A stretch of 63,819 nt of DNA, filler included, from Octopus bimaculoides (lineage: Eukaryota): NCBI RefSeq assembly GCF_001194135.2. It is 11 parts of 11 records of this genome, joined end to end, with 100 filler letters (N's around TTAATTAATTAA, not from the genome) between each part and the next. Parts side by side here need not be neighbours in the genome. Positions count along the whole stretch, not along the records: positions 25,957 to 40,179 come from NC_069000.1; 10 more parts are not named here. One strand, written 5' to 3'. A model generated the notes under the pieces. The model made no database searches and had not been told where the DNA came from. It saw only the letters and a list, made by a program, of their open reading frames with translations. Shown here one piece after another: positions 1-63,819 of this stretch. Each line of letters begins with the position of its first letter. Within the stretch, counting starts at the first letter, position 1. The position numbers and the translations under genes were made by a program.

Positions 1-24
1 CGGCGTGCTAACGTTTCTTCTTTC

Positions 25-250
25 GTTACTGCCCACAAGGGGCTACACACAGAGGGGACAAACAAGGACAGACAAACGGATTAAGTCGATTATATCGTCC
101 CCAGTGCGTAACTGGTACTTATTTAAATCGACCCCGAAAGGATGAAAGGCAAAGTCGACCTCGGCGGAATTTGAACTCAGAACGTAGCGGCAGACGTAAT
201 ACCGCTAAGCACTTCGCCCGGCGTGCTAACGGTTCTGCCAGCTCACCGCC
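25..250 (-). mobile_element. SINE family A, tail type 1
   Basis: Head aaggcggtgagctggcag, B box gttcaaat, core gcctttcatcctttcggggtcg. Confidence 0.85.
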
Positions 251-685
251 TTCTTTCAGTTTCTATCTACTCACAAGACTTTGGTTGGCCCGAGCTTATT
301 GTGGAAGACACTTGCCCAAATGTGCAATACAGTGGGACTCAACCATGTGGGACCCAACCATGTGGTTGGGAAGTAAACTTCTTACTGCACTCCCACGCCC
401 GCGCCTATTAGTAGACATGTTTTTATTGCTTTAGTTGTTGTTGTTGTCGATGTTATTGTTTCTATTGTTGTTGTTGTTGGAATAACGTGTAGGAGTTGTT
501 GGTGGGATGGTGATGTTAGCACCACCAAATTAAAAGCGAAATTTCTGTGATAAAAATCGATCCCAATAAGAGAGAAAATAAAATTCTCTCTGGAGAGTAC
601 ATACATGGAGCCTGAATATGTGTGGCCACATGTGTGTGACTATATAACTGTATGACTATGTAACTGCTTCTGCCGATGATGCTAC

Positions 686-738
<53 letters not shown>

Positions 739-1214
739 TTAACGTTTGTTATTGTTCGTGTACGACTGTGGTTGATATTTTGTTAAAAATTGGATTTATT
801 TCCGCGTGGCTATGTGGAGGTGTCAGGATTCTATGCATATATATGTGTGTATATGTGTGTGCATGTGTGTGCTGCTGTTGTTGCTGCTGTTGTTGCTGCT
901 GCTGCTGCTGCTACTGCCGTTAGTGTTGTTATTGTTGTGGTTGCTGTTGTAGTTCGAAAAGGTTCTGGTGAGACATTCTGCTAGAATGTAAACTTCCTTT
1001 CTGATTACGTTTGCTTATGAGGTGATGTGTGTGTGTGCGTGCGTGCGTGCATGCGTGTATGTATATGTATAATGAATAGATGTACTTGATGCTGTTATTG
1101 TTGTTGCTGCTACTGTTGTTGGTTTTTGTAGTAGTAGTGTTGTTGTTGCTGCTGTCCTTGTTGTTATTGTGTGGTGGTGGTGGTGGTGGTGGTGCCGGTT
1201 TTGAAAGAATAACA

Positions 1215-1400
1215 GTGTAAAGTAAATAAAGCGAAACTACCACTCTCAGAATACCCGTCTGTCTTCACAACGTACCCTACTCTCCATTTCCCCTTTTTAC
1301 TAATTATTATTGTTGTTGTTGTTGTGTAAAGTAAATAAAGCGAAACCACGACTCTCAGGGTACCCTCTCTCTCATTACACCGTACCCTACTCTCCATTTC
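1215..1400. repeat. Imperfect direct duplication, about 76-bp units at 1215-1290 and 1324-1400
   Basis: Both units read gtgtaaagtaaataaagcgaaac...cgtaccctactctccatttc. Confidence 0.85.
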
Positions 1401-1584
1401 TGCTTTGACTAATTAACTGCCGAAACACTAATGAGTTTGCGCCAACGAACCTATTGGTTTTGTGGCTTCGTGTTCGATTCCTGTTTTTATTGATAAGAAT
1501 TCTTAAAGAAGTCGGAATTTAAATGGTGAGTTTATTTAACTGCTGAGGTCCAGCCCTGATGTCGTGTTACCTGTTCTTTGTTTT

Positions 1585-2002
1585 TAATTGTTTCAGTCAT
1601 TTAACTGCGGCCATGCTGGGGCACCGCCTTGAAATTATAGTCGAATGAACAAACACTAGTATCTTCCTCTTAAGCTTGGTAATTATTCTATCGGTTTCTT
1701 TTGCCGAACCTCTATGTTACGAGGAATCAAATACACCAACACTGGTTGTTAAGTGATAGTGGAGCACTAACACAGAAACAAATGCACATATACACACACT
1801 CACGTAAACACACACACACACACACACAAACACACATAAATATAGAACGGGCTTCTTTCAATTTCTATCAACCAAATCCATTAACAAGGCCTTGGTCGGC
1901 CCAAGGCTATAATAGAAGACACTTGCCCAAAGTACCACGCTTTAGGACTGAACCCGGAACCATGTGGTTGGGAGGCAAGCTTCTTACCACACAACCACGC
2001 CT
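1585..2002 (-). mobile_element. SINE family B, full length, with internal microsatellite
   Basis: tRNA-like head, ttgggcaagtgtcttct block, internal (TG)n, conserved 3' half ending gactgaaacaa. Confidence 0.85.
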
Positions 2003-3628
2003 AAAAAAAATATGAACAGCCTTAATCTGTTAATGAAAGTTATTGGATTCCCGTCAGGGGTGTCTTCATCATTTTGACCAATCCCAAAGAGTTTGAGTAA
2101 AAACCGTAAAGCAGGTTTTTCCGACGCTCTAACAACTTTACCAGCTCACCGCCTTTCACTTTGTTAAACTTTCGTTATTTCGTCCTCTGTTTTATGACTT
2201 TAACTCTGAGTATTTATCCCTTAATAAAACATCAATAAAACATTCCTTAATAAGACGTTAAACACTGATCCTCGGCTCCCATTTTATGACGATACTAATA
2301 TAATGGAGGTAAGGGTTTGTAGCTAACATCTTTCACATGATGTTAGGATTATGTTAAGAGTTACGATGTCACTCCATTTCAAAACTTCTAACGAATGTAT
2401 TTAATCTCCTTTTCAAGATGTTAAAAGATGTTAAATGTTCTTATTTAATTGCTTTTGTTTCTATGGCGTTAAGAGGCCGGAATATAAATGTCATCCTGTG
2501 GTCTATCACGTGTGATGGCAACTACCATAAAAATTGGGCATAAAGGTGCAGTCGTGGCTTTGTACAACACGCGTGGCTTTGTGGTAAGAAGTCGGCTTCC
2601 CAACGAGTGGTGCCGGGCTCAGTAGCAACTTAGATAAGTGTCTTCTACCAAAAGCTCGGGCCAACTAAAGTCTTGTGAGAGAATTTGGTAGACAGAAACT
2701 GAAAGAACTCTGTCGTATATATATATATATATATATATATATATNNNNNNNNNNNNNNNNNNNNCTCTGTCGTATATATATATATATATATATATATATA
2801 ATGTGTATTTCATTCAAAATGGAAACTGACACCATTCCTTCATGTGATTGGCTTGAAAAATTTTTATGGTATCAAGAATTTTTTCTCAACATGAAACCAA
2901 CGATACACAAATGAAGAAATTTTATCCAGCAATGCGGACATTCTCGTTGTTCGACGTTTACGTATGTATGTATGTATGTATGTATGTATGTATGTATGTA
3001 TGTATGTATGTATGTATGTATGTATGTATGTATGTATGCAAGCATGCATACATGCATGGCTGTATGTATAAATATATGTATGTATCCATGTATGTATGTA
3101 TGTATTTCTGTTTGTGTTTGTCCCCCACCACCGTTTGGCAACCGGTGTTGGTGTGTTTATATCCCTGTAACTTAGCCGTTCGACCTAAGAGTTCGATAGA
3201 ATAAATACCACGCTTAAAGAAAATAAGTATTGGCATCGATCCATTCGACTAAAAAAAATCTTCAAGGCGGTACCCCAGCATGGCCACATTCTAATGACTG
3301 AAACAAGTAATAAACAAAAGATAAAAACTATACAACAAAACGTTTCGTATTGGTTAACCAATCAGAATCGCGCAAGCGATAAACCTATCCTCTCAGTTAC
3401 AACCTACCACCTATGGATATCCGCCAAATGTCAAGCAAATTATATTCTACCGTCTCAGGAGGTGAAGGGCTTATAATAATTGGATAAGGAGGTCCGGGGT
3501 ATATTACAACTGAAGCAATAGATGTGATGGTCACGGTTAGAACATACTTCAATATAAGTCGGTACTAGACTAGGGCTGAATAGCAGCATATAAAGAGCAT
3601 GGAGAGTAGTAGTAGCAGGAGCAGCAAA

Positions 3629-3688
<60 letters not shown>

Positions 3689-4274
3689 TACTAACTACAG
3701 TTGGAGAATCGATATTTAACTGTAAAAACATAAGTCATATGAAAAACAAAGTCAATATCAAAAACAACTAACAAAAAAAAACCGATAATCATAAACAAAT
3801 AAAAATTTTCACAATTTTGTTTCTTAATTTCAATTGTGAAAGAAATTCATGCAAACATATAAAATAATAATAATAATAAAACAACACAAATCAAAATAAT
3901 AAAATAAAATGTAAAACGAAGTAAAAGTTAATTAAAAATCGCGAAAAACAGAGAAGGTAAAAACGCAAATAGCTTTGAAAAATAAGAATAAATTTAAACA
4001 TAAAAGTATAAATAAAAATTATAAAAAAGGTAAAAACATGTAAAAATGCAGAAAGAAGAAAAACCTAAAAATACAAAAACAAATAAAAGTAAAGACGTCA
4101 AAACGTAAATAAGATGTAAATATATTCAAAAAATGGAGACGTTATTTTTTTTTTCTCTTTCCATTGTTCGCAGCATAAAATAAAATGTCTATTACAGGGA
4201 AATTGCATACATAAATCACTACACACATAAAAATATACATACATACAGTCTCACACACACTCTCTCTCTCTCTA

Positions 4275-4309
<35 letters not shown>

Positions 4310-4319
4310 NNNNNNNNNN

Positions 4320-4366
<47 letters not shown>

Positions 4367-4835
4367 ATACACAGACAAACAGAAACACACATATATGTGT
4401 AGAAAATCATGAACGCAAGTGAATAGCAGTGAAATTCGGGTAAAAATACCTCAATAGAGGGAAGAAGCGGTCAGCAACCTCTACATGGATTCTGACTCTG
4501 TTCCCTTCAATGTATACATACATACATACATACATACATACATACATACATACATACATACAGTGCTACGCAATTAATGGAATTAATGTCCCCACACTAT
4601 CCATTTGTAATAACAAAATATGAACTCCTACCGGAATTTCCATACCATGGACAAGAAGCATTTCTACCCTTTCTACACAGCACATTCCTTGGATAATGGA
4701 ACTGCAGCTGTAACATCCAACATATATTTCTATTTTTATTCACTTATTTCGCTTTATACTTCCTGTATCTCTCCCTTTCCAAAATAACTTCTTATATTAA
4801 CTCTACTATTTCCTTCTACTTAACTCTCTCATATC

Positions 4836-4883
4836 GTCTCTGATGAAGGGATATCCCTAATATCCCTGAAACAGCTGTAAGAC
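4836..4883 (+). ncRNA. Minimal type I hammerhead ribozyme motif (Penelope-type)
   Basis: gtct-CTGATGA-agggata(tccctaa)tatccct-GAAAC-agct-GTA-agac: intact core, 7-bp stem II, palindromic stem III loop, 4-bp stem I. Confidence 0.75.
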
Positions 4884-5297
4884 TACCTTTCTCTTTATAA
4901 ACGTCCTGGAAATTCACACTGCCTTGGCTTTGTTGTCTCATTTTCTTTAACATATATATGCATGCACACACACAATATATATATTTATTTATTTATATAT
5001 GTATGTATGAATGTACGTATGAATGTGTGAATGTATGTATGTATGTATGTATGCATGCATGTATGTATGTATGCATGTATGAATGTATGAATGGGTGGTG
5101 TATGTATGAATATATGAATGTATGTATACATAAATGTATGTATGTACGAATGTATGTGTATATGTATGTATGAATGCATTTGTATGTATGTGTGTGTCTT
5201 TATATATGTATGTATATTTATATGTAAATATGTGTGTGTATCATTCAATGTATCTACCTATCTTTCTATCCATCTTTCTCTGTATGTATGCATGATG

Positions 5298-5367
<70 letters not shown>

Positions 5368-8300
5368 TACGATATGTGCGTGTATAAGAGCATATAAGAA
5401 ATGTGTATATATTACTATATATCAATCTTTATATATACACATATGCATGTACACATATGAACACATTCGTGCGCATATATATATATATACTCTGTGCACA
5501 TACACACACACACACATTTATACTCACACATACACACACGTACACACATGTATGCAATAATTATATTTCACATAAATTTCCGTGAAATGTTGTCAGTTAT
5601 AAAATGAGATCAGTGGGTTGTTGGTCACTCAGTGTTTTCCTAATTAACTGTCGTTGGAAATAGCTTTTAGTTGTTCTTGCCAGTTATTTGGCTGCCCCTG
5701 TTATTATTCTCAACATCGATGTAATTGCTGTTGCTGCTGTTTGCTGCTGCTGCTGCTGCTGCTGTTTGCTGCCTCCACTGCTGCTACCGCTGCTGTTGTC
5801 TTTGTTGCCATTTCTGTTCGCTGTTGCGGCTGCTGATGTTGCTTTCGCTGTCGGTTTTTTCGCGATTATTGCTGCTGTTCAATTCGTTTTAATTATTGTT
5901 GCTGTTGGTACCTTAACATTGGTTTTGCTGCTCCTGCTACACATTCTCTTGCAGTTGTTCTGCTTAGTTGCTGCTGTTGCTACTACTGTTGATATTGTTG
6001 TTGTTGTTGTTGTTGTTGTACACACCTCCCCTCCGACCCCCCCCTCGATCATTTCGAATATAAATTAATGATTTAAGTACTGAATATCTCTATTATTTTA
6101 TGTGTTGTCGTCCTCACCGTTGTCGTTNNNNNNNNNNNNNNNNNNNNNNNNNNNNNNNNNNNNNNNNNNNNNNNNNNNNNNNNNNNNNNNNNNNNNNNNN
6201 NNNNNNNNNNNNNNNNNNNNNNNNNNNNNNNNNNNNNNNNNNNNNNNNNNNNNNNNNNNNNNNNNNNNNNNNNNNNNNNNNNNNNNNNNNNNNNNNNNNN
6301 NNNNNNNNNNNNNNNNNNNNNNNNNNNNNNNNNNNNNNNNNNNNNNNNNNNNNNNNNNNNNNNNNNNNNNNNNNNNNNNNNNNNNNNNNNNNNNNNNNNN
6401 NNNNNNNNNNNNNNNNNNNNNNNNNNNNNNNNNNNNNNNNNNNNNNNNNNNNNNNNNNNNNNNNNNNNNNNNNNNNNNNNNNNNNNNNNNNNNNNNNNNN
6501 NNNNNNNNNNNNNNNNNNNNNNNNNNNNNNNNNNNNNNNNNNNNNNNNNNNNNNNNNNNNNNNNNNNNNNNNNNNNNNNNNNNNNNNNNNNNNNNNNNNN
6601 NNNNNNNNNNNNNNNNNNNNNNNNNNNNNNNNNNNNNNNNNNNNNNNNNNNGGTGGTGGCGGCGGCGGTGGTATTGGTGGTTATGGAGGTGGTGGTGGCG
6701 GCGGTGGCGGTGGTATTTGTGGTGGTGGTGCTTGCGATGGTGTTGCTTGTTGTTGTAGAGGCGTTGTTTTTGCTGTTGTTGTTTTTCTTCGTGTTACTTT
6801 TGGGTTCTGTTCCCCCTTCTGAATGTAAAGATCTGTGATCGAAAGTATTCCTGCCACGGCCATTCCGACTTTAGCTGGGTGTCATTGATGAGGGATTCGG
6901 TTCCTATTTCAGACAAATCAGTCCTTCCCTCGTTCCATGGAAAATCAAATGCGATTCAACAAAAGGCCCTCTATGTGGTTGCTTGACTTGCTAGAAAGTG
7001 TAGACTTAATCTCCCTTACATCACACCCTTCTATTTTGACTAAGCATTATTAGATATCGTATGACTGAAACATAACTGGTATGTCTTTGCCATTAGGTCT
7101 ACACAACCTGGAATGGCACAGGTCTAAACAATTACAATAACATGTTGGGCCGGCGATGTTGGGGAATTATCGGGGATGTAAAACTGGAGGAAATTGGTTG
7201 AAAAAGCAGATTGAAAAAGAGCATTAGATCTTAAATTTTGAAAAGAAAAGATCAGGTGGCTCACGCTGGGAACACTTTTGATCATTGGTCAGTTTGACCA
7301 GAGTTGGTCTGAAATAAACAACAAAAACAACCACAACAGAGGAATAGTTATTCCGCTTCATATAAAGGGGCGAGTTGGCAGAGTTGTTACAGCATTTCGT
7401 CCGTCATTACGTTCAGAGTTCAAAATTCCTCCGGGATCGACTTTGTCTTTCATATTTTCAAAGTCGATAAATCAAGTACCAGCTGAGTACTTGTTTTATC
7501 TGGAGGTCGATGTAGTCGATTTAGCGTCTCTAGCCAGAATTACTGGCCTTGTGCCAAAATAGAAAGGATTATTTAATGTGTCATAGCTTTAATTCAGACA
7601 TAGAGTATCTAAGACTAAACTGTCCAATGTGAGGTATCATTTATTCACACAAGAGTATCTAGGACTAACTTATTTAACGCATCCTTCTTTTATTAGGGTT
7701 GTAATTTGACCAAGAACCAGCTGCTATTATTAGTGGAGTGAATGGTGTAGTAAGCAAATTTTGATGTGGATCCTTTAGTAGCAGGAGATGGCGGATTCTA
7801 TTTGGGATTTGATTGTTGAGAGCAGTTTGTATTGGTCAACGTTGATCAAGCTTAGCTCTGAGATAAGATATTTCAATTGTGACCAACTTTCTTTTCAGAT
7901 ATAGTTTATATGAAGCCACACTATATAAAAAGAATGTTTTATTTCGGTAAAAGCAAAATTATAAAGTAAAAGGTTATGAGAGAGATTTTCTTGCTGTTAC
8001 TAGCAGGTTGGTCAATGCCGTAGAAGCGCTTGAATGCCTAGAGTGATTGAGATTGAAATTGGCGGACATCGACGAATGTTCATTAAAAGACGGAAAATTC
8101 CGAACGCTCGGTTGACTCATTCAAATTGTTATCCACTCCAACAGCCCTTTCAACCATCTTTAATTCAATCATGTTATTACAAACATGTGGAATGGCAAAG
8201 CTGTTGCTGAGATAGCAAAGGATTGTGGGATAGAAATCCTATTATCGCACTAGCTAAGGATTATGGGCTTGCGAAGCAGTTGTTAGTGATTAAAATGGAA

Positions 8301-8620
8301 ACCAACGGTGATTTAATTAAATATTTATATGAAATTCGCTTTATCAATATTTGCAACAAACTGGTGTCGTTTGCTAATTAATAACTATAAAATTTGTAAA
8401 TCTAATGATGACAAGTTTGCATTGAACACAAATACACAGGAGATAGAAAGAGAGAGAGAGAGAGGGGGGAGAGGGAGAGGAAACGGAGATAACAAGATAG
8501 AACACATGATATTGTTTACAGCGACACTTGCGAGCTGGGGAAAACCCTTAATAAAGGAAAGATTAATAACAGAGATTAATAACACATATACGCACACAAC
8601 ACACAACCGCAGGAACACGC

Positions 8621-8656
<36 letters not shown>

Positions 8657-8995
8657 ATACACATATAGATATATAGATACAAATATTCTTTTACTTGTTT
8701 CAGTAATTCACTGTGGCCGTGCTGGAGCAGCGCCTTTAGTCGAGCAAATCGACCCCAGGGACTTATTCTTTGTAAGCCTAATGCTTATTCTATCGGCCTC
8801 TTTTGTCGAGCCCCTAAGTTACGGGGACGTAGACACAGCAACATCTGTTGTCAAGCGATGTTGGGGGCGGGGACAAACACAGATAAACATACATATACAC
8901 ACACATACATGCATATATATATATTCAGACATACACACACATACATGCATANNNNNNNNNNNNNNNNNNNNNNNNNNNNNNNNNNNNNNNNNNNN

Positions 8996-9007
8996 TTAAT
9001 TAATTAA
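8996..9007. other. Artificial scaffold linker TTAATTAATTAA between N runs (first of ten)
   Basis: Identical 12-mer with about 44 N on each side; also at 16923, 25901, 40224, 44120, 50329, 53978, 56539, 58489 and 61399. Confidence 0.95.
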
Positions 9008-9051
9008 NNNNNNNNNNNNNNNNNNNNNNNNNNNNNNNNNNNNNNNNNNNN

Positions 9052-9085
<34 letters not shown>

Positions 9086-10375
9086 TTGTATATACACACA
9101 TATATATACACACGAGTGGACAAATGAAAGCAGGGGGCATCCTATGCATCATGTTAGTAGGGGTTGCATGTATTTTGCAATAACAGTTTGGCTCAGTTCT
9201 TTAATTCCTGGTGATATTGGCACATTCGATATGCCAAAGAAACTTTTGTGTCATATGGAGCTGACTCAAACTGTTATTAAAATGAATAAATAAATATATA
9301 TGTGTGCATGTATGTATGTATGTATGTATGTATGTATGTATGTATGTATGCATGTATGGGTGTATGTGTGTATATATGTGTGTGTATGTATGTATACGTG
9401 TGTATTTATGTATATATGTGTGTATGTATATATATGTGTGTATATGTAAGTGTGTGTGTGTGTATATATAGATATGTACATGTAATACACACATGCACAC
9501 AAATGCGTACACACAGTATATTTACTGGTGTATTATATCCTTATAGATATATATATCTATACAACTATGTAGCAGTCTATATCTATGCACGCTTGTATAT
9601 GTCTGTGTGTGTACACTTGCCTGTACACATGTGTCAATCTCTCTCACTCATTCTTTCTCTCTTTCTCTCTCTCCATATATATATATATATATATATATAT
9701 ATCTTGTCTGTATAGATGTGTATGATATCCATATATTTGTACTTGTATGTTTAGGCATATATTTATGAATGTGCTTATAAATATGTGTATCTGTGTGNNN
9801 NNNNNNNNNNNNNNNNNNNNNNNNNNNNNNNNNNNNNNNNNNNNNNNNNNNNNNNNNNNNNNNNNNNNNNNNNNNNNNNNNNNNNNNNNNNNNNNNNNNN
9901 NNNNNNNNNNNNNNNNNNNNNNNNNNNNNNNNNNNNNNNNNNNNNNNNNNNNNNNNNNNNNNNNNNNNNNNNNNNNNNNNNNNNNNNNNNNNNNNNNNNN
10001 NNNNNNNNNNNNNNNNNNNNNNNNNNNNNNNNNNNNNNNNNNNNNNNNNNNNNNNNNNNNNNNNNNNNNNNNNNNNNNNNNNNNNNNNNNNNTACACATA
10101 TGTACATATATGTTTATGTCTAAAACTATGTGCTTGTGAATATTGTGCATACTTATCACATTTCATTTCTATTTATTGTCGATATTAAAAATTTCATTTA
10201 ACTGCAACCTGTTTATATGCGCTGTAAGCGCCAAGCACAAATTACCATTTATACTTTACCCATTTCACTTCATAGTTATTGAGGAAGCAATACAAAGATA
10301 ACAGAATGTCTCAGAATAATGTTCTAAATGTTGATGACGATATGATAATAATGGTAATAATTAATAACAATAGCA

Positions 10376-10418
<43 letters not shown>

Positions 10419-11059
10419 TGACAACAAGGATGGCAGTAATAATAATAGCGATGGTAATAGGAATTACTGACATGATGATGATAGCATAAACTTTTGGTGT
10501 CGGCACCTCTTAAAGCGCTAATTAAGAGAAGTTCTGGAATATTCTGATTCTGTCTCCTAAAGAAATATAGATTTGTTGCAAGCATTTTAACCACAATTCA
10601 GTCTATAAATTATATTGATAGTTACATTATGCACGACCATTAGTATCATTCCTTTTATTTGTTAGCATTTCATTCCATCCAGCCATATTCATAACGGTGG
10701 AGGAAATGTTTTAGTTGATGGCAAGCTAATCACCTTGTATTTGTTGATCTACTCCAGATCATGCTACCTGCTTTCAGGTAGGTCATTTATCATTGCGGGT
10801 CTGTTCCGATTCAAATTCTCAACTCGAGGTTCTGTTTCCTCATATCTCAGCATGCTCACCACTGTCAATAAAGCTACATCCTGTAAATTTGCTTTGGTGT
10901 TCGAAGAGCACTGCTGGAATCCTCTTCACCCCCATCACTTCCTTGCAAAGTAAACATGTGTATATTTTCTAGTATCATTATGCAATTGTAGTTCTTAAGC
11001 TGGTTATATATATATGTGTGTGCGTGCACTCATACATTCATGCATACATACACACACAC

Positions 11060-11525
11060 TCATATATTCTGTGTGCTAAAAGTTTGCTTTCCAATCTCAT
11101 GGTTCTGTGTTTACTCCTACTGCATGGCTCTTTGAGCAAGAGCCTTCTAGTATAGCCTTGAGCTGATCAAAGCCTTGTAAGTGGATTTGGCTGACAGAGA
11201 CTGAACGAAGCTCGTCGTGTATATATATATATATATATNNNNNNNNNNNNNNNNNNNNNNNNNNNNNNNNNNNNNNNNNNNNNNNNNNNNNNNNNNNNNN
11301 NNNNNNNNNNNNNNNNATGTATGTGTGTATGTGTGTGTGTGTGTTTGTCTACCACCACTACTTGGCAACCGGCATCGGTGTGTTTATGTCCCCATAACAT
11401 TAGCATCGAAACAAGAGAGACTGACAGAATAAGTACCAGGCTTGCAAAAAAATATGTAGTACTGGGGATGATTTGTTTGCCTGCTCCAGCATGGCAACAG
11501 TCTAATGCCTGAAAGAAGTAAAAGA
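11060..11525 (+). mobile_element. SINE family B; internal microsatellite is an assembly gap
   Basis: Same layout as 1585-2002. Partial copies at about 251-408, 2544-2716, 3105-3325, 8688-8885, 22024-22325, 25714-25855, 29757-29930, 40672-40790, 43085-43250 and 54305-54510. Confidence 0.8.
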
Positions 11526-13950
11526 TGAAAGATATATGTGTGTGTGNNNNNNNNNNGTGTGTGTGTATGTATGTGTGTGTGTGTGTATGTATGTATAGGG
11601 CAAATTCCAAATTCCTGTGTTGACTAGAGAGTAGGATTTACTCTGTGTAAGGGCTTCCTTACTTTAAAACGCTTTCGATACAGGTATTGTTTGATTTTTA
11701 ACAGCTTTTCATTATCTGTTGCATACTGCAGCTGGTAAATGAAAAATGAAAACATTCAGTGAAAAATGTGCGTGTGTGTGTGGGTGGGTGGGGGTAGGAG
11801 TGTGCCTGTACAAACACATACACTCACACGCACATAGGGGGTGGGGAAAGTGAGAGAGAGAGAGAGATTTGTGTGCACATTGATACACACACACACACAT
11901 ATACATATACATATATACACACATATATATGCATATAACTTTATATTTGTGTGTGCAAGCACGTATATANNNNNNNNNNNNNNNNNNNNNNNNNNNNNNN
12001 NNNNNNNNNNNNNNNNNNNNNNNNNNNNNNNNNNNNNNNNNNNNNNNNNNNNNNNNNNNNNNNNNNNNNNNNNNNNNNNNNNNNNNNNNNNNNNNNNNNN
12101 NNNNNNNNNNNNNNNNNNNNNNNNNNNNNNNNNNNNNNNNNNNNNNNNNNNNNNNNNNNNNNNNNNNNNNNNNNNNNNNNNNNNNNNNNNNNNNNNNNNN
12201 NNNNNNNNNNNNNNNNNNNNNNNNNNNNNNNNNNNNNNNNNNNNNNNNNNNNNNNNNNNNNNNNNNNNNNNNNNNNNNNNNNNNNNNNNNNNNNNNNNNN
12301 NNNNNNNNNNNNNNNNNNNNNNNNNNNNNNNNNNNNNNNNNNNNNNNNNNNNNNNNNNNNNNNNNNNNNNNNNNNNNNNNNNNNNNNNNNNNNNNNNNNN
12401 NNNNNNNNNNNNNNNNNNNNNNNNNNNNNNNNNNNNNNNNNNNNNNNNNNNNNNNNNNNNNNNNNNNNNNNNNNNNNNNNNNNNNNNNNNNNNNNNNNNN
12501 NNNNNNNNNNNNNNNNNNNNNNNNNNNNNNNNNNNNNNNNNNNNNNNNNNNNNNNNNNNNNNNNNNNNNNNNNNNNNNNNNNNNNNNNNNNNNNNNNNNN
12601 NNNNNNNNNNNNNNNNNNNNNNNNNNNNNNNNNNNNNNNNNNNNNNNNNNNNNNNNNNNNNNNNNNNNNNNNNNNNNNNNNNNNNNNNNNNNNNNNNNNN
12701 NNNNNNNNNNNNNNNNNNNNNNNNNNNNNNNNNNNNNNNNNNNNNNNNNNNNNNNNNNNNNNNNNNNNNNNNNNNNNNNNNNNNNNNNNNNNNNNNNNNN
12801 NNNNNNNNNNNNNNNNNNNNNNNNNNNNNNNNNNNNNNNNNNNNNNNNNNNNNNNNNNNNNNNNNNNNNNNNNNNNNNNATATATATATATATATATATA
12901 TATACAGAGAGAGAGAGTGAGAGAGAGAATGTTGTAGAATAACTAGTTATACTCAATATACACATAACACGCAAAACATTAATGCTGTGTAAACAAATTC
13001 CTCTTATATGAACAATTCAGACATAATTTTGAAAGTCCAAAGATGACATGTTGTTTGATTGGCACAGCACACTGTGGACATTTTTGTTTAAGTTAGATTA
13101 TTATTACAGAACATCATTCTGTAAATGTTGGCGCTTTGGCCCTGACACTGAGATCATCATCCTTCATGTTCCATTTAAGTTGGTGCTGTTCAATAAAGTG
13201 TCAATACTAGCAAAGTGGGTGCTATTTCCAATCAATAACTTGAGAGAATATTTAAACATTTGCATTGTACTTCACATTTGTGATTTTAAATTCCGCATTC
13301 TGTTCATTTTAATGACTTGTAATAATAAATGAGCTGACTATCGTATCTAACAGAATGTAAAGAGTCATTGACACATTGTTTGTATAGAAACAAAGGCAAA
13401 TCTTCATTATAAGATTGTTGTACATATCTTTTAGCAGGATCATACTTTCTGAAAACATTATAACACAATTATGGAAAGACACCGAGTAAGATGTTTTACT
13501 GTCACCTGATCCGATGAGACTGTAAAGAAAATAATGTTTGTTTGATTTAAAATTCATTGTATTTTGGGGCCCCTTAGGAAAAATTTAACATTTATTTTTC
13601 TTGGAGCTTAGGGTCAAGAGAGCACAACCTCCACCAGTACTTGTGAAAATGCTCCTTTCATTATTTTAATACCAGTTGGCCTGAGACCGTCCCTGGCTCT
13701 GGTGTACAAACACTTGGTGTTTTAAAGTGATCCAACTCCCTCCCCCCCACTAAATCTTCCATCGAAATTTCATGTTAAGTTGTTCCAGACACCAGCATAA
13801 TGATGACAAAGTTATTTTCAAAATTAACTGAGATGCACATAATGTGTCTGGGTGGAAATATGATAATGAAAGAATTATCAATGAAAAGTTTACCAAATTT
13901 TTTATATAGAGTAAAAAAACCAAAAATATTTCAGTAGATGATGCAATGGT

Positions 13951-13982
<32 letters not shown>

Positions 13983-14769
13983 AATGACAACAAAAGATTT
14001 TTTGTTCATCTTTGCTTCAAGACTATTTGAATTTTATAAAGTTGCCATTGAAAATCTTTTGTGTCGTTTGTAAACTGTCATTGGTCAACTGCCATTGATA
14101 GTAAATTGAATATTTCTTCTGGATTGTAAAGGTCTTTTATGTTGTTCTTTGAGTATTAGTTCGAAATAATCAGATTTTACCAGTCTAATAAAAATTATAT
14201 GACCAACCATTTATCTGATGAGTAAATTTCCTGAAACGTGTAAAGAAATATCTTACCATTTCACAAGTTCAGAATTTAGATATGAGTTTCAGTGGCTGCT
14301 ATTTCATTTTACTTCAGTTTACAGCTTACACACCTCACAATGCATCTATGACTCACAATGCATCTATGAATCAATGTGAAAAACACCCATTTTCTTCTCC
14401 CACTACAGCTTTGAGCAGGGGCCGGGGACCTTTTTTAACTAATTACTTCAAAATATATTTATTTACGCTGACATAACCCTTTTATTTGAATGGAAGAAAA
14501 TCATAGACTACAGGAAAGATGTTTTTTTTTTATATAATTTTACTTATGTCTGATGAGTCCTCATCATCCCCCAAAATTTCATTTTTATCTCATGTGGGGT
14601 AATTTACCACGGTTTGCTGACCTCTGGCTTATAGTGTATACTAATTACAAATAGCAAATGGAAAAAAAAACTATCAAAAACTACAATCCAGTAGTTTAAG
14701 GGACTTTAAGGCTATATTCATTAATATTAATTCATTACTTTATATCATTAAAATGATATTTATTTCTTT

Positions 14770-14998
14770 ATTGCCCACATGGGGCTAAATATAGAGTTGA
14801 CAAACAAGGACAGACAAAGGGATTAAGTTGATTACATCTACCCTAGTGCGTAACTGGTACTCATTTAATTGACCCCCAAAAGGATGAAAGGCAAAGTTGA
14901 CCGTGACGGAATTTGAACTCAGAACAAAACAGAACGGCAGATGAAATATCGCTAAGCATTTTGCCCGGTGTGCTAACGATTCTGCCAGCTTGCCACCC
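14770..14998 (-). mobile_element. SINE family A, tail type 1, CpG-decayed
   Basis: Collinear with 25-250, with several CG to TG/CA changes. Confidence 0.8.
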
Positions 14999-17090
14999 TA
15001 TCATTAGAATAATGATGATGATGGACACTGTGTTGTAAGTAGACAAGTTTGTTAAGTTTAGTTTTTTGTGATGAGTAAAGACTTGACAGTTTTGTACTCT
15101 TGCCTGTTACCATGATTCATTAGCTTCTAATCTTTAGCCCATTTAATCTATAAAACAAACCAGGACTTGGCAATGAATGGGCCATGGCATCACATGGGTT
15201 TCCAAAGTTTTCACTAGGCTACCTCAGACCTTTTCTAAAAAATATTTCAAATATAATGGATTTATGTCATAAGCCTGGGATGTACTAAAGAACATCTAAG
15301 AAATCTCCTAAATTATTAATTAGATGGAATTCTTTTTCAATTTCTTTTTAAGAGGTCATTTTTTCCCCATGGCATCTCCTTACTACACACAAATGCCAAG
15401 GTTTCCCTATCATAGGGTGTATTACAAAATCACACCAAAATGACTCAAAAATGCATTGGTATGTAATTAGCCTATTTATTTTTATTTTTCATAGAATTCC
15501 TAAAGATCTTTCCCATAAGATTCTGAGGAACCTTGGTTGAGAAGTGTTTCTGTAGTATCTTCTTTGTTGGCTCCCATTTTTATCATGTGCTCTGTGGTCT
15601 TTGTGACACTTATGTTGTCTGTTTTGAGAAGTATTTTCCAGAAGGGGTTATGAATCAATGATGGTATGGATCTGTGGATTGCTACATGGCACTGGAAATT
15701 AGTTTGAAAACATGTTAAGCAACATGATGTAATCTCCATACTTGGCCTGTTATCATGAATTACATGTGTCTTCTGCATATTACTCTCTTCCCCAAAGCAT
15801 ATACATACACACTCGTTCATATATGCAAAATATATCTGCACTCAAGCATGCACGGCTGTATGTTTCTGCGTTTTCACATCATGAAACAACATAATTATTC
15901 CTTATGCATGCACTTAAAAAAAATAACGGTATATTTTGGTTGCAGGATAAACTAATTTTCTGCTGAAGTTCAATCTCATTAGCAATGTAAATTACTCTTT
16001 ATTTTTCGTTTCTTCCATCTTAACATTATATAAATGCAAAGTGAAAGTAGCATTTTACTTTCACATATTTTGAATCTCTTCTCAAAGCTTATTTCTGTAA
16101 CAAAATGAAATAGTAATGCAATTTATTTACATAAGTTCAATATGATAAATATCACTTGTTATGAAGCACAACAACAGCAACAACAACTAGGCCAAAACAA
16201 CCATTCTAAATTTGAAATATAAGGCAAGACATTATGTTGTAACTATTCTTTACTGCTTTACTGAGGAAATAATTTCTAAACTGTTCTCAGTAAAGAGTGC
16301 TGCTGTGTAAAAGCTTTTAGTTTCCACTTTTATTCGTTAGGTACCCCTATGAAATCTTCTTGGAATGTCCTTTTGATAATACCTAGTTTCTCATGAGGCA
16401 AAAAAAAAACAAAAAAAAACAAAAAAACTTGTAGTTTCTCATGTGCAAAACAAAAAAAAAAAGCCCAAAAAGCCTGTAGAGTTAGTAACATAATTTGATT
16501 ATTTTGTTGTATTGTTTTCAATTTTTCATCATAACATTACAGAATGATTTAAGTTCAGACAAAACAAAAATATTATTCAAGTATTAGAAAGGAAAATTTA
16601 TATCAACTCTTATATTATGTTTCATATATTTTCCTGTTTCTTTTCTGTTGTGTGTGGATGTGTATGTGTGTGTGTGTGTCTGTGCGTGTGTGTATTTGTT
16701 TGTTTGGTGGTTGTTTAATTGTCATTCAAACTTCTTAGGAATAATGATCTTCTTAAGTCACTTGGCAAAGCTTTGATGAAAATTTTAACATTTTATAGAA
16801 TTTGAATAAATCTGTGCACTTTTATTTCTTAACAAAACAAACAAAAACAACAAACTTGTACAGTCATTTTTTTTTTTTNNNNNNNNNNNNNNNNNNNNNN
16901 NNNNNNNNNNNNNNNNNNNNNNTTAATTAATTAANNNNNNNNNNNNNNNNNNNNNNNNNNNNNNNNNNNNNNNNNNNNTATATATATATATACATATATA
17001 TATACATATGTATATATATATATATATTCACGGTGGTGCACCAGCATGACCGCAGCCACTTGGCTGAAACACATAAATAAAAATAAATAA

Positions 17091-17131
<41 letters not shown>

Positions 17132-18187
17132 TATACATGTGTGTGTGTGTGTGCTCGAAATGCGGAGTAGACAGACAGCCGACAACTGATGGAGGGTCCT
17201 TCCGCTGTGTTTACTTGTCCTGTTTTCCATATTTTTCTCGTTGTTTACGTATTTCACTCGTTTTTCACTCGTTTGTTTACGTATTTCATGTTACTTGCAC
17301 TATCGGTGACCACCTGTACCCCTATATGCACGTATATATTATTCATTATATATGTATATATACACATGTATATATACATACATATATGTTTGTGTGTGTT
17401 TTACTCGTGTGTAAGAAACACTATTTTATGCTTTAATTTTAATTGAATAAACTTGAATGCAACTATATCTACATATATGTTAATATATGCGTTTTACTCC
17501 ATTCACTAAATTTATATATACTCAAGTACCCAAAATATCAAGGAGTTTCTACCTCATAAACAGGAGTTACACCACAGTCATTTTGTGATCTTTGCTACCC
17601 TGGTATCTATTAACCAATTTGTTTTGTCCGAGTTATTTGTTAATTAGGAGAAAATAAATACATATAATAAAATAATATATATATATGAATATATATATAT
17701 TACGGAGAGATGTACTTGCATAGCAAGTGACCTGATCTGAGATCGTGTGCTGGAACGAAAATAATTGCAGCGTGGAAGGTGTTTATAAGCCATTTCACTT
17801 CAACATTTAAATTTAATTTGTCANNNNNNNNNNNNNNNNNNNNNNNNNNNNNNNNNNNNNNNNNNNNNNNNNNNNNNNNNNNNNNNNNNNNNNNNNNNNN
17901 NNNNNNNNNNNNNNNNNNNNNNNNNNNNNNNNNNNNNNNNNNNNNNNNNNNNNNNNNNNNNNNNNNNNNNNNNNNNNNNNNNNNNNNNNNNNATATATAT
18001 ATATATATAATATAATATAATGTAATATAATATAATATTTTTGTACAGTATCCATAATTGTTTGTTTACCTGCGACATTATACTCAAGCAACGAAAGGTA
18101 AAAAAAAAAATGAAAAGACGTTTAGCAAAAGAAAGAAAAAACTGTAAATAATAAATAATGTAAATAATAATAGATATGTGAACTCAC

Positions 18188-18227
18188 CATAGTGCAGCAA
18201 GAGCAACGTAAACACCGTCTTTATCAT
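18188..18227 (-). CDS. Signal-peptide coding exon part MIKTVFTLLLLHY(G|); full exon about 18398-18188
   Basis: ATG at 18227, K then a hydrophobic core, perfect donor G|GTGAGT at 18187 (phase 1), polypyrimidine acceptor ttctctctctcttctcggcttag| before 18398. Confidence 0.55.
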
Positions 18228-18839
18228 GTTGAGAAAAATGTTGTTTCCTATAGACCGTGTTGCTTAAATTTTGGCAGATCTTCAAATAATCAATTGATAT
18301 AGCGTTTAGCCTTTATAAGCAATGCTGGTCTGTTGTGGCCTGCATTTGATTTTGAAGAAATAAGGACTGCTCTGTCTGTAGTGTCTCACTTTAAACGTCT
18401 AAGCCGAGAAGAGAGAGAGAAAAAGAAGAAAAGAAGCTGTGACAGAGTGGGCGTAAGAGAGGGATTGAGATAGAGAGGGAGAGAGAGTGAGCGATGGAGA
18501 GAGGGGAAAAGTGGGGGGTATAGTGAGAGGAGAGACAGTAGGTAATTTTGTTCAACTTAATAGTTACGAAATGTTTTAAGTTGACAGTAACGTGTGTTTG
18601 GAAGTATGGAGAAATAGTTGACAGATTTATTTCAAAATATACATTTGGATAAGTCCTTTATAGCTCTGACTGACAACGACACTTCATCACCTCTTCAATA
18701 ACTTTCCTTGGTGTTGAGTTTTTTGTTCTGTTTTGATTTTTTCTTAATATTAAGGAGAGATTTGGTAAAGACGGAGATGGATAGATAGAGAGTTAGACAA
18801 ATAAACGGAGATATAGAAAGACTGAGAGACGAAACACTG

Positions 18840-18870
18840 ACAGATGAACAGATGGATTAGACAGACAGGC

Positions 18871-18969
<99 letters not shown>

Positions 18970-18970
18970 C

Positions 18971-19016
<46 letters not shown>

Positions 19017-19055
19017 AGTTGTTTTAAAAGACAATACTTCTAAATAATAATATTT

Positions 19056-19125
<70 letters not shown>
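18840..19125. repeat. Compound (GACA)n/(GATA)n microsatellite, representative of dozens of (AT)n, (AC)n, (ATGT)n, (AAT)n and (AG)n arrays
   Basis: Direct inspection. Confidence 0.95.
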
Positions 19126-19791
19126 GATGTGTGTGTGTGTGTATTGAGTTCGCGAACTGATTCCAGGAAACTTTTTCCAAACTTTGAAATCAGAATTATA
19201 TAGTGTCTGTTGGAATCGCCATCACCAACTTTGTTTTGGTTCGGTTATTCGTCCGGATCCGATGGTTAGCAAGCAAAATATTCTGTCGTGTTCTCACGCC
19301 AAGGAGTACCCTCTGCAGAAAGAAGCCATGGCGTTTTACTGCCGTACTTTCAGTTGTTACAGGTTTAGCAGTTGTAGTTAATGTTTGGGGTGGGAAAAGA
19401 GAGGCTATTTCCGTCACCAACGACCCAGACCGAAAGCAATGTCTAAACGCGAGAAAAATCGGAATAAATTTTAGAATATAAATACAAATAAAGAACTGTT
19501 TTTTTCTACAAATTACACTTCGAGACTGTTTTCGGAACTTGAAAAACAAAATTTTTTCCCTGTTTGTCTCGATGTGTATGTGAATGCGTGTGTGTTTGTG
19601 TGTCTGTAGGTCTGTGTCTCTGCGTGCATGAATGTGTGCATACGCGCACGTCTTTGCGTGTAAATGTATTTTAATTAGCACGTTATCTCTCTGTGTTCGT
19701 TCACCACTGATGACAATCGCCACTTCACCTCCTCCTCCTCCTCGTTTTTTTTTCTTTTTACAGTAATCTACCTGTTTTCTTTATGCCTCAC

Positions 19792-19990
19792 CTTTCTACC
19801 CCACCATCGCCACCACCAACAACAAGTTAACCAGCACTTTTCGCCAAATAACCGAAATACAAATTCACAACAGAATTACTCGCTGTAAACAAGGTGAGAG
19901 CGGCAGCGGCGGCGGCGGTGGTGGTGGAGTTGGTGGTGAACGAAGGCGGGTGTGACGTCAGACAGACAGGCGTGTGTAGGACCTTCGACT
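19792..19990 (-). promoter_or_regulatory. Candidate CpG-rich promoter and non-coding first exon for the signal-peptide gene
   Basis: Perfect CRE TGACGTCA at 19953-19960, GGCGGG at 19945-19950, GGC repeats, and a minus-strand donor AAG|GTGAGG at 19791. Confidence 0.35.
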
Positions 19991-20295
19991 TTTAAGTTCA
20001 TTTGAAATCACTTAATGTCTCTAAAACAACGTATTTACGTAAATTATATTTCTGTAGAAGAATGACGATGGGGTATTTTTAGAAATTAATCTCTGGCGTG
20101 AAATGTGAAATTACTGGGAATTGAAACCGCATACATAATTGAACCGTTACAACGACTTTTTTTTTATTTAGTTTTTCCTTATTTTTTTTCTTTTGTTTTC
20201 ATGTTATTTCTCCTATTTAACCTAAAATACTAAGATTACAGCCACATTTCATTTGAATTCTACATTCTCCAGTGACGAATAATAATAATGATAAT

Positions 20296-20743
20296 CCTTT
20301 CTACTATAGGCACAAAGCCTGTAAAATGGTGGGAGGGATTATGTCGATTACATCAAGCCCTGTACTCAACTGGTACTTATTTTATCGACCCCGAAAGGAT
20401 GAAAGGCAAAGTCGACCTCGGCGGAATTTGAACTCGGAACGTAAAGATAGATAAAGTACCGCTGAGCATTTCGCCCGGCGTGCTAACGATTCTGCCAGCT
20501 CTCCGCCTTGATAATGATAATAATAATCATTTCTACTATAGGCACAAGGCCTGAAATTTAGGGAAGGGAAACCAGTCGATTAGATCGACCCTAGTAGGCA
20601 ACTGGTACCTAATTTATCGACCCCGAAAGGATGAAAGGCAAAGTCGACCTCGGCGGAATTTGAACTTAGAACGTAGCGGTAGACCAAAAATGCCGCTAAG
20701 CATTTCACCCGGCGTGCTAATGATTCTGCCAGCTCGCTGCCTT
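20296..20743 (-). mobile_element. Two adjacent SINE family A copies, tail type 2
   Basis: Copies at about 20296-20508 and 20528-20743, separated by (TAA)n. Confidence 0.85.
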
Positions 20744-20744
20744 A

Positions 20745-20828
<84 letters not shown>

Positions 20829-20994
20829 GTGGTGGTGGACTCTCCCCGTCCAAGACGACGTATAAGCGTTCAGCTTTTGCCGAACGACCTGCACAAGGGA
20901 TTCGTTTATAGTGATCAAATGTAAGTGCCGTACATTAGTTCACCCTCCCCATCAAATCTACGTTGCCTGACTAGGTGCACGTTGTGCCACGCGT

Positions 20995-21133
20995 CAGGTG
21001 TCAAAGTGATCGTAGAGCAAAGTGGGATGGCGTGTTTTGCTCAAAGACACAAACGCACAACCCGGACTAGGAATTGAAACCACGATCTCGCGATCATGAG
21101 TACAATATCCTAACCACTAGGTCATGCGCCCTC
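20995..21133 (-). mobile_element. tRNA-derived SINE (family D), 5' part
   Basis: Reverse complement begins gagggcgcatgacctagtggttagg...gtttcaattcc (A and B boxes). Confidence 0.6.
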
Positions 21134-21398
21134 ACTAATAATAATAATTTCTACTGGAGGCACAAAGCCTCAAATTTGTNNNNNNNNNNNNNNNNNNNNN
21201 NNNNNNNNNNNNNNNNNNNNNNNNNNNNNNNNNNNNNNNNNNNNNNNNNNNNNNNNNNNNNNNNNNNNGGGGGGGGGGGGACTGTCACAATTGAGGCCAA
21301 TGACAGAAATTTAGGAAATTTAAGAATTAAGGAGGCTTTTCTCATAGACAGACTAAGGACCCAAATCAACAACAGGTTGGAAATTATCAATCACTATA

Positions 21399-21611
21399 CA
21401 GGGTGGCCACTATACAGGGTGGTTTATAGTTAGTCAACTATCTCTTTCGCTTTCATATATTAACTGTTTAGATCTTAATTATTAAAAAAATATGAAACCA
21501 TTATTTTATGCTAATTTAATTGTAAGATAGAAATTTAAATGTAATAAAATGTTTTAAAAGTAATTTAAAGTGCCTACGTGATAGCTGTAACCTTACCTTT
21601 GGGCCACCCTG
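21399..21611. mobile_element. Tc1/mariner-type MITE
   Basis: TA-CAGGGTGGCC ... GGCCACCCTG-TA: 10-bp TIR and TA TSD. Confidence 0.65.
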
Positions 21612-22704
21612 TATTATTTAACTACATCGACACCCTGCACGCACGATGGTAACATACTCATGTAAAAGGGGAAAAAAATGCGCGTATAATACATAACTTG
21701 GAAGAAGCGCTGCGGATATGCCAACACACACGAGCTCGAGACATGACCGACCTTATGCACTTGACATGAGGAATTCCGGAAGGGACTTCGTGAGACCACT
21801 GCAGAGGCGCTTCCGACAAATTTCAGTAACAGTTGGAAAACCGATTATAACAGTGACTCCATTACTTCCTAGCAATATTTGAAGAAGGAATTTTAATATT
21901 CCGAAATGTTATATTTGACTATGAATAATTAAATTATTTATAACAGCTATTATAGTCCACTCTACATTGTTGTGTCATTCAAGATACGTTACATTTCACA
22001 CACACACGCACACACACACACATACTATAACCTCAGGCTGACCAAAGCCATGTGAGTGGATTTCGTACACGGAAACTGAAAGAAGTCTGTCGTATATATG
22101 TGTATATTTGTGTGTATGTATGTGTGTGTGTGTGTGTACTCCCAACATCGCTTGACAACTGATGTTGCTGTGTTTACGTCCCCGTAACTTGCGATTCGGC
22201 AAAAGACTCCAATAGAACAAGTACTAGGCTTACAAAGAATGAATACTGGGGTCGATTTGTTTGACTAAATGCAGTGCTCCAGCATGGCCGCAGTCACATG
22301 ACTGAAACAAGTAAAACAATAAAAAGAACTATGCCCGTTTTAATCCCATGCAACGCCGGGTATATCCGCTAGTTAAGAATAAATTTTGGTCGGTCACCTG
22401 TTTGGTAGCAAGGTTGTGACTCGAAGCAATTTGTTTTGTTCACTGTCATTTAATTCTTAAAAAGGTCTTGCAGATTTTTATGGTACCGAATATGGTGACC
22501 ATTTATAGTCTTTGAATTAAGGAGTTTATGTTCTCTCCCCAAAGAACCCAAGTCCGGCCATACTTTAGTTAGGTGGTGGGTGACAAATACTGGATCCTAA
22601 TGCTTTAATAATTACATATAGTCAATTGTTTTTGTTTGTTTTTTGAGGGGAGGGGTCCTTTTTTAAATACTGAATTGGTTCTACATTTGGGAGTCGGATA
22701 AAAA

Positions 22705-23487
22705 TGCCTAGCGGTGTTCAGTTGACAAGTCCCTTAACCCCTTGGGGGTCGCTGGGGCACTGCAGCCATTCAGCGTATCTTGGGTGAGAAAGCCTGGTGG
22801 GTGGGGGGGGCCCATCCCTCTCCAGGCTACACTCATTTCTACAGCTGAGTGAACTGGAGCAACGTGAAATGAAGTGTTTTGCTCAAGAACATGTAGTAGT
22901 CTATGTAGCTAAATAATTAAATGATCTCTCTTGCAAGAAGGTTTATAGAGTAACCTCCCTTTACTAAGTTTATCGAAGCATCTGTGTCATGAGACGCGAT
23001 TCTTAATTATTCAAGAAGCTTAGCGCTTCTCTTGGACGTTTCTAGAATGTCTAGCGTTCCATTGATAAAAACAGCTTGCTAACCCTGCTCTTTGCTTCAT
23101 AGTCGATTAGACTTAGAACCATTCACGTCATTGCTATATCCGTCTATTTCTCTATGCCACATGACATAAAGCCACCACTTAGCTGTTATTTATACATTTC
23201 CTGTTTCTGTACTTTCTTGCATAGATTACTTCCTTCAACTAGATTCTACATTTTGATTATGTATCATTATCGACCAGTAAATAAAATATATTTTTATGTA
23301 GTAAATATATAGTTCTTAAATTTATTCTTCTTCTCTGTAAGAACTCTTGTAATAAGATACACGCAGCCATGTCAACACCTGATACTGAATATATATTCCC
23401 GCTACAAACACAACGCATCGTCCGGTCCAGAAACCACAATCTTACGGTCATGAGACCAACTCCCTAACCACTAAGCCACGTGCCTCT
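22705..23487 (-). mobile_element. tRNA-derived SINE (family D) split by the solo LTR
   Basis: tRNA-like head at 23410-23487 and body at 22705-22891; homologous to the uninterrupted copy at about 20995-21133. Confidence 0.65.
22892..23406 (+). mobile_element. Solo LTR, 515 bp, inserted into a SINE
   Basis: TGTAG...CTACA termini, 4-bp TSD AACA (22888-22891 and 23407-23410), AATAAA at 23280-23285. The flanks rejoin into a continuous SINE sequence. Confidence 0.75.
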
Positions 23488-23657
23488 AAAATGCTTAGTT
23501 ACATTATTTATAATTCTGAGTTCAAATCCCGTCGTAATCGACTTCGACTGTCATTTTTCCGAGGTCGATAAAATAAAATGCCATTCGAGTACAGGAGCCA
23601 ATTTATATTCCGGCAAGGCAGCCTTGATGCGAATGGAATTATAGCAGAAAAGAAAAA

Positions 23658-23875
23658 AAGGCGACGAGCTGGCAGAAACGTTAGCACGCCGGGCGAAATG
23701 CTTAGCGGGATTTCGTCTGTCTTTACCTTCTGAGTTCAAATTTCGCCGAGATCGACTTTGCCTTTCATCCCTTTCGGGGTCGATAAATTAAGTACCAGTT
23801 ACGTACTGGGGTCGTTCTAATCGACTGGTCCCCTCCCCCAAAATTTCGGGCCTTGTGCCAAGAGTTGAAAAGAAT
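23658..23875 (+). mobile_element. SINE family A, tail type 2
   Basis: Near-consensus copy. Further copies at about 7366-7572, 29235-29420, 31070-31280, 34133-34250, 38475-38620, 41765-41975, 42670-42872, 59635-59770 and 60432-60550. Confidence 0.85.
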
Positions 23876-25668
23876 ATAAGCCACGTCTGCTAATTGACCG
23901 GCTTTTGGTGTATTACTTGACGTGCTTTCCACCGAATGTCTTTTCGCTGTTTATTCCTCATCGTAACATCTGCAAGTAATTTAAGGCGGAATAACAAGCA
24001 AAGACATCATGACACGTTCTTGGAATCTGGTAAAAACTCTTAACTGAAATTAATCTTTGACAAATTGCGTTAAAAAGCTTTTAGCAGCGAATGCAAACTT
24101 ACGAATAGTACAACTTCTTTTCATTTTCTTTTTTTTTTTCTTCTTCTTTTTCTTATTCTCGCAACTATACAAAGGCTTGAGATTTGGGGGAGGGGTAAAT
24201 CTATGTCATGAACTCCAGGACTTTATTGATCCTATTTTATTTTATCGACCTCGAAAGGATGAGAACTGTGTTAATTTAAATAAGTAGTTATGACTATTTA
24301 TTATAACACTGTGTGACAAAACTTTTATTTTATTTTATTTTATTTTTTCTTTTGCCTTTGATCATTAAATGTTATTTTTTTTATTTGAAGTCAAAGAAAT
24401 CAGAGGAAATGACTACTATTCCATTCAAACATTGCTTTTGTGACCTGGACATCAATGTTTTGAAACTGACCTATATTTCCATTACATTTCAGACAGATTC
24501 AGCGCTGAGTTGCTGAAGCAGAAATATTGTTATAGCAAATATTCTGCTCAATACCACAGATTTAAACGTCAGTTGCTTGACCTTAACCACTTGAGCGTGT
24601 CCCTTAGTGGCTGACAATATATGCATCTTTGATCATGAACAAGAGTAGTGGAGGAGCATTATAGCCATGTGTTACGAGGGGTTCTTTGAAGCTTGAACAA
24701 ATATAACACACGCAAAGTCTCAAGGAAATATTAGCCATTTTTCATACTTTCTAGGAGCCAGCAAATAGGAAATATCAGTTGCTACCCAAGGACCTCCATA
24801 CATATTGTTTAATGCCAAGGAAGTTGCCACATTCATACTATATTGTGGTAGGACTTTGTCTTGCTTCAAAAAGAGCAAATGCATCTTAGGCGATCATTTT
24901 ATCTTTTGAGGGAAGTGTATAGTGTTAGTGGGTTAAAGTTAAAAGCTATATTTTGAGATTTTATTTGATTGGTCGGTTTTGAATATTTGTGAATATACCC
25001 TGTGCAAAATATCATAATTAGTAAACAGATAAATAGAAAAATAAATAAATAAAATGAAAAATGTATGAAAATATAATAAACATAATAATGATTCAAAATG
25101 ACAGTGAGAACATCAAAACATAAAATAATGTGAAATAAAATAAGAATAAAAAGTAATATAAAATTGAAGTACAATAAATTAAAACGAAACTAAAGTCTAT
25201 GGATGATTCTTAATGGTTTAGTGAGAGAAACATATGCGACATGAACATGATAGAGGATGGATAGAAATTTGAAAAATAGCCGTTGTAATGTATGACAAAT
25301 GGGACTTATTTTATCGATTGTTATTGATTAGGGTATGAAAGGGCATATTTAAATGCACCTTAGAGATTAACGAGATTAGTGTAGGAAATGTTGAGTACAT
25401 AGTGGCGCATATGTGATTTAATCGAGCATACGTGTGCAAAAATAAATATGCATACGAACACATATATCTGCGTACATAGATGCATGTGTAGAGATAAACA
25501 TAAATATAAACATAAACACATGCATTCACATGCATAAGATATATGCAGGCATATGTTTACGGATGCACAAAACACACGTATAGAGATAAGGATGCCAATA
25601 AGATGGCATGGGTAAATTTAGAAACCTTTATATATCGAAACATACTTTTCGTTAAAGGTTAAAGTATG

Positions 25669-25711
<43 letters not shown>

Positions 25712-25956
25712 ACAGTTTCCGTCTACCAAATCCACTCACAGGGCCTTGGTCGGCCCGAGGCTATAGTAGAAGACACTTGCCCAAGATGCCACGCAGTGGG
25801 ACGGAACCCGGAACCTGGTAAGTCAGCTACTTACCACACAGCCACTCCTGTGCCTANNNNNNNNNNNNNNNNNNNNNNNNNNNNNNNNNNNNNNNNNNNN
25901 TTAATTAATTAANNNNNNNNNNNNNNNNNNNNNNNNNNNNNNNNNNNNNNNNNNNN

Positions 25957-26021
<65 letters not shown>

Positions 26022-26682
26022 CGTGCGTGCTTTCGTGCGTGTACAGAAAATGCAGGATCAGAAGATGTCTCAGGCTAAGGTATTTTCTGATTTCAAAACC
26101 GAAAAACTAACCTGTCTTTTCTGCTTTCGACACTATTTTTTAATTTGGTGATTACTGTTTCTCGTGCCATAGGATATTTAACGCTTTCTTTGAGGGGCTT
26201 GTTTATATCATCCAAAGAATTTTGATGATCATGATGATTGTGATGGTGGCAGTGTTTAGTGCTAGGTACACAACTTCAATAGAAAGCCGTTCACATCCAA
26301 AGCCGTTCACTTCTTTACTAATACAAACGTGTTGCTGTATTGCAATATCCTTAGCATTCAGCGACATTCTTTTCTGTAGTATTTACTGAAAGTTTCAGAA
26401 GTTGCATTCTGTCTGTGTTCAACTTCACTTTAGCCACTCTGCTTTTGGTAAAACAGTGTGAAACTATTTTGGTATAGCGTTTCTGTAAAAGAGTAAAGAG
26501 TATATATATATATATATACAAAGTTAGATAGTTGAACACTTAGAAGCAGTTCGCATGGTCCAGCATTAAGTATAGTTTAGTTTCACATGGCAATTGTAGT
26601 TTATATTAATGAAACCACCTAATTTATTATTGTGATGCCCCTTGTTCTAAGATTTACATATTTTGATTCGGTTACTTTTCAG

Positions 26683-26988
26683 CGAGATCTTTCATGAAAA
26701 GTCTGGACATTGTTAACCCACCTATTGAAGTAGACAAGACACTGGTCTTCAGATGTGCAGCATATGTCACTGAACTTTATGGTTATAGTAACTTTCTATG
26801 GTTTGAAAGAAAACTTCGTGATACTCGTATACATATGAATACAGTAGAAGCTCAACGTCATTTCGAGTGTTTAATTCCAGTAGTGTCATTTCATAGGTAC
26901 ACTGTAAAACACAAGGACGTCGGTTTCACAAACATCACATGTTTTCTGAACGGTGAAACACTCACTAAACTACTCATCAAACAGGCAG
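26683..26988 (+). CDS. Ig-like domain exon (C2/CD80-like) of a small GPI-anchored protein
   Basis: Acceptor gttacttttcag|, donor |gtaagc, 306 nt, phase 1-1. Peptide has the B-strand Cys (LVFRC), Trp 15 residues later (FLWF), and F-strand KDVGFTNITC with Cys-Cys spacing 62 and an N-glycosylation sequon (NIT). Confidence 0.7.
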
Positions 26989-27053
26989 GTAAGCAAGTTT
27001 TCTTTGTGTTGCCTTCCTTAAAGCTTTTACTTTTTGTTATTGTTGCTGCTGCA

Positions 27054-27230
27054 GTGAGAGAAAGTTGTGTTGGAAGAGTACAGCAGGGTCCGCCACCATC
27101 CCCTGCCGCAGCCTCGTGGAGCTTTAGGTGTTTTTCGCTCAATAAACACTCACAACGCCTGGCCTGGGAATCAAAACCACAATCCTATGACCGCGAGTCC
27201 GCTGCCCTAACCACTGAGCCATTGCGCCTC
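27054..27230 (-). mobile_element. SINE family C, 5' half, in the intron after the Ig exon
   Basis: Nearly identical to 33953-34130. It creates the false extension of ORF 26694-27263. Confidence 0.85.
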
Positions 27231-27656
27231 CACTTGATCATAACTCATTGTTATCATATATGATCTTACGACCAACAGCGTAAACGATTTGACTGGCTCC
27301 AGCAAAAAGAAAACACTTCGCGAGAGTGCTTCATTTTGTCTGATTGACATAAAATAGGTACTAGTTCATATTTTACAGTTGAAGAACCAGCAATAGGAAA
27401 ATATAGCGCGTCAAATAAACGCCAAAATAAATAAACATACCTTCTACAAAGAGAATTTCTTTCAATACAAGTATTAAAGATGTATATAAAATATCACGAC
27501 AGAAATTATTGATTGAATTTCAGCTCAAGTTCAAATTTTTATCACGCATATATACATACGTACACATTTTGCTTTGATTTCGCTTTCCATTGGAAACTAA
27601 GATAAAACATTAAACATCATGTTTCTACATATTTTGTTTTCAATTTTTATTTCTAG

Positions 27657-27695
27657 GAAGCGAGCAGAAACCACTCGGACAAACAAATAATGCAG
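27657..27695 (+). CDS. 39-nt stalk exon of the Ig/GPI gene (GSEQKPLGQTNNA)
   Basis: Acceptor caatttttatttctag|, donor GCAG|gtatct, phase 1-1, keeps frame with the Ig exon. Confidence 0.6.
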
Positions 27696-27858
27696 GTATC
27701 TTTTATCTTTTAACGCTTGCTTTCTTTAGTTATTGAATTGTGGCCGTGCTAAGCCATTCTCTAATAGGGTTTTCGTCGAACAAATTAACACCAGTACTTA
27801 TTATATCAGTCACCATGTCCGAACTGATATGTTGTGGGTACGTAAACAAACCATCACT

Positions 27859-27897
<39 letters not shown>

Positions 27898-29441
27898 CGG
27901 CGTACGTACACTTTGTCTCTCATATACATATATACATATATAAATTGTAAATCCAAAAGAAAAAAAATAACAACAAAACTACACGACGGGCTTCCGCGCA
28001 ATTTCTGTCTGCCAAATTCACTTACAAGTCATTGGCTATTCTTAGACTATTTTAGAAGACATTTACCCAAGGATTGGCCTCGAGCCATACGCCCCCAAGC
28101 TTCAACAATCAAATTCATCTCACATGACAACATTGTGACTTGAGTCAGAATTCCTTTTTTTGTACGTAAGTGGCCCTGCCTTATTTAACATAATTCTGAA
28201 AATCACAGAAATAAACGTCTTCGTAAGATTCAAAAGTTTATTGAATAAATTCCACCGAGAAATACGAAGCAAACAATCGACATCCGAATATATTTCGGCA
28301 TAAAACTCTGTCCATGAGTAAGTAAAGCTTTGTTACAATATGACTTAATAGAGTACTCCAAGCAGTGTTGTTAAGTCTAACATGGTCTGAGCCAACAATG
28401 GCCAAAACGTTATACTACGTTATATACTGCGTGTAACCAAGACAATCCATGAATGATTACTGGGGAATAAGAGCAACGATGTCGTCGAGGAAACTCTGAG
28501 CGTGGAGGGGAAACAATAGATTTGTCTTGTCCGAAGAACTTTCTAGCCGGAGTCCATGATTTAATTCTAAAAATCCTTCGCCTGGCAGTGCTATTGTAAG
28601 ACACTGCTGGTTCGGGGTAAAGTCTACAAGCGTGGTGGCATTGCCTTTAGCCACATCCGCTCAAAACGCACACTGCACCATAAAAGTGTACTGCAAGCGA
28701 TCGTACAATTCTTGAGCGTCGCTGCCTTGAAGATTTACGTTCAGAAGCCACAATCATTTGCTGGATGGATCCGGTTATATTTTATCGTGAAAATCGCCCT
28801 GTCACTTCTCGTTTTTTTACTTCTACCAGGAAGTTATGACGAAAATGATCGTGTGATAAACGAGACTGAAAGGCAGACACTTTGTTTTTTTTAGCCAAAC
28901 TCTCATGACTTTTCAAGTTCCAGTTAGAAACGAAAATAAGCGTGGAGAGGGAGGTGCTTCCTCCCAGTAAATTTGTTGGACGGTGGATGAATGTAGCTAG
29001 AACTGTCTCAGACTAAACGTGAGCTTGTAGTTTGAGAAGCACGGCGGAGAGAGAAACATTTACCATGATACTACTTGTGAGCACGGTGACTCAGGATCTG
29101 TGGGTTACTTGGTTGCCCCAGGATGCATTTCCCTCTGGTAGAGAAATTTGTTGCAATAATTTTCTTGTTGTTATAGTTTTTTCCTTGTTTACACATCTTT
29201 ATGTAAATTCCCAATATCCTTGATTATTTTTTCTGAGGCGGCGAGCTGGCAGAATCGGGTGCACGTCGGAAAAATGCTTAGCGGCATTTTGCCCGGCTTG
29301 ACTTTTTCTTTTATCCTTTCGGAGTCGATAAAATAAGTAAAAGTTGAGTACTGGAGTCGACGTAATGGATTTCCCCCTCCCCAAAACTTTCTGGCCTAGT
29401 ACCAAAATTAGAATGAAATATATTTTTTCTCTCTGTTACAG

Positions 29442-29521
29442 AAAAATTGTACAGTGCAAATATTATTACTAAGATTTTAACATTTGCAACATACATGCTT
29501 TTTATTAGCAATTTGCGTTAA
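29442..29521 (+). CDS. Terminal exon of the Ig/GPI gene: hydrophobic GPI-signal-like tail EKLYSANIITKILTFATYMLFISNLR*
   Basis: Acceptor ttttttctctctgttacag|, phase 1, hydrophobic stretch ending at TAA with no cytoplasmic tail. Confidence 0.55.
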
Positions 29522-29934
29522 GGATCTCGAAAAATAAGCAACAGAATCCACCTGGTTAGTAAAATATTTTTCATTTTGTTTTCTGTGATTTTGTTATCCT
29601 TATATAAAACCTTATTGATTTAATTTGTGCTTACTTTGTGCTTACTACATTGCCTTTTTTTAAATCTCACTCTTGTTGCCATCATCCTTTTTAATGATAA
29701 GACTGGCATTGATCAAGCAAAGGTATCGGAGCACTGAACATCCCATAACATCCTTTATTTGTTCCAGTCATTGGACTGCGACCATGTTTGGCCATAACCT
29801 TGAAATACCGAACAAATACACTTCACTACTTATCTTTAAATCTGGTACTAATTCGATCGGTCACTTTTGCTGAACCGCTATGCGTTGAGGCTGTATACAA
29901 GCAACACTTGTTGTCAAGCGCTGACTGAGGCCAA

Positions 29935-30210
29935 ATACATTTAACGTTTTGGATACTTTAGGACCAGACTGTCGATTTTTAGGCATTATCGGAAAATCTA
30001 TTTTTCCACGCACTAGATGATGGTCAGTCCAGCTCTCTGCCCCTCTCATGATCCGAACGCTAGAAACGTATTTCATACCACGTTTCCTGATAAGAATATA
30101 ATCTATGAGATGCCAGTGTTTAGATCTTGGTTGCATCCAGGTGGTTTTATATTTATTTTTCTGCTTAAACAGGTCGCTATTGAGTGCTACTGGTAACATG
30201 TAATCCAGTA
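29935..30210 (-). mobile_element. RTE LINE endonuclease-domain fragment
   Basis: KNKYKTTWMQPRSKHWHLIDYILIR...VRIMRGAESWTDHHLVRGK matches the RTE APE C-terminal motifs. Confidence 0.85.
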
Positions 30211-30506
30211 CATCCTGTCGCATGGTCGTGTCGTCGGCCCCACCAGGTTTGCTTGGTGAGGAGGGTTTTGTTGGACACCCTACGGGATGAAAAAACATAC
30301 ATGCATACATACATACAAACAAACTTTCTAAATTGAAAACGCTTCCTTTTTTGCAGGTTACTAACCGGTGAGCTCCTTCGGCTAAACTTACAAGTCGCAG
30401 TCAAATAACATTTTTCCGGAAATAAATATTTGATTCAACACCACATATTGAGTGCTTTCTTCAGTTACTTCTCATTAATTTTTGATGTTGAAAACATATT
30501 ATATAA

Positions 30507-30562
<56 letters not shown>

Positions 30563-30659
30563 ATGCGAGCACGTGCAATATATATGTGTACATACACGTA
30601 CATATTTTCACCTATAGGTAAGTACATTGTATCTATCTTTTTCGAACTAGAATCAGTTT

Positions 30660-31880
30660 TTCCTAAGTTAGGGAAAGTATATATAGGAACGACAATCTCT
30701 TTTCTGTTGATAGGTGTAGTGTAGCAGAAGTAGAAATGTATAGGAAAATATTATTTAAACTCTTTCGAAATTTTGGTCTATCAATCACCATAGAAGCAGG
30801 TTACAGATCAGCTAATTTTCTAGATATATCAAGATTCAATATCGGATTATGTACACCTTCCCATAAATCAAACGATTTATACGAATGTATATGTCTGCAT
30901 ATGCCCAGATGCTGCACATAGACCAGTACTCAAGGTACGAGTACATAACGTGCGAGACACGAACAATTTCCTGAAGTGACAGCAACACAGCTATTGAAGG
31001 TAAATCCGACGTTAGATTTGGTAGTAGTAGTAGTACTAGTAATAGTAATAATGCTAAGTTATAGTAATGATCCTTTCTAGAATGGGTTCAAGGTCAAGCA
31101 TTTTATAGGAGGGGCATAGACAATTATAACGATCCCTGTGCTCAATCAGTAGTTACTTTACTGACATCGAAATCGTGAAAGACAAAATCGACCTTGGTGG
31201 TATTTGATCTCAGAACATAAAAACCGACGACATGCCAATAAGAATTTGTTCAGGTGTGTTAACGATTGTACCAACTCTCAGCACATTGATAAATTGTTGT
31301 AATGATAATAGTAGGAACTGTAATAATAACAGTATTAATCATATTATAATAATGACAGTAATATCATAAAGATAGTAGTATATATAATTAGTAATAGACA
31401 AATAACGCGTATAACTGTATTTATTATGCTGAAAGTAATGATAGTCATAGCAAGAATAATAGAATAAAATACGCTACTTTAGAAGGAAGAATAAGCGCCC
31501 TTTTGAAAATAAATGTCTACGTAGAGACATAGCACATAAATGTTCTGTCAAACACAAGACAATATATACCAGTATACAGGTGTGACAGAAGATCACTTCG
31601 ATAACCGATGGTGAAACAGCGTTTCTTCATTCCAGAATAAGAACGAAATACCTTAAATGACAGGACAAATTTGTTACCTCAATAAAGACAATGTAAGATG
31701 CTCATTCTTTTGTTCATTACTGCAGGCAGCCTTTCCTTATGATGGAAGTGATCTGGATTGTAATTCTGTATCGAAATTACCCCATCTGGATATTATAATG
31801 TAAGGACAACATTATTAATAAACATCTCGTAATAATTATTAGATTTCACCGTTGTTTTAGAAAAACATTTTGCAAGAACT
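30660..31880 (+). mobile_element. Penelope-like element fossil (RT and GIY-YIG remnants), interrupted by a SINE
   Basis: RKILFKLFRNFGLSITIEAG...NFLDI at 30736-30830, and a decayed CL...Y.G.TE..F..R...A.PY..C pattern at about 31500-31800. Confidence 0.6.
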
Positions 31881-32474
31881 ATTGAACTAATATTGGATAT
31901 GGGATTGCTTAGCCAGAAGGTTAAGCGCATCCATTGCCAACTTCCATCGCGATTTCTTTGATATCTGGAGACATTGATACAGCTTGTGGAAATTACTAGA
32001 ATTGAAACTGGTTACAGAGAGCGTTATTTAGTACATTGTATTCAATTATGCGGATCAATACAAGTACAATATCCGAGAAAAATGGACATAATTATTTCTA
32101 CGACGTAAAACCTGTCTTTATGTACTTGTTTTCTTTGATTGTATTAATTTTACACGTGCATTTTATTTAATTTTCTAATTAGAAATATACTCAGTAATGA
32201 GAACACAATGTAACCAGATGAACCGAATGATTCTGACTTTCGAGTCGTCAGTGAGAATGAGTAACCATTATATATTCAAGAAGACATGAATATGTATGTC
32301 TATCGACAGCAATTAATATCCGTAATGCGCATATATCTATGACAACTACGTATAGGTGTGTGTAGATATTAGTAGCGATATTTCTAGGTGAACTTGCAAA
32401 TAGATATGTATGTGCATAAATATGTATAAGTTAGTATGTGTATATGTAACTATATATACATATATGTGTGTATG

Positions 32475-32508
<34 letters not shown>

Positions 32509-32557
32509 TATAAATTTAATGAATGGAGTAAACGCATATTATAACTGCATACCTTTA

Positions 32558-32641
32558 TTCCGACATATGTTTCGAAGAATTACAATTTATGCGATCCATA
32601 GGAATCGCCGATGTTAAAAATGTAAACTTCTCCTCAGGGAA
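32558..32641 (-). ncRNA. Minimal type I hammerhead ribozyme motif with extended stem II
   Basis: Minus strand: ttcc-CTGAGGA-gaag...cttc-GAAAC-atat-GTC-ggaa. Stem II is extended by ttaca/tgtaa and a gcgattcc/ggatcgc hairpin; GUC cleavage triplet. Confidence 0.75.
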
Positions 32642-33787
32642 ATGTATGGGAACCAGCTTAAACGTAAGATATTATAACCGAATATATATANNNNNNNNNN
32701 NNNNNNNNNNNNNNNNNNNNNNNNNNNNNNNNNNNNNNNNNNNNNNNNNNNNNNNNNNNNNNNNNNNNNNNNNNNNNNNNNNNNNNNNNNNNNNNNNNNT
32801 ATATATACCGATATGTATATATCTGTGTATATACGTGTATATACGTGCATGAAGAGGTATGCATGTTTATGTGAGTGTACATATCGAGGTGTATTAGACG
32901 GACTTCTAAGCATGTGAGTGGTGCATGCGTGTAATCCATGTACAATCATGTATGAGAGTGGGAATATGAATTTAGCAAGCGGTCAATACTTTCCCTCAAA
33001 AACTCTTAATAGGGGCCTTAGTAATATCATATATATGCGTAAAGGACTCTGTTTGTTGTAAAACATATATATATAAAGAATTTGTTCTATAAAAAACTAC
33101 ATTTTTGACGTGCAATCACTTTGTCTCCTTTAAATATATACTGAATTCGCGTACAAAGCGCCAAATAAAGGACGGTCAAATTAAATGTATACAATAGACT
33201 ATTAGACTTAACTGAACAAAAGCTGTGTTGGTGTGCCGTACTGTCAGGGTGGTAGGAGATTTTAATATCCTGTTAAATTATTCTTTTCTCTTTCCATCTA
33301 TTTTAATCACATTCCTCCCTGTATTTTGCTTAATCGTAATCACTATTTTATAATTGCCTTAAGGATACATACAAATTGAAAAAATTAATCTACTTTTTGC
33401 TTGTGTTCAGACGAATTACTTTCGGCATGGACTGTTAATGAAGATTTCCTCAATACGTAGAAATAAAGCAGACGTTGTTAACATTGAAATGGCATTATGC
33501 AAGACTGGCTTGCTGAAACGTGTACACTAAACAATAAACGCAGTTAATTAACTACATTCTTTAATGCTTTCTTGTTATATGTATGTGTATGTGGGTACGT
33601 GTGTGCGTGTATGCATATGCATTTATGTATAATATATATATATAGCAAATTATGAGTTAGAGGTTATGGAACAATCTAAGGGATAAATGTATCTGTAGAC
33701 ACTACTGGTGTATTACCTCACTATGTATAGTCCTAGCTATAATGTATACAATAGTTGGTAATTTAAAGGTAAAACCGTGGTTTAATA

Positions 33788-34130
33788 TTGTTGTTGGCAC
33801 TCCGTCGCTTACGACGTCGAGAGTTCCAGTTGATCCGATCAACGGAACAGCCTGCTCGTGAAATTAACGTACAAGTGGCTGAGATTCAGCGTGGCACAGT
33901 GTGACAAGGCTGACCCTTTGAATTACAGGCACAACAGAAACAGGAAGTAAGGGTGAGAGAAAGTTGTGGTGGAAGAGTACAGCAGGGTTCGCCACCATCC
34001 CCTGCCGGAGCCTCGTGGAGCTTTAGGTGTTTTTCGCTCAATAAACACTCACAACGCCCGGTCTGGGAATCGAAACCGCAATCCTATGACCGCGAGTCCG
34101 CTGCCCTAACCACTGGACCATTGCGCCTCC
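33788..34130 (-). mobile_element. tRNA-derived SINE family C, copy with an internal deletion
   Basis: Head gaggcgcaatggtccagtggttagggc...gtttcgattcc; inverted relative to the copy at 34698-35083. Confidence 0.85.
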
Positions 34131-34697
34131 TTTTAAAGGATGGAAAGTAAAGTCAACCTCAGTGGAATTTGAACTCAGAACGTAGCGACAGACGAAATAC
34201 CGCCAAGCATTTCGCTCGGCGTGCTAAGAATTCTACCAGCTCACCGCCGTCGGTTTAATATATAGAGAAAAGAAAAGAAAAAGAAATGGAGCAACAATTA
34301 ACAATGAGAAGTTGATCATTGGTATTAAAAAGTCGCTGTTTAATCGTAGTTCGGAACCATTTACAGGCTGAGGCTAAAGATAACTCTCATTGTTGGCAAA
34401 GTAGTTGCCAGATTCAGCATCATTGACGTATGTAACATCAATAATTCATACAGATAAATCTGCTCGCTTACCAAATACAGTTATGGTAGGAGGAACTGAG
34501 AACGTTCAAAAAGCAGTACAAAGGGTCCAGTGGAGAGGAACGCCAATCGACTAAGCAGAGTTATTAGGTATTCTGAAGAAGAAACGGAGAGCTTGTTGCT
34601 GAGCACAAAGTCATAATTCGAAGAGATGAACGTACCGTTTAGTTTTCAACACTTTTCTGCTTCACCAGTAAGTTACTTGGTGGTATGTGTAGCAGTG

Positions 34698-35083
34698 GAT
34701 GCGCAATGGCCCAGTGGTTAGAGCAGCGGACTCACGATCATAGGATCGCGGTTTCGATTAACAGACCGGGCGTTATGAGTGTTTATTGAGCGAAAACACC
34801 TAAAGCTCCACGAGGCTCCGGCAGGGGATGGTGGCGAACTCTGTTGTACTCTTTCACCACAACTTTCTCTCACTCTTACTTCCTGTTTCTGTTGTGCCTG
34901 TAATTCAAAGGGTCAGCCTTGTCACACTCTGTGTCACGCTGAATATCCCCGAGAACTACGTTAAGGGTACACGTGTCTGTGGAGTGCTCAGCCACTTTCA
35001 CGTTAATTTCACGAGCAAGCTGTTCCGTTGATCGGATCAACTGGAACCGTCGACGTCGTAAGCGACGGAGTGCCAACAATAAA
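34698..35083 (+). mobile_element. tRNA-derived SINE family C, full length
   Basis: A box tggcccagtgg, B box gtttcgatt; body shared with 33788-34130 and 27054-27230. Confidence 0.85.
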
Positions 35084-35773
35084 NNNNNNNNNNNNNNNNN
35101 NNNNNNNNNNNNNNNNNNNNNNACAGACCGGGCGTTATGAGTGTTTATTGAGCGAAAACACCTAAAGCTCCACGAGGCTCCGGCAGGGGATGGTGGCGAA
35201 CTCTGTTGTACTCTTTCACCACAACTTTCTCTCACTCTTACTTCCTGTTTCTGTTGTGCCTGTAATTCAAAGGGTCAGCCTTGTCACACTCTGTGTCACG
35301 CTGAATATCCCCGAGAACTACGTTAAGGGTACACGTGTCTGTGGAGTGCTCAGCCACTTTCACGTTAATTTCACGAGCAAGCTGTTCCGTTGATCGGATC
35401 AACTGGAACCGTCGACGTCGTAAGCGACGGAGTGCCAACAATAAATGTGTAGCAGCAATCCAGAATGCTCGTGGGGTGGAGCAAATACCTTTTTTCTCAA
35501 CTGCCTGGATGACCCTACAATAAAGGAGTTTCGATAAGATATAACCCTGATAAGCCCAGCACTCCCAACGATTCACTTTGACATGAATCAATAGAGTTGG
35601 GAGAAAGCTTAGGAAGTTGTTAAGGCAGATAGGTTTAATCTCTACATCCAGTGTCCAGTGAAGTGTCATACTGAAAAATCAATTAGAAAAAATAACAAAC
35701 AAATGTGGTAAAAGAACGAAAATGTTTTGACTGTTCTCTTTTTATCTCTCTCTCACTTTCTCTCCTTCTCTTA

Positions 35774-35816
<43 letters not shown>

Positions 35817-35826
35817 NNNNNNNNNN

Positions 35827-35871
<45 letters not shown>

Positions 35872-36132
35872 GTCCCTTTCACTCTCTTCCTCTCCCTTTT
35901 CTATGACGTTTTTCATAATCTTTTACTGTAACTCTTTCTTGTCAATCTGCCTTCTTCTCTCCCTTTCTTACTTTAATATCTTTATAACTTTCCCTCACTT
36001 TTCTCTCCCGCGTCCAAAGTCGGTGTCTCTTTTTTAATCTTTCACTCAATCTCTTAATACTTCGAAATTCTCTATCTTTCTTTTCCCCCTTTGTACGTGT
36101 ATATGTGTGAGTGTGTGAGTATGTGTGAGTAT

Positions 36133-36165
<33 letters not shown>

Positions 36166-36723
36166 TCATTGTGTGTGCGTGTGTGTGTGTGTGTGAGTGC
36201 GCGTGTACTTCAGTTTCTGTCAAACTGTTTTCTATAAGTTTTACCTGCCTTCTCGAAGCAGAAAAGAGAAAGAGAGAGAAACAGACAGACAGAGAGAGAG
36301 GGAGAGAGAAATAGAGAGAGAGAGAAAAAGAAAGAAACAAGTTGGACTTGCGTTTTTCTCTGTATTTCTGTTGTGTTTGGCCATTTCGACTACGCTGTTT
36401 GTAACAGATATCTTTTCGTAATATTTCTAGCTTTCTGGAAGCCGACGATCATTTCTCCTCCAGCTTTATACTTGTCGCACAAGATCAACAATGTTATTAG
36501 TTATGATGTTACTAATGATGGCTTCCTACACTTCGGCCTGTAAGTTAATATTAAGAATCATATTTTCTTCAGTTACAATATTGAATCTTCTTGTCTTAGA
36601 TAACATGCTTTCTTCTTCGAAAGACGCAGAAAGACACACACAGAGACACAAACAAACACACACACAGACACAAACAAACAAACACACACATTCACACACA
36701 CACATACATACATACATACATAA

Positions 36724-37450
36724 GGTGGTTGTCTACTCCTTAAACAGAGTTTGACCATCTCCTGCACCTACACCTTAGCCCTTTCATGGCGTCTGATGTG
36801 GCTTTTTAAACCAGACAGTGTTTTGAAAAAACACCCACACAGATTGCACCTCTGATTTGCACTACCAATACCTGCAAGTAAGTTCTGCTCATTGTGGATC
36901 CTAACATGTCTTTTAAGACCCCCATTGGATTTGCAAACCCTCTGGCACACACCACATTCAAACGTGTGCACAGACATATAATCAGAATAGCTGGGTGAGG
37001 TTTGTTTTCCATGGGTTNNNNNNNNNNNNNNNNNNNNNNNNNNNNNNNNNNNNNNNNNNNNNNNNNNNNNNNNNNNNNNNNNNNNNNNNNNNNNNNNNNN
37101 NNNNNNNNNNNNNNNNNNNNNNNNNNNNNNNNNNNNNNNNNNNNNNNNNNNNNNNNNNNNNNNNNNNNNNNNNNNNNNNNNNNGGCTAATGAGCCCTGCT
37201 CTTGACAAGCATACACGAATGCAAACATTGCAGACCAAGCTTTCCCCATTCACTATACGAGCCGTGCGCTTTCGCGCAGCTCGCTTAAGTTCTTCATGCT
37301 GGATACGTGCTCTCTCAAAAGTGTCGATCCCCTCCTTAACCTGCTTCCTCCATCTGTGGCGATGAAAGGCATTGTTCTCCCAGTCAGTGTCCTGCATATC
37401 ACAGGCCTTTAATGAAGACTTGACACAGTCCTTAAATCGCAGCCTTGGTT
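36724..37450 (-). mobile_element. RTE (BovB-like) LINE 3' end carrying C-terminal C2H2 fingers
   Basis: KPRLRFKDCVKSSLK...W...A..R..WR..V..G is the RTE ORF2 C-terminus; then CxxC-x12-H-x3-H fingers, TAG at 36770-36768, a short 3' UTR and an (ATGT)n tail. Confidence 0.8.
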
Positions 37451-37470
37451 TCGAAAGACACAAGCAGACA

Positions 37471-37539
<69 letters not shown>

Positions 37540-37904
37540 ACACAAGCAAACACACACACACACACACTCACACACATACATACATACATACATACATACA
37601 TACATACATACATACATACATACTATATATCCCGTTCTGTCTGTGTTTGTAAAAGATTATAACGGCCGTATTTTTCAACTGATTTTCTTCAAACTGCGAA
37701 CAAACATTATTTATGTTCTGGGATGGTTTTAGACTCTTAAAATTTCTTACATAATCGGTAACGTGCCCCCCTGGAAGCAGAAAAAATCCGTTCCTTGGTT
37801 ACGTGGAGAAGGGTGGTAACACTTTGCGAAGTAACTTTCAGAAATTGATTGTCTCCCTTACATCCATTGGTCATAAAAGAATAAGAAGTATTGCTTTTTA
37901 TATT

Positions 37905-38440
37905 ATACTAACAGTATAGCCCGGCTTTGCCCGGGATTAAGTTAGGATTATTAAGCTAATCAAGTTCTTTATTTGAAACCAAATTAAGTAACATCAACGT
38001 CAAATTTGGGCGAAATGTGTTGAAATTAGTAAACTTTGGGCTGAAAATGAGTTGCAGACAACTTGATTGGATTATTCCATATGGAATTGGTTTATCGATT
38101 TTTTTCCCCTCATCGATTTTTTTTTTATCGTTTTTGGAGAACTTAAAGCATTGAAAGATCCCATGAGTCCTAGGTAATGCTGGCATCAAGTTTGAACAAA
38201 ATACATCAAAATTGGTAAAAGTTATGGTTGAAAATGGGGTGAAGCCAATTTTATTGGGAAATCCTATAAGGAATCGGTTTATCGATTGAAATTTTATCCT
38301 GATTAAATGGAAAATTCCATAAGGAATCAGTTTATTGATATTTCACCCTAAATAGGACTTAATTCAAAAACATCTATATTTACTGATTCAAAAACATCTA
38401 TATTTACACTTTGAAGTTTGTTTTCACACTCAACCCTGTT
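37905..38440 (-). mobile_element. Non-autonomous Helitron-like element
   Basis: Minus-strand end: hairpin cccgggcaaagccggg, then ...TTAG-T. A similar plus-strand end (hairpin + CTAG-T) lies at about 22345-22375. Confidence 0.4.
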
Positions 38441-39369
38441 CTGCAGAATCAGTGTCGCGACAGGAGGTTTGTGCCCATCTCTACGTTCTGAGTTCAAATT
38501 CCGCCGAAGTCGACTTTGCCTTTCATCCTTTCGGGGTCTAAAAAATAAGTACTAGTTGAACACGGGTCGATATAATCGACTATTCTCCACCTTCTCCAAG
38601 CCGCCATTGTGGGAAAAATTTTAAATAATAATAATAATAATGATAATAATAATGACCTCTGCCGATCAAACTCCCAACCCACAACTAAGTGTTAAGTGTA
38701 TATATACATGGGCAACACACACACACACTAAATTTTAAAAATGTTAGTAAGTAAATGTGTTTTGAAAAAGATTGGTAAATTTTCATATTAACACCCGCAC
38801 GATTTTCACTAGTGTTAGGGTCAGGGTTAGGGTTAGGTAGGTAATCGTGCGGGTATTAATGTCAACATTTACGAAAAGATTTTCAAAAAACTCACAGTTT
38901 GTAGGGAATAAATGCTTGTCGATCGTATTTGAAAAAGATGTCTCGCTATTTTTTTTTTTTGTTATCATGGTGAATGACGGAGTTAGAAATAACTTACTAT
39001 TCCCGCCAATTAGAATGAGGTCATTGGTAACCATAGGTACATATATATGTGTAGATATATGTGTGTATTTACGTATGATTGGTAGTGTATCTGTTTATTT
39101 GACTCTCACTCTTTTTCTTTCGTTTCTTTGTCTTTTTTCTTGGATCGTTCGTAAACGTTCATAAGAGAAAGTAGCAATTGAAACGATTTGTAAGAGGAAT
39201 AGAAATAGTTAAGTAGATTGTTTTAGAGGGGCAAAGTAATTTTTACGTAGTTTTATGGATTTTATTCGTAATTAGGAGTTATTTTGACTGAAAAAATGAC
39301 GCTGTGACCTAACTTATTGTATTTAGAATATTAATTCCGATTCTTTCATTCAAGAAATTTGGAATTGTA

Positions 39370-39662
39370 TAAATTTCAACCTTACTACTTCAGACTACCA
39401 TTTGTTTCGTAGTTTACAGAATCATTTGGGGGACATAACTTTCGCAAGCCAGGAGGAGGTCGAAACTAACATTTCAGAGTTCTTCGCTTTGAAACCAAAA
39501 GAGTTTTACATTGATGGGATTAAAAAGCTTGCAAACTTATGGAAGGAAGTCATAGATAATCAGGGAAAGTACATTGATGATTAAATTTCAATTAAATATA
39601 ACATATGATTATTTCGTTTCTTTATTCAAAATTCGGACAGAACTTATGGAATGACCTCATAG
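39370..39662 (+). mobile_element. Mariner transposase C-terminus and 3' end
   Basis: SDYHLFRSLQNHL...FF..KPKEFYIDGIKKL..LW..VIDNQGKYIDD*, followed by a TIR-like end ...ggaatgacctca-TA. Confidence 0.9.
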
Positions 39663-41095
39663 TATAGTTTATAATAATTGTAACTTTATACATTTGTTTA
39701 ACATCGGTGTATTTAGTAGCAAATTTTGGGTGAATGAATCCTTGGTTAAAATTTTTTTTTTAATGAATTTAGTGTCTGAATAAAAGGTTTCATTATTTGT
39801 TTATCTTTTTTCGTCATAGTATATAGCCATTTTAAATAGAATATATTTCCTACTCCACCATAAATTCTCAACATAATATATTTCAACATATTATATTTCA
39901 TAAAATGGCCAGCGATTATTTTCGATTGATATACCTTTAGATTATTATTTTTGGAGATCCATAAGAACATTTTATGATCGTTGTACATTTTCTTTACCTA
40001 ATTATATTTTTTGAATTTTGTTTTTGATTTTATTGTATTTATTATATTTTTGAATTATTAACGCTCACGTGTGTAAACAGGTATGTTTTGAATGAGTCGA
40101 TTTTATAATTTAGCAGTCCTTGCATGTTTCTCTATATGTATATATACATATACATATATGTATATATATATATATATATNNNNNNNNNNNNNNNNNNNNN
40201 NNNNNNNNNNNNNNNNNNNNNNNTTAATTAATTAANNNNNNNNNNNNNNNNNNNNNNNNNNNNNNNNNNNNNNNNNNNNATATATATATATATATATATA
40301 TATATAGGGGGGGGAGGTGTGTGTGTGTGTATAATGTTATAATAATAACCGCAAATCTTATTAAATACACCTACCCAAGGTTTCCTGGCCCAAATAATAA
40401 TTCATTTTCATTTTATTTCGCCATTTTTGAAACTGAGAACAAGACTGTCTGTCAGCTGTCTGTTGGGCAGAAGACGTTTGAATAAGGAACGCTGGTAAAG
40501 AAGTCGACAAGAAGAAAAACACAAGGGAGATAACCAACGCTACAATAATTCGCTCTCAACCAGACGTGAACAAGGTTTACTAAGTGCCCGGTGGCTCACT
40601 TTTAAATTCCGACAAGATGTATTTCTTGAAATGCTTCCACAATTACTGTCTTTGAAATTCAGCTATAAGGATTTTGTTGAGTAGAGGCTACAGTAGAAGA
40701 CACTTGCCCAAGGTGCTACACAATGGGACTGAACCCGAAGCTATGTGGTTACAAAGCGAGCTTCTTCACCACACAGCCATACCAGCTCCTTATAGCAGAA
40801 CTAGCAAAGGATCGTACGAGATTCTGTGTAATATTTTTTGCAGCTCTTTGCTTTATGACAACAACGGCCGTGACAACACTGGTAACAAGCTGTGTCGGTC
40901 CAATTTCACGGCTTTTCTCTATCATAAACATCGTTAGCGTGGAGAGGAGAAATTTGTATCAAAGGTCAACTATTAGTCTTTCTCAAAATATTTGGCCCAG
41001 CCTTACACATACATGCACAGGTGGACGGTCAATATTGGCTGGAGAGGCTCCTACATAGGGCTTCAGTCCAGGACATGGATTGTACAGTGTACCCG

Positions 41096-41254
41096 CAGTG
41101 GAATAGCTAGAGCGTATGCCTCCTGTGATAGCTCTTGAGTTTGCTGTCCCTCATCCCTTATAGAAGCTTATATAGGAAACCCAAAATTACCGTCGCCATA
41201 AAAGCGTCGCCCGTGGCGGACCGCCCATATCCTCCTCCACTAGCTACGCTATTG
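41096..41254. mobile_element. hAT-type MITE
   Basis: Imperfect TIR CAGTGGAATAGCTAG / CTAGCTACGCTATTG; 8-bp TSD TGTACCCG / TGTATCCG. Confidence 0.6.
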
Positions 41255-41349
41255 TGTATCCGACCGTTTCCAACAGTGACTATTATCTCCCTTTGAGGAT
41301 TAGGCGGGTAGGACTATTAATCTTAAACTACCTGAAAGAAGCCAATTGA

Positions 41350-41735
41350 TGTCGAATTTACTCAAGTGGCTGCAAAGAGTCCGAAATGGCACAAATGAGA
41401 CCACAGCGAACATCAACAGGATCAGTGACGAAATATGACACAGACGCTGGAACTGGATCGGACACGTCCTCAGACAAGATCAAGAAAGCAATTGTATGGT
41501 AGCACCAAAGTAGCAGCCTGAAGGGAAAAGAGCTGCAGGGCACCCTAAAACCACACAACGAAGGACCATTGACAAGGAAAGGAAACGAGAACGGTAGAGA
41601 AGATGGAATGAGACCGGAACAGTGGCAGAAAAAAAAAGCAGGTTGGAGAGATAATGTTGCAGCCACATGTGCCTTATCCACATGTACCTTAACCACATGT
41701 GCCTCATGGCACGGTGAGAACTAACTAACCTGAAA
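41350..41735 (+). mobile_element. Degenerate RTE LINE 3' end
   Basis: RRWNWIGHVLR...PEGKRAAGHPKTT with stops, (CTAA)n tail and a local triplication of ccacatgt(g/a)cc. Confidence 0.75.
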
Positions 41736-42036
41736 GAAGAATCATATATTTATGCAAAGAGTAAGACGGCGAGCCGGCAGAACCATTAGTGCGTCGGATA
41801 AACTACTCAGTGGCATTTCTTCCGGCTCCTGACGTTTTGAGTTCAATTCCACCGAGATCAACTTCACCTTTCATCCCTTCGAGGTCAATAAAATAAAGTA
41901 CCAGTCTTGTACTTTGATCGATGTAAACGACTAATCCCTTCACCCAAATTCAGGCCTTGTGCCTATATTAGAAAGAAATATTTGCGAGGAGTCACGGAAC
42001 CATTTCAAAAATATATTGATGAATTACAGAAAATAC

Positions 42037-42088
<52 letters not shown>

Positions 42089-43015
42089 NNNNNNNNNNNN
42101 NNNNNNNNNNNNNNNNNNNNNNNNNNNNNNNNNNNNNNNNNNNNNNNNNNNNNNNNNNNNNNNNNNNNNNNNNNNNNNNNNNNNNNNNNNNNNNNNNNNN
42201 NNNNNNNNNNNNNNNNNNNNNNNNNNNNNNNNNNNNNNNNNNNNNNNNNNNNNNNNNNNNNNNNNNNNNNNNNNNNNNNNNNNNNNNNNNNNNNNNNNNN
42301 NNNNNNNNNNNNNNNNNNNNNNNNNNNNNNNNNNNNNNNNNNNNNNNNNNNNNNNNNNNNNNNNNNNNNNNNNNNNNNNNNNNNNNNNNNNNNNNNNNNN
42401 NNNNNNNNNNNNNNNNNNNNNNNNNNNNNNNNNNNNNNNNNNNNNNNNNNNNNNNNNNNNNNNNNNNNNNNNNNNNNNNNNNNNNNNNNNNGTGTGTGTG
42501 TGTGTAAGTTGGACACATTGAAAGTTGATCTCTCATTAGTTATAGGCGCGAGTTCCGAGCAAGATATTGATTTTTTTTTTTTTTTTTCATATTTTCTTTT
42601 TGTCACTCTTTGTAAGTCTTTGTAAGTTAAACTAAGCTGATTTATAACAATTATCTCTAACTTAGACAGCACAAGACCAGCAGTTTTGAGGGGAGGGGCT
42701 AGTCGATATCATCGACCTCCGTACTTGAACGGATACTTTGTTTCATCAACCCTGAAGTAATTAACGCCAAAATTCACATCGAAGGGATTTGATATCAGAA
42801 CACCAGCAACAGTACCAAAAACCGCAAAACAGTTTGTTCGACGCTCTAACGATTCTGTCAATCCATCGCCTTAGATGATTTATAATATCACGTTCAAGGG
42901 TTGCTTAGTAACGATGGCATGTCGGATTAACGTCTAATTTCGTTCGTTTATGTTCAGGGTTTAAATGCCACATATACTAATTTCATTTTTCTTTTCCCTA
43001 CTTCTGAGAATTCAT

Positions 43016-43058
<43 letters not shown>

Positions 43059-43782
43059 TCACACATATACATACACATACACACATACGACAGGCTTCCA
43101 CACAGTTTCCATTGACAAAATTCATTTACAATTCATTGGTCTGTCCAGAGTTATAGTAGATGCTTTACCAAGATACTGCGTCGTGCGACTGAACCCAAAA
43201 CCTCATTGTTGCAAAGCGAACATCTTAATTACACAGTCATGTCTGCTCACATATATACATATGTGTGGGTGCAGAGAATGGACTAGGTAGTCACGCACTA
43301 CACATGTTTCAAAAAACTCACCGAAAGAATATTACGTAACTTTAAGGTGCAGCATAGATGTTGAGTGTTCCTTCTTTTCGGGTACTTTTCTTCCTGTTGC
43401 TTACAGGTTCATTGTCGTAAAGAATTCTTTAAGGCAATTATGTAGTACGTAATTACCTATTCCATTCCCTTCGTCCGCAGACCTATTATCGCATAATTAG
43501 CAACTTTTATTACTATATGCAGTAGTTATATTGTGGCTGTCATCTTATCGCAATTTTTATTTAATTTGAACTGGGACGAAGTGTATTGGATACGTTGATA
43601 AATAAACAATATGGATCGATTATCATATACTTTGTGTTATTTATTCAAGCCTTATCTCTGCTTGAGGCCAACCAAGGTTTTGTTTCGTGGTCATATTGGA
43701 TCTCACTAATTCATTATGTGTGTGTGTGCATATATATATATGAGGTAGTTTTTCTGAAGCATTGTGAGATATGACTTTAAAG

Positions 43783-44048
43783 AATGTAGTTGTGTAAAGC
43801 CAGAATAATGCGAAAAGGTACAAAATATAAAGATAACAGAACAAAGTTCCAGTTTTATCCTGTAATTCTATATTTCAGGGTGAAGAACCCTCCTTCAGGA
43901 CACTCGCTTTTCCAAATAACCTGAAGAAGGGGTCTTCACCCCGAAATATAAAAATACAAGGTAACACTGCAGCTTTATTCTGGTTACATTACATTTTGTA
44001 GTTTATTTTGTACCTTTTCGCACTGTTCCGGCTTTACGCAACTACATT
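43783..44048. repeat. Foldback (palindromic) element with about 120-bp arms and a 20-nt loop
   Basis: Outer 45 bp of the arms differ at 4 positions; inner 31 bp also match closely. Confidence 0.8.
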
Positions 44049-46291
44049 ATTTTATATATATATATATATATATATNNNNNNNNNNNNNNNNNNNNNNNNN
44101 NNNNNNNNNNNNNNNNNNNTTAATTAATTAANNNNNNNNNNNNNNNNNNNNNNNNNNNNNNNNNNNNNNNNNNNNTATATATATATATGTATATATATGT
44201 ATGTGTATATATATGTGCATATATGTACATATAACATAAGCATATATACATATATTTGTATATGTATATGTATTTAAATATATATCTCTTTTTATACCTA
44301 TATATACATATGCATTTTCAAATTCTTCCTTTTACATAAACATATGTGTGTGTGTGTATGAAAGTATGCATATATATATGTATGTTTATTTATTGACAAC
44401 TCTTATTCTGTATAATGTAAATATATATGTGTAAATACACAAACATATCTATATCTAGATATATTTTAAACCTATAACACATTTCTTTTCTCCGTATATC
44501 TAAAGATATTCGTCGGCCATAAATTTTTGAAAATGTACACATAAAATAAAAATTCGAGTAACTTTGTTCAACATTTTGAATAAAAAATTCTTGTTTTAGG
44601 TATTCCTGACCTATTAAACCAATTTCTCTGCCTCCCAACTCATCACCCTTTAAAATGCAAATTTTCATACAATTTGCGAACATACGTTTACAAGCGTGTG
44701 GATAACGCGAGATATATATTTTAGTAATAACTCCAGAAAACTAAAGTTAAAAAAAAATAAACATTTACGGCAAGTTTATTGCTGAATATTCGCTTAATGT
44801 AGAAGAGTTAGTGATATCCGATTTTTTTTTTTCTCTAAACAATTTCAATATAGTCATTTATTTGAAAACATTAAAATTTGTTTCAGTTAAATTGTGCAAA
44901 AAAAACAACTTTTTTTTTTTTTGAGTTTAAGAAAGAACTTAATCAGTGAAGCACCAATATGCTGTTGAGAGATCTATCTATCTATCTATCTATCTANNNN
45001 NNNNNNNNNNNNNNNNNNNNNNNNNNNNNNNNNNNNNNNNNNNNNNNNNNNNNNNNNNNNNNNNNNNNNNNNNNNNNNNNNNNNNNNNNNNNNNNNNNNN
45101 NNNNNNNNNNNNNNNNNNNNNNNNNNNNNNNNNNNNNNNNNNNNNNNNNNNNNNNNNNNNNNNNNNNNNNNNNNNNNNNNNNNNNNNNNNNNNNNNNNNN
45201 NNNNNNNNNNNNNNNNNNNNNNNNNNNNNNNNNNNNNNNNNNNNNNNNNNNNNNNNNNNNNNNNNNNNNNNNNNNNNNNNNNNNNNNNNNNNNNNNNNNN
45301 NNNNNNNNNNNNNNNNNNNNNNNNNNNNNNNNNNNNNNNNNNNNNNNNNNNNNNNNNNNNNNNNNNNNNNNNNNNNNNNNNNNNNNNNNNNNNNNNNNNN
45401 NNNNNNNNNNNNNNNNNNNNNNNNNNNNNNNNNNNNNNNNNNNNNNNNNNNNNNNNNNNNNNNNNNNNNNNNNNNNNNNNNNNNNNNNNNNNNNNNNNNN
45501 NNNNNNNNNNNNNNNNNNNNNNNNNNNNNNNNNNNNNNNNNNNNNNNNNNNNNNNNNNNNNNNNNNNNNNNNNNNNNNNNNNNNNNNNNNNNNNNNNNNN
45601 NNNNNNNNNNNNNNNNNNNNNNNNNNNNNNNNNNNNNNNNNNNNNNNNNNNNNNNNNNNNNNNNNNNNNNNNNNNNNNNNNNNNNNNNNNNNNNNNNNNN
45701 NNNNNNNNNNNNNNNNNNNNNNNNNNNNNNNNNNNNNNNNNNNNNNNNNNNNNNNNNNNNNNNNNNNNNNNNNNNNNNNNNNNNNNNNNNNNNNNNNNNN
45801 NNNNNNNNNNNNNNNNNNNNNNNNNNNNNNNNNNNNNNNNNNNNNNNNNNNNNNNNNNNNNNNNNNNNATATATATATATATATATATACATATATACAC
45901 AGACACACGAATACATTTGTATAATATATTATGAAGACTTTGCTTACAAAGGTTGCCTGTGCTTTCTTTCCAATGATAGTGTCCGTTCAATATATTGTGG
46001 TTGTTAATCTGTTTAGTATCATATTAGTTAACGCTCATACAACTCTATACGACTCTGTTTAAATTTGATGTGAAGAACTTGTGTTTGCCATAAAAGTGTA
46101 AAAAATATGTGAGTGTTTACAATGTGTGTGTATACACACACACGTGCATCTATAAACACAGAAATTTCTATATATATATACGGACATCTTAACATAAATA
46201 CCGTGCTAGATAAATAGATAGATAGACAGGCACACAGACGGGCATTGAAATAGATACGTAAATAGATAAATAGTTAAATAGATAGACAGGC

Positions 46292-46363
<72 letters not shown>

Positions 46364-46576
46364 TGTTAGAAAAACAAAACAGATACATACGTACATGTAT
46401 ATGCTAATAATTATCTAACTACCTATATATATAGTTGTGATATTTAAAGATTTGTATATTTGTGACATATTCATGTATATGTACGCACACACTCACACAT
46501 TCAAACACACAAGCACACACAGACATTATATATTTATATATATATAGAAAGAGAGAGACAGAGACAGAGAGACATT

Positions 46577-46608
<32 letters not shown>

Positions 46609-47467
46609 CATACATAGGTAAATACATATGTATGTGTACACACGCTCATATATNNNNNNNNNNNNNNNNNNNNNNNNNNNNNNNNNNNNNNNNNNNNNNN
46701 NNNNNNNNNNNNNNNNNNNNNNNNNNNNNNNNNNNNNNNNNNNNNNNNNNNNNNNNNNNNNNNNNNNNNNNNNNNNNNNNNNNNNNNNNNNNNNNNNNNN
46801 NNNNNNNNNNNNNNNNNNNNNNNNNNNNNNNNNNNNNNNNNNNNNNNNNNNNNNNNNNNNNNNNNNNNNNNNNNNNNNNNNNNNNNNNNNNNNNNNNNNN
46901 NNNNNNNNNNNNNNNNNNNNNNNNNNNNNNNNNNNNNNNNNNNNNNNNNNNNNNNNNNNNNNNNNNNNNNNNNNNNNNNNNNNNNNNNNNNNNNNNNNNN
47001 NNNNNNNNNNNNNNNNNNNNNNNNNNNNNNNNNNNNNNTATATATATATATACATGATGTGTGCAGATATACACAGACATAAACATATAAACAGTTTTGT
47101 TTTTTGAATTACGTATGAATTTGCACTGCAATGTAAAATCATTCAATATTTCTAAATAGTACGTGGTGTATTTCAATTTTAATGAATTATAGGCGTGTAT
47201 GTGATTGCATGTGAGTAAAATATAGCGCGCGAGAGCGTTACACCAATATTTTATGTACCAGATATTTTTCTCTTATTATACTCTAAATTTCATTATATAT
47301 CATATATATATATATATGTGATGTTCCTTATTTTGTGAACAATATATATATACACATATTTTATATGGATGTATGTAACTTATTTACCGTATGTAAATAA
47401 ACTCGCCTTATATACACACTGACAAAGGTAGATTAGATCTGAAATTGTGATACATTTTTTTACTTAC

Positions 47468-48453
47468 CAACAATTCCCATCCATGGGTAAAAAACAGAGT
47501 TGTGATCTTCGGGTGGACTTCTAGGGGCCGGTATATGTTGCTGAGATAACGGGTTGTGTGAATAAGGGTGGACTGTTGTCGCTGTTGCTGCTGTCATGTC
47601 AGGGTTACTGCGAGAATCCAGTCCATTCTGCAAGTAGGAACAGTAAGCCGCCCTCTCGTTATAAGCATTCGCTGCTGCGAGGAGAGGGTTCCCCTGGAGA
47701 GCATGTCCGTTTTGTAGATAGTGCTTCCCCAGAACGCTGCCAGACAAGACACCCGCAGCGCCGGGTGGAGACATCTGTTGTAAGTGTGGATGCTGTTGAT
47801 GTTGTTGTTGTTGTTGATGATGCTGTTGTTGCTGCTGATGATGATGATGCTGTTGTTGGTGATGTGGTTGTTGATGATGGTGCTGGTGATGCTGCGGGTG
47901 TGATTGTATATGTGATGGTGGTGGATTTTGGTGTATGGGTTGTTGGTGAAGATGTTGTGGACTGGGATGTTGTTGGTGTTGGTGTTGGTGTTGTGGTGGT
48001 TGATGGGGGTGGTGATGCAGGGGACTCAACAGAGAATGAGTCTGATGCGTGTGAGCCTGCTGTTGTTGTTGTTGTTGTTGTTGTAGTTGGTGTTGCTGTA
48101 AATGGTGTTGAACAGGGTTGTGATGGGCAGGCTGCAGTTGTTGATGATGGGATGATAGTGACGACGTTGGTGGCGCTGCTGGCAGGGTTGCTATCACTGC
48201 CGCTGACGCTGACGCTGCTGCTGCTGCTGATGTTGCTGACACTGCTGTTGCTGCTGCTGCTGCTACTGCTGCTACGGCTGCTGGTGGTGACGATGTTGAT
48301 CCACCCGGAACTAAATTCGGGGTCGAAACAGGATTAGTGATAGTATTCGTCAGTGCAGGAACAGGGGCCGTGCTATTATTATTAGTAGTAGTACTACTAT
48401 TACCATTATTATTACTATTACTACTACAGCCACTACTGTTACTGCTGTTACTG

Positions 48454-48499
<46 letters not shown>

Positions 48500-48827
48500 C
48501 GTTACTAGTTATATTATTACTACTATTACTATTATTAATACTAGTACTGTTATTGTTACTGCTGCTGCTGTGGGCCGGGTGCAGCTGCATATGTGCATGT
48601 GCTTGTGCATTTGCCTGTCCGTTTGCATGTGAATTTGAGTTTACATGTGATTGTGAATGCGTATTAACATGGGGCGAATTTACATGTGCCAAATGGTTGT
48701 TCACACTGATGTTGGTGTGGGCCTGAAGGGTTTGTTGCATTAGGGACGGCGATAAATGATGACGGTTTGGTTGTAAGGTTTTCAGCGACCAACTTTCAGG
48801 GTTAGCTGCGTGTAAAGCTGACGCCAT
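47468..48827 (-). CDS. Lox4: Central-class Hox gene exon 1 (Ubx/abd-A-like Lox4; Lox2 not excluded): hexapeptide-bearing N-terminal exon, 453 codons + 1 nt
   Basis: Open frame from ATG 48827 (context aagATGG) to ...EDHNSVFYPWMGIVG, then a consensus donor G|GTAAGT at 47467 (phase 1). FYPWMxxxG followed by an intron is the Ubx/Lox2/Lox4 hexapeptide arrangement. His/Gln/Ser/Ala-rich N-terminus. Lox4 over Lox2 is from memory of the hexapeptide flank; the homeodomain is needed to settle it. Confidence 0.8.
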
Positions 48828-49903
48828 CTTCCTTCTTTCTTCCTTTCTTCCTTCCTTCCTTTTTTTTTTCTTCCTGCCTTTACTTCTCCTTTCTTTTATT
48901 TTTCCTTCTGTCCTCCTTTTTATTGTTTTGGTTTTTTGGGGTTTTTTTTTTTTTTTTNNNNNNNNNNNNNNNNNNNNNNNNNNNNNNNNNNNNNNNNNNN
49001 NNNNNNNNNNNNNNNNNNNNNNNNNNNNNNNNNNNNNNNNNNNNNNNNNNNNNNNNNNNNNNNNNNNNNNNNNNNNNNNNNNNNNNNNNNNNNNNNNNNN
49101 NNNNNNNNNNNNNNNNNNNNNNNNNNNNNNNNNNNNNNNNNNNNNNNNNNNNNNNNNNNNNNNNNNNNNNNNNNNNNNNNNNNNNNNNNNNNNNNNNNNN
49201 NNNNNNNNNNNNNNNNNNNNNNNNNNNNNNNNNNNNNNNNNNNNNNNNNNNNNNNNNNNNNNNNNNNNNNNNNNNNNNNNNNNNNNNNNNNNNNNNNNNN
49301 NNNNNNNNNNNNNNNNNNNNNNNNNNNNNNNNNNNNNNNNNNNNNNNNNNNNNNNNNNNNNNNNNNNNNNNNNNNNNNNNNNNNNNNNNNNNNNNNNNNN
49401 NNNNNNNNNNNNNNNNNNNNNNNNNNNNNNNNNNNNNNNNNNNNNNNNNNNNNNNNNNNNNNNNNNNNNNNNNNNNNNNNNNNNNNNNNNNNNNNNNNNN
49501 NNNNNNNNNNNNNNNNNNNNNNNNNNNNNNNNNNNNNNNNNNNNNNNNNNNNNNNNNNNNNNNNNNNNNNNNNNNNNNNNNNNNNNNNNNNNNNNNNNNN
49601 NNNNNNNNNNNNNNNNNNNNNNNNNNNNNNNNNNNNNNNNNNNNNNNNNNNNNNNNNNNNNNNNNNNNNNNNNNNNNNNNNNNNNNNNNNNNNNNNNNNN
49701 NNNNNNNNNNNNNNNNNNNNNNNNNNNNNNNNNNNNNNNNNNNNNNNNNNNNNNNNNNNNNNNNNNNNNNNNNNNNNNNNNNNNNNNNNNNNNNNNNNNN
49801 NNNNNNNNNNNNNNNNNNNNTGCTGCTGTCCTGGTGGGGGTGGGAGGGGGTGTCTTGCTGTTACTGTTGCTGCCGTTGCTGGCGTGTCCGGCTGCTGCTG
49901 CTG

Positions 49904-49940
<37 letters not shown>

Positions 49941-50384
49941 CACTACATATTGCTACTCCTACTTCTGTTTTCTTATTTGCTGCTGCTGCTACTACTGCTA
50001 CTACTTACAATGGTCCTTCTGCGTCCTTAGCTGCTGCTGATGATAATGATGATAATAAATATGATGACGATGATGATGATGACGGTCGTGGTGGTGATGA
50101 CGACGATGGTGGTGGTGATGACGACGATGGTGATGGTTCTGCTCTTGTTATTGCCGTCATCAATGGCGTTTCTGGTATTTGTTTTCGAAACTAAGGAAAA
50201 ATACTGCTTCCATTCCTGCAAATGCTACTGCCGATGATGATGAAGATGACGCTTGTGGCGGTGGCGGTGGCGGTGGTGGCGTCANNNNNNNNNNNNNNNN
50301 NNNNNNNNNNNNNNNNNNNNNNNNNNNNTTAATTAATTAANNNNNNNNNNNNNNNNNNNNNNNNNNNNNNNNNNNNNNNNNNNN

Positions 50385-50427
<43 letters not shown>

Positions 50428-51186
50428 GAGGTATGTATGTATATATGTTCCAGAGGCTTTAGTTTTAAATTACATATAAACATTAATAAACGGTCTCTCT
50501 CCCTCTAATCCTCTCTCTCACTCTCTGTTTCTGTTTCTCTGCATCTACACATATGAGCACACACACGGACGCATACACACACATATATACATGTAGACAC
50601 ATTTATATATATATATATTTACTTGGAAGAGAGAGAAAGAGAGAGACGGAGAAAAGAAAATAGACAGAGAGAGAGCGTATGTGCGTAAATGATTTCAGGA
50701 AATTTTTCCGAACATTTTATTTCAGATTTGAATATCTTTTGTTTTAGTTCTCTGCTCATTTTTTTTTTACACATTTATTTATTTATTCCTTTATTTATAT
50801 ATTGGATTTTCAAACATTACGTTTTTTGTTTTGTTGTTGGAAAACCAATTAACAATTAATCGATTTTACTGTCATAAATAGGACGCAACTTGTATGCATG
50901 TGTTGTATGCAAATATATTTATGCAGCCATGCACACACACACAAATGCACACACACACAAATGCACACACACACAAATGCACACACACACAAATGCACAC
51001 ACACACAAATGCGCACACGCGTATGTAAGCGTTTAAATAGTTATCCATTTATCCATGTCCNNNNNNNNNNNNNNNNNNNNNNNNNNNNNNNNNNNNNNNN
51101 NNNNNNNNNNNNNNNNNNNNNNNNNNNNNNNNNNNNNNNNNNNNNNNNNNNNNNNNNNNNNNNNNNNNNNNNNNNNNNNNNNNNNN

Positions 51187-51232
<46 letters not shown>

Positions 51233-51328
51233 GTATACAAACATACATATATATATATATTAAATATACATACATATGTAATTATATGTATACATATATT
51301 TGTGTATATATATATACATATATATGTG

Positions 51329-51374
<46 letters not shown>

Positions 51375-51779
51375 TATGAGTATATATACACGTATTGTCG
51401 AATGCATACATATGCATAGATATAGATATACATATATATATATATATATACACACATTATATCTATACATATATAACTACACATGTATATACTTATGCAG
51501 GTAGGTAGGTATGAATGTGTTTGTGTGTGTGTGTATATATATATAGAGAGAGAGAGAGACACACACACAAGCACATTCATACATACCTACCTACATATGT
51601 TTATGTATGTATGTATGTATCTACCTATGCATGTATGTATGCATCTATGTATGTGTTCGTTGCCGTCACCTTCCTTGCATTCAAAGATAGAAATATTTCC
51701 TCTAAACATGAAAATTCAATTTTCTCTTAAATAAATGTAATTTCTTGAAATCATTTTCTCTAATAGTTGCGAACAATTA

Positions 51780-51930
51780 CCACAAGGGTTTTGCTGTCGC
51801 TTTGCAATTAATAGGCAAATTTCATTTCACCGAAATCTTTTCGCCCGCCCTTCAGGTCTCCACCACTCACTTCAGATATTCTCATTCACATTGGTCTCAC
51901 TTGAGTGATCTCCCTTCGCTCCGCTAAACT
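51780..51930 (-). promoter_or_regulatory. Candidate promoter of the Hox gene
   Basis: Unique CpG-containing island with, in minus-strand order, CCAAT (51894-51890), GGGCGGG (51850-51844) and TATTAA (51813-51808), about 3 kb upstream of the ATG. One linker intervenes. Confidence 0.3.
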
Positions 51931-51969
51931 ATATATGTGTGCGTGAATGCGTGCGGTCACGTATGTACA

Positions 51970-52000
<31 letters not shown>

Positions 52001-54188
52001 NNNNNNNNNNATGCATACATGTATATAAATAAATATATTTGTAGATATATACATATATATGCGTATGGATGTTACGTGCATTATTTAATATTATATTTTT
52101 ACATGAACTCTATAAAAACAATTTGACCTGAAACTGAAGTATTACGCAATATTTTTTAGTAGAGTACATGGTCTCTTAACGTCGAACAAATCGATACTTC
52201 GAAGTCGCTAACAACGATTTCCTTAGGGAAAAACTAATGTCACGTAGAAAGACCATCACATGTTTGTGTACGTGTCTTTGTATGACTGTGTATACACCCA
52301 TGTGTGTGTGTGTGTGTGTGAGTGTGTGTGCGTGTGTATGAAAAGGTTGAATTATATTTCGTCCTTTAATTTAGAGTATTCCAAAAAACGATTTCTAATA
52401 AAGATTCTTCATATTTTGCTGGTAGCTTACTGGCGAAAATTTGCGAATATAAAAATAGCACTTGTATATGGTGTGTTACGTGAATTTATGGAAAGGTATC
52501 CCATAAAACTCAAAAACTTTTTTTTAAATGGAGGAGTGAAGATGTTAAAATTTAAAAGAATTTTAATACATGAATACAATCGTTTGAAACAACGNNNNNN
52601 NNNNNNNNNNNNNNNNNNNNNNNNNNNNNNNNNNNNNNNNNNNNNNNNNNNNNNNNNNNNNNNNNNNNNNNNNNNNNNNNNNNNNNNNNNNNNNNNNNNN
52701 NNNNNNNNNNNNNNNNNNNNNNNNNNNNNNNNNNNNNNNNNNNNNNNNNNNNNNNNNNNNNNNNNNNNNNNNNNNNNNNNNNNNNNNNNNNNNNNNNNNN
52801 NNNNNNNNNNNNNNNNNNNNNNNNNNNNNNNNNNNNNNNNNNNNNNNNNNNNNNNNNNNNNNNNNNNNNNNNNNNNNNNNNNNNNNNNNNNNNNNNNNNN
52901 NNNNNNNNNNNNNNNNNNNNNNNNNNNNNNNNNNNNNNNNNNNNNNNNNNNNNNNNNNNNNNNNNNNNNNNNNNNNNNNNNNNNNNNNNNNNNNNNNNNN
53001 NNNNNNNNNNNNNNNNNNNNNNNNNNNNNNNNNNNNNNNNNNNNNNNNNNNNNNNNNNNNNNNNNNNNNNNNNNNNNNNNNNNNNNNNNNNNNNNNNNNN
53101 NNNNNNNNNNNNNNNNNNNNNNNNNNNNNNNNNNNNNNNNNNNNNNNNNNNNNNNNNNNNNNNNNNNNNNNNNNNNNNNNNNNNNNNNNNNNNNNNNNNN
53201 NNNNNNNNNNNNNNNNNNNNNNNNNNNNNNNNNNNNNNNNNNNNNNNNNNNNNNNNNNNNNNNNNNNNNNNNNNNNNNNNNNNNNNNNNNNNNNNNNNNN
53301 NNNNNNNNNNNNNNNNNNNNNNNNNNNNNNNNNNNNNNNNNNNNNNNNNNNNNNNNNNNNNNNNNNNNNNNNNNNNNNNNNNNNNNNNNNNNNNNNNNNN
53401 NNNNNNNNNNNNNNNNNNNNNNNNNNNNNNNNNNNNNNNNNNNNNNNNNNNNNNNNNNNNNNNNNNNNNNNNNNNNNNNNNNNNNNNNNNNNNNNNNNNN
53501 NNNNNNNNNNNNNNNNNNNNNNNNNNNNNNNNNNNNNNNNNNNNNNNNNNNNNNCTGGTGATAGTGATGCTGGTGACGGTGGCGAAGCTGTGTTTGATTT
53601 TGGCTGTGGTGGTGGTGGTGGTGGTGATGGTGGTGGTGGTGGTGGTGGTGGTGGCGGCGGTGCCGGTTACGGTGGTGGTAGTGATGGTGTAGCACACACA
53701 GATATATGATAAAACGTATGATTGACGTGAGTACATAAACTACTTCTGCTGACCCTATTCGTTATATGCTCCACAAGTGGCCTGCAACAACAACAGCAAC
53801 AACAACAACAACAACAACAACACGATGAAGAAGACAAGAAATATAACAAAAATAAAACAAAAACAATATACAATGTGTAAAAGAATTGAAGTGGAGTACA
53901 GGGGATCGTACAAGTCGAGGTGGGTTACAGTGTNNNNNNNNNNNNNNNNNNNNNNNNNNNNNNNNNNNNNNNNNNNNTTAATTAATTAANNNNNNNNNNN
54001 NNNNNNNNNNNNNNNNNNNNNNNNNNNNNNNNNAGAGGAAGAATATATAAGTCCATCTTGACATAGCAGGGTCTATCAGGCGTGTATGTATAGGAATAAT
54101 ATATATATACACATACATATTTCATAAATTGAAGTAGCATGAAACGTGCGTACTGCAATCACTTTTGAAATCCGTGTTGCTTATTATT

Positions 54189-54266
<78 letters not shown>

Positions 54267-54512
54267 GTATGTATGTATGTATGTATGCATGTATGTATGT
54301 GTATATGTTTGTGTGTCTGTGTTTGTCCGCCTAAAATTGCTTGTCAACCGGTGTTGATGTGCTTACGTCTCCGTAACTTAGCTGTTCTGCAAAAGTGACT
54401 GATAGAATAAGTACTAGGCTTACAAAGAATAGCTCCTGGGTTCGATTTACTCGACTAAAGGCGATGCTCCAGCATGGCCGCTGTCAAATGACTGAAACAA
54501 AAGAATAAAAGA

Positions 54513-54572
<60 letters not shown>

Positions 54573-55629
54573 CAACATACATATGTATATACATGTATAT
54601 ATATATNNNNNNNNNNNNNNNNNNNNNNNNNNNNNNNNNNNNNNNNNNNNNNNNNNNNNNNNNNNNNNNNNNNNNNNNNNNNNNNNNNNNNNNNNNNNNN
54701 NNNNNNNNNNNNNNNNNNNNNNNNNNNNNNNNNNNNNNNNNNNNNNNNNNNNNNNNNNNNNNNNNNNNNNNNNNNNNNNNNNNNNNNNNNNNNNNNNNNN
54801 NNNNNNNNNNNNNNNNNNNNNNNNNNNNNNNNNNNNNNNNNNNNNNNNNNNNNNNNNNNNNNNNNNNNNNNNNNNNNNNNNNNNNNNNNNNNNNNNNNNN
54901 NNNNNNNNNNNNNNNNNNNNNNNNNNNNNNNNNNNNNNNNNNNNNNNNNNNNNNNNNNNNNNNNNNNNNNNNNNNNNNNNNNNNNNNNNNNNNNNNNNNN
55001 NNNNNNNNNNNNNNNNNNNNNNNNNNNNNNNNNNNNNNNNNNNNNNNNNNNNNNNNNNNNNNNNNNNNNNNNNNNNNNNNNNNNNNNNNNNNNNNNNNNN
55101 NNNNNNNNNNNNNNNNNNNNNNNNNNNNNNNNNNNNNNNNNNNNNNNNNNNNNNNNNNNNNNNNNNNNNNNNNNNNNNNNNNNNNNNNNNNNNNNNNNNN
55201 NNNNNNNNNNNNNNNNNNNNNNNNNNNNNNNNNNNNNNNNNNNNNNNNNNNNNNNNNNNNNNNNNNNNNNNNNNNNNNNNNNNNNNNNNNNNNNNNNNNN
55301 NNNNNNNNNNNNNNNNNNNNNNNNNNNNNNNNNNNNNNNNNNNNNNNNNNNNNNNNNNNNNNNNNNNCAACACACACACACACGCACACATACACGCACC
55401 AGCACACATACAAACAAATAAGAATACTTCAACTGATTCAGATAACCACAAACCCGGAAGCCGTCTTGACTTAAATAAAAAAAATTCCTGACCCTTTCGT
55501 TTGTGTCCGGCATGTGTACAGCAAGGCACAAAAAAAAGAAACTTCAATCCCAGTAAAATATAATTCAGTGTATTTAGGTACGTACCTACCTACCTACCTA
55601 CATACATACATACATACATACATACATCA

Positions 55630-56490
55630 TGTGATTTGATTGTTTCCCCTATATCGGACGAGGACTCTTACAGGTATCTGGGGTTGGATGAAAATATATC
55701 TTACAATGCCACCTGTAACAAAACACGTGTCACTAAAGAATATTACAGTCGAATAAAGAAAATTTGGACATCGGAACTCTTTGCATTCAATAAAACAGTA
55801 ACAGTAACAGTAACTCTAACTCTAACCCTAACCCTAACCCTAACCCTAACCCTAACCCTGACCCTAACCCTAACCCTGACCCTAACCCTAACTCTAACCG
55901 TCCCCCACAATGTGTTTGCATTACCAGTACTCATACCAGCATTTGGGCTGCTTGATTGAACGCTTGATGAGATCTGAGCCATTGATGTGAAAGCATGAAA
56001 AATACTAACAAGCACACGTAATTTCCACATAAGCAGTGACGTAGACCGCCTTTAGCTAAAACGAAAACAAGATGGTAAAGGCTGAACAGTAATCCAAAAT
56101 GCCCTTGAATGTCGTATCATAACCCTTCGGCACCATCTTTTAACCATAAAGTGTCGAAGTGCATCCTGTGAGCAAGTTTGCATACATGAGGCTGATACAT
56201 CATAAGACTTGGAAGGCAGCTCCTTGAGCAACATTCTTTGTCTGATAACCTAGAATACATGCGCAAAGAAGTCGCACGACTCTACCGCAACGTATCATCA
56301 AATGAAAGGATGAGCCTATATGAGCAGAAGACTGTGCATGGATATGTTATTAAAAAGCACTGAGATGATAGTCACATTTATCATGAAAGCAGTCTATCAT
56401 GGACCAATAGCCGGATTACTACCTCCCACTTTGAAGGGTCTGCATTTTGCAATCCAGGAACAGGAAATATCAACCAAGTACCTGATGCAC
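55630..56490 (+). mobile_element. R4/Dong-like non-LTR retrotransposon RT C-terminal fossil
   Basis: SYRYLG...KEYYSRIKKIWTSEL.AFNK...HNVFALPVL..AFG...FHISSDVDRL with many stops; clade assigned from remembered motifs. Confidence 0.65.
55795..55896 (+). repeat. Interstitial telomere-type (CCCTAA)n array
   Basis: 17 hexamers: ACAGTA x3, ACTCTA x2, 11 ACCCTA/ACCCTG, ACTCTA. Confidence 0.9.
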
Positions 56491-57336
56491 AAAANNNNNN
56501 NNNNNNNNNNNNNNNNNNNNNNNNNNNNNNNNNNNNNNTTAATTAATTAANNNNNNNNNNNNNNNNNNNNNNNNNNNNNNNNNNNNNNNNNNNNATATAT
56601 ATATATATACACACACACAATTGACCTTCACTATCTTTCTGATCATTTGATACATCTGAAAAATATAGCAGTACTTAGTCCCATGTCATTCCCCCGGATG
56701 AGAACAAGAAAGAGACTGAGACAGGAAACAGAATACTGCTGAATACATAAATAATTAGTTGACCAACATAGATACTCCAATTTTCACTTCAATGGGATAA
56801 TGGCATTGGATGATAATGGTACCTTTAGCTGTTCTGTTAGTTGTAATGGTATAGCAATGTAGTAATCGAAGAAGTAGAAGTTACAACAATAATAATAGTG
56901 ACAGTATCTCAAAGGACATAGTGTTATAAAGAATTATATCGAAATATTGGATTGATAAACCCTTTTTGGATAGGAAAGGTCCAAGGTTGCCTGTTATATG
57001 AGAATCCTGAACACCCCCACATGACTGGAGATGGACTAACCGATATCTATTGATAAGAACTGAGTATGCTGTCAGCAAAAGAGTTGACACCTTTTTTTTT
57101 TCTGTTTCGGTTTAATCATTTTTGATCCCTGTTGGACGTGAGTCGCATTGTTAATTATTTATTAAAGGTCTCCCGTAAGGGTGAACCTATTTGTTGGACC
57201 TTATTGTTGAACTGTTGTTGCTGTTATTTGGCCTGTGATTTTATATTTGGACAAAAGGAAGAACGGTGTGCGAACCAGTTCCAGCCGGCAGTTATGCTTC
57301 AGCCACTATTAAGAGGTTTAACTACTGACGCATTAG

Positions 57337-58410
57337 GTGGAAATCGAGCAAAAGGAGTTCAACAGGTTAATCGAGAAGGAAGGAATCAGTTTGAGGTTGA
57401 CCCCGCAGGCAGATGATTTAACAGTTAGCGTAACAAATCGAACAGTGGTCTATAGAAAACTGTCTACGTCAGCGAAAAGAATAGAAATAGTCACAGTGGA
57501 AGCCATAGAGGAGTGTTTGAAGGTAATAAAAAGCCTTACAACATTCTACACGAGAAGGAGAAGATACAGCATAGTGGAGTTAAGGTTCCCTAGCGAACAA
57601 GAAGTGATAAATCACTCTACTGTGGGGCTAAGGAGGCAAAAGTGGGTACTTCTATCAACATACTGTGGCAATCGAGTGGCTAGATTAAGGATAGACAGAG
57701 TACCCCCCGGAGATTAAGTAAGCGTGGCTAGTGGCAGCCATTATATGGAGGTGGACGAGAAAGTTTTAAAAGTAACGAGGACGAAAGAGGTAAACTGGAA
57801 GATGCACTGCGTGAGATTCCAACAACAAGGGAAGCCAACACGGAAAATCAAGTTGTAATGCAGAAACGAGTAACCAAAAAAGAAGTGAAAGATAAATGGC
57901 ATATGGTAACATATGTAAAAAGGCACGGAGATTGAGAAGAAAGAAGAACTAAGTTGAAGTCGGTAATAAGAGTAAAACAGTCAACAGAATATTACGCAGA
58001 GAGTACCCAAGGCAATTGTGATAGACAAGGAGAGATGTGAAAGACTGAGAGAATTGTTTGGAAAAAGGATAGACCCAATGGGATTATGCGTGGAGTTTGA
58101 TGACTTACTGCCACGAATAGACTATGAGGACTTAGTGCCTTACATAAAATTGTAATAGAAAAACTAAGTAAATGTTTAAAATTGTAAGACAGACACAAAA
58201 AGAAAAAAGAGGAAAAAGAGAAAACAAAATGAAATAAAAACGTTAAACTAGAACATTTACATCAGTGGGGAGCATGCAGACATTTCATCTTCATTTATTA
58301 TTGTTCGTCCTTCATTCGTTCGTTTTATGTTATTTGTCCCCATTGTGATGTTCTCTCTGTCCTTGTGCTGTCCCCTCTGGGTACCAAATAAAAGAAAAGA
58401 ATTGACGGTG
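57337..58410 (+). mobile_element. L1/Tx1-like LINE remnant (ORF1-like region and 3' end)
   Basis: 126-aa ORF ending VARLRIDRVPP, basic and RRM-like. Pyrimidine-rich 3' end with aataaaagaaaaga near 58387-58400. Confidence 0.45.
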
Positions 58411-58544
58411 TTAGCTCGCCAATATTGGTTACCGTGTGTCCGTCNNNNNNNNNNNNNNNNNNNNNNNNNNNNNNNNNNNNNNNNNNNNTTAATTAATTAA
58501 NNNNNNNNNNNNNNNNNNNNNNNNNNNNNNNNNNNNNNNNNNNN

Positions 58545-58608
<64 letters not shown>

Positions 58609-58899
58609 GAAGAAAGTGATAGAGACAGAGAAAGAAAGGGAGAGAAAGAGAGTCAATGTTCCGACTGCATCCGGGCGGTCATTTGGCCGACGACATAAAA
58701 ACCGCAAAATTTCCAACTTTACACTGGTTTTAAAATGGCCGACAAATGGCGGTGGGGAACGTGGTGGAGAAGGTGGAGATGCTTGGTGAGGGTGAAGATG
58801 ATGTTGTTGGCAGTGGGTGCAAGCGACGTTTGTAATGGAGGTGGTTGTAGGGAATAGATGTGCCGATGATGATGATGATGATGAGGATGGTGATGGTGA

Positions 58900-59480
58900 T
58901 GATGAGGGAGGGGAAGTGGGGGAAGAAGAGGAAGGTGAGAGGGAAGAGGAAAACAGAAGGAAAGAAGCCGAAATAGGGGAAGAGGAAAGGGAGTAAAAAG
59001 AGGATGAAAATAGGAGGAGGAAGAAGAGGAAGTCGAGGAGGAAGAAGAGGAAGTCGAGGAGGAGGAGGAAGAAGAGGAAGTCGAGGAGGGGGAAGAAGAG
59101 GAGAATGAAGAGGAGGAGGAAGAAGAGGAGAATGAAGAGAAGGATAAAGGGAAGGGTACCAAAAAAAGATAAGAATGAGAAAAAGCGGAGTCTGTTGAAA
59201 TGGAAGATGGGGAGGTAAAGGAGGCGATGAGGTAAAGTGGAAGGGGAGAAAGCAGACGAAGGGGAGGAGGACGAACGGAGGGTGAAAAGGAGGAAAAAGA
59301 GAAAGAGGAAGAAGAAAAGAAGTTAAGGAGAAAGCCGAAGAGGAGGCAGAGGAGGACGTGAAGGACGAGGAGGAAAAGGAGGATGTGGAGGTGGAGGAAG
59401 AACAATGGCAGGAGTGAGGGGAAAAAGAGGAAAAATGCAAAAGAGACTGAGGAAGAAACTGAAGAAGAAAGAAAGATGTT
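58900..59480. repeat. Purine-rich (GA) low-complexity tract with 21-24-nt subrepeats
   Basis: Repeats of gaggaggaagaagaggaagtc and gaggaagaagaggagaatgaa. Confidence 0.85.
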
Positions 59481-59809
59481 TTAGCATCGATAAAATCTAT
59501 TTTATATAGGGTGGCAGTCTGGCAGAAAAATGAATTACCAGTGAAACACTGGGGTCAATGTAATCGACAAGTCCCCAAATTTCAGGTCTTGTAGAAAGCA
59601 GTATTATTATTAAAGCATTATTATTATTATTGTTTTCAAATTCAGCCGAGGTCGCCTTTGCTTCTCATCTTTACGGAGTCAATAAATTAAGTACCAGTTG
59701 AGTCCTGGGGTCGATGTGAACGATTGTCCCCCTCCCCAGACAATCCCGGTCTTGTGCCTAAAGTAGAACGGTTTCTTCTTCTTCTTCTTCTTGAGAGAGC
59801 AGTGCAATG

Positions 59810-60188
59810 CCATCAAAGTGACACTGGGGTAAAATATACAAAGCCCATTATACACATCATGACTACCCATCTGTTAAGGGTACACCAGGCACATGCATCA
59901 CAACCATATATGCACGATATTCTGATCTTATATCAAGATTAACAGCGCATGACCTCGCAGGTGGGGCCCAGTTAGAATTTTCTTCAGGTCGAGTTGCCTA
60001 TCTCGCTCAAAAGGTCCCTGAATAAGGGTTGTTTAAGGATGTTGGACAAAACACCCATGTTTCCAAAGGTGAATTATCTAAACCCCAAAGAATTCCTCTC
60101 AACACATGGCTATGATGCTCCCCCACTACTTCTGCTCGTGATCAGAGATGCACACGCCGTGATCCACCAAGGGACATGCTCAACTGGT
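59810..60188 (-). mobile_element. Interspersed repeat family E (SINE-like)
   Basis: Its distal part is the reverse complement of about 24585-24700 (ttgagc.tgtccctt.gtgg...atagccatgtgtt). Confidence 0.6.
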
Positions 60189-61454
60189 NNNNNNNNNNNN
60201 NNNNNNNNNNNNNNNNNNNNNNNNNNNNNNNNNNNNNNNNNNNNNNNNNNNNNNNNNNNNNNNNNNNNNNNNNNNNNNNNNNNNNNNNNNNNNNNNNNNN
60301 NNNNNNNNNNNNNNNNNNNNNNNNNNNNNNNNNNNNNNNNNNNNNNNNNNNNNNNNNNNNNNNNNNNNNNNNNNNNNNNNNNNNNNNNNNNNNNNNNNNN
60401 NNNNNNNNNNNNNNNNNNNNNNNNNNNNNNNATATTTCATCCTCTCAGGATCGATGAAATAAATACTAATTACACACTGGGGTCGATGTAATCGACTATT
60501 CCCCACCCGCCTCAAAAAAAAATTGGTGCCCTTGCACCAAAATTTGAAACCATTATTATTATTATTATTATTATTTGTACTAGTAGTACGAGTCGTAGCA
60601 GCAAGAATATTAGCGGTACTAAGAGGTGATGGTTAACTACGAATAGCAGTGATGATTATAAATTATCGACGACATCAACAATTTGAATCAAGCGTATTGC
60701 AATTTTGATCCGTCGCGTCAGCTCGTTAACACATCAAAAGCGGTCGTAGATTAGAATACAAGATGCATGTTTAATTCCGTGTCGCCATTTCCAGTTCTGG
60801 ACACATTTATTTACTCATTAATTGCATATATTTTATATATCCACGTCTGTGTGTATAACCATTACACTGTCTCGGAACAAATCCTACGTTAATGTGGATA
60901 TAATAGTTTGTGTGCGTGTATATGTATGTATATATATATATATATATATGCGTGTGTGTGTGTGTGTGTGTATGTGTGTGTATGTGTGTGTTTGCGTGTG
61001 TGTGTATGTGTGTGTGTGTGTGTTTGCGTGTGTGTGTATGTGTGTGTCCATGTATATATATATATATATATATGTCTGTATATATATATATATATATATA
61101 TGTCTATATATATATATATGTTGATACATATTAAATATTTATATAGTATATATGTAGTATATATATATATATTATATAGTATGTGTATAAACTATATATA
61201 GTATGTAATCGATACATACATACATACATACATATATGGTATATGTAATCGATACATACATATATATATATGGTATATATTATTTATATAGGATATATTT
61301 TATGTATATATATATATGATATATATATATATATATATATATGATATATATATANNNNNNNNNNNNNNNNNNNNNNNNNNNNNNNNNNNNNNNNNNNNTT
61401 AATTAATTAANNNNNNNNNNNNNNNNNNNNNNNNNNNNNNNNNNNNNNNNNNNN

Positions 61455-62354
61455 ACTGTATGACACGTGTACGAACAGCCATGCTACATGGCAGTGAAAC
61501 ATGGATGTGTAACATCAGTGTGCATACTCGACAGAGTGTAAGTATCTTGAGAGAAAAGCTGAACATAAGAAGCATCAGTTGTGGTGTGCAAGAGAGGTGA
61601 TTGCGCCGGTATGGACATGTGGTGAGAATGGACGAGGATAGCTGCGTGAAAAAGTGCCACACCCTAACAGTTGAGGGAACCCATGGAAGAGGTAGGCCCA
61701 GGAAGACCTGGGCTGAGGTGGTGAGGCAAGACCTTCGAACATTGGGCCTCACCGAGGTGATGACTTCTGACTGAGACCTTTGGAAATGTGCTGTGTGTGA
61801 GAAGACTGGGCAAGCCAAGTGAGACCTAAATCCAAGCCCTCTGCCAGGCGTGTAACCAGCCCACTTATGCATACCTTTCCTACATTCGACACTAAACTTC
61901 ACTTGCAAAGACTTGTTGAGGCAAGTGAAATCGAACTAAATTCAACAACTTGCACCCGTGCCAACGTTGTCTCCTTCATTGGATACAAAACTCAGCTTGC
62001 AAAGACTTATTGGGGCAAACGAAAGCGTAATCGGGATAGCACCTGTGCCCAGCGTCGCCTTTCTGGCACTTGTGCTCGTGACATGTGTAAGGATTTTTGA
62101 GCGAAATCGTTGCCAGTGCCCCTGGACTGGCTCTTGTGCTGGTGGCACATAAAATACACCATTTTGAGCGTGGCTGTTGCCAGTACCGCCTGACTGGCCT
62201 TCGTGTGGGTGACACATAAAAGCACCCACTACACTCTGAGTGGTTGGCATTAGGAAGGGCATCCAGCTGTAGAAACTCTGCCATATCAGATTGGAGCCTG
62301 GTGTTGCCATCCAGTTTCACCAGTCCTCAGTCAAATCGTCCAACCCATGATGAT
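61455..62354 (+). mobile_element. RTE LINE 3' end (internally deleted) with long 3' UTR and (GAT)n tail
   Basis: CVRTAMLHGSETW//MCNISV...YGHVVRMDEDSCVKKC...GRGRPRKTWAEVVRQDL with stops. Confidence 0.85.
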
Positions 62355-63245
62355 NNNNNNNNNNNNNNNNNNNNNNNNNNNNNNNNNNNNNNNNNNNNNN
62401 NNNNNNNNNNNNNNNNNNNNNNNNNNNNNNNNNNNNNNNNNNNNNNNNNNNNNNNNNNNNNNNNNNNNNNNNNNNNNNNNNNNNNNNNNNNNNNNNNNNN
62501 NNNNNNNNNNNNNNNNNNNNNNNNNNNNNNNNNNNNNNNNNNNNNNNNNNNNNNNNNNNNNNNNNNNNNNNNNNNNNNNNNNNNNNNNNNNNNNNNNNNN
62601 NNNNNNNNNNNNNNNNNNNNNNNNNNNNNNNNNNNNNNNNNNNNNNNNNNNNNNNNNNNNNNNNNNNNNNNNNNNNNNNNNNNNNNNNNNNNNNNNNNNN
62701 NNNNNNNNNNNNNNNNNNNNNNNNNNNNNNNNNNNNNNNNNNNNNNNNNNNNNNNNNNNNNNNNNNNNNNNNNNNNNNNNNNNNNNNNNNNNNNNNNNNN
62801 NNNNNNNNNNNNNNNNNNNNNNNNNNNNNNNNNNNNNNNNNNNNNNNNNNNNNNNNNNNNNNNNNNNNNNNNNNNNNNNNNNNNNNNNNNNNNNNNNNNN
62901 NNNNNNNNNNNNNNNNNNNNNNNNNNNNNNNNNNNNNNNNNNNNNNNNNNNNNNNNNNNNNNNNNNNNNNNNNNNNNNNNNNNNNNNNNNNNNNNNNNNN
63001 NNNNNNNNNNNNNNNNNNNNNNNNNNNNNNNNNNNNNNNNNNNNNNNNNNNNNNNNNNNNNNNNNNNNNNNNNNNNNNNNNNNNNNNNNNNNNNNNNNNN
63101 NNNNNNNNNNNNNNNNNNNNNNNNNNNNNNNNNNNNNNNNNNNNNNNNNNNNNNNNNNNNNNNNNNNNNNNNNNNNNNNNNNNNNNNNNNNNNNNNNNNN
63201 NNNNNNNNNNNNNNNNNNNNNNNNNNNNNNNNNNNNNNNNNNNNN

Positions 63246-63819
63246 NTGTGCTATCAGCATGCAAAACTAAATGCAGTACACATTAAATACACTGGACCTG
63301 AAGGGACTGCAATCCCAGAAGCAGAGACAGTGCGAGACCTGGGCATTTACTTGAGTCATAATACATCCTTTCATGTTCATGTTGCTAAATTGTCAATGAA
63401 ATGCAGGTGACTGACCGGATGGATTCTTAGGACTTTTAAAACAAGAGATCAGGAAACGATGATGGTGCTCTGGAGGACACATGTTCTAAGCTACTTTGAC
63501 TATTGCTCTCAGCTATGGTCACCAACCAGTGTCAAATTAATCTCAGAACTTGAGGCAATCCAACGAAGCTACATGAAGAAGATAGCCTCTATGCAGCGTA
63601 TAAGCTATTGGGAAAAACTCAAGAGATTAAGACTCTATTCCTTAGAGCGTACACGAGAAAGATATGCCATAATATACATCTGGAAGATCCTCGAAGGAAT
63701 TGTCCCAAACTTTAGCATCGAAAGTTACACAAATAAAAGAACTGGACGCTATTGCATAGTGCTAAGGAGTCCAAACTTGCCATCAAGATGTAGGACAAGA
63801 TACTGCAATAGCCTGGGCT
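63246..63819 (+). mobile_element. CR1-clade LINE ORF2 C-terminal fragment
   Basis: VRDLGIYLS...GWILRTF...DYCSQLWSP...LEAIQR...LYSLERTRERYAIIYIWKILEG, with one in-frame stop. Confidence 0.85.

What the first reader, a model, noticed from the sequence alone, without database searches (positions are those of the whole stretch)
26683..29521. Unannotated GPI-anchored single-Ig-domain protein with Thy-1-like architecture
Three phase-1 exons with strong splice sites join in frame: Ig domain, 13-aa stalk, and hydrophobic tail ending at the stop. With the signal exon the precursor is 154 aa, with one sequon and an extra Cys. Signal exon + one Ig exon + GPI tail is the layout of vertebrate Thy-1/CD90, and from memory a Thy-1-like GPI glycoprotein was described in squid nervous tissue. 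Homology to either is not shown. The ORF track hides the gene because it reads through into a SINE.
Basis: partly seen in the sequence, partly recalled or inferred. Interest (0 to 1): 0.8.

Follow-up and report, generated by a model that had tools for sequence, protein, structure and literature searches.

The report
Annotated octopus two-Ig surface protein gene
The three exons are real, but they are the last three coding exons of an already annotated Octopus bimaculoides gene for a two-domain (not one-domain) immunoglobulin-like surface protein with a probable GPI-anchor tail, from an octopus-only, tandemly repeated, fast-evolving family that shows no specific relation to Thy-1.

Summary
The observation inside 26683-29521 holds. 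Exons 26683-26988, 27657-27695 and 29442-29521 join in frame across phase-1 introns. They encode a beta-sandwich domain with the Cys-Trp-Cys Ig signature, a 13-aa stalk and a hydrophobic C-terminal tail.

- The gene is annotated. It is RefSeq LOC106880715 of Octopus bimaculoides (XP_014786282.1, UniProt A0A0L8FWG9 'Ig-like domain-containing protein'), and its model uses exactly these junctions.
- The protein has two Ig-like domains. The true signal exon and a first Ig exon lie upstream of the piece.
Its donor is weak. It is absent from O. vulgaris, unrelated to the family's real signal exons, and found in no database protein.

No specific similarity to Thy-1 was found. A GPI anchor is plausible but only inferred: a conserved [D/N]-N-A site, a 7-aa spacer and a hydrophobic end. 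The tail exon is the best-conserved part among paralogs.

The family was found only in octopods, with 44 representatives and at least 7 tandem copies in about 100 kb. It includes GPI-like, transmembrane and tail-less forms. The Ig exon diverges about twice as fast as its flanking introns. That is the one feature worth following up.

The parts
26683..26988 (+). Coding exon 3 of LOC106880715: second Ig-like domain (D2), 306 nt, phase-1 on both sides. Carries the B-strand Cys, C-strand Trp, F-strand Cys, one extra conserved Cys and one NIT sequon.
   Evidence: Frame and splice sites. Identical to residues 124-226 of XP_014786282.1. AF2 model gives 7 strands with pLDDT 90-98. C24/W39/C86 are invariant in 29 family members.
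27657..27695 (+). Coding exon 4: 13-aa polar stalk (G)SEQKPLGQTNNA. It ends in the candidate GPI omega site N-N-A.
   Evidence: Modelled as disordered, pLDDT <50-60. Same splice sites in O. vulgaris. [D/N]-N-A is conserved in the close paralogs.
29442..29521 (+). Last coding exon: EKLYSANIITKILTFATYMLFISNLR plus the TAA stop. This is the spacer and hydrophobic C-terminal peptide, a GPI-attachment-signal-like tail.
   Evidence: 95% nt identity to the O. vulgaris ortholog and 91% to paralog tail exons, against 83% and 75% for D2. Best 15-mer Kyte-Doolittle score 1.84, with 4 residues after it. Modelled as a helix.
27053..27234 (.). SINE-like dispersed repeat inserted in the D2-stalk intron. It extends the mechanical ORF past the donor site.
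   Evidence: There are three further copies in the piece and three in the O. vulgaris locus, but none at the orthologous site: the orthologous alignment stops at 27052. Neither ARAGORN nor Rfam detects a tRNA.
36491..36539 (+). Signal-peptide exon (MLLVMMLLMMASYTSA, 49 nt, phase 1, donor T|gtaagt) of the next tandem paralog. It shows what a genuine signal exon of this family looks like.
   Evidence: ORF. Called gene start at L001 26076. Aligns with the LOC106880715 and O. vulgaris signal exons. nhmmer E=2.6e-50.

Best explanation
Positions 26683-29521 hold the last three coding exons of Octopus bimaculoides LOC106880715 (chromosome CM046620.1, about 16.2597-16.2626 Mb). The full gene has five coding exons, all separated by phase-1 introns:
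- signal peptide (MLLAMMILMMASDTFA)
- Ig-like domain 1
- a 13-aa stalk
- a hydrophobic tail

Inferred mechanism:
- The 265-aa precursor enters the ER through its signal peptide.
- It folds into two disulfide-bonded Ig-like beta sandwiches and is N-glycosylated.
- The C-terminal ~26-29 residues are removed by GPI transamidase at the conserved [D/N]-N-A site at the stalk/tail junction.
- That leaves a two-Ig ectodomain tethered to the outer membrane leaflet by a GPI anchor.

Tail-less (secreted) products and paralogs with a true transmembrane helix plus cytoplasmic tail also exist, so the family provides one ectodomain type in three membrane topologies.

The gene is one of at least 7 same-strand tandem paralogs of a family found only in octopods. 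Its D2 exon changes faster than the neighbouring introns. That fits a cell-surface recognition or adhesion role with a rapidly evolving binding face.

Shown: gene identity, exon structure, two-domain beta-sandwich fold, taxonomic range, tandem array, rate excess. Inferred: GPI anchoring, secretion, function.
For: Identity and structure:
- 100% match to XP_052831156.1 and to XP_014786282.1 = UniProt A0A0L8FWG9.
- The window maps exactly onto GCA_001194135.2 CM046620.1.
- The D1 exon and its phase-1 junctions were read.
- The O. vulgaris ortholog CAI9737735.1 keeps all three exons, their splice sites and the tail.

Fold:
- AF2 two-domain model: pLDDT 88.6, pTM 0.73.
- Foldseek found 369 PDB matches at E<=1e-3. 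The top ones are butyrophilin IgV-IgC ectodomains, CD4 D1D2, Fabs and TCRs.
- The Cys/Trp/Cys signature is invariant.
- Weak profile hits cover D2, to Ig light-chain constant domains and FcgammaRII domain 2 (E 0.003-0.01).
- 3 of 38 relatives hit Pfam 'ig'.

GPI signal:
- Candidate omega N-N-A, 7-aa spacer, ~15-19 hydrophobic residues, then 4 residues to the C-terminus.
- The same layout occurs in paralogs, and more classically in distant ones, e.g. ...SGSGVQFSKWVLIINLILLLLDVAVSR.
- The tail exon is the most conserved exon.

Family:
- 44 representatives at E<=1e-3. Every named one is Octopus or Argonauta.
- The tandem array was mapped.

Rate:
- D2 exon 82.6% identical versus introns 91.5% (p=9e-6).
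- Nonsynonymous sites versus intron p=6e-7.
Against: - No transcript reads could be inspected. Support for splicing rests on gene models: the same 265-aa protein appears in RefSeq and in UniProt, plus the separate O. vulgaris annotation, plus splice-site conservation.
- No dedicated signal-peptide or GPI predictor was available. The tail is only moderately hydrophobic and contains a Lys.
- Pfam finds no domain in this protein.
- A model of D2 alone gives only weak, generic beta-sandwich matches, best E 1.1e-3.
- dN/dS of 1.45 is not significantly above 1 (p=0.48). The rate excess could come from gene conversion by an unsampled paralog.
Confidence: 0.8

Rival explanations
1. One reading: an independent (or alternative-promoter) transcript starts at the hydrophobic mini-exon 26225-26265 and yields a single-Ig, Thy-1-like GPI protein of about 153-154 aa.
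For: - MIMMIVMVAVFSA is hydrophobic and Met-rich, like the family's real signal peptides.
- It becomes in-frame if the second AG at 26685-26686 is used as acceptor (this gave the 153-aa query).
- Single-Ig plus tail products are predicted elsewhere in the family, though with D1 rather than D2: P0011, P0016, P0046.
Against: - The exon is 41 nt, phase 2, and out of frame with the conserved phase-1 acceptor at 26683.
- The donor TAG|GTACAC lacks the consensus +4 to +6 bases.
- The sequence is a degenerate (ATG/GAT)n-like tract.
- A profile of three genuine signal exons does not detect it even at E<=10.
- Region 26043-26484 has no blastn counterpart in the O. vulgaris intron.
- No protein among 5.8 billion carries this N-terminus.
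Confidence: 0.03
2. The hydrophobic tail is not cleaved. It serves as a C-terminal transmembrane anchor with a 4-residue cytoplasmic end (SNLR).
For: - AF2 models residues 217-242 as one continuous helix.
- Some paralogs (P0027, P0039) are genuine type I membrane proteins.
- No GPI predictor or experiment was available.
Against: - The hydrophobic stretch is short (~15-17 residues), holds Lys, Thr and Tyr, and is only moderately hydrophobic (KD 1.84).
- There is no basic stop-transfer cluster and no cytoplasmic domain.
- A conserved small-residue triplet sits 7 residues upstream.
- The true transmembrane paralogs look quite different, with 23-25 strongly hydrophobic residues followed by RKK/RKR.
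- By established rules for GPI signals, this is the GPI pattern.
Confidence: 0.12
3. This copy is a decaying or functionless member of the tandem array, and the high divergence reflects relaxed constraint.
For: - dN/dS is about 1.4, not distinguishable from 1.
- The array has many paralogs and partial products.
Against: - The reading frame, all splice sites, and all Cys/Trp core residues are intact in both species.
- The F-G strands and the tail are nearly invariant.
- The exon diverges faster than the introns, which neutral decay cannot produce.
Confidence: 0.05

Closest known systems
Thy-1 / CD90 (vertebrates)
   Same: Small IgSF surface glycoprotein. Has an N-terminal signal, a C-terminal hydrophobic peptide of GPI-signal type encoded in its own last exon, and domain exons bounded by phase-1 introns. 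(The Thy-1 gene layout is from my own knowledge.)
   Different: Thy-1 has one V-type domain; this protein has two domains plus a separate stalk exon. No sequence relationship was found: hhalign probability 3%, matching only the generic D-x-x-x-Y-x-C motif of domain 1 (using a Thy-1 sequence recalled from memory). D2 looks C-type rather than V-type.
Two-Ig GPI-anchored IgSF receptors such as CD48, the GPI isoform of CD58, and FcgammaRIIIB (own knowledge)
   Same: Signal + two Ig domains + GPI signal. These families also mix GPI-anchored, transmembrane and soluble forms, as seen here. There are weak profile hits to FcgammaRII domain 2.
   Different: No significant sequence homology. This is an independent octopod-restricted family, and each domain carries extra conserved cysteines (5 in D1, 3 in D2).
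Butyrophilin ectodomains (BTN3A1/BTN2A1; IgV-IgC)
   Same: Best structural matches of the two-domain model: Foldseek E 2e-6 to 5e-5, TM about 0.5 over ~220 columns.
   Different: Only 11-15% identity. Butyrophilins are type I membrane proteins with a B30.2 cytoplasmic domain. The similarity is at the fold level only.
Squid brain glycoprotein Sgp1 (Williams, Tse & Gagnon 1988, Immunogenetics 27:265)
   Same: A cephalopod small surface glycoprotein, reported as structurally similar to Thy-1. The citation was verified.
   Different: No squid or cuttlefish protein appeared among the family's hits.

Membership tests
Thy-1/CD90 | Ectodomain made of a single V-type Ig domain | tested here: not met
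   The product has two beta-sandwich domains, and the D1 exon lies upstream of the piece.
Thy-1/CD90 | Detectable sequence homology to Thy-1 | tested here: not met
All phmmer hits are octopod proteins.
Thy-1/CD90 | Gene layout of signal exon, one Ig exon, tail exon | tested here: not met
There are five coding exons: signal, D1, D2, stalk, tail.
Thy-1/CD90 | GPI anchor | tested here: inconclusive
   The sequence pattern fits. No predictor or experiment was available.
Immunoglobulin superfamily domain | Greek-key beta sandwich with B-strand Cys, C-strand Trp and F-strand Cys | tested here: met
   C24/W39/C86 of the D2 exon are invariant in the family. The model has 7 strands at pLDDT >90.
Immunoglobulin superfamily domain | Structural similarity to solved IgSF proteins | tested here: met
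   The two-domain model gives 369 matches at E<=1e-3, all IgSF. Caveat: D2 alone gives only weak generic beta-sandwich matches, best E 1.1e-3.
Immunoglobulin superfamily domain | Significant match to a curated Ig profile (Pfam) | tested here: not met
   No Pfam hit for this protein or its closest relatives. Only 3 of 38 relatives hit PF00047, best E 2.5e-4. The UniProt name 'Ig-like domain-containing protein' comes from the source.
Immunoglobulin superfamily domain | One domain per exon with phase-1 introns | tested here: met
GPI-anchored proteins | Cleavable N-terminal signal peptide | tested here: inconclusive
   The hydrophobic N-terminus MLLAMMILMMASDTFA has its own exon and is conserved across paralogs. 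No signal-peptide predictor was available.
GPI-anchored proteins | C-terminal signal: small omega/omega+2 residues, 5-10 aa spacer, hydrophobic stretch running to the C-terminus, no cytoplasmic domain | tested here: met
   My own heuristic gives N-N-A, a 7-aa spacer, a hydrophobic 15-mer (KD 1.84) and 4 residues after it. The layout is conserved in the ortholog and paralogs.
GPI-anchored proteins | Release by PI-PLC / presence of the anchor | not testable with these tools
   Needs an experiment.
Squid Sgp1 | Sequence similarity to the published Sgp1 peptide sequence | not testable with these tools
   The sequence is not held here. No decapodiform hits were found.
Octopod two-Ig family (LOC106880715 and paralogs) | Signal + D1 (5 conserved Cys) + D2 (3 conserved Cys) with significant sequence similarity | tested here: met
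   100% identity to LOC106880715. E values of 1e-36 to 1e-127 to relatives.

The most novel reading that the evidence does not exclude
The octopod-only, tandemly amplified two-Ig family could be a diversifying cell-surface recognition system for immune, self/non-self or neuronal recognition. Supporting features: it comes in GPI-like, transmembrane and secreted forms, and the segment of D2 between the B-strand Cys and the extra Cys (window 26755-26870) evolves faster than neutral intron sequence. On this reading D2 carries a hypervariable binding face under positive selection.
Probability: 0.15. Interest if true: 0.6.

Novelty: new member of a known kind. Interest (0 to 1): 0.27.

Why it matters
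As stated (a hidden, unannotated Thy-1 homologue in octopus), the finding would have been striking, but it does not hold. What remains is an annotated gene that nobody has characterised. It belongs to a lineage-restricted IgSF family with no literature. Octopus genome work has stressed protocadherin and zinc-finger expansions. A second clustered, rapidly evolving family of small Ig surface proteins with interchangeable membrane anchors would be a modest but useful addition to the catalogue of cephalopod cell-recognition molecules. It is also a candidate for expression mapping.

Tried and rejected
1. Signal exon at 26225. It was tested for phase, for homology to true signal exons by alignment and by an nhmmer profile, for conservation in O. 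vulgaris and for presence in any protein. It is rejected. The apparent resemblance in the MAFFT alignment was not supported statistically.

2. Pfam on the three-exon product and on full-length relatives gave no hits. A phmmer search of PDB sequences gave none.

3. Transcript-derived contigs were sought through exact-product look-ups. Only the genome assemblies carry the proteins, so there is no direct RNA evidence.

4. A third homolog search with a 38-sequence profile added no new taxa.

5. Gene conversion as the cause of the D2 divergence. No donor was found among the paralog D2 exons sampled from O. bimaculoides (four, in L001 and L003-L005); all are 72-76% identical in the variable segment. 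The array was not sampled completely, so this stays open.

6. The Rfam and ARAGORN scans of the piece did not confirm a tRNA-derived origin for the SINE-like repeat. The mir-297/mir-466 matches are far below gathering scores and lie in simple repeats.

7. A literature search for the LOC identifiers and for octopus GPI-anchored IgSF proteins found nothing on this family.
Full report
**What is in the sequence**

The piece is Octopus bimaculoides DNA. Every 30-mer sampled along 26657-39257 maps colinearly to GCA_001194135.2 chromosome CM046620.1. The offset is window position minus 10415 = position in locus L001, where L001 is CM046620.1:16243460-16272565.

- 26683-26988 (306 nt)
- 27657-27695 (39 nt)
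- 29442-29521 (80 nt, including TAA)

All have polypyrimidine-AG acceptors, and the first two have CAG|gta donors. Joined, they give one open frame:

RSFMKSLDIV...TKLLIKQA / GSEQKPLGQTNNA / EKLYSANIITKILTFATYMLFISNLR*

It contains one NIT sequon and a third Cys. The mechanical ORF 26694-27263 does read through the first donor into a repeat. So the core observation is correct.

A search with the joined product found XP_052831156.1, 'uncharacterized protein LOC106880715 isoform X5', at 100% identity (E=6e-89).

- Its cluster mate XP_014786282.1 (isoform X4, 265 aa) has the same sequence as UniProt A0A0L8FWG9, 'Ig-like domain-containing protein'.
- Upstream of RSFMK, however, the protein carries a signal peptide (MLLAMMILMMASDTFA) and a first ~108-aa domain.
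- These are encoded at L001 10001-10049 and 12470-12793 (window about 20416 and 22885-23208). Both lie outside the piece I was given.
- The D1 exon ends ...AAAG|gtcagt. Its final G plus the CG at 26683-26684 makes the Ala codon before Arg, which confirms the phase-1 acceptor at 26683.

The gene therefore has five coding exons and four phase-1 introns, with one domain per exon. That is the general IgSF pattern.

The only hydrophobic ATG-initiated stretch upstream within the piece is 26225-26265, ATG...GCT AG|GTACAC (MIMMIVMVAVFSA).

- It is 41 nt, not the 40 nt needed for a 154-aa product.
- It is therefore phase 2. At the 26683 acceptor it gives ...EIFHEKSGHC*.
- It is in frame only with a second AG four bases further on, at 26685-26686.
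- Its donor is poor, and the tract is a degenerate ATG/GAT repeat.
- An nhmmer profile built from three genuine signal exons recovers all three at E<=1e-50 but does not see this site at E<=10.
- The surrounding region 26043-26484 has no counterpart in the O. vulgaris intron.
- My 153-aa query carrying this N-terminus found no protein that includes it.

I treat it as a chance ORF.

**Conservation**

The O. vulgaris protein CAI9737735.1 (286 aa) has the same five-part layout. Its tail is ...ANAEKLYNANIMTKIVTFATYMLFISNLR. In its locus (L002) all six splice sites of the three exons are conserved.

**Fold**

An AlphaFold2 model of isoform X5 with a 38-sequence family alignment is confident (mean pLDDT 88.6, pTM 0.73).

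- It shows two beta sandwiches, a disordered stalk (residues 209-223) and a C-terminal helix.
- Foldseek against the PDB gave 369 matches at E<=1e-3. Those listed are all IgSF: butyrophilin IgV-IgC ectodomains, CD4 D1D2, Fabs and TCRs.
- In D2, Cys24, Trp39 and Cys86 (exon numbering) are invariant across the family, and Cys62 is nearly so.
- A family profile hits Ig light-chain constant domains and FcgammaRII domain 2 weakly over the D2 region (E 0.003-0.01).

Caveats:
- Pfam reports nothing for this protein, and only 3 of 38 relatives touch PF00047.
- A model of D2+stalk+tail alone (pLDDT 87.7) retrieves only weak, generic beta-sandwich matches, best E 1.1e-3: TRAP subunits, GH3 C-terminal domains, ASF1, an MHC-like protein (MILL2) and CTLA-4.

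D2 is thus a divergent Ig-like domain, probably C-type. It is not a V domain like that of Thy-1.

**The tail**

No GPI predictor was available, so I applied the textbook rules in a script.

- Candidate omega triplet: N-N-A, the last three codons of the stalk exon. It is A-N-A in O. vulgaris and D-N-A in several paralogs.
- A 7-residue spacer (EKLYSAN).
- A hydrophobic 15-mer (KD 1.84).
- Then four residues to the C-terminus.

More distant paralogs have textbook signals, e.g. ...SGSGVQFSKWVLIINLILLLLDVAVSR. Two others (P0027, P0039) instead have a 23-25-residue transmembrane segment followed by RKK/RKR and a cytoplasmic tail. Several products stop before any tail.

The tail exon is the best-conserved exon. 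It is 95% identical to the ortholog and 91% to paralog tail exons, against 83% and 75% for D2. A GPI anchor is the most likely reading, but it is an inference.

**The family**

An exhaustive phmmer search of 1.84 billion representatives found 44 proteins at E<=1e-3. Every one that carries a name is from O. bimaculoides, O. vulgaris, O. sinensis or Argonauta hians. Two profile searches added no other taxa.

On CM046620.1, at least seven same-strand paralogs lie between 16.24 and 16.35 Mb. The signal exon of the next one is inside the piece at 36491-36539.

No paper mentions these loci. Its sequence could not be obtained, and no squid protein is among the hits.

**An unexpected rate pattern**

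Against the O. vulgaris ortholog, the D2 exon is 82.6% identical. By contrast, 1606 aligned intron and 3'-flank positions around the three exons are 91.5% identical (Fisher p=9e-6).

- Nonsynonymous sites alone exceed the intron rate (p=6e-7).
- Nei-Gojobori dN/dS is 1.45, which is not significantly above 1 (p=0.48).
- Most differences fall between the B-strand Cys and the extra Cys (window 26755-26870). There the ortholog (72.7%) is no closer than the paralogs (75-76%).
- The F-G strands and the tail are almost invariant.
- No conversion donor was found among the sampled paralogs, but the array was not sampled fully.

Positive selection on a binding face and conversion from an unsampled copy both remain possible.

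**Verdict**

The exons are real, and the Ig-like plus GPI-like reading of them is reasonable. The headline claims are not supported. The gene is not unannotated, it does not have a single Ig domain, it does not have Thy-1 architecture, and it has no signal exon of its own in the piece. It is a member of an uncharacterised, octopod-restricted, tandemly expanded two-Ig family within the well-known kind of small IgSF surface proteins.

Noticed in passing
window 36491-36539 (+): A genuine 49-nt, phase-1 signal-peptide exon (MLLVMMLLMMASYTSA|gtaagt) of the next tandem paralog, whose product is 263 aa. Its later exons lie beyond the end of the piece.
   Followed up: partly
window 26755-26870 (within the D2 exon): A hypervariable segment. 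Identity to the O. vulgaris ortholog is 72.7% here, against 92-95% in the flanking introns. Overall the exon diverges about twice as fast as the introns (p~1e-5). The cause, selection or gene conversion, is unresolved.
   Followed up: partly
window 27053-27234; also 33953-34130 (+), 34694-34874 (-), 35124-35236 (-): A ~182-bp dispersed SINE-like repeat. The copy in the D2-stalk intron is absent at the orthologous O. vulgaris site, so it inserted after the species split. Neither ARAGORN nor Rfam recognises a tRNA part.
   Followed up: partly
window 36768-37613 (-): A 281-aa ORF with two C2H2 zinc fingers (Pfam PF00096, E=4.8e-8). It is interrupted by a 166-N assembly gap and lies in the first intron of the next paralog. 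It is probably a transposable-element or retro-copy remnant.
   Followed up: no
window 32691-32799, 35084-35122, 35817-35826, 37018-37183: Assembly gaps (runs of N). An identical ~186-bp block occurs twice, at 34779-34964 and 35141-35326, 362 bp apart on either side of the 35084-35122 gap. This may be a scaffolding artefact.
   Followed up: no
L003 23098-23177; L005 8811-8890 and 20815-20887; L002 43567-43646: Tail exons of paralogs are 90-95% identical in nucleotides to the window's tail exon, although the Ig exons are only 66-75% identical. One lies about 4 kb downstream of the annotated end of LOC106880713 isoform X2, which stops right after D2. That suggests tail-plus and tail-less isoforms.
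   Followed up: partly
family proteins P0011 (RefSeq LOC106880715 isoform X6), P0016, P0046: Predicted products with signal + domain 1 + hydrophobic tail and no D2. A single-Ig GPI-like layout therefore does occur in the family's gene models, but with D1. The P0011 exons are not in the 29-kb locus around this gene, although RefSeq files it under the same LOC.
   Followed up: partly
family alignment A1 (P0004 numbering C41, C84, C96, C103, C111; C149, C187, C211): Conserved cysteines are odd in number in each domain, five in D1 and three in D2. This suggests a possible interdomain disulfide.
   Followed up: no
O. sinensis XP_036366491.1 (P0002) versus O. vulgaris CAI9737735.1 (P0005): The O. 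sinensis model reads the stalk exon in another frame (…STGSKRAETTLGNS*) and ends without the tail. This could be a one-base difference, an assembly error or a model error, or a real secreted variant.
   Followed up: no
window 29861-30322 (-): A 153-aa ORF about 340 bp downstream of the stop codon with no Pfam hit. From its sequence alone it looks like a fragment of a retroelement endonuclease. This was not verified.
   Followed up: no
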